Assembly: GCA_964247055.1 (NCBI GenBank)
Contig: OZ176050.1
Span: 3,844,001 to 3,908,000 of the forward strand
Direction: 5' to 3'
Source of the DNA: Paragordius varius
Taxonomy: Eukaryota; Animalia; Nematomorpha
Length of the DNA stretch: 64,000 nucleotides
Below, piece after piece: positions 1 through 64,000 of the stretch (positions within the stretch are counted from its first letter, which is position 1; each line of letters begins with the position of its first letter). The notes beneath the pieces are model-generated. The model had not been told where the DNA came from. It made no database searches and saw only the letters and a program-made list of their open reading frames with translations. Position numbers and translations under genes: made by a program.

Positions 1-1271
1 AAAACACGATTTTGTGGACTTCTGTTTTTTAAAAAAACCCATTTTTCATACGGGGTGGGCTCGAACTGGGGGCCTATTTCAAAAAAAGGGCGAAGCTATT
101 GTCGGGACATTTATTAATGATTATATTTTTTCGATATTTGGATTTGATTGGGTCTACCGGTTTTCCTGTACCAGATCACAAAGCCAGCATTTTCCATTTT
201 TATAAATATATAGATGAGGATAAATAATGTATTAATATCCATATATCTTTTAACATGCTATACATATGATAGATACTCCTTACTCAGCATCTATCATCAA
301 AGAAACGCTTGACTAAAATTTTTTTCTTTTAACAGGCAATACGAAAAATCTTTCTCGAATTTTTACAGTCTCATACCGTGGGCAAAAAAATACAATCAAA
401 AAAATATTTTTGTGGACTTTGTTTTTTTTGAAAAAAATGGCATTTTACGGGGGGAGCGGGTCAAAAGAGGGCCTAAATCAAAAAAGTGACTCGACTATGT
501 TCGGCGCAATCGAAAATAAGTAAACAAAAATCATATTTGAAATTGAATGGTCCAACACGTTCTCCAAAAAATTGACTTAACCCATTTTTCACACGGGGTG
601 GGCCCAAACTGGGGACCTAATTCCAAAAAAGGGCGAAGCTATTGTCGGGGCATTCATTAATGATTATATTTTTTCGATGTTTGGATTTGAATGGGTTCAC
701 CGGTTTTCCGGAAACAGATCACAAAGTTATATGAAAAATCAGTTTTTAGCGGGTAGCTCCTTACCCAGCAGCTATCATCAAATAAACGGTGGACTAAAAT
801 TTTTGCCTTTTAACAGGGAATACGTGGAATCTTTATTGAATTTTTACGGTCTCATACCTAGGGCGAAAAATCGATTTAGAAAATTATTTTTGTGGACTTT
901 GTTTTTTGAAAAAAATGGCATTTTACGGGGGGAGCGGGTAAAAAGAAAGCCTAAATCAAAAAAGTGGCTCGACTATGTTCGGCGCAATCGAAAATAACTA
1001 AATAAAAATCATATTTAAAATTGAATGGTCCAACACGTTCTCCGGAAAATTGTCTCAAAAACACGATTTTGTGGACTTCTGTTTTCAAAAAAAACCCGTT
1101 TTTCATACGGGGTGGGCCCGAACTGGGGGCCTATTTCAAAAAAAGGGCGAAGCTATTGTCGGGACATTTATTAATGATTATATTTTTTCGATATTTGGAT
1201 TTGATTGGGTCTACCGGTTTTCCTGTACCAGATCACAAAGCCAGCATTTTCCATTTTTATAAATATATAGA
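1..1271 (-). mobile_element. Non-autonomous Helitron-like element with internal tandem array (5'-TC end at 1271; 3' end lies outside the window)
   Basis: Ends ...AAATATATAGA|T like the copies at 36752, 43194 and 62713. Positions 1-214 recur at 1058-1271 (period ~1057 bp, made of ~480 and ~575 bp related subunits). Confidence 0.75.
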
Positions 1272-1694
1272 TTTCCAAATGTATAGTGAAAGAAATATAG
1301 TTTAGCATAATAAATGAAACAAATTATAAAAATATAATAGGAAAATGTATAAGTACAAAGGTATATAATGAGTGTTAAATGAAGTATGGAATCTAAAATA
1401 ATCTTTATTTAACTTTAAAAAAATTTGCAATCAATTTGTTGTTAAAACTGCTCTTCAGGTCTGAAAATAAATTAAGGGTTTAAAAACTCCTTTCAAAGGA
1501 GATTAATTTATACTAACATGTCTATTATAAATAAACTTGCGTTATGACTTTTTTTTTAAAACAGCCTAATCACCCAAAATTCAGAGAGTGCTAATATATT
1601 TTAGGCGCTTAGTTTTAGGTTTGAATTATTTAATATGTAGTGGTACAATCTTAAATAAAATAAAAGTTTATAATTCATATGGGAACCAGTAATT

Positions 1695-1817
1695 AAGGGG
1701 GTGGAACCGGAACCGGGTTGGTTCTTAAACGGTTGGAACCCGAACCCCTTTGGTTCGATCCCAATGGAACCGATTCTTGTTAAAATCCCAGGAACCGGGT
1801 TCCGGTTTCAAGCCCTG
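1695..1817. mobile_element. hAT-like MITE with GAACC subterminal repeats
   Basis: Imperfect TIR AAGGGGGTGGAACCGGAACC ... GGTTCCGGTTTCAAGCCCTG. A related copy lies at 45387-45579. Confidence 0.55.
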
Positions 1818-2209
1818 ATAATTTAGTCCCAATTAAATTGCTTGGTAAATTCAAATTTAAACTCCTCGAAAAATTCATTTTCTTTCAAAACAAATTTGCA
1901 TTAAATATGAAATGATTCTATCAATCATGGGGTCGATTCGGCACATTTGAATAAAAATACTGTTAATGGATATTAAAAGGATTTGCCCTGAATGTCTATT
2001 GAAAGAAAGTTGTTAGATTATAGAAAAGATTCCAGGTTAAGGACTCTTCATTCAGCTTTATGAATTTCGATTTGTTTTAATTTTTTGAAAAGCATACCTT
2101 GTATTTAAAATAATATATAACAATTTTTTCAAAGTTGTAAGGTATTTTGAACCATACTGAAACCGATGAAAACTTAAAAGATTAAAAATCTTTTCGATGT
2201 CACCATCAG

Positions 2210-2245
2210 CAGGGGTGCCCAATACAAATGGCTTCGGGAGTCTCA
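2210..2245 (+). mobile_element. Terminal fragment of CAGGGGTGTCCAA hAT-like MITE family
   Basis: CAGGGGTGCCCAATACAAATGGCTTCGGGAG matches the ends of the copies at 5150, 11668 and 30908. Confidence 0.5.
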
Positions 2246-2269
2246 CTTCCAGTTCTATTCAACAGGCCG

Positions 2270-2820
2270 ATTTTTTTTAAAATATAATTAAATGGACATT
2301 AGTCTAATCAACACGCTAACAATAGCACCCATTAGGAGAAGAATAGCAATCGGCAAAGCGAATGTGATAAAATACAATAAACTATGGTCATTTCATGATA
2401 TCAAACTTAAAACCAAAATTAGACTACCCAAATTTCTGATCTTGCCAACCATTCTTTAAGCGGCAAGTTGGAAACTAAAGAAGGGATATATAAGATATAT
2501 ATGCTTTCAAAATGCTGGAGAAAATTTCTACAGATCAATTGGAAAGATAAAATTAAAAACACTGAAATCCGCGATAAAATCGAACTTGTAATATTCATAT
2601 AGAGTATATGTCTTAAAATGAAGCTCTCTTAATTCGGCCATCGCTAGAGCCAAAAACTTGGAGTATCAGCTTATGCCAAAGTTGAAGGAAATAGGTGCAA
2701 AATGCGTTAGATTGATAATTCAACTAAAGGAACCAAGCTAACAATGCAACAGTTGATATCCATCACACCTAGCCGTGCATAACTACACTTACGAAATAGC
2801 GACAATCGACCCCGATCATA
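2270..2820 (+). mobile_element. Decayed 3' fragment of an RTE-clade non-LTR retrotransposon
   Basis: Frameshifted translation gives IRRRIAIGKA..., DIKLKTKIRL..., AFKM/CWRKFLQINWKDKIKNTEI..., FGH...KVEGNR..., matching the RTE/BovB ORF C-terminus. Several stops and frameshifts. Confidence 0.7.
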
Positions 2821-3099
2821 GCTTTATCAACAACAAACATTTTGATAAATTTCTCTGGGAAAAAAATATAATCTCCTTCTAGTTATTGCGTTGCAAAAAT
2901 TTGGCGAATCCAGCCAGATTAAGATAATTTTAAAAATTAGCTAAACATAATAAACAAAGTATTATTTTTCAACTATTTAAGAATAATGTATCGCACAAAT
3001 TATTAACAATAAATAAGAACAAATATATGTTGCTTGATTCAAATTCACATAAGGCACCCAAATATAGATGTAATAAAATATTTCACAAAGAGTGTCTTT

Positions 3100-4950
3100 A
3101 ATCATCCCTTTACGTGGTTTTAGCATTCACCCATATTAATGTTTCATAAGATTCCAGAATTGTCTTCTAAATAGTATTATTTGGAAACGTATTTTTCATT
3201 GTGAGCCCTACCCTCCTAAAAAAGCTATCACCAATAATTTTACCCTTAAGGAACAAATAAGTAGGAACACATGTTTATCTAAAAATTGTCTTAAACATAT
3301 TTTTGGGAGATATATTTTGAAAGAGTTTTAAGAAAGAGGCTAAATACATGAACTAATTTAAAATATGGCTTCCTAGGCCCATACGTTTTCCAAAAAATTG
3401 CTTTAAATTTTAAAAACGCCTATTTTTATACGAGTTGGGGTTAAACTAATAACAACAAAAAATGGCTGTGTCGCCTTTGGAGCATGGTGTTTTCTAAAAT
3501 TCTCATTCTCGCACCAGCGCGGTGATCAACTGAAGGGCTTTTAAAAAATGACATAATCACCTGGACGCATTTGCTAAATATAATTAAAATAGACTCCACG
3601 TTTTCAGAATAATGTTAAAAAAATTTTTCAGGAGGGTGGAGCTAAACTGAGGGCTCTTCCAAAAACAGACTTAATTGAGCGCCTTTGTAAACAAATAAAT
3701 ACCATTCTTAAAATTGGATTAGGACGGGGTAGGCAAAACTGAACGGTTAATTAAAAATGTGCTTCTCAGCACATATAAAATCCTTAAAAGGTCGATTTCG
3801 GAACATAACCCAAAATGGTTTCTAAGCCCACATTCATCATTCTTATAGATATATTAGCTGGTCTGTAACATCGTGTCTCTGAGTTAGTCCGTACAATAAT
3901 TAGTAAATCGGGCTAACAAAAATTTAGGATAAACTGAGCATATAGAAAAATCAATAAAATTTAAACATATTCCACTAAAAAGAATGTGTTTAGCCATCTT
4001 TTACAGGGCTTCTTTAGCCATCTTTTACAGGGCTTCTTACAAAATATCATTAAACAATTGAATTCGATGAGTACACTTTTTCCTGAAAATTGTTTGATTG
4101 ATGTTTGGATATTCCTGCACTAGGCGCCAGAAAGGCGAGCTACGCTTTTAGTTAATTATTCTTATTGATGGGGCTAATGTAAAAAATGATTGAGTCCCAT
4201 TCGGCTCAATCATAAAAAATATTCCGAATTTGTCGGATGGGCCTACAAGTTTTCTGAATTGTTTCTATGCCATTTTATTAACCTTAATTATGGCGTAATT
4301 TTAATCCATATCCATTTAAATATTATACATCTTAAATATAATTAAAATATTAGGCAAAATTTAAAAATATGCTTTTTTACCTAGCTTCAAAAAAAAATTA
4401 ATGATTAGTAAAAATCCTCATTTCAAGCTTCATCGTCGCTATTTTTCTTTGGGTTTTTAAACTCGCTTATAAAACAAGCAGATAAAAGTTTATTATGGTT
4501 AAACAATATGAATAATTAAGTTCGCTTTTGAATAACATTTTACCAGCAAGTTTCCAGCTGTTTGTTTAAATTGTGATTGTGAGGTTTCTAAATCTGGCCT
4601 TCTAGAAGTTATAACCTGTAATAAATAAACCATTTTTGTCTAATACAGTAGAACAGGAAGCGATAATAAATTTTAACCGTAACAACCTTCATAGATAATT
4701 TATATTAAGCTCTGTGATACAAAACTACCTTAAAGTGAAAACATATAAAAATTAAAAAAATGAATAATGGGCGAGGTAATTATATAATGTACTCAGTCAA
4801 ATTCGGCGCATTCGTATAAAACAAAAAACCATGGAAATAAATGGATTTGTACGTTTCCGAAATGTGCTTCAACCTTAAAATTTCAATACCTTGGAATTCA
4901 AATAGGGCCTACATGTTTTTCCCAGGATTGTCTTAAAATTAACTCCCTAA
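3100..4950. repeat. Diverged relics of the Helitron/satellite subunit, plus a perfect 24-bp tandem duplication at 3991-4038
   Basis: Recurrent degenerate motifs such as GGCCCATACGTTTTCCAAAAAATTG and GGGGTAGGCAAAACTG resemble GGTCCAACACGTTCTCCGGAAAATTG and GGGGTGGGCCCGAACTG of the Helitron unit. Boundaries approximate. Confidence 0.4.
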
Positions 4951-5149
4951 AAACACTTTTATAAATATTTATAATGGACCTGAATATTAAGTCGCAAAAT
5001 TTTCAAAAATCAGAGATGATAAAATGTTCAGCATCATTGTTATAAGCAGAAAAAGTCTTTTTATAGCATCTGAAAGCGCTTACGTTTCCAACATGTTTCA
5101 AATTATCATATTCCCCTATTAAACCTGTTTTTGACATCACACTTTAGCA

Positions 5150-5400
5150 CAGGGGTGTCCAAAACAAATAGCTTCGCGGGCCGCATTTTTGACTCAAAAA
5201 ACGGCGGTCCGCCTTTGAAAATTATATGGGAATTAACAAATATTTTATGGATTTTATACAGAAAACGACTGTTAAATAATTGCAATAAAATATGCAGATA
5301 ATTTATTTAACAAATATCAATTTTGGTAAAATTTTATCAGTATATTTATTAAAATTGTATATATAATTTTATTTGGTAACTTAATTTTCGCGGGCCGCTC
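5150..5400 (+). mobile_element. Partial hAT-like MITE (CAGGGGTGTCCAA family)
   Basis: Starts CAGGGGTGTCCAAAACAAATAGCTTCGCGGGCCGCA. The second end was not found. Confidence 0.5.
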
Positions 5401-6251
5401 ATTATATCTCCGGGTTCACAAAATCGACTAGTAAAAATATCCTGATGAAATATCTGAAAAAATCTATCAAAATTATCATGGTGCTTTTGGGCCTTACAAG
5501 TATTCCATATCAGAAAATGGCAAAATTCCCTAAAATATATTTGGTCAAAATGCTTCATTCCATAAATATTAAAATACTCCTAAACTATATAAAAGCAAAA
5601 CAATAATGTTATTAAATCATAAATTTTAGATGTAAGTTCCGAGGGTTTCAAAGTTTTGCATCTATCTAAAATAGACAGTTATCTTAAAATATACGTAATA
5701 TGATAATGCGGAATAAAATTAATTATACGCTAAATTTTGATCATTCCGAAAAATTGGATATATTTTTTTAATTTATAGCAAAATTTTGATTGTCAAAATT
5801 TAGCTTATGTTTTAAATTTGTTCAATATTGAAATTTTTATATTTAATTTAAAATTTCGATTCAAATTGGGGTATAGTGACCCCAGACCATATTACTATAC
5901 TTCCTTACTATTTTTTTATAAGTATGATATTTTGGGGAAGTTTTATACCCCCGAGCTTACTTTAGTAAACGATTACTTTGAAAAGTGTTTTGATCAAAAT
6001 TTAATAGTTAAACCCTTTTCTCCTGTATAATAATATAAAAAACTAATATTTTTACAATTCCCTAATTTTTATAGTTCCGAGTTCGGATAACTAAACACGA
6101 ATGATAACATCTGAAAAATCAATAAATATCAAATATTTGCTGGTTTCAACCATAAATATCCATTTATTGCCTAGGGTATTAGCGATTTAACACTTCGATC
6201 AATTAGGGAATTAGTGAGCCCAGACCATATTTTATTAGATATCTAATTTAA

Positions 6252-6770
6252 CACTTGGTTACAACACATTCCTTTTAGTCCTTCGATTCAAATTGGGGTA
6301 GTTATACCCCAGGCCTGTTTAAAAATAAATTCTTTTAAAAATATCGAAGGAATCGAAACCATGGCAATATTTCATACTTATATAACATTAATAAACAGAT
6401 ATAATATAACTTATTTTAAGCTAAAACCGAAAGGTAAAAATTTAGTCAACAGACATGTGTGCAATGGCAAAATTGTAATCTAAAACCGCTCTTTCTAATT
6501 CTATTAATGTTAGATGTAATTTAAATATAAAATTAGCTTTAATTTTACCCTTAAAATTAAATGAAGACGATATTTTGCAAAAATATTGTGAAATAAAAAT
6601 GGCGTCGAAGTAGTTTTACATGGAACTTTTTTTTCAAAGCATAATTTTATTTAGATATTTTGGCATATTTATATAATTTAGGATAAAAGCATAAATTTAA
6701 ATTGAAACCGTTTCCTTCAGTAGTTTTTTAAAAATCCTAACTCAAATTTAGTTTAGATATTATCTAAGTG
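6252..6770 (-). mobile_element. piggyBac-like MITE family 1, reverse copy
   Basis: TTAA|CACTTGGTTACAAC... AAGTG|TTAT. Reverse complement of the copies at 7605 and 56262, with a deletion near one end. Confidence 0.7.
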
Positions 6771-7604
6771 TTATTTATGCTTTTAACCTAATAAAATTAT
6801 ATAAATAAGCCAAAATAGTTTGAAAGAAATGTCCATGTGAAACTACTTCGACGTCATTTTTACAACATTTTTGCAAAATATCGAGTTTTTTAATTTCGCT
6901 AATATTTATATGATCCACACACCCATGTGATGTCTCTTTTACCTTCAGGTTTTTTCATAAAATAAGTTATATCAAGTTCTTAAATATTTTATTATGTTTT
7001 GGTGCTTCAATGTTATATGATTGCATACTTTTCAATTGATTCTATTTTTTTTAATATATTTTTAATCGACCCCAATTTTAGTCAAAGGTTTTCAATGATT
7101 GTGTTTAATCCCAGTGTTAATAAAACTTTCCCATTAGATGGGTCCAAAATGAGACCTCACAGCTAAAACATAACTTTATTAAAATACTGTCATGTTTTTA
7201 TATATAGATTAAGATATTGTACTGAGATTTTTTGGAATGTTTTATCTAGCTTTCCCCCAAAAAATTATTTAGCAAAATATGCGCAATTTTTGCCCTATTC
7301 TAATATGGATTAATTACCACAAAAATGGTCAAAATGTTTTATAATACTAGTGCAGCCCCAAATTAAAAGCACCAAGAGAATTTTGATACATTTTTCTGCC
7401 AGAGTTATATTTTACCAGTATGTTTTTTGTGTTACATTATGAATGAATATAATTTGTTCAACGTTTAAAAGCTTAATTTTTGATGATAATAAACTATCAA
7501 TCAAAATTATTTATATAAAATTTAAGCATCTGAAACGAGTAACCCAAATTATAATTTTTAGCAAAAATTCAACAGAAGTCATAAATTGTTAATAAAATAT
7601 TTAA

Positions 7605-8184
7605 CACTTCGATTCAAATTGGGGTATCTAAATACCCCAGACAAAATTTGAGCTAGGATTTTTATAAAACTATTGAAGGAAACGGTCCCAATTTAAATTT
7701 ATGCTTCTATCCTAATAAGAATTATAAAAATATGCCAAAATATATAAATAAAATTTTGTAATGAAAAAAAAGTTGCATGTCAAACTACTTCGCCGCCATT
7801 TTTATTTTACAAAATTTTTGCAAAATATCGTCATCATTTAATTTTAAGGGTAAAACTAAAGCTAATTTTTATTTATATTACATTTAGCATTGATCGAAAT
7901 AGAAAACGCGATTTATTTTGCATTATTTTTCAATTTTACCATTACACACATGTCACGTTGAAAAAAATTTTACCTTTCGGTTTTAGCTCAAAATAAGTAA
8001 TATCTAGTATTTTTGAATAAAATTTTTTATATATTTCGGTTTATTAATGTTATATAAATGCAAGATTTTGCCATGGTTTCGATTCCTTCCATATTTTTTA
8101 AGAATTTAATTTTTAACCGGCCTGGGGTATTTAACTACCCCAATTTGAATCGAAGGACTAAAATGGATGTGTTGTATCCAAGTG
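7605..8184 (+). mobile_element. piggyBac-like MITE family 1 (580 bp)
   Basis: TTAA flanks, CACTT...AAGTG termini and subterminal inverted repeat CTTCGATTCAAATTGGGGTA. Confidence 0.8.
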
Positions 8185-8415
8185 TTAATAAAACATATGT
8201 AAAACATCATATTGGTCAAACCAATTTTTAAATTTTTTTAGTTATTTTGCCTCGCTTGATTACATATATTATACCGCCTATCATTTCAATTTTTTAATTT
8301 ATGTCCTATTATGCTCCAATAAGCAATTATAACCTAAATATAATGAAAATATATCATTATTAATTTTATTGCTAATTACTGGCATAAATTATTATAAACT
8401 AGACTCTTTTTCACA

Positions 8416-11400
8416 ATGACTGAATTAATTAATTCTGTGAATCTGCATTCTCATTATGCTGAACCTAAGGAAGAATTACTTTATTCTAGAAGATTTTCCG
8501 TTCCTTCAATTCGGATAAAACCATATATATCATATCGAAGCACGTCTTTCGACGAAAAAGTTAATAATTCCGATCATGATTTTCTCAATTCATCTCGAAA
8601 TATTTTAACGAAGAAGCAAAATAATTCTGACCAGCCAAATTTATACGATAAGCTAATATTGTCTTCAAAAAGTAAAGGAAATATTTCACCATCACTATTT
8701 GATTCCATACAATTTCCAAGTCTCAATAGAACGAAACATATGGCGACAGATATTTCGAATCAATCTTATCCCACAATTCCTAATCACATTAATAAAAATA
8801 TTAATAAAATGTTTTTAAAGCCAAATTTTGACCATTGCAACAAAATTCTGCTTGCTTCGTTGGAAAAATCCTTGAAGTTTTATATTACGATTTTTAATAT
8901 TTTTTTTTAATTTATTTTAATTTTTTATAATCCATTTGTCTTTTTTCCTAAACAATGAAAGAGATTATAAGTCCAGTTCATCCACTATTTTATATCACCT
9001 ATTTTTTTACCTGTGTCAAATTTAAACAATAATAGTATTTTTATGAAAATATTTTCTTTGTTTTTATATAATATTACTTAATATGTTTATAGAAATGTAA
9101 TTTTTAAAGCTTAACATTTTACCAAAAACCACTTGAGTTTATCAGCACATAAAAAGCCATCTATAATTAATTATATTTTGACCTTTCTAGTATATTTTGT
9201 GAAAGTATTTTGGCCATTTTTGTCTTTTTTTCATACTAAACATTAAAATTTTTTATACACATATATTTTATATAATTTTATTTCTATTCTTTCATTTTTT
9301 ACACATTGCTGTATTAAAATGTTTGGTACATATTGATTTTTTAAGGTGGGGCTTGGTTCTCTATCTTTTCTCTTATAAACATCTTTTTTTAGCAGGCCAA
9401 AAAATCAATTGTTGTGTTGTTTTTGACTCAATACATATCTCCGAAGAATTTTATAGCGTTTTTAAGTCCTTACGACGAATTCTTTAAAAATATCCTTTGA
9501 CGGTTTCTGTGTTTTAAAATAAAAATTGCAAATATACTTAAATAAATTTAATTTCTTTATTAGTCATTAAAGAGAAAGATTATGTAATTTCGTTAGGCGG
9601 CTCGCTATCTCAAATATTCTGGGAAAAAAGCTGTGTTTTTTATATATTTCTTTTTAATTAATATTTTAAGATGATTTTTTTATTACCTATTATAATTAAG
9701 AGTGTATCATTATCCTATTTACATACATTACCCCCTCAATAATTTGTTATATAATTTATGGTTTTATAATACAAATTAATGTCAAATTAGGGCGTATATT
9801 GACGGGAGGGTTAAAGATTAGCTTAAATTAATTAACTATTATTACTGGTGAATTAAATTTAATTGCTTTATTTACTATATATTTATAATGTAAAATGAAA
9901 ATTATGAAGTTTTTTCAATCATGAATTTTTTAAAAATTTAAATATTGAAAAGGCTATTTACCTCTTATTTTGTCATAATTTGATTTAAATATTCGATTCA
10001 AATGGTTTATAACTGTAGTAAAAAATCAAAAAAGATAAATATAAAAACTTTTATTCAGCAAAATTATCGCTATTTAAATTTCCAAAAAACATGCTCTAAA
10101 ACAGTTATTACAGGCGTGGACCTATAAAGATAAATACCTGAAACTAAACCTTGTTTTTTTAATTGCCAGATTTTAATGTGTTTGAATCCTAGCTTTTATA
10201 TTATCTCAATTTTATTTCAAGAAACCAATAATATTTTATTATTAAATATATTTAAATTAGTAATGCTACATAAAATTAATTAAAATTTGCTAAAATATTT
10301 TTTTGTTTGTTTTTCTTATAAAACGTACACACACACTTAATTACCTGCTTGAATTTAATTGTTTTATTTGCTAATAACTTTCTTTTCTTTGCCGAGAGAT
10401 GCTGCGAAAATATAATTAACAAAAGTTCAAACAAAGCATACAAAAGTGACGGCACACTATATTTTTATACAGTAGTGTATGGCATAAAACAATATTAGTC
10501 CATAAAAGAATAAAAAATGTTATGTGTATATACAATTAGGCTTGCTTTTTTAAAAATACATTGTTTTTTATTCTTTTATGGACTAATATTGTTTTATGCC
10601 ATACGCTACTGTACACCACTATTACTATTATGAACTACCATAAAAAATTTTTTTAGTCTATAATATAAATTATATTTTTCTCTAGATTGCTTTTAAGCCG
10701 ATAGAGTATGTGACAAATGTCACAAATTTGTCAAAATATTTTACGTTTCTTTACACCTAATAAAGAATTTATATATTTACATATATATATATATATATAA
10801 TCTAAAATTTATCTCTTTGTGCATAGATATTTAAAAAAACATTTTTTTAGCTTAAAGTTATGTTTTATAATGTGTTATTTCAAAGGCGTAAAAATTTTGA
10901 TTATCAGATCAGATTTTGAGTAATTGAATTTAATATTTATTTTTGTTTTTCATTAATTTAGTCGAGAAGATTACATTGACATTTTCATTGTTCTATCACA
11001 ACGCATTTTTATGCACGACAACCAAATAAAATTGCTATCATATTTTTTGTGTAATTTGTGAATTATTTATATCTACAAAAAATTAATTTTGTAAATTTTT
11101 ACAAATTTGCATAAATATATTTTATAAACTAATTTAATATGAAAAAAATTAACAGTTATATAAGTTTTCTTAAAATTTTTCAATAAATCAACCAATTTTT
11201 AGTAAAATTTCACATTAACCAAAAATTTTAGTGAAGCTGGAATTATACATTTTGTTCGCTATAGAATATTATTGTTGATAAAAATAAATCAAAAGATTTA
11301 CCCAAAAACGATTATCATTGATTTTTTTCAATTTGTTTTCATTATTTTTAATGCCAAACTTTGGGAACATAGTTTGTATATTATTTCTTCTCTTTCATGA

Positions 11401-14400
11401 CTTTATTTCTGCCATTCAATATAATATAAAGAATCGGTTTAAACCAGGGGAATCCAACATGCGACCCGCGAGAAATTTCAAATACAAAATTTTACGAAAT
11501 CTAGAAAAAATTAGTTTCTTAAACAAATTTTCTTATTTTTGGAAATAAACTAACAAAAAAATGTTAAAATAAATATAGTTGTTTAAGAGTCTTGAGACTA
11601 AAATCTAATTAAATGCCCATATATTTACCTAATGTGACTCGCGAAGCCATTTGTGTTGGACACCCCTGGTTTTAACACAAAATATTTTTTCTTAGAGGGC
11701 AATTATTAATACTTAATAGGCTTATATTTGCCAATATATTTAAATCATTATTCATATGAATAATTCATTATATAAAAGCCAATTTAATAATCTTTAGTTG
11801 GTCAACTATTACACTACATTCGACAAATACAGTTTAGAGTTTTTTCTCGTTTTCTTAAAGGGAAAATTATTGCTTTAAGGACCCCTGTAATACAGTATGC
11901 ATTGGTTACTTATTTCATACTATAGTTGGACAATTTGCAACACAATAGGGTATGGAAAAAACAACAAAATGTTGAATAAACAATGTTTTCCTTTCTTTTT
12001 TACATACACTACTGTGTTGCAAGGTGCCCTACTATAGTTTGAATTAAGCAACCATTATTATGCAGACTGTATAATTTTTTTAATCAAGTTTGTTTTTATT
12101 CCTCAAAATTTGATTGCAAATTTTATTAAAATGTCGGTTTAAGTTTAATTCCATAAATTAATCTTAAAATAATCTCATTTACCCGTATATGTAATTGTAA
12201 AACATGATATCCATATCTTTTACAATATTCCATGTAAACGAAACAGATCCTGAAACCTACGAAACAATATCATAAATTTTTTAATTAAATTTATGTACAT
12301 ATTATGTGTAATCAATTAGGGATATGCAGTAATTACATTACATATAACACATAATTTAAGATTCTTATTAATATTGAAAACATTCCTATTGTATTCAGGG
12401 ATTAAGTATTCATTTCATGCTGCAGCATACCTTAAATATGTAGGATAGGATATGATATGAGCTGATAAAAACCTTAAAACCTCGAATAATCTCATATTTT
12501 TTTACTGTTAGATGATAAAATATTTTGATATCAATCTTTTTTTCCTTCTTTTTCTTGAGAAAATAATTAGATTACATAACATTTATTTTGTTATATGTAT
12601 TGTTTCACCTCTCAGGTAAAAACATGAGGGATTAATAGTTTATTGTATGAATATTGTTAAGATCTGGCCTAAGTTTTATGTTTTATATATATGCTGCTAT
12701 GTTGATTTGATTTGATACGTTTAAAATTACATATATTCCATATATGTAAATGAATGATTAATTCTATAAGATAAATATATGATGTTCTTAATGATATTGT
12801 TAGTAACCAGTAAGTCTTATCAATCCTATTAAAATATTTTTAACAATATAACAGTTTTATTGATAAGTTATGCCATGTTAACTTTATTGCACCTGAGAAT
12901 TTACATATATATTTGTAATTGCGGATTGTTTTTTGTTTTTAAGATTGTTAGGATTAAAAATTATCAAAATTATTTGATATTTACCAGAAAATATACTTTA
13001 ATATAATATTTATTTTAATCTATATTTTTTTAAATTATTTAATATTTGTAAAGTTGTATATATAAAAAGTAATTGATTTTCTTCTTAGCGTAATTTGCAA
13101 ATAAAAAGTATAGCCATAAAAATCATACATTGTAGTATGATTGATAGTCAATTATTTATTTACGGTTAAATGATTCTTAGCATTAAATAAAAATGTTTCT
13201 ATGTCATTGAGCCAGATAATTTAAAATATATTATCTATATCAAATAAATTTATTTGACAGGATTTTTTTTAAAAGTAAGAACCGACCGATTGATTAACCT
13301 TTAAGAATATAATAATTTTAATTTTTGAAATTACATCAGATGAATAGGCCAGATATTTAATATGTCAATTTAATGTCTGCTTTTAACTCGAGATAATTGT
13401 ATATAACTGCATTATTTTTTTAAAAATACTTATTTTTTAGTCTAATTATATCTGAAAAATATCTTTTTTATAGAAATTTGGACACTTTAATTGACAACTT
13501 TGTACCTCGTGAATCATACAATTACCCGGGAAAAGATGGTTTCATATTAAAACGAAATAATTTTGAGCGCAATCAAAATGTCAAACCTGACAGCAGACAA
13601 GATTTGACCTTGAAACACTGTCCCTTGTTAGAAAATTGTCATATTGTGAAAAATAGTAAGCTTATTTTGAAATATTGTTTCTTTAAACTTTAGTAAACCA
13701 TATTTCTAAGTTTATAAAGTTTTTAATGTAGTAAATTTAAAAATTTAAATTCTATTAATATGTTTTTAATCAAGATTCTATGTTCTTATTACGAATTGAA
13801 TTATTTTAATATTAAGCTCTGTTTCATAATATTAAATAAATTCTAGGTATATGTGTTTTCATGGATTGGATTAAATTTTTTATCTACACAAAAATCTGTT
13901 TTGAAATTTCGCGTAATATTATTACTAATAATAATAATTGAAGTAATGAAAATGAATTTTTTCAATATTCAGCATAATATGGGATTTTTTTAACTTATAA
14001 TCCATATAAAAATTCTTATTCTGCCATAAGTTCTACTAATCGACAAAAATTAACTAATATAAAATATCTAAAATAACTAAAGTTTTAAATTTTTGACCGG
14101 TTTAAATATAAAAGTCGACAACTTGTTAATTTGAAATCGGAAATCTATATTTTACAAGAAAAAAAACCACAAAATTTACCAATTAGGTTGCTTTTAATAT
14201 TTATCTACAAATAGAAAATTGATAGATTTTTATTAAACTGTTACAATTTTATAACTTTCGCGAGTAACATTTGCCCTAAATATTATTTAAGCGAAGTGGT
14301 TACATTTTAAGTAGGAATACGTCCAGACTCCATCCCTAAAATCCATATGTAAAATAATATTTTAACCATATATGTTATGATAGATGATGAAATACTAAAC

Positions 14401-17400
14401 AAGTTATATGCCATTGCCAAACCTAATGAAATTAAAGTAACTCTTAAGAATGAGTGTGGACTTATTATCCAAGATGGAATCAAACTTTACCGCATTTCAC
14501 AACACAATAATTTATCCATTGGATTACGGATGGAAATGCCTTCAACACTTAGTTACCCTAGTATATATTTGGATATTTGAAAAATATTACATTTTTATAC
14601 TTTTTTTGATTAACGGATAGATGGGGGTAAATGATTCTATAGGTGTTTAAAAAATTTTGCTAGAAATTTAATTTAAATGCTAATGAGAAGAGGAAGACCA
14701 TTAAATTTAAAATGTATATAGTTTTTCTTCGCTTTGGTTATAAAATTTGCTATTACTATTTTTATCCTTAATGATACCAAGAAAATAAATAATTCAAAAG
14801 TAATATAATCATATATTTTTTTATACTTTATAGTTCACATCATGGTGCATAAATTAAATCAATCCCCTACACTTGCTCAATCAAATCCTTCACTTAGTGC
14901 TAAAACCAACACGAAAGATAATTCCACATTGGTTTGGGATCAATCAAAGCCTTCCCACATAAAAAGTGTTGAATCGCATTTAGAAAATACGAAAAAAGAT
15001 GATACAACTTTGCAGAAATCGGAAAAATTTGATTGCGATTTGCATATGGATCCATCTCCTTATGCTAACAATCCAGAAAAAATGGTGTCTGACGATAAAA
15101 TAGATTCAAAAATAAAAATACTTGACATTAAATTGGTTATAAAAGATTGTCAACCAAAATTACATAATGGGCTGTATCACATCAGTTTAAATGGTACCCA
15201 CGATGCAGATGAATTGAAAACAGAAACTTTTGAAATCGAGATTATTACAGGGGAGAAAGAAGGTATTTAAAATATTAATTTAATAAATATTAAATATTTT
15301 TGTGATATTTTATAGGTCTTTCCTAAAAACATTTATTTGTTTAACACTATAAAAAAGCCATTGTAAGTACTTTATAATCAAATATATATAGACAATGTTT
15401 TAACAAGGTTATTTATTTTTGTACATGGTTAATAATTTACGTAATAGTTAATTATTTAGAATATTATTAGATACAATATGTGGCATATTCTTATTAATTC
15501 AGAACATTTGGAATATAATTGACTGTCAATATATGATATGAAATTCCTTATATATCGGTATTATTAGATGCAACTCGCTGTAATGAACTGAATTTTGAAA
15601 AGATGGAACCTCAAACTTTAAAATACGAATCCTCACGCCTACAAACTGCAATCTGGACTGTAAATTTATTGAAATCAATAAAACCACCACCTATGTTTAC
15701 CCTATTCAAGAATGGAATGCGTATGGACCATTTCCTTTTCAATGATTATAATGGGGCAAAACCCAAATATTATTTAGGTACAGTTAGTTTTTGTTGATTA
15801 CATTTAAATTATAAAAATTACCTGGTTTTAAATTGATACTTTGATTTGCCTTAAAATTGTTGTAATTTTTATTAAATTTTTTGTATTTTACATTGGAATG
15901 GTCATTTATTAAACCAAAATTTCATAACTTTTATAGAACCTAGAATGAATGGATTATCCATGATTGTCATCAAACCACAAGAAAATATATATGCACCAGA
16001 ATACTATAAGCAATTCCAAGGCACATATCTTTGTTTAGCTCAAACGTTGACTGGAAAATGTGCATTAGCATTTTTTGGACTGAAAGAACCCGACTCTCAA
16101 AAAACCGGTAAAATATTTTTTCAAAAAAGGTATTTAGTGATCCGAGAATCTAAATTAAAAAAGCGATTAAAATTAATTGTGTTTTGATATAAATTATACT
16201 TTCAATTAAACGAATGATAAAAATAATTAAATATCTGTTTAAGTACATTTCGATATATATGGAATTTATTAAAGAATTTATTGCTTAATTTTTAAAAATT
16301 GCTCCATAGATGATGGATATGTTTTGGAAGCTTCATCGCTTTTGACAAATCAAATTACGAATATGAACACAAGTAAATTATTAATAAAAAATTTTCGCAT
16401 TTAACAAGCTAAAATTTCACTTTATCATAACATTTTTATGTGTCGTTGAGATTGGTTTGATATATATATATTAATAGGTTTTTGACTTTGTTGGTAATAT
16501 ATTTTAAATTGCGCTTTTGCAAATTTAATTACGTAGAAATAGTAAGTAAAGTTATTTCATAATCTAGGCCCTAAAACAACATTTAGATTAATATATATAT
16601 CTATATATAATATTTTAGATCTCAATTTTCGGGTGTATCCATACGGTAGCCAAGAATATGATAAATGTGCATTTTCTGACAACACTGATGATGAAACAAT
16701 CCCACCTTTCCCGCCCGACAGATCAGTTAAAGCTATTCACGAAAGTGTATGTACCCGTTTATACGTTATAGCTGATGCCCCACGTTTAAGCCTTCGTGAA
16801 GCACTGAATACAGAAATGCCTATTTCAACTCCAGATTTTAATGGTGCCATCACTGGGATTATAGGAGGAGTAAATAACGACGATGATGTAAATATATTAG
16901 TTTATTTATTGCATCAAAAATAGTGTTTAAATATAAACTTACAAAATAAGCCATTATTTTATAGGAGTGATAATTTTGTCATGTGTTTTTGCAAAATTAT
17001 AAAAATCAAGAGAAGGATTACATATTAAAAAAGATAGCTTTTAAACATTCTTTTTAGGCCGTTTGTGAATTGTTATTAAATTATTTTATATAATCATTAT
17101 TTAGGTAAAAGATAATACTCAAATCATTTCCGAATCTAATCACACAAATTCACCTAAAATATCGCTTTTGGATCGATTTCCACCTTTTCCACCTATAACG
17201 GGCAATGGTATTGATGTTACTAAGGAAGAATCGCAAACCAAATTAGATAAAAATTTTAAACGCAATTATTTTTATTACACTACGAGTGGTGTTAAACATG
17301 TCCCACAAAATTATTTGAAAGACAAACCACTGTACTATGAATCCAAAGAAAATGATAAAATTATGTTAACCTCAGCAGCTAGCCTTGGTCATACCTTTGA

Positions 17401-20071
17401 TGAAACTGTCCCCATATCTGATCAAGTTATCGTGCACAATGATACAAGTAACGAATCGCAAAAAAATTATATTTTAACTTTTGAGTTAAACCGAAGGATA
17501 GAAATATGACTATTATCTTTTTGATACAAAACTTAAAACAGAAAATGGTTTCAGAAATTCAATCACCTAAATAAATTTATTATTTTTATCTACATTGATG
17601 TTACTATTTTTTGGTTAACTTTTCACATTGTATCAAAAACCTGTGGTTTATATATATATATATATTTAAATTTAAGAAGCAAATGGTTTGAAAAACAATC
17701 GAATTAGAACCGTATTTTTGCTAAAAGAAACTTTAATGATTGAATATTGGAACCGAAACCATTTAAACTTTACATTTGTCTCCTGGTTTACTTTACCAAT
17801 ACAAAAAACATTCGATTAAATTAAATAAATCAACAATTATTATTTAATTGAAATTATATTTTGAAATATAGGCTTATTGTCACCCAAAAATCATTCTATT
17901 GCCTCTATATCCCAATCTTACAATACCATTTCTGAGGACAACAAGGATAATGCCAACACAAAACAAAACTCTAATGAATCCAACATACTAAACAGTTACA
18001 CCAATAATCCCGAAACAATAGATTCTAAAGATTATATCAATACTACAGTTCAAAAACTAAATGCTGTAACTGATCGATTTGGTAATAATGATCAAGCCTA
18101 TGAAATTGAAGATTTTTTCCGTGCACGCAAAAAAGATGCCCTCAATATTATCTACACATCTTTTGCCGCCAATGAACCTTCTTTTCATGAATCCAACCCA
18201 TCGGTTATAGATGATGGCGGTGCAACGAATAGCACCAGTAGTAAAACTTCCTCTCCTAAAAACTACGTTAAACGCCATGATTCTAGTTCTTTACCTCAGA
18301 ATGATTTTGAAAATTATCCCAATAATAGTAAAGAGGATTTGAAAACGACTACTACTCAATCTAACCTAGAGGGCACAACTGTAATTCAAGCTCGAATCCG
18401 TAGAAATTCGTTTTCACCCTCTGTTGCGGCAAATTATTGGCCAACGAGTCAGGAAGGAGCAAATAAAACCAGATATATTAGACGGAGTCCTTTATTTTAT
18501 TCAAACGCTAAAAATAATCAAAATGGTAGCAATAATGGAAATCTTAACAATGGTGGACATTTTGAAAAAGTATCATCACCTGTGAACACTCTGGTGGATG
18601 AAGAAAGGAATAACCCCATATCGGCTAAATTTAATAGCGCCAAAGCAATGTTTGAACAATTGAGTGCAGGGATTAAAGATACGCATGTAAGTTACAAGGA
18701 AAATTAAATTAATATAAATTTACCAATATTTTTTGTTATAAAGGAAACCATATTTTTAAATCCTTGATTTTTTAATACCACCTATATGATTACAATGTTA
18801 ATATCTCTGTTCCTAATTTTTCAATTAGTTTATCAAGGTTTTATATGTTATTTATTTACTTTTGTTTTGTCTTTATAATTTTATTTTGCACTGTATTAAT
18901 TGGTATTTAACATATATTACAAGGATGACCGAGTGTTGCAACATTCCACAAATCATCACCAACTAAACAATGGCCATTTCCATCATACTTTAGCTGGAAC
19001 GAAAATGAATAATTCTTCCTCTTATTCCTCAACCTTTTCCGATGATCTTTCATTCCAAGAGAATAGTGACAACACAAGTTCCAATCTTGACATACGTGTC
19101 AAAAAGGAAACCAATAAAACTAATAAGGTTGTCACATTAATACTTTTTAATTTGTGAACGTCACTGTTTGTTTTGATACAATATACCATATCTTTTTTGG
19201 GGGAGTTTAGTTATTGCATACAAAAGCTGATCATGAAAGCGTCAAGTGGAAAAAGCCTGTAAAAATTCCTACCCCCAACACCACTTGTAATGATTATCCA
19301 AACGTAAAGACTAATGAAAAACCGCATTCTTTAAATGGTTCCTCGTCTTCTTCCCCTTTTGTCTTTACGGATTGGAATCAAAGAAAAAATGATTCAAAAG
19401 TATGTCTGGTTTTTTTTTCATTAACCAATTTTTTGTCATATTTTAACTCACATAATACTTTTTTTCAGAAATATTTTATGGTCGATTCTATTTAAACTTA
19501 ATTACATTTTGTTAAAATAAACGAAAACAAAAGAAAACCAAAATATAAATGGTTTTTAGATGTTTTCGTAGTCTATAAATGGAAATCAAAAATATATAAT
19601 AAAAAATCGACTTAAGTTAAATATTATAAAACCTTTTTAAGGTTAGATATTATATTTATGACCAACTGATTGTAAAACCCGACCCATGCGCTAAAAATAG
19701 TTTTAAGATTTTTATAATATCCAATTGTTCAGTTTCAACAAACATTGCTAAAATCAACGAAATCCTCATCACCCCTTCCGTCCCAAGAGAAATGTCAATT
19801 AGTTTACCACGAAAACATACATGAGTTAGTAGAAAATGGTCACAAAAGTTTTGAATCTATGGAGATACCCAAAAAAGCCATAACAAAAATTATGTCAAAT
19901 CATAATGAATTGGACGGTGATATCAATAATAATTATATTTTACCGTCGATCGATTCAAACTTTGCTTTAAAGCAAAATACTTTAGGTAGTAAAACTGGAA
20001 TAGCTCAGAATATAGGGCATAAAGGTAAAGTTCAAAGGTGCAAAATTATTGTGTATAATCAAAATATTTAA
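8416..20071 (+). CDS. Putative 13-exon, ~1283-aa low-complexity protein with one Ig-like (I-set-type) domain; no obvious signal peptide
   Basis: Phase-compatible GT-AG chain: 8416-8876, 13474-13655, 14384-14560, 14834-15262, 15568-15777, 15937-16107, 16310-16372, 16619-16887, 17105-17447, 17872-18686, 18924-19127, 19211-19399, 19733-20071 (3852 nt, open frame). Ig signature PPPMFTLFKNG...GTYLCLAQTLTG. The link between exons 1 and 2 (4.6-kb intron) and the last exon are least certain, and this could be two genes. Confidence 0.55.
9115..9640 (-). pseudogene. Possible decayed piggyBac transposase C-terminal remnant
   Basis: Minus-strand translation ...KRCL*EKR*RTKPHLKKSICTKHFNTAMCKK* resembles the piggyBac Cys-rich tail (KK.IC..H...MC..C). 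A TTAA|CATTTT end at 9111-9120 resembles MITE family 2. Confidence 0.4.
10470..10611. mobile_element. Tc1/mariner-type MITE (142 bp)
   Basis: TA|CAGTAGTGTATGGCATAAAACAATATTAGTCCATAAAAGAATAAAAAA is mirrored almost perfectly at the right end, with TA target duplication. Confidence 0.85.
11445..11668. mobile_element. hAT-like MITE (224 bp)
   Basis: TIR CAGGGGAATCCAAC / GTTGGACACCCCTG and 8-bp flanks GTTTAAAC / GTTTTAAC. Confidence 0.8.
11893..12069. mobile_element. Tc1/mariner-type MITE with ~70-bp imperfect TIRs
   Basis: TA|CAGTATGCAT...ATGCAGACTG|TA. The arms align through ACTATAGT...TTGCAACACA..TAG.GTATG. Confidence 0.7.
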
Positions 20072-21003
20072 TAACGCACATGATAATATATATGAAAGCG
20101 CATCATTAATTTTACCCGATTTAATTTTTATTATGCATTACGAAAATTATAGATTTTTATAACTCAAACGAAATATTATTAGATAATCGTTTTTCCAAAT
20201 TTTTACAGTGAAAAATGTATATGAACTTTTTTATCAAATTACTAATTATAAATCAACGGTATTATGATTAAAAGAGGCAATTTTGAAATAGTATCACGCA
20301 TCCAAAGCTTATAAAACTCACAATGCATTTTAACAACCTAATTTATTATTAATTATTTGCATGAATTTTTTAATTTATTTTTTAACAAAATTAAATATAC
20401 CAATGAAATATATTATAAAATTTTTACTTGTCAATTGAATGCCTATTGCTTGGTTAGTGTGTCACAAAATAAAATATTAATTTAAAATTTTTATATAGTA
20501 GTTCAAATCAATGGATACATAACTCTAAAAATATGTAATTTTTAAATATAATTTTGTTAAATGCATTCCCCTCCATTGTAATTGAAAGATTATATATTTG
20601 CAAAACATATAAATAAATTATAGCATGCCCTATTTATTAATAAATATAAAATATATATATTAGAATAATTATAGTATAAGTAAAAACTTGCTAGTTTTTA
20701 TTAAATATAACCTGATAACATATCTATAATACAGAAAAATATAAAATATTTTTTTATATTATTACTACAATAATATTTCTCTTTGATGTAAATGGTATCT
20801 GGCTATTATTTAATGGAAAACTAGCAATTTATTTTTACTCTTATTGAGTAAATAATACTGTATGTGCTTAAATAATACTTGGTGTATATGAGGTTAGTAA
20901 TATATATATATATATATATTATTGCATTGTGTTTGTATACAAATGGAAGAACTTATAAGTATAAAAAGTAATGTAATTAATAATTGGAAATATGATCAAG
21001 TGT

Positions 21004-22201
21004 TTATTTAATTTCAGTTTTCTCCTTAAACAATTGTGGTAAATCTTTCCAACATTTGTAATAAAATGGGTCAAGTTTATGGCTTGTTTCTAGGCCCCAT
21101 TTGCTAACCTTGAGGCCCAAACAGGTCTCAAACATAAATGCCTAGGGATAAATAGTATAGATAAATTATATAAGTTGGCAAATGTTTTATCATGGGTAGT
21201 TTTTTTATATGTGGAGTTTAACATTTCATGACCTATTCACTTTTTTGTTCGCAATGACATATTGGGGTAGTTTTTATACCAGAGTCAAACTTGGACATAA
21301 ATTACTTTTTTGAAAGTTATTATTGTTAAATATAATTATAAAACATTGTTCTCCTGTGTTAGATTAAAAAGCTTATATTTTATACATTTTGTTACTTCTA
21401 GCTAAAATAAGACAGCTCCAAAACACGATGGAAATAAACAGCTGTTTTTTTATCAATAAATATCAAGTTTTTATTGGTAAAGTGCAATCTAAAATCTTAT
21501 ATAAGTTAATTATTTTCATTTTATAACATAATATACATTTATTTAAATATTGTAATAGAGATTTAAAAAAATAAAGAAAAAAATGCCTCCGAAAATGTTT
21601 GAGATAAAAAATTTTACATTTTTATATTTTTTTTTAAAAAATTATATTATGCGCCTAAAATGCTAAATAAAACATATTTCTAAATTAAGCCTAATACCTA
21701 TTTTTTAAAATATTAAAACTTACCCCAAAAGTCATGAATTGTTTATATTAATTAGTTACATTATATCTTTATCTAAACTTTAACGGATAATAATTGTATA
21801 AAAGGTGAGCTATTATCAGCTTCCACAATAAAAAATTAGTATAAAATAGCAATGTTACCCGCATTTAAAGCATTTTAAACAACATAATATGGTATAAAAA
21901 TAACTAAAATTAAATTCCATACATCAAATTTTATTTATATCTATCTGGGCCACTTAAGATCAAATTTTTTTATAATAAAGGGTATAAATGTATTTATAAC
22001 CAAAGAATCCGAAGGTAATTTAACAGGAGCCAACGTTGCATTACTGGCCGCTAGGAAGCAATCGAGATCAGGTCCGTGTGGGGTCATGCAACTGTGTAGT
22101 GAAGCGCCCCCGGGTTTAAAACTGCCCTCTTTTTTGGCTTCATACGAACCAAATATAAGGCCCATAAATTCAGACATGCAATTTCCTATATGCATTGATA
22201 G

Positions 22202-22240
<39 letters not shown>

Positions 22241-25200
22241 TATATATATATATGTAAAGAAGTTACATTTAATCTAAACTAGACTTTTAAAATTGACTAA
22301 ACATGAAAAAGAACAAGTACAGTTGGTAAATACTTTTTAGAAGTCTGTAAATCAATTATTAAATATGCAAAAAAAATAAAAACAATGATGGAAAATGGAG
22401 GCACTGCCGCCTAATTCTTTAAACTAATTTAATTTTGCATGTTTGATTAAAATATATTTATTTGTAAATAAAATGAATCAATTTCATGTGAAATAAAAAC
22501 ACAAAAATATTTTAAACATTTCAAAACTAATTCATTATAAATTAAACAGATACTATGATAATAAGGCGGTCTAAAAGTGTGTTCAGCGACGGCCCATCGA
22601 GGGGGAAATATTACAAAATCTGCGATTGCGACTCCTGGCTGATGAGATGGACAAGTTAGCACAGTAAATATGCTTGGATCCTTTTTACAACACAGTATAA
22701 AAATTATTATAATTAAAATAATTATTTTGTTAGTTTTATTTATTCGAAATGTTTTATAATTAAAATATTACAAAAGGGTATGAAAGAGTGTAAAAAGACT
22801 ATATTTTATCAATCTTTCTGCAAAAACAAAATAATTTGCCCTTAGAACTTTATTTACAAATATATCATTACGTATAAAGTATTATATTTTTCCATAAAAA
22901 TCTTACCGGATGATCGAAAGAAACAGCATTTACAGGACAAAATTTGGATAAATCATATTTGTAGGGAACATAGTTTCCGTGCCATGCAACTACATTGTAA
23001 GGTGAATGGTTCTAATACAAAAAAAATATTGATATAATTATTATACAATTCGATGTTTAAAAAACGGTGTTTAGAAAACAAATTTTGTTAAAAATGTTCA
23101 TATATTTTATTTATAATTAATTTGCATTTGTCCAAATGCAAATTTTAAATCGCGTAAAAGCATGTGAATGTAATGCATAATGGCAAATAAATTCTTTCCT
23201 AATTATAATTACCTGTTTGCACACATAGAAATGGTTTTGAAACTTATTGTAAATGTGGTATGGCTCCAAATTATCACGGTGCCTGTCCGAAAGTTCAAAC
23301 CATGCTTGGGGTGTCAGAAAATCGCGTGGGTTTGCCAAACAATTTGCCCCTAAATTAACATTGAAGTATATTATTTTGGTTTAAATAAAATTTTTCCAAA
23401 TTAAATAGGAAATCCAAAACAACCTTTTAAAAAACAAAGGTTCTTAGTAAATTAATTCCTCAATTATTTATTCTATTTTATACATAGTAAGGTTTGTTTT
23501 GTACTAAATTAATTTGGTTAAGAACCGTTTAAAATTGGGAGCAAAATTACAAAACAATTGGTTTCATAAGATTTTCGCGTAACTTTTGCCTGTTGATTAA
23601 ACTAATGATTAAATAAATTCTTTTGTACATAAACAATCAAAAAATTATTCTTCAAAATATGGGTAAGGACATTTTGGGGTTTTAACCATTAATTCATATT
23701 AATGATAATTTCTAACCAAGGTATATTGACTTACCAAACAAATGTATTTTAATTGTGCAAGTGTAAAACATTAAAAATGGGTGTAATTTATAAATTGTTA
23801 AAAAGGATCAAAAAAAATAATTTTCTTGTTTCGGATGTTTGTCATAAATATAAGCGATTCTCAACTATTAATTTATTTAATATTTATTCATATCGGATAT
23901 ATTACTGTTAGCAAATCATAAACCAAAGATTTTGGTCATATTGATACCATAAGCTGTGAAAAATGTGGAAAATGAAAGAGAATTATTAATATTCAAAATA
24001 AATCATCCAATTAAACAAGATAAAATATTAACCTATAGGTCCCAGGTATGGTAATTCGAAATGCCGATCAAAAGTTTCCAAAATATATCCGCGCAACCAT
24101 TCACCGTTCCCTTCAGATTCCATATCAATTGTGAAACGCATACCTAGCTAAAAAAATTTAATCAAATAACACCAATAAAATTCCCTATTTTTGGTTAAAT
24201 AAAGAGTGTCCGAAATTTTTTGTAATTTAATGCTTAATTACTATCTAAATGATCAAAATTATAAACATGAAAAATTTTGCAAATTCAGATTGTGAAATAT
24301 AAAAATATGATAAAAATATAATGTTTACTTAGTAGCGAATTTGTATTAAAATATAATTTTGCATATATTAATACCTGTATTACGCAAATTTCTCCAGGTT
24401 TGACCTCCATTCTCCCAAATTCTGTTTTAATGAACAAAGTCCCATTCTGTGGAACTAAAATAAAAAATTAAAAAAATTGATTCTAAAATCATTAATAACC
24501 AATACTAAAGCGCAAGTTTTACAAAAAATAATTTAAAATAAAAAATAATTAAATCGAAAAATAATTTACTGAAAGAATTTTTGTAATTTCAAATCACCTA
24601 ACCTTTTTAAAAAAAATAAATATTTATATTAATGAGGTACGAACAAAAATAAACCATGCATTAAAAAGGTCATGTTTTAAATAAATGTAAAAAAGCATCA
24701 ACTATTTTGGCAAACGAAATATTTTAAAATGGTTAAAAAAATATAAAATGCTCACCTATTAAAAAATCTCCATCTGAATTGTAAAAAGATCTGTATAACC
24801 AAACATAAACATATAATAGTTAATAAATTTCAAAATAATTAATAAATTAAAGGTAAAAGTCATACAAATAAGTTAAACTAACTATCTTTTTTCAAAACAA
24901 AATTAATATAATTTCATCAAACAAACTAAACTTTAAAATAAAATTAACTTATTATCCATAGATGCGTTGGCGAGATAAATGAAAATATTTACACCATTTC
25001 TCATTGACGGGTCTCCAGCACCACACAAAGTTCTCAAACCTTCGACAAAATTGACTTTTTCCCCGGTAGGTGGATCAAATGGTTCCCATCGAAACTTTAT
25101 TTTTAATAAGAAAATTTAATTAATAGCAAATTATTTTTTCATTTTTACCACGTATGTCATAGTTTCATAAATGACAGTTTTTGTAAAATAAATGGCCAAA

Positions 25201-25916
25201 TAAAAGGCAAAAGCGTAAAATGTAAGCAAAAACATGCACTAATTTTTTATAATGTGCGTAAAAAAATAGTATCAAAAATCTAGTTATAACAACGTAACTT
25301 TTTTCCTTACAATAATTTGTGCAGAAATTACATATCACACGGTACTAACCATATAAAATTTTAATATTTGATTTTTTACAGCATTGTATTAATCACTCTC
25401 TAAACTAATCATGAATGCAATATTATTATAAAAAATCATAACATTTTATATTATAATGTTAAAATTATATTTTTATGTAAATGTGTGTTCTGCACTGTTT
25501 TATACTGCCTTATAAATCTGCAGATGTGCCTTTTAAAAAATACGTAAAGTATATTTATTAAAAGTTAAACAATTTAAATAAATATAAAAACATCACTTGG
25601 TTCGGAGGGGTTTGGGTCGAAAAATCTAGATCAATATTATTTAATGTGTAGGGCGTAAATGGTTCATGGACAACTGATGGTTTAATTCGATACAACCAAC
25701 TAAAAAATAATTGAAATATTAAACCTCCGTTTATTATGGGATCGTGGAAAAATTGTGAATGCTGTACCGGATAATTGCTCTGCATACAAATTATTACTAA
25801 CTGTTTGAGGATTGTTCTAAAAATAAAGCAAATTATACTTGGCCTTCAGGTAATGTACCCTCATAACCAAATGCCTCAGAGCAAAATTCATTGTTAAATC
25901 CGGAGAGATATTGCAT
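21004..25916 (-). CDS. HGD: Homogentisate 1,2-dioxygenase, 12 exons
   Basis: Exons 25916-25839, 25816-25725, 25699-25597, 25094-24949, 24790-24756, 24454-24375, 24147-24033, 23349-23213, 23011-22907, 22680-22554, 22185-22001, 21141-21004. Motifs [48 protein letters not shown] and MTPHGPD; iron-ligand His/Glu/His present. Confidence 0.97.
21222..21741 (+). mobile_element. piggyBac-like MITE family 2, in the last HGD intron
   Basis: TTAA|CATTTCATGAC ... GTCATGAATTG|TTTA with subterminal TTGGGGTAG repeats. Reverse copy at 53494-53927. Confidence 0.7.
22203..22253. repeat. (TA)n microsatellite
   Basis: Interrupted TA run in an HGD intron. Similar runs near 10780, 20900 and 59375. Confidence 0.9.
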
Positions 25917-26320
25917 TTTTTAATTTATTCAATTTAAATTCAAATGTTATATGTTTTTATGAACTAATAACCAAACATTTGGATTAATTGATTTTTATTT
26001 GATGTTCAAGAAAAATTTAATATGACCATAAAACAATTATGTATTAAATGCAAGAGCTAGGCCATTTAATAGTGAAATTTTATAATTTGCTAACTTAACT
26101 ATAAAACCTTCTATCTTTTTATTTTTAGATCAAATGCCCTTAGGGTGTTTTTTGTCCAAGTCAATAAATTTTTTACCAAATTATAACAATTAAACATTAT
26201 CCGGTTCTTAGCTATTGTCTAAAGCATACTACGAAAACAAACTACAACGCACCTGTTATAATAAATAATTATCAAAATTGTCACATGTAAACCAAAGTAT
26301 TTAAGCCAACTAATTTTTAA

Positions 26321-26815
26321 TCATTACCTTTTTACTTTTTTGTCCTAAAAACTTCGGGGTAGTTTTTATCTCAGAACTCAATTTTGAAAATAAACTACAG
26401 TTTTTTTAGTTGGAATTTAATTATTAAATATAGTTCTCATGTATACATAAAAAAGCTTATATATTTTACAGTTTTTGACTTCTAGAGTCTAAAAGTAAAA
26501 TAGGCCCAGAGCAGGATTTAACCAAACAGCTGATTTTATTAAATATATCAAGTTTTTGATGGTAAATGAAGTCTAAAATCTTTTTAAAGTTAATCATTTA
26601 CATTAACTATAATATACATTTATTTTCTGTTTCAGCAATTTTTAACGACAAAAAGGTTTGAAATGGGATTTTACTTACAATATATTTTTTTAAAAAATAT
26701 TTTTGTAATGCGCTTAAAAGACTAAAGAAAGTATATTTTTAACTTGAAAGCTTAAATAGTTTTTACCATATTTAAACGCTCTGGGATATAAAACTCCCCA
26801 AAAGGTAATGGAGTA
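26321..26815 (+). mobile_element. Diverged member of piggyBac-like MITE family 2
   Basis: Internal similarity to 21222-21741, TTAA flanks and CATTACCTTTT inverted ends. Confidence 0.5.
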
Positions 26816-27382
26816 TTAATTATGTTTTAAAATATTGAGAATCAATATTTGGCGGTTATGGAGGTTTTGTTACAATTTTTTACAATGTAAAAAATATTAT
26901 ATAAAGGGCAAGAATGCATGTTTTAAATTTACCGCAACATAAAAGGTTTTTCCAAATTTATGTATTTAATATTTCTCTGAAATAATTTAAAAATGAAATA
27001 TTTGCATCTACCAAAAATGGATAACGGCACTACAGTATTTTAAATCAAAAATCTATGCTCTAACTGCATTAGTATCTTTTAAGACAATTTTCTCAAAAAC
27101 AAAATTTAAAATATAAAATATCCCAAACTTTTTCTCAACAAATGATACAATATTTTAAAAATATATACATATAAAATTTTGGAATACCGATAAAATGGAT
27201 ATTATAAAAATATTGTGATATCAGAGCTTTTTGTTTTGATACCTAATATTCAAGAAAGATATTTGACTTTTGTGCTAATTGCTTCATATGGTATGGCTAA
27301 AATTAATATGATCACACATTTACTAAAAAAAAATTGCTAAAGCTAGTTCATCATTCCAAGAAAATATCCATAAAATATTTAG

Positions 27383-28482
27383 AGTCATGTAGACTTTATT
27401 TTATTAAAGATTTACTTTTTTTTGTTAATTGGGTATTAATATTTGGTAAAGAATATAAAAACAAGAGCTATAAATATGGTATACCACATCATATTCTTGA
27501 AAAAAGTAAAAGAAGTGTGGGGGAAGGGCGTCAGAAATCTTTCGTAAAAAATGAAAATCTTAAATATTGTTTAAAGAGGAATGGTAATATTTTTGTTAAT
27601 TTTTTGCAAAATTTTATATATTAATTTTTTTTGATAAAATTTTTATTTAACACCTAGATTCGAATTGGGGTATCTAAATATAAGCCAAACTAAATTTGAG
27701 TTAGGATTTTTAAAAAACTAGTGGAAGAAACGGTCCCAATTTAAATTTATGCTTCTTTCCTAATAAAAATTATATAAATATGCCAAAATATCTAAATAAA
27801 ATTTTGTTTTGAAAAAAAGTTCCATGTCAAACAACTTCGACGCCATTTTTATTTTACAAAATATTTGCAAAATGTGGTCTTCATTTAGTGCTAAGGGTAA
27901 AATTAAAGATAATTTTCCATTTAAATCACATCTAACCTTGATAGAAATAGAAGAAATGATTTATTTTGTTATTCTTTTTCAATTATTGCACATGTCACGT
28001 TAATTTTTACCTTTTGGTTTTAGCTTAAAAATGAATGTGTTGTATCCAAGTGTTAAACAAAACAAATTAACCTCTCAAATATAGATTTTTGTTTATAGGT
28101 AAAAAAATATTTATTATAATTTATTTAATAAGATATCACATCCTAATGAAATTGGATCAAATTGATTATTTAATATAGCATCTATCGTGAACATTCCTTT
28201 TAAAATCGTCCCCATATCAAAACAAAAAAAATTATAATTGAGATAAAAATTACGATTTTCCTATCCCTTTTATATAATAATTTTAAGTGAAGGGTTAGTA
28301 GTTAGTGTATTTTCATTTTTTACCAAAGATTTCCGACGCCCTTTCCCCACACTTCTTTTACTTTTTTTCAAGAATATGATATGGTAATACCATATTGCTC
28401 TTGTTTTTATATTCTTTACCAAATATTAATACCCAATTAACGAAAAAAAGTAAATCTTTAATAAAATAAAGTCTACATGACT
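27383..28482. repeat. Long inverted repeat (arms 27383-27558 and 28309-28482) enclosing a family-1 MITE
   Basis: The ~175-bp arms are near-identical reverse complements (GTGTGGGGGAAGGGCGTCAGAAATCTT vs AAGATTTCCGACGCCCTTTCCCCACAC). Confidence 0.85.
27651..28052 (+). mobile_element. piggyBac-like MITE family 1, internally deleted (402 bp)
   Basis: TTAA|CACCTAGATTCGAATTGGGGTATC ... GTATCCAAGTG|TTAA. Confidence 0.75.
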
Positions 28483-29307
28483 GTAATACGCCATATCTAA
28501 AACCAAGCAGTATTTATAATTAAAATTATAGTTTGGGCTTCAAAACACTCTGATTTTTAAACCGATTAATAAGGTAATTCATTAAAATAAAAGTAAAATA
28601 GTTTATGGCACTAATATTATTTCTAAATAGGAAAATTTTGATGAACCGTATTTTATGGTTTTTAAAGCATAGTGAAAACGGTAAAAATATCCTTTGAAAA
28701 ATTATTAAAACACTTTATGATTTAATTATGAAGTTTTTCTATCACTACAAAATTAAAATCATAATAACAGTTGTAAAATCCGTATTATAATGATAATCGA
28801 AAATTAAATAGAAAATTAATTGAAAGATGATTATTAATAGAAATTATAAAAGATCTGTGAAACCCTTTCGTCAATAGTAATCGTAGACTAGTTTCGTGCT
28901 TGTTAGCACTCATCAGTACGACACAACTATTTGACTTGGGGTTTTCACATATCGATTTCGTATATATATGCAACTTTGCAATTTTGGTATAAATTTTTCC
29001 ACTTACTTTAAAAAAACAAAATTATTTTAATTAAATTTGCAAAAGATCAAAATTTTCAGTTAAAGAATTTTCTCCACCTAAAAGCCATAAGCATATTTTT
29101 TAATGTTGACCTCATTAATTTGTTTGGAATATGAATTTTAAATGGCTTTAGGTTAAATACTCCAAAGGGTAATAAGTGTTTAGATACCCAAAAGATTGTG
29201 GGTTTAAAATATAGGATATTCAGGTAAAGCATATATTTAGTACATGTATATTCCGCGGTGCAAAATATAAATGATTTTTTGCAAATATATCAATTAAAAA
29301 ATTAAAA

Positions 29308-32300
29308 TCATTCTTCAGAATTTTCTTCTGGACCATTTTTTACACAATTCGGTAATCTGGTACAGTTCCATTCTTGATCCATACATATTAGCTTTAAATT
29401 GGATAAATGTGAAGTGATATTATTTGACATTAATGTATCATTCGTACGACTAAAAGTATAATTAGGTTCGCAAGAAATTGTACATGTTGCATCAAGTGGA
29501 GATGGTTTGTAAATACATTCGTTCGGTTTAACAATTGCATTGTGTGGTATATCAATTAGTGGTTCACAAACTTTTTCTAAAATATATAGGTTTATAATAA
29601 TGCATGAGAAAATAAAATAAACAAATTGTTGGAAGTTTAATTTGAATCATTTGTCGTTTTTAATCTACTGTAAACTTTATTCTAATATCCATACTTAAAA
29701 ATTAATGACAATAAGTTTATAAAGTATAGTATTAATGTATTTTTTAGGAAAAGCAACCTACTTAAGGTTACCACGATATTTTTAAATATAATAAATCAAA
29801 TGGGAATTCCTGTTCACCCATATATTTTCTGCGTCGAGAATCTTGTAGTTCAACTATCCATATAAAAATTGTTCATGCTGAAAAAATCTAATTAAATTTT
29901 TGTAAAAAGATGTCTCACCTATACACTCATTCCTTATTCCATCCCATTGTCCATACGCCATACAGGTTATCGTATTTTGCCCTAGCATATATTGCTTGTC
30001 GGGGTAAGGACATTTTAGTTCACATGTTGTACCACTAAGAAAATCAGAAGCATTTCCAGGCACCTTGCTACCATCAGGTTCATAACAATCTTTGACAATA
30101 GCGGTTGGAATGTTGGGTGATTTGCATTTTGTTCCTAAACAAAATAGACATTCACTCTTAAAAATATTATTCAAAGATCTAAAATATTTGTTTTTATACA
30201 GCACCCTAGAATCTGATATTACATATTATTAAAAATACAACTAGTCTCTTCGCTGATAATATTAAATAGCAATGTTGTATTATCCTTATGTTGTACATCT
30301 TTTAAAATTAATTAAAATTCAATAGCCATTTTATATTTAACATGTTATTTTTTATAATAATTCATAATTTGATAAGTTTATTAAATGACTTTCGCATTTA
30401 GGCAGCGTGCCGGTCCATTTTAGGTTAGTCTTTGAACATTTTCGTATAGCGTTACCAGAGATTCTTTTGAATCCCGGATCACATGCTATACCACAACTTT
30501 CTTCTACAACTCCTTTGCAAGGTATGACAAAATATGAATGGGCCAATAGTTTCATTTCATCACACCTGCGCACTAATTAATGATAATATATTCCCAATTC
30601 GGCAAAAAATATTCATGTTTTCTAAAGACTACTTATGCTTTATCAGTGTCCAACACACCTCTGGAAAGAATTTTAAATGCAAAGTTTTACGAAATCTAAG
30701 AAAAAATTATTTGTTTAACAAATTTTCTGAATATTGCCGTCGGCAAAGAACTAGCAAAAAAGGTTAAAATAAATGATTGTATTGACAGTCTTAGATCTAA
30801 AATTAAATAAATATTCGTTAATGTCCATATATTTTCCAAAAGCTGGCCGATTAATTTGATCCAATGCGGCCCGCGAAGCCATTTGTGTTGGACCCCTGCT
30901 CACCCCTGGTTTAAACTATGAAAATAATATAATTTAGAATTGAAAATTTAAATAAGAATATTAACCTTGGCATTCTCCGTGTTTTGATGTGTAATACTTT
31001 GGACAAGAACAATTATCTTTGGATATGGACCCAATCTTAGCTGTGCGTTTGTCGGGGCATTTTAAACACATATCTTTAGAGTTTCCCCAAACATCCTTGT
31101 ACGAATCCATTGGACAATCTATATTTAAATGGAAATCAATATTTGTGACTAGGATTGGGTGGCGGTCTATTTTTTTAAAATACTCTCAATTAGCTTACTT
31201 AAACCATATATAATTTGATGACTTAATATATTTAAACCTTTCCCTCTTAGTAATATTAAATAAATAAATTAATGGAAAAAAATACCAACACATGATTTAT
31301 TATTATCATCATCAATGTATTGTCCTGGAGGACAGAGGCATTTATACATTCCCGAAATTGTATCACAAAAGCATTGGGAGTGTTTATGGAGGCAACCACA
31401 TTTCATATCCGTTTTAGTGTTGTATGTACAAGTGCATAATCGATTTATCATATCATCCACTTTGGTTAATAAATGATGTTGCCAAGATTTGTCCTTACCT
31501 TCATTGAGATTTGTCATGATAGTGTCATTTTGACTTGATTCTATCCATTTGTTATCTGATTAAAAGAGGAGAATGTTTGAGACACGATCAACCACCTATA
31601 GTAAATATGTTTGTTATATTGGTGACAGAAAAGTTAGTATTATTTTAGTTATATTTTATGTTTATAGTTATTATGAATTGTAATTTGGAATTCAATAAAA
31701 ATTGATGGATTGCGCATGGAAAAACACTTTATTTATAAAACTAAATAACTTTTTAATAATTTTTAGCGGTTTCACAAACAAAATATTATTTAACAATATT
31801 TACATTTTTCAGATATATTTTGGGCTATCTTGATCAATTCGGAATAATTTCTAAACATGATATGGTGCAAGAGTTTTGGTGGACTGGCAATGTTCCATAA
31901 TTCTTTGATGTTACCGCGAATGGGGCTTAATGTAAATATTTCAACTTTGTTACGCTTAAGAAAATTAGCAAGTGGTCTAGGATCTGGTCCATTAGAAAAA
32001 CCATCCGTAATTATCAATAGAGTTTTGAATGATTTCGGTCTTGCATAATCAATGAGTTTCTAAATTTGCAAAAAGAAATAGCCTAAATTGTTTTTTATTT
32101 TTTCATTTTTTTGTCATTTGGTTTATGGGTGTAAAAAAATTAATTGTTTTATTTTGGAATCTTACATGAGCGGGAATTATAAAGTATATAAATAAATACA
32201 AAATAGGATTTACAAGCAGTGGACATCAACCGAAATTCCGTACATATCCAAAATATTTTGCGTTAAAACAAATTTGTTTGGATTTGTAAGGATTGTTGGT

Positions 32301-34340
32301 TGATATTCCACTACTTTCTAAATCCTATTTTATATAAATTATATACTTCATAATTCGCACTCATGTAAGATTCAAAAATAAAACAGTATAAATTTTTTAT
32401 ACACTCATAAACCAGATGACAAAAAAATGAAAAATAAAACCATATTTTTTGTTTTATTTTGATATATATATTTTACTGAATAAAATATGAATGTTAAGAT
32501 TTCAATAGTGAGTTCAGCTAGTAAGTATTTTAAAAAATATTTTAATATAGTTTCATAAAAAAAATTGTTTTAGTATGTTAAAAGAAAAATTTCATCTTTT
32601 GAAATGAGATTTTATAGAAACCCAACTATATGATTTCAGGCTCCTTATATATTAAATATCTCTTAAAATGATAATAAACCATAATATCTAAACTATAATT
32701 TTTTTTAATTACTCTCAATTATCCTTAATTTTAATTTTGGTTTTCTCTTAATATTTCAAAAACTAGGTCGTCAACAAATTAAAATTTTTGCGGCAAATGA
32801 ATTCGCTGGTCATAAGCTATCTCATAAAAAAATTTTTGTTAAAAATATTAACTCTGTTTTTTGGACATGGTGTAATATGTCATGCGCCGAATTTTGAGAA
32901 TAGATTGAATGAAACATTAGAATTAGATGGCCAACATTATCATTTATAAAAAACAAATAATATTAGCTATATTATTCTGCAATGCATCAATATTTTTGGC
33001 CGCTTAAAAAGGTATCAACCTTTACAAAAAACTAAATATATCTAAATATACTCATATTAAAAATTAGAACCAGAACCAAAAATTTAAATCACAAGTCATT
33101 TTGCTGTACCTGGTTCGATTTATATTTAACGGCTTTGAGAACAAATGAATCGGCTTACTTCCATTTTTTCAGTCAAAAGTTCTGTTCATTCATTATCTTA
33201 AATTTATATTATAACGACAATTAACATTTCAACCTGCAGAGATTTTATAAAACTATAATTTGTTTTATGTTTTAAATAAAATAAAAAACAAAATTAAAAA
33301 GATCAATTCTTGAATCCATTAAAAACCGCGTTACGGAAAATACGATAAACATTCAAAATGCCAATGAAGCAAATGGTTTCGGATACTTTTTTAGTAATCT
33401 CATACCAATTATTATATTTTATATTAATAAATGAGGATTCGGATATTATTAAAATATCAAATTCTACATTTATACCATTTTTATTAATTTACCATCCATT
33501 TTTTTCTAGTACAGCATCGAAACAATTAGATCAGACAATTGATTAGTTTTTTAAACCAAGTTGATTTATCAAAGATTATGAAATCATTGTCCAACCATCG
33601 TAGAAAATTAAATACTTGATAAATTGAAGTATCCTATTTAATTTATATTTATTTTAAAAAAATTGGTGCTATCAGCAGTTATAATGCGTTGGGTATTATA
33701 AACTTAAATTCTTTTATCATACTTTAGCTTCGAGCAACGCCCCAAAAGTAAATGTGCTCCCCTGAGAATGACTGATACGGCCCAAATTCTGTACCAATTG
33801 ACATTTGTTAAATAATGGAGTGGGGCGGCTTATTTGATCAAAGTAACGGAATATTTTGCCTTTAGAACCATACGTTATCAAAGTTATTCGGGTTGCGTTA
33901 ATTTCGATAGGTAATGTTACCAATAGGCTTTTGATGGCAGTAATAATTGAATGAAAATGACTACTATTCATAGAACTCGATGCATCAATTAAAATGGCAA
34001 TATCGGCATTTTTTTCATTCCTCCATAATTTTTGTATGAAATGGAACCAAACATCCACGAAAGTTTGTTGGTATTGAGTTAAATTAGCACGGTTAAATTT
34101 TTCAAAATTTGTTGATCCGTAATTTTTTGTCATTGATTTAAGTGTATGATTACGGATGCCGTTTTTATTCTTTGTACCTTTTACTATTGACGATAATAAC
34201 ACATCTCGAGGTTTCAGGGAATGTATTCTTTTAAGGATTAAACTTTTGGGCAAATAAAATATTTTAGGGTTTTGGACAAACTTTACCGCTAAAAATGTGG
34301 ATAACAGAACAATATGAGAAAGGACAAAAAATTTCTTCAT
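29308..34340 (-). CDS. SVEP1: Short SVEP1/polydom-like secreted protein (signal peptide, vWA, Cys-rich/ephrin-receptor-like repeat, 3 sushi domains), ~654 aa, 7 exons
   Basis: Exons 34340-33723, 32059-31804, 31555-31286, 31118-30966, 30572-30390, 30134-29919, 29576-29308 (1965 nt, open frame). The vWA has ILIDASSSM, ATRITLITY and ITDGFSNGPDPRP, like SVEP1 ITDGYSNGGDPRP; sushi Cys/Trp patterns follow. Confidence 0.85.
30644..30908. mobile_element. hAT-like MITE (same family as 11445-11668) in an SVEP1 intron
   Basis: Internal similarity and right end GCGAAGCCATTTGTGTTGGAC...CACCCCTG|GTTTAAAC. Confidence 0.7.
32091..32440. repeat. Foldback (near whole-length palindromic) element in SVEP1 intron 1
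   Basis: ~160-bp arms, e.g. TCTTACATGAGCGGGAATTAT vs ATAATTCGCACTCATGTAAGA, with a ~25-nt loop. Confidence 0.8.
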
Positions 34341-35259
34341 TGATGAAGTAAAAATAAATGGACCTTGATTTTCATTGTAATGATATACATGATTGTCATG
34401 GAAGAAATTTTAAAAAAATGTATTTTTAATTGATTTTTGATCAAAAGTTATTCCCATATATCAATTTATGAGAGATTAAAACATTTGTTGATCATTACAA
34501 AAAATATATTTTCTGCTAAGTGGAATAAGTACACATTAGTGAAAACTCGCACATTTTCCTTTTAATAATATGTAAAATGATACATTTTTAATCTGCTATT
34601 CAATTTAAACTTCAAAGATAGTTTATGTATGTTAAACAAAACGAGAATGAAAAAAAGTTCTCAGGGATGGTTAAAAATGTGAAGCATGCACAATCCTTAA
34701 TTTTTTAAATGTGAGTGGGAAGGGGTTTTTTAAAATAAAATATTTTTATATGATTTATTAGCAGCTAAAATGTTTATTTATAAAAACTAATTTCAATTAT
34801 TTTATTTATTAAACAATAGTTGACCTTGGGCAATTATTTGTTATTACGGTATGAAGAAAAATTAATTAATAAATATACGGATTTAAATATTGTTTAAATG
34901 ATTCATTGTTGTAATCATGAATTAAGATTTTGATTTATGTTTTGATTTGGAGATAAATAACGATGTTTTAAAATTATATGTTTATATGTTTTAATCAATC
35001 CAGCATATGCACGAACAAATTCTTTAATAAAAGTCTTGTTTTATTGCTTGGTCTTACATTTTAGATTAATGAGGACTGGATATTTTTTTAATATCTATAA
35101 ATCGAATGGAGTTTGCGTTAAAAAATTATCTGTTAATAACTTTCTAAAATAGTAAATTAGATAAGGAATTGATTAAATTATGGATTATGTGACGATAAAA
35201 ATTTTAAATTACAGTCATTTTGAAAAATCTTTACTCGTTGGGTTCATTGGTAAACTATA

Positions 35260-36394
35260 CCAGGTTTATCATGTAATTTGGAAAGGATCTCCATTATTTA
35301 TTTTTGTTCAAAATATTGTACATCGGCTTCTACACAGTTTGGTCATCTCTCAGTTAATATCTGAATGCCGTGATAAAAAACTGAGCGACTTTTGCGGCAA
35401 ACCATTCGTCAAGCCATTTTCCAATTCTTCGTAATCATTGAAGCGCTGGTCTGTGAGGTTCGGCCCCATTGATACAAAGTTATATTAGTATGGCGCCGAA
35501 TCAGGAGAGTTTAGAGGATCCGAAAGAATTTCCGATTAAAGCTATTTCAAAGGTGTCTTTCACTGGTTTTACTATGTGAGACGAAGCATATGTATCAAAA
35601 TCCCTTCATGTCATCTGATCAATTACGCGTTTTTCGATTAGTGCATGATTGAAATCATTTGTTGGCGATACCTTATGTAATCGTTTCACCAGGTTTGAAA
35701 AGTTCAATGCACAAATCGCTTAACCAGGCACAATGGTTTTCTTGCCGAATCGATTTGACATTGGTTATGGTCTGGATTGGCTAGGTAAAAGCCACGATTT
35801 CCACTATTACAATAAAGCCAATTCTTACCACCTCCATATCGATGCAAAAGTAATTTCTTCTCGGGATGTTGAAGCACGATTTTACAAGCACTTTGCCATT
35901 TTCGGTTTGACATTCTTTCGAATTGGGTAAGATGGACCTATATACCGAGTTTATTGGTCTTTAATATTGCTCGTAGACATCTATTGATTGTTTTTGTGTT
36001 TGAGCTGGGTTATCATCCCATAACCTTTGCACTTTAGCGTCCTCCTAAATGAATGGTCTATCACACTACCCACATTCTTTCAGATGATATTACCATTTTT
36101 TATATTTTGAAACCATGTTTTACATGTGTTAATCTTAGAGGTTCACCATATGCTTTTACCAGCCAACGATAACTTTCAAAAGCCATTTTCTTCTGGCGGC
36201 AAAGCGTAGCGCAATTGTATTTTTATTAGGCACAAAATTCTACATGAATACTGAATGATAAGTTTAGAACGCTACTTTTTGGCGGAGCCAATTTGTATGT
36301 ATTTATATTTAGATGTCAGATGAACGAAACAAATTAATAGCGTATTTTTCGCTGACGTTCTCTCTTAGTTCCTGTAAAAATTTATTGCACCTGG
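35260..36394 (-). mobile_element. Decayed mariner transposon, Mos1/mauritiana-like; transposase pseudogene ~36245-35298
   Basis: TA|CCAGGT...ACCTGG|TA ends. Frameshifted translation: M*NFVPNK, ESYRWLVKAYGE, TCKTWFQ, DNPAQTQKQ, LLHR, NRFGKKT, ELFKPGET, SPDSAP, DQRFNDYE, YFEQK*. Confidence 0.9.
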
Positions 36395-36751
36395 TATACT
36401 AATTTTAAACAATTAACATATCTTACGATATCAAAATGTATGATTTTATCCAAGAGTGTTTGGTTTTGGGCTAACAGATCAGTTAGATAAGTAATATATC
36501 AATTTCATAAAAATAGAAAATAAAATTTAGGGAATATTGTAATTTAATTTTTGTTTATAAAATTGAAAGTATGGACATTAATGATATTTTTTTAGTATTG
36601 TTGTACATCACAAAATTTTCCAAATTCCTTTGAAATGATATTCAATAAGACAAAAATTTAACTTAATAGCGCTGTTAACAATATAGATATTTTATTAGTT
36701 ATTCTTACATAAATGTTTATTAATATTAAGGTTTTATATTTTATAAAAATA

Positions 36752-38439
36752 CTAGTGCAAATCTCCGGCTGCTTTGCAGCCCGAGGAAGTCCTTCGGACT
36801 TCTTGGAGGGAACAAATTTTTCCCTTTAAACGCGATCTACACTACGAATTAATTTATTATGATATCATAATCATGGCGAAAAATAGCCTCAAATTGAGCG
36901 GGTTTAAGGGTATAAAGGTCTCAAGCACACCAAATTTAAACAATGTTAACAAAAAATATTAATTCTCAACGAACTTAGTATAAAAACTAAAGCAATTATT
37001 GGGTGAAACGTGCAAAAAAAGCTTAATTTTTGGAATCAGGTATATAAATAATGAAAAATACATGTATAATTTTGTTCTTATGGAGTAAAGAGGTTTGACT
37101 TACTAAGTTCCTATAAGTTCTTGGAAATATTGCTTCAAAACTAAAAAATGTTCTATAGTGGCTCATTTTTCAGGGGGTAAAACTTTACTTAGCGACTCAT
37201 TAAAATAACCCATTATACTGAAATATTTGTTTTTAAGGGGTAATAATATTTTAGGTCCTTATAGAACTCATATGGCATGTTAATTTTTCTGTCACGCTCT
37301 ATCGATATGGTAACGCAGTTGTAGGCGGGTAGCTACCTACCCAGTGGTTAATATAAAAAGGCCTTGGATAAAAAGTTTTTATTTTATAGGGGAATATCTG
37401 GAATCATCATTCATTCCTTATGTTCTTAATAGTTTTTGGAATAATGGCTCCAAAACTAAATAATTTTTCGGGGAGTAAAGGGCTTAATCAATGGCTAATT
37501 AAAAAACCGCTCGACTTAAATTTTTGCCTTTTTACGGGTGATATTTCAGGCCCTTGTAAAACATATATGGCCTGATTTCTGAAAATTCACTCCTAAACAA
37601 CGCAATTTTGATATGGTGGAGCAGTTTTAGGCGGATAGCTCCCTACCCAGAGGCTGATACAAAAAAGCGCTTGATTAAAATTTTTGCCTTTTGACGGGGA
37701 ATACCTAGAATAATGATTGATTCCATATGGTCTCATTAGTTTTTGGAAAAATTATCTCAAAAAAATCATTCTATGGTGGATCATTTTTCTGGGCGTGAAG
37801 GGCCTAATTAACGGCTAATTTCCAAAAACCGCGACCTATTATGCCTTGTTACGGGTATTCAAGCAGCTATTAAACTCATATGGCCTGATAGGCTTTCTGA
37901 AATTTAGCCCCAAAGGCACGCTATTTCGATGTGACGTAGCAGCTTTTAGCGGGTATCTTCTTACCCAGCATACAATATGAAAAAACGCAAGACTAAAATT
38001 TTAGCTTTTTAAGAGGGTATACCTGCAATCCTCATTATAATTTTTACCGTCTAATACCTTCGGCGAAAAATAGATTCAAAAATTTATTGTTGTGGACTTC
38101 TTTCTGAAAAAAATGGCATTTTACGGGGGGGTATAAAGAGTGCCTAAATTAAAAAAGCGAGCCGACTATGTTCGGCGCATAAAATAAGTAAAGAAAAATC
38201 ATATTTGAAATCGAATGGTCCAGCACGTTTTCCGGAAAATTGTCTCAAAGACACAATTTTTGTGGACTTGTGTTTTCAAAAAAACCGTTTTTTGCACGGC
38301 GTGGCCCGAAATGGGGGCCTAATTCAAAAAAGGGCGAAGCTATTGTCCGCGCATTCATTAATGATTATAATTTTTTAGATATTTGGATTTGAATCGGAAA
38401 CAGATCACAAAGCCAGCCTTTTCCATTTAAATATATAGA
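36752..38439 (-). mobile_element. Complete non-autonomous Helitron-like element with ~300-bp internal subrepeats
   Basis: Minus strand reads A|TC TATATATTT ... GGGCTGCAAAGCAGCCGGAGATTTGCA CTAG|T: TC and CTAG termini, A/T target, GC-rich subterminal hairpin-like tract, no TSD. Confidence 0.8.
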
Positions 38440-38519
38440 TTGAAAATGCAAAAAAATTTTACGCGTTAACCCAGGACATCCAAACAAAAAAGGGTAAAAT
38501 AAATTTTGATGGTTTATAT

Positions 38520-38580
38520 CCGGGGTGTCTAATATAAATGCCTTCGCGGGCCTTATTTTTAAAAACCCTGCAGGCCGCAT
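38520..38580 (+). mobile_element. Fragment of CAGGGGTGTCCAA hAT-like MITE family
   Basis: CCGGGGTGTCTAATATAAATGCCTTCGCGGGCC. Confidence 0.4.
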
Positions 38581-39429
38581 CTGATATATATAATATATAT
38601 GGGCTTTATAAATAATATATTAGATTCAAAATATAAGAATGCAAAATGGAAACGCGGTATATTATTTTTTTGTAGTGTTTACCAATTAAGTATACATATT
38701 TAGAAAAATTATCCATAAAATATCATTTTTTTTAAGATATTGTGAGCATATTTTTGCAAATCAATCCGAATTTTTTGCGAGCCGCATACAGTCCGAGTGC
38801 TACAAACACTTGGTTTATATGTAAACTTGGCTATAAGGTGTTTAATTTTCGGCTTTTGATGATATAACTTATGTGCAAAGCTTAAGATAATAAAAAATAG
38901 GAAAGATCAATGATTTTTAAGTTGAACTTAGATAAAAAATATGATATCCTAACAACTCTAAAATTTGTGCAATTTCAAGAATTGAGTATTGGTAACAACT
39001 GTTAAAAATAAAAATTAATCGAAATAAAAAAACGAAAAGGTAGTATCTTACCGTCCCTGTTATTCTAATATTAAATATATAACGTTTGATATGAAGTCTA
39101 TCATAATATAATTAATACTATAGTATTTTAATGGTCATTCCAAGCTTATTAGTTTGGGCTTGTCGTGCAATGCGATTATATCCATTACTCAATGTATCAG
39201 AAAACTATATGGGTCATGCCATAAACGATTGAAATGATGAGATTGGAAAATTTTGGGCTACATTTTTAGTGGCCAAAGAAATTAAAAAAGACGCAGGATG
39301 CTTTTCATTTCCGTAATAATTTTATAATTATAAATAATTTACCATAGATTATCATTTTTTTTATATATAATTTAGCTACAAAAATATAAATATATTGCAC
39401 AATAAATGCTGAACCAATAATTTAAAAAA

Positions 39430-39717
39430 TTAATGGCGACGTATACTAGAAATGCATATATTTTCCGGGTTTCGATATTTTTTATCATCATCCAATTTTT
39501 CACGTGTAGATTCTTCTTGATAAAACCGACTAAAAAGTTAAAATTTATAAAAAATACCATAATCCTACTAAAACCCAAATAACAAATCCGATGAATAAAG
39601 TTCCAATAATTATAACAGCAAACAACCAAAAGTTTGGAGAGTCATCTACAAAATATAACTCAAAATACCTGGAATGTAAATTATTGGTATTTCTTTAACA
39701 TTGGTGGAAGGGTTCAT
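39430..39717 (-). CDS. 78-aa single-pass membrane microprotein, 3 exons (absent from the ORF track)
   Basis: Exons 39717-39669, 39645-39558, 39529-39430; GT-AG introns of 23 and 28 nt. Product MNPSTNVKEIPIIYIPDDSPNFWLFAVIIIGTLFIGFVIWVLVGLCRFYQEESTREKLDDDKKYRNPENICISSIRRH. Confidence 0.65.
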
Positions 39718-42700
39718 TGATAATATCCAATACAATCATATTAATATTAATTGATCGTTTTTTCACATCAAAAGGTTTATCATTTGATTTAAAATATAAA
39801 CTATTATATATAAAAATACTTTTTCAATATTATTAATGATATTACATCATAAAAAATTGGTATTCAATGCTGATAAAAGATGTTTTGTGTTATTTTTGGG
39901 ATTGTCTCAAGGATTTAAAAATGTTAAAAAAGGTTTTACTATTTTTATAAAATTTTTATATTTGACTGAAAAGTTTTAATTATATAAAAAAAATAATTAG
40001 AAAATCCTTGGTACAATTGTTCTTATTATAATTACTACTTTCCTCTCTTACATTATTTATTAATTATTCCCCAATACAAGAAGAAATTTTTAATTATTAA
40101 CTACAATTATAATTTTTGTTATGAAATTAAAAATTACCTAATAAAAAATATATATTGTATAATGCATCATTTCACTATGGTTTTTGGGATATACTGTTAT
40201 ATAAACTATTTACATTTTTGTGGTGATTCCTCGATATAAAAAGCACTGCGCCTTTAAATATATTTTTTTGACAAAACCTAAATAATTCAGTCTACTTTAT
40301 TGTAAGCAAAACAATATTGATATAAAATAAATTAAGGTGCAGGCTTCGAAAGTTGCAAAACTTCACCTACAAATGGCATCTTTTATAAACGCAAAACTGC
40401 TGAGATTGCGGAAAATTTTGTATGCTAGTTGAGATCAAATAAAATTTTTGAAAAAATGCGAAAGTTAAAATTTTGGCAAAATTTGCTGAAGCGCACTATA
40501 TGGTATTGTGGAGCATGATGTAAACTGTACACAAGCCTTAGATATCAAAATCCTATTAAAAGGATGCTGATATTTCTATTATATTTGATTTAATTATTCG
40601 TCTACAAATTTAAATCAAAAATATATTGTTTTTTTAAAAAAATTCACTCAAATTTTAATGCAAACCTTAAAATCAAATTTGTCTTAGAAATGCTCGGCAT
40701 CCTCGCAATTGCATCGAAAAAGTGTTTTTAAAATATTTTAGTGCGTTTACCGTTTAAATCATTAACATAATTTTGACAGAAACGTTTGCAGAAAAATCAG
40801 ATGAAATTATATATATTCCGATAGTAAAATATTTGCGGAATCTCATGGTACTTTTGGTTGGGTTATATGAGAAAGTTATTTACATATGATAAGTTCATAT
40901 CAGAAAATGTTTATATTTGAGCACGTTTTTTGTAATAGAATATTTTCAATGAATGTTAAATGCTTGATTCCAAAAAATAACACTAAAATATATAAACTAC
41001 TTGTTAAAACAAAACAATATTTTTATAATAATTTAATTTTTAATGTATGATCCAAAAGTCCCAATTTTTATGATCTTTTAAAACGGGTTATTTCTTTTTA
41101 AAATAAACGCAATATTCCGGGTGAGCGATGAAGTTTTTACACACGCTAAGTTTTAACATCAAAATAAAATATTTTTTTTAAAAAAATACTTTCTACAAAA
41201 ATTTAATTTAGCAAAATTTTGTTGAAGCGTATTTCCCTTTTTTAGGCATGACGAAAAGATATAAAAACGCTTTTAGATATTATAAAAATACTCTTTCCAT
41301 ATTTTTGATGATGCTGAACATTTCTTCTATCTCAGAATCTTTTTTAAAGTATTCGTTTGCATTCAAAATATCAAATATAAATTTTTATATTAAAATTCAG
41401 CAATATTTAATATCAAAGGATCTTTAAATTAAATTTGTGATAAAAATGTTTTGCATCATCGAATTATATAGAGAGATTGTTTTTATCTAAGCGTTTTATA
41501 CCGTTTCCATCATGTGCTTAAAAATAGTAGTAAATACGTTTCAAATAAATTTTGCTAAAAAATGAATTTTTCCAAAAATAGCATTTTTTAGAAAAAAATT
41601 TTTTGATTTCAAAATTTAGCATAAATTATATCACCAAATTCCGCCATTTGTGCGTTTATTTTGATAATACTAGCCCATATAAGAAAAGCAAAAAAATTTG
41701 CGACTCTCGGACCCCACATATGAAAATCGAATTTTTTTGTAAATATTGTTTTGCTTAAGTAGTTTATATTATTTATTTTTTGGAAGGAAGCATTTAGCTT
41801 TCATTAAAAAAATTTATTACAAAAAACGTGGTGGAATTTTGCAATTTTCTGATATGGAGCACCTAGCATAAAGGTGCAAATGTTCTAATATCACTAAGGG
41901 CCAAAACCAAAAGCATTATGATAATCATGATACATATTTTTATCAGAATACAATTATTTCATCAGATATTTTTTCAGGAACCCCGAATAATATATTTGTC
42001 ATAATTTATCATATATATAAATTTATATCTAACAAACTTCCATCTGTTTGTGTCTTGGAACAAACTTGCTTTCGGTGCCTAAAATTTGGAGCTTTTGGGT
42101 CTACATCTTAAAATCTTTTTGAAAGCTTTTCATCCTTTAAATAGTTTGTTATATATTTAAAGATATTTTTTAAAATGATTTAGCAAATTTTATATCATAA
42201 TGCCACTAAATTTACTAATTTTTGATATAAAGTAATTATCACAAAAGTAGACAAAATATAAATGAAGTATACCAAAATATATTTTTGGCAATTGCTTCAT
42301 TTAAATTGCTCTAATGTTGACATTTTATACTTTATAATAGTTGTCTAGGTTTAATTTACTGTAACTAGCCAATTCCTTATGCAAAATGATATCTGTAACA
42401 CCTTTTATTCTTTACAACAACAGTCAAGAAAAAAATTAAACCGCAATCACACGAGCCGCTCCGCATACCAACACATCGATCATATAGCTTTTAATAAGAC
42501 GTATATATATCTTATATTATATAATGCCCTAATTTGGTCTGTATTTTTATCGATGTGGCGAAGAAAAACATATGTCTGGCTTCTGTCAATGATAAATTAA
42601 AATTTAAAAACCCAAAATTCCAAAAATACATTTAAAATCTACCTTTTTAGAATTAATGTCTTAGGATTAATTTTTATAGATAAATAGGAATACATAGCTA

Positions 42701-43193
42701 AAACTCATAGATCGTAATAGTTTAGTGCCATACTTCTAAAAATAAAGTTAGTCTCAAAATCTACAAAACACAGCAAATTGTGGATATAATTTAATTATAA
42801 CTAATCGGCCCATTACTTGTAATGTACCCAACAGTGGGATGAGAAAATGCTGAACATGGTTTAGCCGACTAAATTATTAATACGTTGCCTATTTTAGAAA
42901 ATTATGTATAACTTATTTAAAATCAATAGGCTTGCATTAAATTAGGCGACCGGTTAGCAGATCGCGCTTATGGATGATATAACCTTACTTAATAAAATTA
43001 TTTAATTATAAACCCAAACAGTATAATTGGAAAATAGTGTTGGTAAATTATTTTTTTATTAAATTTATCGTTAGGCTAAATTGTGTTTTCTGGCCATATA
43101 AATAATCGCTATCCGGTTTAAAATAACGCCAAGGGCCCTATTCTGAGTAGAGCTGACTTATAGCAATGTTAGCGTTTTATAATTATATAACAA

Positions 43194-44424
43194 CTAGCGT
43201 AAATCTCGTGCTGCTACGCGGCCCGGGGGGGGGGGGGGCTATTTGGAATAAGGGACAATAAAATGATTCATATATGTGGATTATTTCAAAACAATATTTA
43301 ATAGCTATGATAATCTCATAGGATTTTCAAACGGTGCATTCCTACCAATATATTGTTTACTGGTGTAAAGGCCCCAAATTGACGGCTAACGGAAAAAAAA
43401 TTGTTCTATGGCGACGCATTTTTCAGGGCACAAAACTTTACTTAACGACTCATTGAAATAACCCCCTATCTAAAATATCTGTTTTTTAAGGGGTAAATAA
43501 TATTTTAAGCCCTCTCACATTTTCTCATAGGTTTTCTGAAATTTGGCTTCAAAGGCAGGCTGTATCGATATGGTGATGCAGTTTTACGCGGGTAGTCCCC
43601 TAACCAGGGAATCAAAAAAACGCTCGATTAACATTTTTGTCTTAATTCGGGTAATACCTGGAATCATGATTGACTATTTACGGTCTCATACTTTGGGCGA
43701 AAAATAGATTAAAAAAAAATTTTTGTGGATTTAATTTTTTTGGAAAAAGTGAAATTTTACGGGGGAGGGCCTAATCAACGGCTATTTTTAAAAATACGCA
43801 AGACCTAATTTTTTGCCTTGTTACGGCTAATATTTTAAGCATCTATTGAGCTCATATGGCCTGATAGGTTTTCTGAATTAGCCTCAAGGGCACGCTATTT
43901 CGATATGACGGGTCACTTTTTAGGTATCTCCTTACCCGGCAGCCAATATAAAAGAAACGCACAATAAAGTTTTTGCCTTTTAACAGGGCATACCTGGAAT
44001 CCTTATTTTACGGTCTCATACTTTGGGCGAAAAATAGATTCAAAAAATTATTTTTGTGGACTTAATTTTTTTGAAAAAAAATGGCATTTTACGGGATGAG
44101 TGGGTAAAAAGAGGGCTTAAATTAAAAAAGCGAGCCGACGATGTTCGGCGCAAGCGAAATTAAGACAAAAATCATATTTGAATGGTCCAACACGTTCCCC
44201 GGAAAATTGTCTCAAAGACACGATTTTTGTGTTCTGTTTTCAAAAAAAACCGTTTTCTTACACGGGGTGGGCCCGAACTGGGGGGCCTAATTCAAAAATA
44301 GCGAAGCTATTGTTGGGGCATTCATTAATGATTATATTTTTTCGATATTTGGATTTGGATGGGTCTGTCGGTTTTCCGGAAACAGAATACCAAGCCACCA
44401 CTTTTTATTTTTATAAAATATAGA
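43194..44424 (-). mobile_element. Complete non-autonomous Helitron-like element
   Basis: A|CTAGCGTAAATCTCGTGCTGCTACGCGGCCC(G)14 ... AAAATATAGA|T; same termini as 36752-38439. Confidence 0.8.
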
Positions 44425-44734
44425 TTAGCTTTGCTAACGATTTCCTAAATTTTATGGAACAGAAAGCATATTATATAAAACTTTTTTGCGATAAACTATA
44501 ATTTTAGGCATAACTCACAAGTGATATGTTTATAAGCTCTCCTGAATCCAGAGGCACAATAAGGAGGTAAAATGGTGCATGCATGCCTCATCCCCAGTTT
44601 AGGGGAGTCAAATTTGGTTTTTTTATTAAAATATGGTCAGCAAGAGTTGATTTTAACCTGGTTAAAGCATAATATAAAAGATTTAATTAAAAATTTCCAT
44701 AAATTTATTTAAATGATCATAAGGGAATAATTAT

Positions 44735-47700
44735 TTAGTTTTCACGGGATGACATATATTTCAAAATCTTGTCGTAAAGCTTCGGAGCGTCCAGTCCCCA
44801 CAAGAAATCAATATGATTGTACTTTTCATATTTGAAACTAGCTTTCAAACTTTGAATCCTTGGAATCAATCTTGAAACATCATCAGGACCTGCTAGCCAA
44901 TCCTCCTCTCCCCAAAACATTACGGTTGGCACATTGAACTTTTTTAATGGATATTCAGGTGGTGTACTCTATTGCATATAAATGAAAACACATCTAAGCA
45001 TTTGTCATAACTAGATCCAATATTTTGCGGGTATAATACTTATTAAATGGACGGTTTATACTTAGTCTATTAATTATATTTACTAATATATTTTGTATGA
45101 AATATTTTTTATCAATCATCACTAATTAACCAATTCAGATATATTTAATTATGTGAGAAATGAATTACTCCTATGAAAAATGCAAAAGGCTTACGCTTCC
45201 GTAGGTTAACAAATTTTTGATGGTTCCATAATCAAACTTTCGCAATTGATCGGCCGTTATTAGTTGCGAAAAATGAATAAAATTTTTAGTTGACGTTCCT
45301 GCGGGTGAATGGGCAGCATAGACGGGAACCATTTTCTATATATTTTAGATTTTTGAATTTATTCTGTTTAACTCAAGAAATTGTTGAAGGGCTTGAAACA
45401 GGTAAAAAACAGTAAATGAAGTGGTTGATGAAAAGTTAGGAAGCGGGCCGGTTCTGAAATTGAAATAAGTAAAATTAGCACCGACCTTGAGAAAATGTAG
45501 AAAACCAGGTCAAAACAGGTTCTCACAAAAATATCAGAGATCCAGAACTGGTTCCATGTGGTTCTGGTTTCAAACCCGGTGATTATAATAATAAAAAGAT
45601 CACAATATGATTTAGTTTTATTAATGAGCTAAGGGTAATAAAGAGGCATGAGGCAGCTAATTATATAATTAAAATACTTTATGGCCCTAACCAATTAGTT
45701 GTCCTTACATATAATTTATCTACAAATAATAATAATCGCTAAGCCTAAAACGACGCTTTCAAATATTTCTTTGCATATATATACCGGATCGAGATTCTTT
45801 TCGTTGAATCCAACCAGCACAAACAAACCGTTAATGCAAGCGAGAGAGAAATCGTTTGATGTACAAAACTTGGATCCAAACCATTGGACTATGGCTGTGT
45901 TGGGCATAAACTCCCCATGTCCAAACATATTGAACAAAACATCCATTGTATTAGAGAAGGGGGCTAACATACCCAACGGAGATTTTATGTTACCCAAAAA
46001 GGCAACTGGGGCCAACGCAAAAAACATTTTAATCTTTTGGGCCAAATTTTGATTTTCCGAAAACCCTGAAAATCCAACTAATGTGCCTTGGGAATGGCCG
46101 ACATAGAATAGTTGATCAACGCCGGTTTTCTCTAGCACATAATCAACCATGGCTGGGAGATCGTATTGAGCCATTTCTGAAAAACTAAACGTGCACATCT
46201 TTATACATTTTAATTTTGGCCAAATTGACGCCTTAAATTTTTTTTTGATTACATCAAATAGTTTTTGCATTTAAAATTAATTGCTAGATGTCAAATACCT
46301 TAAACTGCTATTTATGCACAGATGTTTGAAAGGGAAATTTAAATATGTTTTTTAAATGATGGTTTTAGAAAACTTTAAGGCATTACAAAATAAGTTGCAT
46401 TAATTATTTTAGCATCAACATCAATCATCCTGAAGTAATTACTGATAACTAATTAAATTTTTTTAAATAAGGTTTATTTCAAAAACCTAAAATCCCAAAA
46501 CGCAAGATTATCCGACGAGAGTTTAATATGAGATTTTGAGTAAACGTTTCCCCGTATGTTGCCAAGCCATACATCATAACCAGCATCATGTAATATAAAT
46601 GCTAAAATTAAACATTTTATATTATATAATCTTAAACTGTAGGAAAGTTGAAAAAATATGGTTTTACTTTGCATATAACCTAAAAGTATTTGATTAAATT
46701 ATTACATAAAATAAAATAAAAATCCTTTTTAAACCAAAAGATTGTGTTTTATTGTTCATGACCCAATCAGCTGAGGAACAAAGTAGCCCATGTTGCAAAT
46801 ATATGACATTTAATTTGTCTCTGTTCACTTTGTTAGGTATTCTGTGCATCGTAAGGATATAACCATCTTGGGTTGTTACCTTGTGTTCTTCGTACGGATA
46901 ATTCCGATACTCAATCAATTCTTTCTAAAATGATAAAAAATTAACTTTTTCATAACAAATTATAAAATAAAAATTATTAAAGAGGCATATAAAAAATAAA
47001 ATAATTAACTAAAAAAATGATATACACTTATGAACATATTAAGAACATGGAGATTTGGGTTTTAGCACTGTTATATAAGTGCTAACTTTTGCAATGGCTT
47101 CAATTTGTTCCATATTTATAGAAATATTTGATTCTAAACAGCCCTGGGACCCAAAGACCCAAATTTGAATCGGGGGACTGAAATGAATGTGTTGTATCCA
47201 ATCTTAAAAATGCGAGTGTAAGGTATTTAAAAATTTTAACCTTTTTTGCATATCATAAAAGAGAAAAACAGTTATATATCTTCTATTTTTCGAAATTGCT
47301 CAAAGCTTATTTTAGAATTTTGTAAAATAATTGATTATTTCTTAAAACTTTTTTCAATATAATTAGGATCACAAATCGTGCTATCGGGGAATTTAAAATA
47401 GGCAAGCTTTTTAGGCAAATAAAATTTTTTTTATTAAATCTAGAATTTCTTAATTGATGATATATTATAATGTTCAGAAATTTTTATTTATTAACAATTG
47501 TATTCAAGCAAATTTTAGAAGCTACGATTTATCAGCAATTGTATTCAAGCAAAATTTTAGATGCTCCTAATATTTAAAACTTGGATACAACATATTCCTT
47601 CCATTCCTTCGATTCAAACTAATACTTCCATTCAAATTGGGGTATCCCCCCAGACAATATTTAAATTGACATTTTTACAAAACTACTGAAAGAAACGGTT

Positions 47701-49458
47701 CCAATTTAAATGTATTAATAAGACAAAATATCTATATAAAATTAGTATTGGAAAAAAGTTCTATATCAAACTACTTGGACGCCATTTTTATTTTATGTCG
47801 CATTTATTTGATTCTAAAAATAAAGTTTGTTTATTAAAATCACATTTAAAATTGATTTAAAAAAGAAAATGGTATATTTTCCATTATTTTTATATTTAGC
47901 TTATGCACACATGCCAAGTTAACTAAATTTTTGCCTTTGAGTTTTAAATCTGAATATGTAATATCAAGTATAATTTAATAATTTTTTTATATTTCAATTC
48001 ATTAGGCCACAAAAAGCAAACTCTTGCCATGGTTTTATTTTTTTCATATTTTTTGAAATATATACTTTTAAACAAGCTTGGGCGAATCGAAGGACTAAAA
48101 TGAATGTTTTGTATCCAAGTGTTAAGGTGATACATGTTTAAAATCAAATTTTCATTTGGAATGGATTAAAACCATTATAATTTGTACTACATTATTTAAA
48201 ACTAGATTACTTATTTGGATAAACCGGAAGGTAAAAATTATGCCAAGATGATATGTCATTAGGTTAATAAAAAACAATGCCAAAACCACTTTTTTGTATA
48301 TATATTAATGTTAAATTAATAAAAAATTAACTTTAATTTTAGCGTTATAACTAAAAAACACGATATTTTGCTAATATGTTGCAGAACAAATATGGCAAAT
48401 AGTCTGATATGAAAGTAAAAATTTTTTTTATCACGCCACCCTAAATTTTATTTAGATTTTTTGAATTGTAGGAGAGAAGCATAAATTTGAATCTGGAACG
48501 GTCTCCACCAATATTTAATAATATTAATTTTATTCTGGTTTACGGTCACTAGTTATCCCAATTTAGATCGAAGTGTTAATTCAGAACATTAACATCTTTT
48601 GGAAAAATTTGGAAAATATTGTGGCAGAAAAAGCCTTTAGATTTTATTCCATTCATATTTAACACCTCATTACCTTTTAGTCATTTTTTAAAGGGCTATT
48701 TCATCTAAGTGTTTAGGAAATAAAAAATATGTATTCGCTTTCGCATTCAAACAAATATCAAGTGCAAAAAATGTTATGATTACTCATCTCATACTTTTAG
48801 ATGTCAATTTTTTTATATCTAGAAAAATTTTCCCAAATAATAAATAACAAAATTTATTTACTTACTATTTAACGGTCGGATATTTTTTGAAAAGGCTTAC
48901 TTGCACAACTGAGGGCTGTCTAAATTTTAGACTCACTGGAAGATATACAATATTTTTACCATATATGTAGGACTTTAATGATAAAATATCATTTTATGGT
49001 CAAAATGATTTTTAATATTATATTTTATAAGAAAGTGGGAATTTAATTATCTACCTTAAAATGTATCCTATAAAAAATTAAAGGTAATGCAGCATCAAAA
49101 AGGGTTCCATAAAAATCAATTTGCAAATAAAACTTGATGGCCCCAATTATTTATGTAAATCACCAATATAAATATGAATATTATGATTAATTTGATAAAG
49201 TAGAATATACAACAACATTATTTATATTGTGGTAATGTGGTAAATCCCGACTTTATTTAAAAAATTAATAAAAATCCGCATACCACATTCATTTTGATTT
49301 CAGGAACAGCACCGCTTAGAATAAGCTCCGCCATTTTAACATCCGATGAATTGGCTGATAATTTATTATTGTAGACATCATCAGCATACTTATAAATATT
49401 TTCCAAAGATGCAGTATAAATAGAAGTGCCTACAATTATTTTATCAGAATTATACCAT
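44735..49458 (-). CDS. LIPA: Lysosomal acid lipase / gastric lipase family, ~397 aa, 8 coding exons
   Basis: Exons 49458-49456 (ATG only), 49429-49390, 49354-49284, 46924-46735, 46601-46487, 46184-45785, 45335-45195, 44968-44735. Motifs PEIKMNV|KELIEY, LQHGLLCSSADW, DVWLGNIRGN, GHSQG (Ser), EDWLA (Asp), NHIDF (His). The first two small exons are inferred; the symbol marks the family, not proven orthology. Confidence 0.9.
45387..45579. mobile_element. hAT-like MITE (GAACC family) in a lipase intron
   Basis: AAGGGCTTGAAACAGG ... GGTTCTGGTTTCAAACCCGG; related to 1695-1817. Confidence 0.5.
47623..48121 (+). mobile_element. piggyBac-like MITE family 1, diverged, in a lipase intron
   Basis: ACTTCCATTCAAATTGGGGTATC ... 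GTATCCAAGTG|TTAA. Further end fragments at ~47145-47205 and ~47575-47618. Confidence 0.7.
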
Positions 49459-49627
49459 CACTGAATTTAGTTGTATAGGAAAATATTATGAAAATTAAAA
49501 TGATATTTGAAAACATTTTTTAAAAAAAGAATAAATAAATTTTAAATATATTTTTAAATATATATATAATGTAAAAACATTTGTATTTATGTATGCGCAT
49601 GTATATCATATGTATTAAAATTCAAAT
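49459..49627. promoter_or_regulatory. Putative bidirectional promoter between the lipase and LSD1-like genes
   Basis: Only 169 bp separate the two divergent ATGs; AT-rich, with one TATGCGCATG motif at ~49592-49601. Function is inferred from geometry. Confidence 0.5.
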
Positions 49628-51451
49628 ATGCCCACTCCCGATTCTGATATTGAGATTGTTGAATCATTTGATATTCCATCTCTGCCGAGAAAGAATGTTA
49701 TAATTATTGGAACCTCGCTGTCTGGTATATTTACAGCCAAATACTTATCATCCAATGAATACAATATAACCTTTATTGACGACAGCAATATAAATCAAAA
49801 TATTTTTGACCTACATCCCATTTTGAAAGATGACTTGGATATTCTAAAACACTTTATAGATTCAAATCCTATAACAAATATATGTTGCCCAATATTTGAG
49901 GGTCGACATACCAAAATACCTAAAAACAAATGTCAAGTTTTCACAAATGAATTTAATTCTTTGTTGCACAATATATTTGATTTGGTAAATAAATTGAATC
50001 CAGATACATTAGATAGAACTGTTTCGATTGGTGAGTATCTTGATCTAATTATTAATATGCATGAAAAGTATTTAAAAGAAGAGCAAATTGTTTTTTTAAA
50101 TGAAAAGATTGCATATCAAGAAAAATTGATTGAATGCTTAGATTCTTTGGACACTTCGTTTAAAGAAATCGAGTTACCTTCCGATTGTGTAAATCTAATT
50201 AGTTCGGATGATGATATGCTAGAAGAAGATCAAAATTTGTTTACGCGAGAAACTATAAAATCAATCAGGTCCAAAATTACCACCATGGATTCCCTATCCC
50301 CATGCCAATGTTACATGGGTTTTCGCGATCGAAATCTATTAGATTGGATAGCTGCTAATTTGGAATTAAATTTGGGAGGATTATCCCTCTACTCTCTACC
50401 GGTTACCTTTATTACACATATAATGGATTCGTTGACTCTACAATCTTCTACAGAATGCTATTTAAATGGTAACGAAATACTAAGGATTAGGCTAGACTTA
50501 TTGCGTAATTATCAAATATTACAGAATATAAAAGTAACCAAAGTATCATACGGCTCCCTGGACGGTGCCATCGAAATTGAATGTGTTAAGCAACCAAACT
50601 CTTTTTGTAATGAAAATTTTAACCAAACTTTGAACATGTCAATAGACAATGATAACACCCCACCAAGTTTTACGCTAAAATGTCACGAATTAATTTGGGC
50701 TTTACCGCTAAACAAATTATTTAGGGCTGAAAATGATACCCATTTATCTACTGAAGGGATTAGTTTGTGCGATTGGCTTCCTACCGTTACCTTTGAACCT
50801 AGATTACCCTCATCTTGGTTACCTGAAGCATTAAACGTTTTGACAGGAACCGTATTATACGTTACATTAGCTTTTGACCATACGTTTTGGCCTGACGACA
50901 TTACAATGTTTGGGTATAATGGTTGTTCGACCCCTGAAAGTCGGGGGGAATTTTTTCTGTTTCTCATTAGCCGGGGTAAATTACCGGCCAATACCTTAAT
51001 CACAAAACCGCATGAAATTATCGCAGACTCCAAATTAATTAACTCGAATGACATTGCTCAAACCTGTAATAATGATGGTGTTTATACTTATCATTTTTTA
51101 ACTGGTGTAGCGTCTGGGGATGCTGCAAAATCATTGATTCGACTATCCGATAATATTTTAGTTGATCGTTGTTTGAGCATTCTTAAGCGCTTATTTGGAA
51201 ATACTGTAGGTACCTATGTAACTTATTACATCTCCCAAACATCTTCATACATATCAAAACAGGATGAAAAGCCTGAAATTATATTGTTTCCACCGATACA
51301 ATCGCTGTATAAAAATAATATTGGTTATCGTTCAAATGTTAGATTTGTTGGGGAATATAACATATCACATTGCAACAAGCTAACTCGTGATATACAAAGT
51401 GGTATAATGCAAGCTACAAAAATTAAACAAACTTATACTACAAATAAATAA
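49628..51451 (+). CDS. Intronless LSD1/KDM1A-like amine-oxidase-fold protein, 607 aa, lacking SWIRM and with degenerate catalytic motifs
   Basis: Colinear with remembered LSD1 motifs: CPIFEG..IPKNK..EFNSLL, VSIGEYL..HEKYLKEEQ (Tower start), RDRNLLDW..NLE, FEPRLP, FDHTFW..MFGY..ESRGEFFLF, DRCLSILKRLFG, FVGEY. An in-frame stop lies just upstream of the ATG. Confidence 0.85.
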   Translation: MPTPDSDIEIVESFDIPSLPRKNVIIIGTSLSGIFTAKYLSSNEYNITFIDDSNINQNIFDLHPILKDDLDILKHFIDSNPITNICCPIFEGRHTKIPKNKCQVFTNEFNSLLHNIFDLVNKLNPDTLDRTVSIGEYLDLIINMHEKYLKEEQIVFLNEKIAYQEKLIECLDSLDTSFKEIELPSDCVNLISSDDDMLEEDQNLFTRETIKSIRSKITTMDSLSPCQCYMGFRDRNLLDWIAANLELNLGGLSLYSLPVTFITHIMDSLTLQSSTECYLNGNEILRIRLDLLRNYQILQNIKVTKVSYGSLDGAIEIECVKQPNSFCNENFNQTLNMSIDNDNTPPSFTLKCHELIWALPLNKLFRAENDTHLSTEGISLCDWLPTVTFEPRLPSSWLPEALNVLTGTVLYVTLAFDHTFWPDDITMFGYNGCSTPESRGEFFLFLISRGKLPANTLITKPHEIIADSKLINSNDIAQTCNNDGVYTYHFLTGVASGDAAKSLIRLSDNILVDRCLSILKRLFGNTVGTYVTYYISQTSSYISKQDEKPEIILFPPIQSLYKNNIGYRSNVRFVGEYNISHCNKLTRDIQSGIMQATKIKQTYTTNK

Positions 51452-51929
51452 TTTATCGAATTTTTATATCTAATTACGTTAAGAGTGTTGGGCTTTAGAA
51501 TTGGCCCCTTTCTTAGTTGCATTCAACTATTGAACCTTTATAGGTTAAAAATAACATATTTTTTAGATTTGCACAATACCTATTCTACACTTGGACTATT
51601 ATAGCTGTGAATTGATAAATAATGAAAACTACAATTTTGTACGTTGTTAATAAATTAAAAAACAATGCAATTAAATTTCAATAAAAAAATGAAATGGGTA
51701 GAAACGGCATCATAAAAATATTTTCAATATTGAGTAATTGACAAGTTTAAATATTATTGATTTGTATGTTTTATCCATTACATATATCAACCCTTTTCAA
51801 CGCATTATTACAACATAGATAAACAACACGGCTACCATATGAAAAAGAGCGCTTTTACAAACACTACCATATAAATATTTTATTCTAAAATTTAAAATGA
51901 CATCAGAATTGAAAGTAATTTATTTTATT

Positions 51930-52422
51930 ATGATGGTTAATAAATAATAATACAATATAATTATAATTTACAGGATATTAAGGATGAAAGAATATTGATG
52001 CAGCAAATCGATTTTTATTTAAGGAATATTTGCGATCAAGAAACTATTGGAAAGAATTCTTCACTGGAACATAACAAATTATTGTCGCTTTTGTTTGAAA
52101 AATATAAAATTTTACAAAATCGTTTAGAGCGTCAAGTTACCGAAACGGATAAACTAATTGAAATTTCCAGTGATTTGAGCAAAAAAATAATTAACATCCA
52201 GACAAAAAAATCTTTTGTAATAAATTTATAATTTGTAGGCTGATAAATCTATTCAAACTGATAATAAATCTTATCCGTTAAAAAATGGCTTCAAAACAAC
52301 AAATTCATACGAAAACCCATATCCGAACATTTCAAACAAAAGATCACATGATTCTGAAAAAGTTAAAATAAAATTTATTTTAGATTGATTACAAGAAGTT
52401 TTCTAAATACGGAATTTTATGA
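51930..52422 (+). CDS. Small putative coiled-coil protein, ~136 aa, 4 exons
   Basis: Exons 51930-51935, 51974-52216, 52239-52361, 52384-52422; introns of 38, 22 and 22 nt. Heptad-like LFEKYKILQNRLERQVTETDKLIEISSDL. The 5' and 3' exons are less certain. Confidence 0.55.
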
Positions 52423-52471
52423 TGCTTTAGCTTTATTATTTAATATGTATTGTATAAAATAAATTATTGAC

Positions 52472-53006
52472 TCATATTAATTCTCCAGTTTTTTCCAATA
52501 AAAACTGTCTGCATAATTCCGATAAATTATCAATTTTTAGCAAATCCGAAGCCTTGTATATTTCTTTAATTTCCTCAATTGTTCCCGTAAACTCTGCCGT
52601 ACACATATATTCCAAAATTTTCTATAATTATCTATGCAATACTTGAAAAATTGGTAAGGTCACTGCATCATTTGGTAATGTTATTTCCGAAACATGCCTC
52701 ATGTTAACTCTATCATACATGTTCATAAAATAATCATCAAAAAAGACGCTATGTGCTCCTAGTATAATTGAATGAGCTCTTACCGATTTATCGCCTATTT
52801 TTGTTATTATAGAAAATATGTAAAATAATCATACCGATTTTGACAGTTACATCGGTAAATTGATTCTTGAGCCAGGCCGATTTTGCGAATCGTCCTAAAG
52901 CAGCAAAATGACTTTCCTGTTCGTTGTTAAGTTCTGTACTTATATCATAAAAAATTTGATTCTTTTTAATGTTATCATTAGATGCCACAGGGATAATAGC
53001 TGACAT
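52472..53006 (-). CDS. BTB/POZ-domain-only protein, ~157 aa, 3 exons
   Basis: Exons 53006-52835, 52794-52643, 52621-52472; introns of 40 and 21 nt. FTDVTVKIGDKSVRAHSIILGAHSVFF...ILEYMCT...KASDLLKIDNLSELCRQFL is a typical BTB. Confidence 0.85.
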
Positions 53007-53493
53007 TAACGTTTAATTAACTCGTTCTAGAAATGATAACTTATGTGTAAAAAAGATGATCGCCAAATACTTATATATTAAACCATGGTAAATTAATGTG
53101 CCTCAATACCTATATTTTAATCGATATACATTGGTTTTGTAAAAAATACATCTTTATTAGTTGGGGTAAAATTTGTCCCGTATTTTATTTAATAGCAATA
53201 TTAATAATTTTTCCCTCTAATAAATGATTTTATGTAATTTATATGCATTAGACAAGTTTTATACAGTTAGCACTTATATTATTGTTTATAAAAGCGTTTA
53301 ATTAGGGGAAATTCAATGTATGATAACTTAAGTTGAGTTTGGACCGGTTAAGGCATTTATGACCGTCATTGTGACCGATTATTTAAAAAGTCAATTTATT
53401 CAACATATGTTTATCATGTGATACTGATAATAGTCTATATAACACCATAATAAAAACTATTCCATTTTATTTTAATATCATTTAGTAATTTAA

Positions 53494-53927
53494 CATTTCA
53501 TGACTTTTTGGGGTAGCTTTCTAAAGGACCATTTAAAACTTAAATATCTTAAAAAATATTTTTAACAATGGGCCAAATTTAAAAATATACTTTTAACCTT
53601 TTAGGTGCATAATACAAAATTTTTTTATGTATTATTGTAAAAAAAATCCTTATTAGCTGCTATTTTTTAAATTTTTTAAACAGTTTGCATTTAATCAGCA
53701 AAAACTTGATAATTATTGATTTTAAATCAGCTGATCATGTTCCGCAGCTGTCCTAATTTTAGACTTTAACAAAACTGCAAAAATATAACCTATTTAAAAA
53801 AGGGTATGTTTGATAATCAAATTTCAACTAAAAAAACTTTTAAAACGGTTGTTTACAATATTGAGCTCTGGAATATAAAACTACCCCAATATGTCATCGC
53901 GGACAAAAAGTTAAAGGTTATGAAGTG
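53494..53927 (-). mobile_element. piggyBac-like MITE family 2, reverse copy
   Basis: TTAA|CATTTCATGACTTTTTGGGGTAG ... CTACCCCAATATGTCAT...GGTTATGAAGTG|TTAT. Confidence 0.7.
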
Positions 53928-56261
53928 TTATTAACATAATAAAAAACAGTAACTTTTTTATTGTTTACTAGTTATGACACTAAATAACTGCATCATAAGC
54001 TATTATACCAGTTACAAAACCAGTCCCTTTTTTCTGGCTTAAATTATGCACAATTGGGCCATATTGTCAGCGTTCCAGGTCTTTGGTGTATGAGCTGGCT
54101 AACATATAGCATAAAAAATTGAGATTATATAACGAGTCGTCGCTGATAAATAAATTTCGTTTGCTGTTGATTACATAAGGGCTATTCGGGGTACTTATTT
54201 ATGGGAAGTTTTAAAAAATAAAAACTAATGATAAAAAATGTGCCAATAAACCATAAGATAGGTATTATGAAGTTGAGACTTGATTCGATGTAATGGAAAT
54301 TTTTTATGTATTAGATATATAAAAGTTTACAAACAATTTAAGTACTCTATAACCGAAATCAATTAGGCCTTATTATGATCACAAATGGACCGATGAAATA
54401 TTTAACCCATTATCTTTATAGACATGTATACATCATTACACTATATTTAAATAATATAAGAAGCGTAAAATATATGTAAAGAATATAACAAAATTAATTT
54501 GATAATAGAAACCAGGATGGTAGAATTCATTAATGACTCAAGGTATTAAAGATGATTATATTCTTTCAAACTTTTCAACCTTTAGCTATTCGATATTTTT
54601 GGCACTTAATTAAACATTCATGCAATTAAAACTTTGGAATTTTCAAGCGTTATCTGCATCTAACATTGTCAGTGAAAGAAATAAAATTATTAAAATATGC
54701 ATGAGACTGGACTAAATATGCATTATATATTTAATATTAAAAGTAGACAAAAATAATATTTCTCTTGTTCACAATTGGTTAAAAATTGAGTAGACATTTT
54801 TTTAAAAACATTAAAAAAATCAATCCTCTCTGTTAGACATTATTTTCACAGGAAGTTTTAAGAAACGTTCACCGAAAGGTTTTAAAATTTGACCGTTTTT
54901 AAAACTTAATTTACGAAAATAGTACCTTATACAACAGTTTAACTTTGATGATTGCGTTTGACTAAAATAAACACACAGTAAAAATTGAAAATATACATAA
55001 AAAATGTAAAATCTAACAAATAATTATTTGTAAAAACCGCTATATTTTTAATGATTCTTCCCACATATTTAATTACAATATAAATGATAAAATTAAGTCT
55101 ATTAACAATTTACAAATCTATTCCTGAGTTTGCAACGCAAAACATTTAATATTTAACAAATCAAATTTTGAAAAATATCGTTGTTGTCTTTAGAAAAAAT
55201 ATCTGCCTTTTAGTTTTCGCCTTTTGTCTGTATACTTTAAATTTTGACTGCAATATTTAATTTATATGGGTACAAAGGTTTAGCCAGCGTTTAATATACC
55301 TGATGCATGAATTGCGCCTCTATTTGGCTGATGGTGCCAAAAAGCACAAACCTGAGATATATTTTAAAAAATTCTTAATCTTGGAGGTCCTTAATTTTGC
55401 TTGGTGAGTATACACAACCCTTTTTAAAAACAAATATTGGGACTTAAAAGGCTGAAACTTTTATTTATTTTTTTTCTATGATATCTTTGATTAATTATGC
55501 AGCAAATTCCGGTATTGAACAAGTTGATAAAAAGTTTGATATAGATTTTATTAAATTATTAAAACAAAGCTAGAAATAATAAAATCAATATTATGTTATC
55601 CAAAAGATATGAGCCATTTTTTTAAATCTATGCAAAAGGGCAGAATAATATAATTTATAATTATTAATAATATAGGTTAATACCACAAAAAGCGGTATCA
55701 TGGGTTTCATATATTCTCAAAGAATTAATTGTGACAGATAGAAAAATGGTTGAATAAACTAAATTTTACCTGATTGTAAATAAAACAGCATAATTTCCCA
55801 ATACCTAGGCAGGTAGAATTGTTAAAGCAGGTTAAAATTTTTATCCTTTTTAGACTCTAAAAAGTATTTAAATATCAAAATATATATTTAAAAATCCAAA
55901 GAGGTAAAATGTATTGTAATAATGATGGTGGAAACTCTTTATATATATAAACACAAATTCATATCCTTAAAACATGATTATGCCTTCTTAAAATTAAATG
56001 GTATTAAGGAATAAATATTTAAAACATTTAGGGTTAGTATTATAATTTGTGTAATATAATTCAATTATAACCGTTGTCTTTTTGTGGATGATGTTACACC
56101 TTACTATATTTATTATAATTTTCATATCATTAGATACTGAACCAGGTTAGGTTCACAGCTAAAACGGTTATTTAATATAAAAATCATTATTGATTTTTGA
56201 AATAAACTAATGTTGGCCAAATCATAGTTAATAAATAGAATAACCTACAATTTTCCTTTAA

Positions 56262-56839
56262 CACTTCGATTCAAATTGGGGTATCTAAATACCCCAGACT
56301 AAATTTAAGTTATAATTTTTAAAAAACTACTGAAGGAAACGGTCCCAATTTAAATTTATGCTTTTATCCTGATAAATATTATATAAATATGCCAAAATAT
56401 CTTGATAAAATTTTGTTTTGAAAAAAAATTTTCATCTCAAACTACTTCGACGCCATTTTTATTTTACAAAAATTTTGCAAAATATGGTCTTCATTTAATT
56501 TTAAAGGCGAAAACTAAAGCTTATTTTTATATAAATTACATCTAACATTGATAGAAATAGAAAAAGCGGTTTATTTTGTATTATTTTTTAATTTTACAAT
56601 TTGACACATGTCACGTTGACTAAATTTTTACCTTTCAGTTCTCAAAATAAGTAATATCAAGTATTTTTGAATAAAATTTTTTATATATTTCGGTTTTTTA
56701 ATGTTATATAAGTGCAAAATTTTGCCATGGTTTCGATTACTTCCATACTTTTTAAAGTATTTGATTTTAAACAGGCCTGGGGTATCCAACTACCCCAATT
56801 TGAATCGAAGCACTAAAATGAGTGTGTTGTATCCAAGTG
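56262..56839 (+). mobile_element. piggyBac-like MITE family 1 (578 bp, best preserved)
   Basis: TTAA|CACTTCGATTCAAATTGGGGTA ... TACCCCAATTTGAATCGAAG-spacer-CCAAGTG|TTAA. Confidence 0.85.
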
Positions 56840-57587
56840 TTAATATAATTACTCCAAATTTTTTAACTAAAATCTGATCTCTAGTATTATAGTAATAACT
56901 ATTTATCCTTCTTAATACACTTCCTCCACACATCAACTGCATTGGCCATTAAAATAAAAAAACCTATATTATTTAAAATAATGAAAACTGACTTTAAAAT
57001 TTTAACTGTAAAATTTGGAAATGGTTCGCTTAATGATTCAATTTCAAGCCATCGCCGTGAAGTGATTGAAAATTTGAGAAAAAATAGATATTACATTTTA
57101 TTCCCGCCTAAAATTTAATAATTAAAATTAAGGTTCTTAAATCGGCGGACAATAATTTGAGGAGAAGTAAAATATACTAACATACTCACCGGGCGTTAAA
57201 AACGTATTATGCAACTTAATTATTAAATTTATGCTTCTATATTTATTATATTAACTGTATAAGACAACAAAAGAGATTGGCTGTTAAAATAAAAAAAAAT
57301 AGTTTTTACTAAGTTTATTATTATGTTACTAGAACTTTCTAGCGGTTGGAGTGGAAAATGAACACCATTTAGGGCATTTTGTGTCAGGAAGATTTAGGAT
57401 TTCGCTTTTATGAAAAATATTTGTACACTATTATTCCGTAATTTTGGTTATTACTATGAGTAAAATCTATTTAACGGCACTAATATTTAGATAATTTTTA
57501 ATCGATTTATGTTACTACCTTATTAACACAATTTACATCACAATCAAACTAATAAGGCATTTCTACAATCTTCATTCATTTAATCAA

Positions 57588-59366
57588 ATGACGAACAAAA
57601 GGCATACAAGGGATTCAGGCTGTTGCAGCCTAAATCTGCTTAAATATTTTATGTTTACTTATAATTTCTTCTTTTGGGTATTGATTACATAATATTTAAA
57701 GCTAATTAGCATTTGTTTGCTTGGAGTTTCTTTATGGGTACTTATTTCCAAACATCCATATTTACCATTGCTTAACGCAAATCAATTTTTTATCGCAACA
57801 TGTTTGATGATTGGTGTGGGAGTTATAATTGTTTTTGTTGGATCTATCGGATGTGTGTCTATTTGGAAGGAAGATAGATGCTTACTTAAATTAGTAAAAC
57901 AATGTTTAATATTTAGTACATATTTTTGCTTTTTATAATATTTGTTTGTCAATCCTTATCGGGTGTCTTTGCTTTCCTATACCATTCCAAAATGCATAAG
58001 GAGCTCGATATTCAATTACATGAGACATTTCTCAAGGCATTCAATATTGATGACAGGAAAACAAAAGCAATAGATTTGTTGCAGAAAAAGGTATTGGTTT
58101 TCAACGCTATGATAAACACTGTTTTTTTCATTTTTATGCTTAATAATTTTTGTATTTTATCAAATTATATATTTTTCCATTAATATAAACTTTAGCTAAA
58201 AAATTATCTAATATAATCTTGCCTCATATTTTTTATAAGCTTTCTATTTTTTTCAAATATCCAGTTTAAATGTTGTGGAATAAAGTCTTTTGAGGATTGG
58301 AAACAAAGTTTATGGATTAAGAATTTGACTCATATCCCACCATACAATAACACGGTGCCTGATTCATGCTGCATTTCCCCCAGCCAATATTGTGGGGTCC
58401 GGGATCACCCCTCAAATATTTACTATGATGTAAGGAAACATTTTAAAAAATATACCATTTGCACCAACCTCAAATTCATTCTAAAATAAATAAGTTTTGT
58501 AAGATTAAAAGTAGAAAATGAAATTGTTTAAAATATATAATACCGAAAAAAAAATAAACTATGCCATAAAGGTATATTTCTTAGTAATGATGATATATAT
58601 TAGTCCGAAAACACATAATTTATTTTTAGGGTAAATATGAATTGTTTAAAGGCGAATTTGAATTGTTCTAGGGCTAATTGTTCAAGAGGGAATATTAATT
58701 GTTCAAGGGCGAATATAAATTAAATGGTATATTGCATGTGTTAAAAAAGGTTTGAACATCGCATTAGATTCTTAATGGGTAAACTAATAAAAAAGTTTAT
58801 AATAAAATATATTTTTAGAAAAAATTAACCATATTTTATGATATTTACTACATTTTTATGATTAAAGTAATAAACTATTTTACATTAATTCCTTTACTCG
58901 TATTGCAACATTTTAAATTTCATGTTTTACGCTTTTTCTATTTAATCTTTTCTGTAATGTTTATTTTATTGTAAATTAAAATTATTCATTTTGTATATTA
59001 AATATGTTGCGGGAGACACCCATTGATAATTTAGTTTTGGATTCAAAGGATATTAAGTTATTGAGCTTGATACAATACAAAATAAAAAGTGAGATTTTAC
59101 AAACAACATAATATTTTAATATATAATTTATCGATTTTACCGAAATGTGTTATATGTTTTCAAATTATTTGGCTACTAAGCAAATACCTATTGTTCTCTT
59201 TATAATAGCTATCTTTGGTAGGAATAATTTTCAATGGTTAGTTCAAAAGACATTTGATTATAACTTGCGCTTTAATTATTTAATGCGCGATACTCGCTAT
59301 TAGCCTTTAGACCCATTTTTAAATATATTATCATGAAATTTCGTATCTAATGGTTTGTTTTGTTTT

Positions 59367-59413
<47 letters not shown>

Positions 59414-59923
59414 ATAGGGTTGTCTAGATAAATTTGCAAAAGTAATTCGTGAAAACATTATTCTGATTAGCTGTTTGGGATTGGGCTTTTGTAGCATTCA
59501 GGTAATTTTATTATATATTTGTTTCGAATTTTAGAATAAAAAGTTTGTCCTCAAGTCATTTGGAGAAATGACTTTTTTAAATATATTTTGTTTTTGCCAT
59601 AACTGGCACTTATTTTAGAAACAACTAATATTTCAAACTAAAATAAAACATATTTAAACACCAAAATATATTAAATAACAATATCTTGTTGACCACAGAT
59701 ATTACATTCTTTCTGTATATTAATTAAAATTATATCTAAATTAAGTTTATTATAAATTTTATATCGCAAATTTTAGGTAAAAATTGAATCTTTCTATTAT
59801 TTTATGCCATTTTACATATTTAAAATCATTTTTACTTTCTAGATAATTGGGATAATTTTTGCTACATGCTTAGCCATAAAACTTAAACGTTACCAGGGAT
59901 TTACAGGATTGTACCCATATTAG
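57588..59923 (+). CDS. Tetraspanin, CD151/TSPAN11-like, 6 exons
   Basis: Exons 57588-57677, 57702-57893, 57917-58090, 58265-58429, 59418-59501, 59843-59923. LKYFMFTYNFFFW, CCG, VPDSCC, CGVRDHPSNIY, GCL; four TM segments; C-terminal YQGF (YxxPhi). Confidence 0.93.
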
Positions 59924-59944
59924 AATAAAATTACAAAATCAGTT

Positions 59945-59965
59945 CCCCCCCCCCCCCCCCCCCCC
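59945..59965. repeat. C21 homopolymer (G21 on the minus strand)
   Basis: Seen directly, 21 bp after the tetraspanin stop codon. Confidence 0.9.
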
Positions 59966-61225
59966 TTAATATCTAATTTATTAAAAATTATGAAAAATGT
60001 ATGCAATCGAGCATTTATCAGTGACAAATTCAAATATTAAGTATATCGTTTTGTTTTAAATTACATATGTACACTCATTAATTTAGCTATAATCAAAAAT
60101 TCCATTTTATTTTCAATGGGATATTGAAATTGAACGCAAGCATTTTTGATATTATCTAAGTTAGTCATTATGTCACTAAGTTTTTCACATTTTATATTTT
60201 TTTGCCAAAAACAACCAAAACATAGCATCTCACAAATTTGGAAATGAATAACCATTTTTTGATACATTTCCATACGTTTTGTATCAATTTTTATATAGAT
60301 TATAATAATAATTAATTAACTTAATATATTAATTTTTAAAATGAAATAATTACAAATTATTTAATGATTGTTTATCGAAATAATTGTTGGTTTAAACGCC
60401 ATGGGGTGCAGTCCTTATAATACAATTATGTTTGGTAAAATTTTGAAAAGGGAGGGAAACTTATATTTGACATAGGACAAATTTTATTGTATATCGAGTT
60501 ATTGTTATTAATTCGAGTTAAGTACTGATATACAGCAAAAATTAATATTATTGGATATATTGGTGTTATAATTGGTGCTTTAATGATAATTTAGTGTAAA
60601 TAAATTATCGATTAGTTTTTTACCTCCTGAGTAATTTTTATTTTAAATCTAATAATAGCAAAAATATTAACAAAGGTTTTTTAAGCTCTTTATAACTTTA
60701 ATATCTTTCATCTCGAACTTTTAGCCATTAAATTTTCTTTAACTTTTGTAGATTATGGATTATCAGCTGTTTTAAATGGATATAAGATTAACTTATGTTT
60801 TTTATTTCTGAATAAGTTACAAATTTGAATAAGGATAGCTAATGTTTGATATAAAATATTGAATAGAATATCGTGATCCAGAAGTATAAGGTTTCATCTT
60901 TATATGTTAGCAACAATAAATTAAAATTTTATTTTTTTAACTTCCGGACTACAAAACCCTTTAATTAATATATAAGTTATGAATTAAATAACTTAGATTT
61001 GTTTTTATAAAAAAATATTTTTCCTTAATTTCAACGCCCTTCTATATTTAATCTATCTAATCTTCATTCTTATTTAGCAGGTAAGCTGTTTTTGATCGTT
61101 GAGTTTGAGAATTTTTACTACTCTAAATCATTTAGAAATTAAATTGATCTGGCAAAAAAATTAATATAATATCCAAAACAGCATTATGTAGTATCACAAT
61201 ATCCAAAATACAATTAAAGATGCTG

Positions 61226-62090
61226 TCAAAAGACAACAATAGAGGTGAAAATTAATGAATATATCTTTTTAATATTGTTTGACCAAGGGCAAATATACAA
61301 TAATAAAATTAAAATAATAATCAGTTTCGTAAAAACAGAAATACATATAGTGGAGTTTAGTGGGAAAATACCAATTACACTGCTCAACAAGGTTTTGCAC
61401 CACCCCATTATTTTTGCATTTCCTGATACCTAATGGCATGGAAAGGCCAAAACAAAAAAGAAAATTGAGGCCACCAATAGGATTTTTCCGAAATTTAATT
61501 TTTAAATTTGTATTTAATTTAAAAATAACAATCATTCCTCGTGCACATATGTTTAAATATTCAAACGAACAAGTCGATACAAGTAATATTCCATGCATGA
61601 ATAACAAAATTCTAGGCATTAAATAAGATACTAAACAAGCAGCCAAAGTATTAAAAATCTAAAAGGGGCTTATGTATAGTGTGATAGATCCGGGCGGCTG
61701 CACAAGATCTGCATATCCCCAAGCGATCCAATTATGCCAGATATGGCAAAGATAACAATAAGTAATCGTAAAGCCCGATAAGAGAGACTTGCAAGCAAAA
61801 TCCAGGCAAATTGACATGTCAAATTAACCAATTCAAAGAATAAAGTTAGATAAATTCTACAATTATTAAATAAAAAGATTAGGTAAATACAAATGGTCCA
61901 ATCCCATAATAGTAAATTCTACTAAAAGTGGCTACACAACATCCATCTGAAATTAAAAATACAAAACACCAATAATTTTAAAAAATAAAGTATATCCACT
62001 AGGTATAAATAAAGGATTTTTTTGTAAGAACCAACTCAAGAAAAAAAGCCTTATAAGTACTCGAAAGAACGAAAACTAACAAAAAAAAAT
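61226..62090 (-). CDS. Putative multi-pass membrane protein gene or pseudogene; exon structure unresolved
   Basis: Several hydrophobic open segments: IYLTLFFELVNLTCQFAWILLASLSYRALRLLIVIFAISGIIG, IFNTLAACLVSYLMPRILLFMHGILLV, MGWCKTLLSSVIGIFPLNSTICISVFTKLIIILILLLYICPW. No fully consistent GT-AG chain was found. Confidence 0.4.
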
Positions 62091-62712
62091 ATAGCCTATC
62101 TAAAAGCCGAAGGTTTAAAACATAGAATGCTTTTTTTAGTATTTTTTTAAAAATTTTTTATACGCATTAAAAATTCACTTGAAAGAAAAAGACTAAATTT
62201 TGACGTTTAAGTCCGTACTATTTTTTTCTCTCTGATATTTAAATGACATATTTATATTCAATAGATAGAGAAAACGCTTTATTAAATGATATTAAGTTTA
62301 TAATATAATAACATTTTATTATAAAGTTATATATAATTTTCTCTCGATTTTCTCTTGTTTTTAAAAATTGAAAAACCTATAATATTTCAAAATTCTGATT
62401 GGCGAGATCAAATATTTTTTCACATTCGGTTTTAAAACACTGAAATTAGTCATAATTTAAAAGTTTGAGTGGTGATGCTCAAAAATGTCCAAATTTGTCG
62501 ACTAGTGTTATTATCGCAATAAAACATTTCCAATTTTTAAACATAACGATCGTGAACAAATTGAATATAATAATTGTATGTGACAGCTCTATTGACATAA
62601 TTAATATACATCCTCCACAAATATAACTTTATGAAATTATAATCATTATAATTAGAATTGATGATAAACACATTTTGCTGATTCATTATTCAATGAATAT
62701 TTTTATAATTTA

Positions 62713-64000
62713 CTAACGTAAATCTCGTGCTACTACGCAGCCCGAGGAAATCCTTCACCTTCTGGGGGTGGGGGCTATTTGAAAAAGGGACAATAAAATG
62801 ATCCACATATGTAGATTATTTCGAAACATTATTTAATAGCTACGATCTCATAGGAATTATAAAACGGTGCATTCATACAATGATTGTTTACTTGAGGGAA
62901 AAATAGATTTAAAAAAATATTTATACATATGATAGAAACTCCTTACTTAGCAGCTATCATCAAAGAAACGCTTGACTAAAATTTTTTCCTTTTAACCGGT
63001 AATACGAAAAATCCTTATCGAATTTTTACAGTCTCATACCTTGGGCAAAAAAATACAATCAAAAAAATATTTTTGTGGACATTGTTTTTTTTTTAAAAAA
63101 ATGGCATTTTACGGGGGTAGCGGGTAAAAAGAGGGCCTTAATCAAAAAAGGTCGACTATGTTCGGCGCAATCGAAAATAAGTAAACAAAAATCATATTTG
63201 AAATTGAATGGGTCAACACGTTCTCCAGAAAATTGTCTCAAACACACGATTTTTGTGGATTTGTGTTTTAAAAAAAACCGTTTTTCATACGGGGTGGGCC
63301 CGAACGGGGGCCTAATTCAAAAAAAGGGCGAGGCTATTGTCGGGGCATTCATTAATGATTATATTTTTTCGATGTTTGGATTTGATTGGGTCTACCCGTT
63401 TTCCTGTACCAGATCACAAAGCCAGCATTTTCCATTTTTATAAATATATAGATTACCATAAATAATGTTTTAATATCCATATATCTTTTAACATGCTATA
63501 CATATGATGGATACTCCTTACTCAGCATCTATCATCAAAGTAACGCCTGACTAAAATTTTTGCCTTTTAACAGGTAATATGAAAAAACCTTCTCGAATTT
63601 TTACAGTCTCATACCTTGGGCAAAAAAATACAATCAAAAAAATATTTTTGTGGGATATGTTTTTTTTGAAAAAAATGGCATTTTACCGGGGTAGCGGGTA
63701 AAAAGAGGTCCTAAATCAAAAATGTGAGTCGACTATGTACAGCGCGATCAAAAATAAGTAAATAAAAATCATATTTGAAATTGAATGGTCCAACACGTTC
63801 TCCAAAAAATTGACTTAACCCATTTTTCACACGGGGTGGGGTCGAACTGGGGACCTAATTCCAAAAAAGGGCGAAGCTATTGTCGGGACATTCATTAATG
63901 ATTATATTTTTTTGATATTTGGATTTGATTGGGTTCACTGGTTTCGGAAACAGATCACAAAATTACATGAGGAATCAGTTTTTAGCGGATAGCTCCTTAC
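62713..64000 (-). mobile_element. Helitron-like element with tandem array running off the window
   Basis: A|CTAACGTAAATCTCGTGCTACTACGCAGCCCG (CTAG mutated), then the same alternating ~575/~480-bp subunits as at 1-1271, with an internal TC end at 63452. Confidence 0.75.

What the first reader, a model, noticed from the sequence alone, without database searches (positions are those of the whole stretch)
49628..51451. LSD1/KDM1A pseudo-demethylase: Tower kept, catalysis and SWIRM lost, intronless
Seen: an intact 607-codon ORF colinear with LSD1. The FAD motif GxGxxG reads GTSLSG (aa 28-33), the GGR and GAMVV segments are missing, the position of catalytic K661 (GNLNKVVLCFD) reads GTVLYVTLAFD (Y411, nt 50858-50860), and the W..GSYSY and TVHGA motifs are gone. 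A shortened Tower-like helical insert remains (~50057-50311). There is no SWIRM domain and no intron, whereas every other gene here has introns. Known: the Tower binds CoREST, K661 supports FAD-dependent demethylation, and LSD1 has scaffold functions. Inference: a retro-derived, non-catalytic LSD1 paralogue acting as scaffold or dominant-negative CoREST partner, or the sole degenerate LSD1 of a reduced genome.
Basis: partly seen in the sequence, partly recalled or inferred. Interest (0 to 1): 0.8.

Follow-up and report, generated by a model that had tools for sequence, protein, structure and literature searches.

The report
Catalytically dead LSD1 copy, hairworm
An intronless gene in a horsehair-worm genome encodes a copy of the chromatin enzyme LSD1 that keeps the enzyme's overall fold and its protruding "Tower" but has lost the parts that hold the flavin cofactor and do the chemistry, so it most likely acts as a non-enzymatic binding protein.

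Summary
Window 49628-51451 (+) is an intact 607-codon ORF, collinear with human LSD1 residues 275-833 in both sequence and predicted fold, Tower included.

What is lost:
- the middle glycine of GxGxxG (it reads GTSLSG)
- the whole RVGGR loop
- DLGA
- N660/K661 (now L/Y)
- W751
- most of the C-terminal GEHT...TVHGA motif

No SWIRM is detectable anywhere in the window.

New here: the genome is a horsehair worm's. The nearest relative by far is the canonical LSD1 of the hairworm Gordionus, which has a SWIRM, intact FAD motifs, K661 and 15 introns. Thirteen of those introns fall in the part homologous to this ORF, and the ORF has none of them. It starts just after the SWIRM, as a 5'-truncated processed copy would.

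It is only 32% identical to its nearest relative yet carries no stop; neutral decay to that level gave 21 or more stops in every simulation. It was therefore kept by selection.

Best reading: a retro-derived, non-catalytic LSD1 pseudoenzyme. Three things are untested: expression, whether a canonical LSD1 exists in this genome, and what binds the Tower. A 2023 survey found no CoREST in hairworms.

The scan's earlier notes hold no other record of this gene.

The parts
49628..51451 (+). Intact intronless ORF of 607 codons plus stop: the LSD1-derived protein (called Q607 in this report)
49694..49780 (+). Beta-alpha-beta dinucleotide-fold remnant (aa 23-51). GxGxxG reads G28-T-S30-L-S-G33; D51 stands at the E308 position.
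   Evidence: (pLDDT 88-91)
49784..49798 (+). Site where the R-V-G-G-R..T loop (human 310-319) is deleted; aa 53-57 read S-N-I-N-Q.
50027..50293 (+). Tower-like helical hairpin (predicted helices aa 134-182 and 196-222). It is about as short as in the Gordionus LSD1. Its base is 47-50% identical to Gordionus; its tip is not conserved.
50855..50860 (+). L410-Y411 at the positions of N660 and the catalytic K661
50987..51091 (+). 35-aa insert (aa 454-488) found in no other LSD1 and predicted with low confidence. It begins 3 residues after the position of Gordionus intron 13.
51344..51391 (+). Degenerate C-terminal FAD motif (aa 573-588): F-V-G-E-Y-N ... K-L-T-R-D in place of F-A-G-E-H-T ... A-T-V-H-G-A. 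G and E are kept; H802, T803, T810, V811, G813 and A814 are lost.

Best explanation
This is a processed, 5'-truncated copy of the hairworm LSD1 gene. It starts just behind the SWIRM domain and has no introns. It has lost flavin binding and the catalytic lysine, yet it has been kept as an open, folded protein by purifying selection. That makes it a natural LSD1 pseudoenzyme.

Shown:
- descent from the hairworm LSD1 lineage
- loss of the SWIRM, the FAD motifs and K661
- retention of the amine-oxidase-like fold and the Tower hairpin
- absence of all 13 ancestral intron positions
- an intact frame despite about 68% amino-acid divergence

Inferred:
- It arose by reverse transcription of an mRNA.
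- A canonical LSD1 still exists elsewhere in this genome.
- The protein acts without chemistry, using the Tower base and the conserved C-terminal lobe to bind a partner of the canonical enzyme. That partner could be a CoREST-type ELM2-SANT protein if hairworms have one, or another Tower or cleft ligand. It would then either compete with the active LSD1 or bring its partners to chromatin without demethylation.
For: Descent:
- An exhaustive HMMER search of 1.84 billion representatives gives Gordionus LSD1 as best hit (E 1.3e-35, next 9e-19). All 50 hits appear to be LSD1 homologues: Pfam confirmed the top eight, and most of the rest carry LSD1 signature motifs.
- Q607 shares lineage-specific motifs with Gordionus (FGYxGCSTPESRGEFFLF, LVDRCLxILKRxFGN) and 25 exclusive residues, against 14 or fewer with any other LSD1.
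- The ML tree makes the two sisters (SH-aLRT 91). The Q607 end branch is 8.05, against 2.34 for Gordionus and a median of 0.33.

Dead enzyme:
- Of the columns at least 90% conserved in 38 non-hairworm LSD1s, Q607 keeps 15/40 in AOD-N and 45/76 in AOD-C. Gordionus keeps 28/40 and 61/76.
- At FAD-contact positions Q607 keeps 4/19 and 5/21; Gordionus keeps 12/19 and 15/21 (the residue lists are from my memory of the LSD1 structures).
- Pfam sees only a partial Amino_oxidase match (aa 386-528) and no NAD_binding_8 match, which all eight canonical LSD1s scanned have.

Fold and Tower kept.

Retro origin:
- The Gordionus gene has 16 exons. Thirteen of its introns lie in the homologous part, and Q607 has none of them.
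- Earlier notes report that this genome shrinks introns while keeping their positions.
- The ORF starts 15 residues before the beta-alpha-beta fold, with a stop 12 nt upstream of the ATG.
- No SWIRM lies within 49.6 kb upstream.
- The window shares no other gene with the flanks of the Gordionus LSD1 locus.

Selection:
- P(no stop in 607 codons) is 9e-21 by composition.
- The other five frames have 19-68 stops.
- Simulated neutral decay to 35% identity gives a mean of 34 stops, and at least 21 in all 300 runs.

Possible transcription: a run of only 24 Mb of contigs holds 69% of the ORF's words.
Against:
- No canonical LSD1 of this species could be looked for, so 'paralogue' is inferred.
- No poly(A) remnant or target-site duplication can be recognised in the AT-rich flanks (read).
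- The synteny test covers only 10 kb on each side of the Gordionus gene.
- The Tower as a whole is not significantly better conserved than the rest (35% against 28-34%, Fisher p 0.59), and its tip is not conserved.
- RCOR was not found in Nematomorpha in a 2023 survey.
- The model is only of moderate confidence (pLDDT 67).
- Both hairworm sequences are long branches with skewed composition, so their sister grouping could be inflated.
Confidence: 0.6

Rival explanations
1. It is the only LSD1-family gene of this hairworm: either the orthologue of Gordionus LSD1 that lost its introns, SWIRM and catalysis in place, or an orphaned retrocopy whose parent was later lost. The animal would then live without LSD1 demethylase activity and keep only the scaffold.
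For: - No other LSD1-like sequence lies in the 64-kb window.
- The scan's notes on this genome mention no LSD1, KDM1A, SWIRM or CoREST, though such blanks mean little.
- The hairworm LSD1 lineage is already fast-evolving: Gordionus is 38% identical to mammal, where beetle to mammal is 67%. Its substrate cleft is diverged (5/22 kept), which suggests loosened constraint in the phylum.
Against: - Gordionus, a relative, keeps a canonical FAD-competent LSD1.
- Loss of all 13 introns at once, in a genome that otherwise keeps intron positions, points to a copy rather than to the original locus.
- The flanking genes do not match those of the Gordionus locus.
- The end branch is 3.4 times longer than that of Gordionus, which is typical of a redundant duplicate.
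Confidence: 0.22
2. It is a gene relic that lost function only recently, or an untranscribed ORF. The open frame reflects past selection, not present selection.
For: - No RNA evidence was obtained.
- No gene model or fragment of it exists among 15 billion public proteins.
- About a fifth of the model (126 of 607 residues) is predicted with pLDDT below 50.
Against: - There are 607 codons without a stop or frameshift in 33% GC sequence (P 9e-21), while the other frames carry 19-68 stops.
- The core strands and helices are still predicted with confidence and match LSD1 at Z 26.
- A small run (24 Mb of contigs) holds 69% of the ORF's words, more than expected from low-coverage DNA.
Confidence: 0.08
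3. It is still a flavoenzyme that binds FAD in an unusual way and oxidises some amine substrate.
For: - The beta-alpha-beta core, G285, G290, an acidic residue at the end of beta-2, and G800-E801 are kept.
- The language-model look-alikes are all flavin amine oxidases.
Against: - The middle Gly of GxGxxG is Ser.
- The R-x-G-G-R loop is deleted.
- DLGA, N660, K661, W751, H802, T803, T810, V811, G813 and A814 are all replaced.
- Pfam's NAD_binding_8 no longer matches.
Confidence: 0.05

Closest known systems
Gordionus sp. m RMFG-2023 LSD1 (XP_065322303.1, 720 aa; longer model CAK9304484.1, 868 aa)
   Same: It is the nearest relative (E 1.3e-35, 32-36% identity). The two share a short Tower, lineage-specific motifs and the same C-terminal end. 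Both have a strongly diverged H3-tail cleft.
   Different: The Gordionus gene has 15 introns, a SWIRM domain (Pfam E 8e-10), an intact GxGxxG, RVGGR, N-K661, W751 and GEHT..TV.GA. The window ORF has none of these.
Human LSD1/KDM1A (for example PDB 2IW5, 2V1D, 6VYP)
   Same: The window protein shares the amine-oxidase-like fold interrupted by a Tower hairpin. It aligns collinearly over residues 275-833 (Z 26) and hits only LSD1 among solved structures by sequence.
   Different: The window protein has no N-terminal region or SWIRM. Its FAD-binding and catalytic residues are lost. Its Tower is shorter by roughly 12-16 residues per helix (human helix lengths from memory), and it carries a 35-aa insert. 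Identity is 29%.
Catalytically inactive LSD1 mutants (K661A and similar) and the demethylase-independent scaffold role of LSD1
   Same: These experiments show that LSD1 can act through its partners without chemistry (PMC10444793, PMC9803847, PMC5896174; titles and abstracts seen). The window protein looks like a natural version of such a mutant.
   Different: Those are engineered point mutants that still bind FAD and keep the SWIRM. This is a naturally evolved gene with wholesale loss of the cofactor site and of the SWIRM.
LSD2/KDM1B and polyamine oxidases
   Same: They share the flavin amine oxidase fold (Z 20-23).
   Different: They have no Tower, and only about 380 residues align. Foldseek E is 1e-12, against 3e-26 for LSD1.
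Other natural pseudo-demethylases, such as JARID2 and Epe1 of the JmjC class (from my own knowledge)
   Same: They are chromatin proteins descended from demethylases that act as scaffolds or regulators without catalysis.
   Different: They belong to an unrelated fold and cofactor class (JmjC/Fe-2OG). I found no described natural dead member of the LSD1 class.

Membership tests
LSD1/KDM1A histone demethylase | Flavin amine-oxidase-like domain homologous to LSD1 | tested here: met
   phmmer E 1.6e-25 to human LSD1 only. Foldseek E 3e-26. VIA-align Z 26 over residues 18-607.
LSD1/KDM1A histone demethylase | Tower: a helical hairpin inserted in the oxidase domain | tested here: met
   Query 86-255 aligns with the human Tower region. 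Predicted helices are 134-182 and 196-222, mostly at pLDDT 80-94 and lower at the tip. About 100 more residues align with LSD1 than with LSD2. The Tower is as short as in Gordionus.
LSD1/KDM1A histone demethylase | SWIRM domain N-terminal to the oxidase domain | tested here: not met
   Pfam finds none. tblastn with the Gordionus SWIRM finds none in the window. The SWIRM profile's best E is 0.4 in six frames, and its control on Gordionus gives 4e-10.
LSD1/KDM1A histone demethylase | FAD-binding motifs: GxGxxG, R-x-G-G-R, D-L-G-A, C-terminal G-E-H-T...T-V-H-G-A | tested here: not met
   The motifs read GTSLSG; RVGGR is deleted; DLHP; GEYN...LTRD. FAD-position retention is 4/19 and 5/21, against 12/19 and 15/21 in Gordionus. 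There is no NAD_binding_8 match.
LSD1/KDM1A histone demethylase | Catalytic lysine K661, with N660 | tested here: not met
   L410-Y411 in all alignments.
LSD1/KDM1A histone demethylase | H3K4me1/2 demethylase activity | not testable with these tools
   This needs an enzyme assay.
LSD1/KDM1A histone demethylase | Binding of a CoREST/RCOR linker-SANT2 by the Tower | not tested
   No tool-given RCOR sequence was available, and the genome could not be searched. A 2023 survey found no RCOR in Nematomorpha.
Processed retrogene | Lacks the introns of the parental gene | tested here: met
   It has 0 of the 13 intron positions of the Gordionus gene and no hidden micro-intron compatible with frame and homology. 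The comparison is with the orthologue in a relative, not with the parent itself.
Processed retrogene | An intron-bearing parent gene elsewhere in the same genome | not testable with these tools
   Only this 64-kb window of the genome is readable. The findings searches were blank.
Processed retrogene | Poly(A) remnant and target-site duplications | tested here: inconclusive
   None is recognisable by eye in the AT-rich flanks. At this divergence they would be erased.
Pseudoenzyme | Catalytic residues lost, but the protein kept by selection | tested here: met
   The losses are listed above. The open frame has P 9e-21, and neutral decay gave at least 21 stops in 300 of 300 runs. No dN/dS was possible.
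Pseudoenzyme | Expressed as RNA and protein | tested here: inconclusive
A 24-Mb run of unknown kind holds 69% of the ORF's words.

The most novel reading that the evidence does not exclude
This degenerate copy is the only LSD1-family protein left in this hairworm. The animal would then have given up LSD1 demethylase chemistry altogether and kept, under selection, only the Tower-bearing scaffold. That would be a natural separation of LSD1's scaffold function from its enzymatic function.
Probability: 0.18. Interest if true: 0.8.

Novelty: new variant of a known kind. Interest (0 to 1): 0.55.

Why it matters
LSD1 is a drug target, and how much of its biology needs demethylation rather than scaffolding is an active question. 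So far it has been addressed with engineered K661A-type mutants and inhibitors.

This gene is a naturally evolved LSD1 descendant, preserved by selection, that has discarded the cofactor site, the catalytic lysine and the SWIRM but kept the fold and the Tower. It shows which parts of LSD1 are worth keeping without chemistry: the Tower base and two blocks of the C-terminal lobe.

I found no description of a natural dead LSD1 in the literature searched.

It also adds to what is known of hairworm chromatin genes. A 2023 survey listed LSD1 as not found in Nematomorpha, whereas Gordionus has one, with a very unusual substrate cleft.

Tried and rejected
1. Read evidence. However, my offline sandbox scripts that read the whole window file did include them.
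2. Word-index protein search with the ORF: blank. The exhaustive search was needed.
3. Exact look-up: the ORF's protein is in no public collection.
4. Search for a canonical LSD1 or CoREST of this genome in the scan's notes: blank. This is not informative.
5. Other hairworm LSD1s. A word search with Gordionus LSD1 found none; the next hits are arthropods at 33-35% identity.
6. Synteny. Beyond the LSD1-like ORF itself, the window shares nothing with the Gordionus LSD1 locus plus or minus 10 kb. The neighbouring 581-aa amine oxidase of Gordionus is not the orthologue. A wider test failed because the window's neighbours (acid lipase, BTB-like, tetraspanin, VWA) are split genes of multigene families, which cannot be handed to the search by reference.
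7. Hidden in-frame micro-introns: rejected.
8. Exonised intron. The 35-aa insert starts 3 residues after the position of Gordionus intron 13, and a GGTAAAT lies 2 nt off that position. With 13 intron positions in about 600 residues, the chance of such proximity is about 15%, and no acceptor fits, so I do not claim it (and reading).
9. Horizontal origin from a host: rejected, since the gene groups with the hairworm LSD1.
10. 'The Tower is the best-kept part': not significant.
11. The bacterial-type promoter and terminator scan is irrelevant here.
12. Atlas look-alikes only repeat the superfamily.
Full report
**What is there**

Window 49628-51451 (+) is an ATG-to-TAA open frame of 607 codons. 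It is by far the longest stop-free run in the 64-kb window; the next is 280 codons. The window is 27% G+C.

A TAA lies in frame 12 nt upstream of the ATG, with no AG between them (read). An upstream exon could therefore only be joined inside the ORF.

The C-terminus (...SGIMQATKIKQTYTTNK) ends at the same alignment position as the Gordionus and other LSD1 proteins. The 3' end is therefore complete.

**It is LSD1-like, Tower included**

- phmmer against all PDB sequences returns only human LSD1/KDM1A (E 1.6e-25), in four collinear stretches. The best one (query 86-255) runs through the Tower region.
- Pfam recognises only a partial Amino_oxidase match (aa 386-528, E 8e-7) and no NAD_binding_8 or SWIRM. 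The eight canonical LSD1 proteins scanned all match NAD_binding_8.
- An AlphaFold2 model built on a 40-sequence alignment has mean pLDDT 67 and pTM 0.66. The beta-alpha-beta unit (aa 21-50, pLDDT 88-91) and two long antiparallel helices (134-182 and 196-222, mostly pLDDT 80-94, lower at the tip) are predicted well.
- Foldseek ranks 32 LSD1 entries first (E about 3e-26, TM 0.55-0.58) and LSD2 far behind (1e-12).
- VIA-align superposes model residues 18-607 on human LSD1 275-833 (Z 26, about 485 residues). LSD2 and polyamine oxidases align over about 380 residues, that is, the oxidase body without the Tower.

**The catalytic apparatus is gone**

In alignments of 10 and 40 LSD1 sequences:

| Canonical LSD1 | This ORF |
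|---|---|
| GxGxxG | G28-T-S30-L-S-G33 (middle Gly is Ser) |
| E308-A-R310 | D-D-S |
| R-V-G-G-R...T loop | deleted |
| D-L-G-A | D-L-H-P |
| 14-residue KQ...KI segment | deleted |
| N660-K661 | L410-Y411 |
| W751 | Y |
| W-A-R-G-S-Y-S-Y | shortened to T-S-S-Y |
| F-A-G-E-H-T...A-T-V-H-G-A | F-V-G-E-Y-N...K-L-T-R-D |

I took the columns that are at least 90% conserved in 38 LSD1 proteins from cnidarians to mammals and counted how many each hairworm protein keeps:

| Region | This ORF | Gordionus LSD1 |
|---|---|---|
| N-terminal oxidase part | 15/40 | 28/40 |
| C-terminal oxidase part | 45/76 | 61/76 |
| SWIRM | 0/13 | 9/13 |

At positions I recall as FAD contacts, the ORF keeps 4/19 and 5/21. 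Gordionus keeps 12/19 and 15/21 (those residue lists come from memory, not from a tool).

What is kept: G285, G290, an acidic residue at the end of beta-2, and G800-E801. Canonical FAD binding and amine oxidation are therefore very unlikely.

**Where it comes from**

The scan's earlier notes describe this genome as a very AT-rich horsehair worm, related to but distinct from Gordionus. They report 22-29-nt micro-introns at conserved intron positions. I read four such micro-introns in this window.

An exhaustive HMMER search of 1.84 billion representative proteins gives 50 hits. All appear to be LSD1 homologues: Pfam confirmed the top eight, and most of the rest carry LSD1 signature motifs. The best hit (E 1.3e-35; the next is 9e-19) is 'lysine-specific histone demethylase 1A-like' of Gordionus sp. 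m RMFG-2023 (XP_065322303.1; longer model CAK9304484.1, 868 aa).

That protein has a SWIRM (Pfam E 8e-10), an intact GxGxxG, RVGGR, N-K661, W751 and the C-terminal motif. It and the ORF share the following:

- motifs found in no other hit (FGYxGCSTPESRGEFFLF)
- 25 exclusive residues, against 14 or fewer for any other sequence
- an equally short Tower

An ML tree makes them sisters (SH-aLRT 91). The end branches are 8.05 for the ORF and 2.34 for Gordionus, against a median of 0.33. Both are long, compositionally skewed branches, so the tree alone would be weak; the motifs and E-values agree with it.

Identity figures:

| Pair | Identity |
|---|---|
| ORF vs Gordionus | 32% |
| ORF vs mammal | 29% |
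| Gordionus vs mammal | 38% |
| beetle vs mammal | 67% |

The hairworm LSD1 lineage is thus already fast-evolving, and the ORF much more so.

**Intronless, truncated copy**

I reconstructed the Gordionus gene on its chromosome (locus L001:10001-30917). It has 16 exons and 15 introns of 44-9833 nt. Thirteen intron positions fall in the part homologous to the ORF, and the ORF is continuous across all of them.

A scan for AT-rich GT..AG micro-introns gives one in-frame candidate (50505-50534). It encodes sequence homologous to the conserved GLDIKLNTAV block, so it is not an intron.

The ORF starts 15 residues before the beta-alpha-beta fold, just behind where the SWIRM and linker would be. No SWIRM-like coding sequence exists in the window:

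- tblastn with the Gordionus protein matches only 49697-51202.
- A SWIRM profile finds nothing in six frames (best E 0.4).
- The same profile built without Gordionus finds the two Gordionus SWIRM exons at 4e-10 and 4e-4.

Earlier notes report that this genome keeps intron positions, so simultaneous loss of 13 introns plus 5' truncation is the signature of a processed, reverse-transcribed copy.

The flanks do not resemble the Gordionus LSD1 locus, whose neighbour is a 581-aa amine oxidase gene. That comparison reaches only 10 kb on each side.

**Kept by selection**

- By its own composition, the chance of 607 codons without a stop is 9e-21.
- The other five frames of the same stretch hold 19-68 stops.
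- Random substitution towards the window's base composition, continued until protein identity falls to 35%, produced a mean of 34 stops and never fewer than 21 in 300 runs.

The frame has therefore been protected through most of its divergence. A very recent loss of function cannot be excluded.

The conservation that remains against Gordionus is concentrated in four places:

- the base of the first Tower helix (aa 136-180, 47%)
- the base of the second helix and the RDRNLLDW block (211-255, about 50%)
- two C-terminal blocks (406-450 at 50-63%; 496-540 at 53-67%)

The Tower tip and the cofactor loops are not conserved. Between canonical LSD1s the Tower is much less conserved than the oxidase body (about 48% against 75%). 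Between the ORF and Gordionus the two are equal (35% against 28-34%). This fits relaxation of the oxidase body rather than of the Tower, but the difference is not significant (Fisher p 0.59).

**Function**

The best-supported reading is a pseudoenzyme that works by binding. A 2023 survey found no RCOR, LSD1 or LSD2 in Nematomorpha (PMC10721905). The Gordionus annotation now shows an LSD1, so that blank may reflect missing data, but no RCOR has been shown.

The H3-tail cleft is diverged in both hairworm proteins (5/22 recalled positions kept in each). A histone-tail reader role is therefore not supported either.

**Expression**

This is open. Five runs of unrecorded type hold the ORF. One has only 24 Mb of contigs yet holds 69% of the ORF's words, which would be unexpected for low-coverage DNA and hints at RNA. 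That is an inference, not evidence.

**Paralogue or sole copy**

This could not be decided, because the rest of the genome is out of reach of these tools. The retro signature, the non-matching flanks, the asymmetric branch and the canonical gene in a related genus favour a paralogue (about 0.6). A sole, orphaned copy remains possible (about 0.2).

**Literature**

Searches for LSD1 with 'pseudoenzyme' and for KDM1A with 'retrogene' returned nothing on a natural dead LSD1. The demethylase-independent scaffold role of LSD1 is known from engineered mutants (PMC10444793, PMC9803847, PMC5896174).

No sequence here was taken for human.

Noticed in passing
L001:10001-30917 (Gordionus sp. m, OX940787.2:21685954-21706870): The canonical Gordionus LSD1 keeps FAD binding and K661 but has a strongly diverged substrate cleft: D555E, D556L, H564Y and Y761T, with only 5 of 22 recalled cleft positions kept. 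It also has a roughly 100-aa insert between the SWIRM and the oxidase domain, and long inserts inside the oxidase domain. It is only 38% identical to mammalian LSD1, where beetle to mammal is 67%. Its substrate may differ from H3K4me1/2.
   Followed up: partly
L001:32391-39258 (-): A 581-aa amine oxidase gene lies tail to tail beside the Gordionus LSD1. It is not LSD1-like and is not the orthologue of the window ORF.
   Followed up: partly
PMC10721905 against the Gordionus annotation: A 2023 survey lists LSD1, LSD2 and RCOR as not found in Nematomorpha. The Gordionus annotation now holds an LSD1 with a SWIRM. Whether hairworms have RCOR is still open.
   Followed up: partly
window 50987-51091, with 50973-50981: The 35-aa insert unique to this ORF begins 3 residues after the position of Gordionus intron 13 (phase 0). 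A GGGGTAAAT, a donor-like site, lies 2 nt off that position. This could be an exonised intron remnant or a coincidence (about 15% by chance).
   Followed up: partly
window 51898-52370 (+): A separate small coiled-coil gene seems to start about 450 nt after the ORF's stop. It has an ATG at 51898, a candidate 58-nt intron at 51916-51973 and a candidate 22-nt micro-intron at 52217-52238 (GTAATAAATTTATAATTTGTAG). No family was found.
   Followed up: no
window 49203-49460 (-): An exon-like open stretch of 66 codons with higher G+C lies on the opposite strand, only 170-400 nt upstream of the ORF's ATG. It has no Pfam match. If it is a real gene, the ORF may share a short bidirectional promoter region with it.
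   Followed up: no
window 44735-46918 (-): A multi-exon acid-lipase-like (alpha/beta hydrolase) gene is the next gene upstream. A BTB-like gene (52472-53006, -) and a tetraspanin (57717-58489, +) lie downstream. All are split by introns.
   Followed up: partly
   Followed up: no
run X3: A run with only 24 Mb of contigs holds 69% of the ORF's sampled words. The larger runs (152-244 Mb) hold 64-85%. Such enrichment would fit an RNA library, but the run's type is not on record.
   Followed up: no
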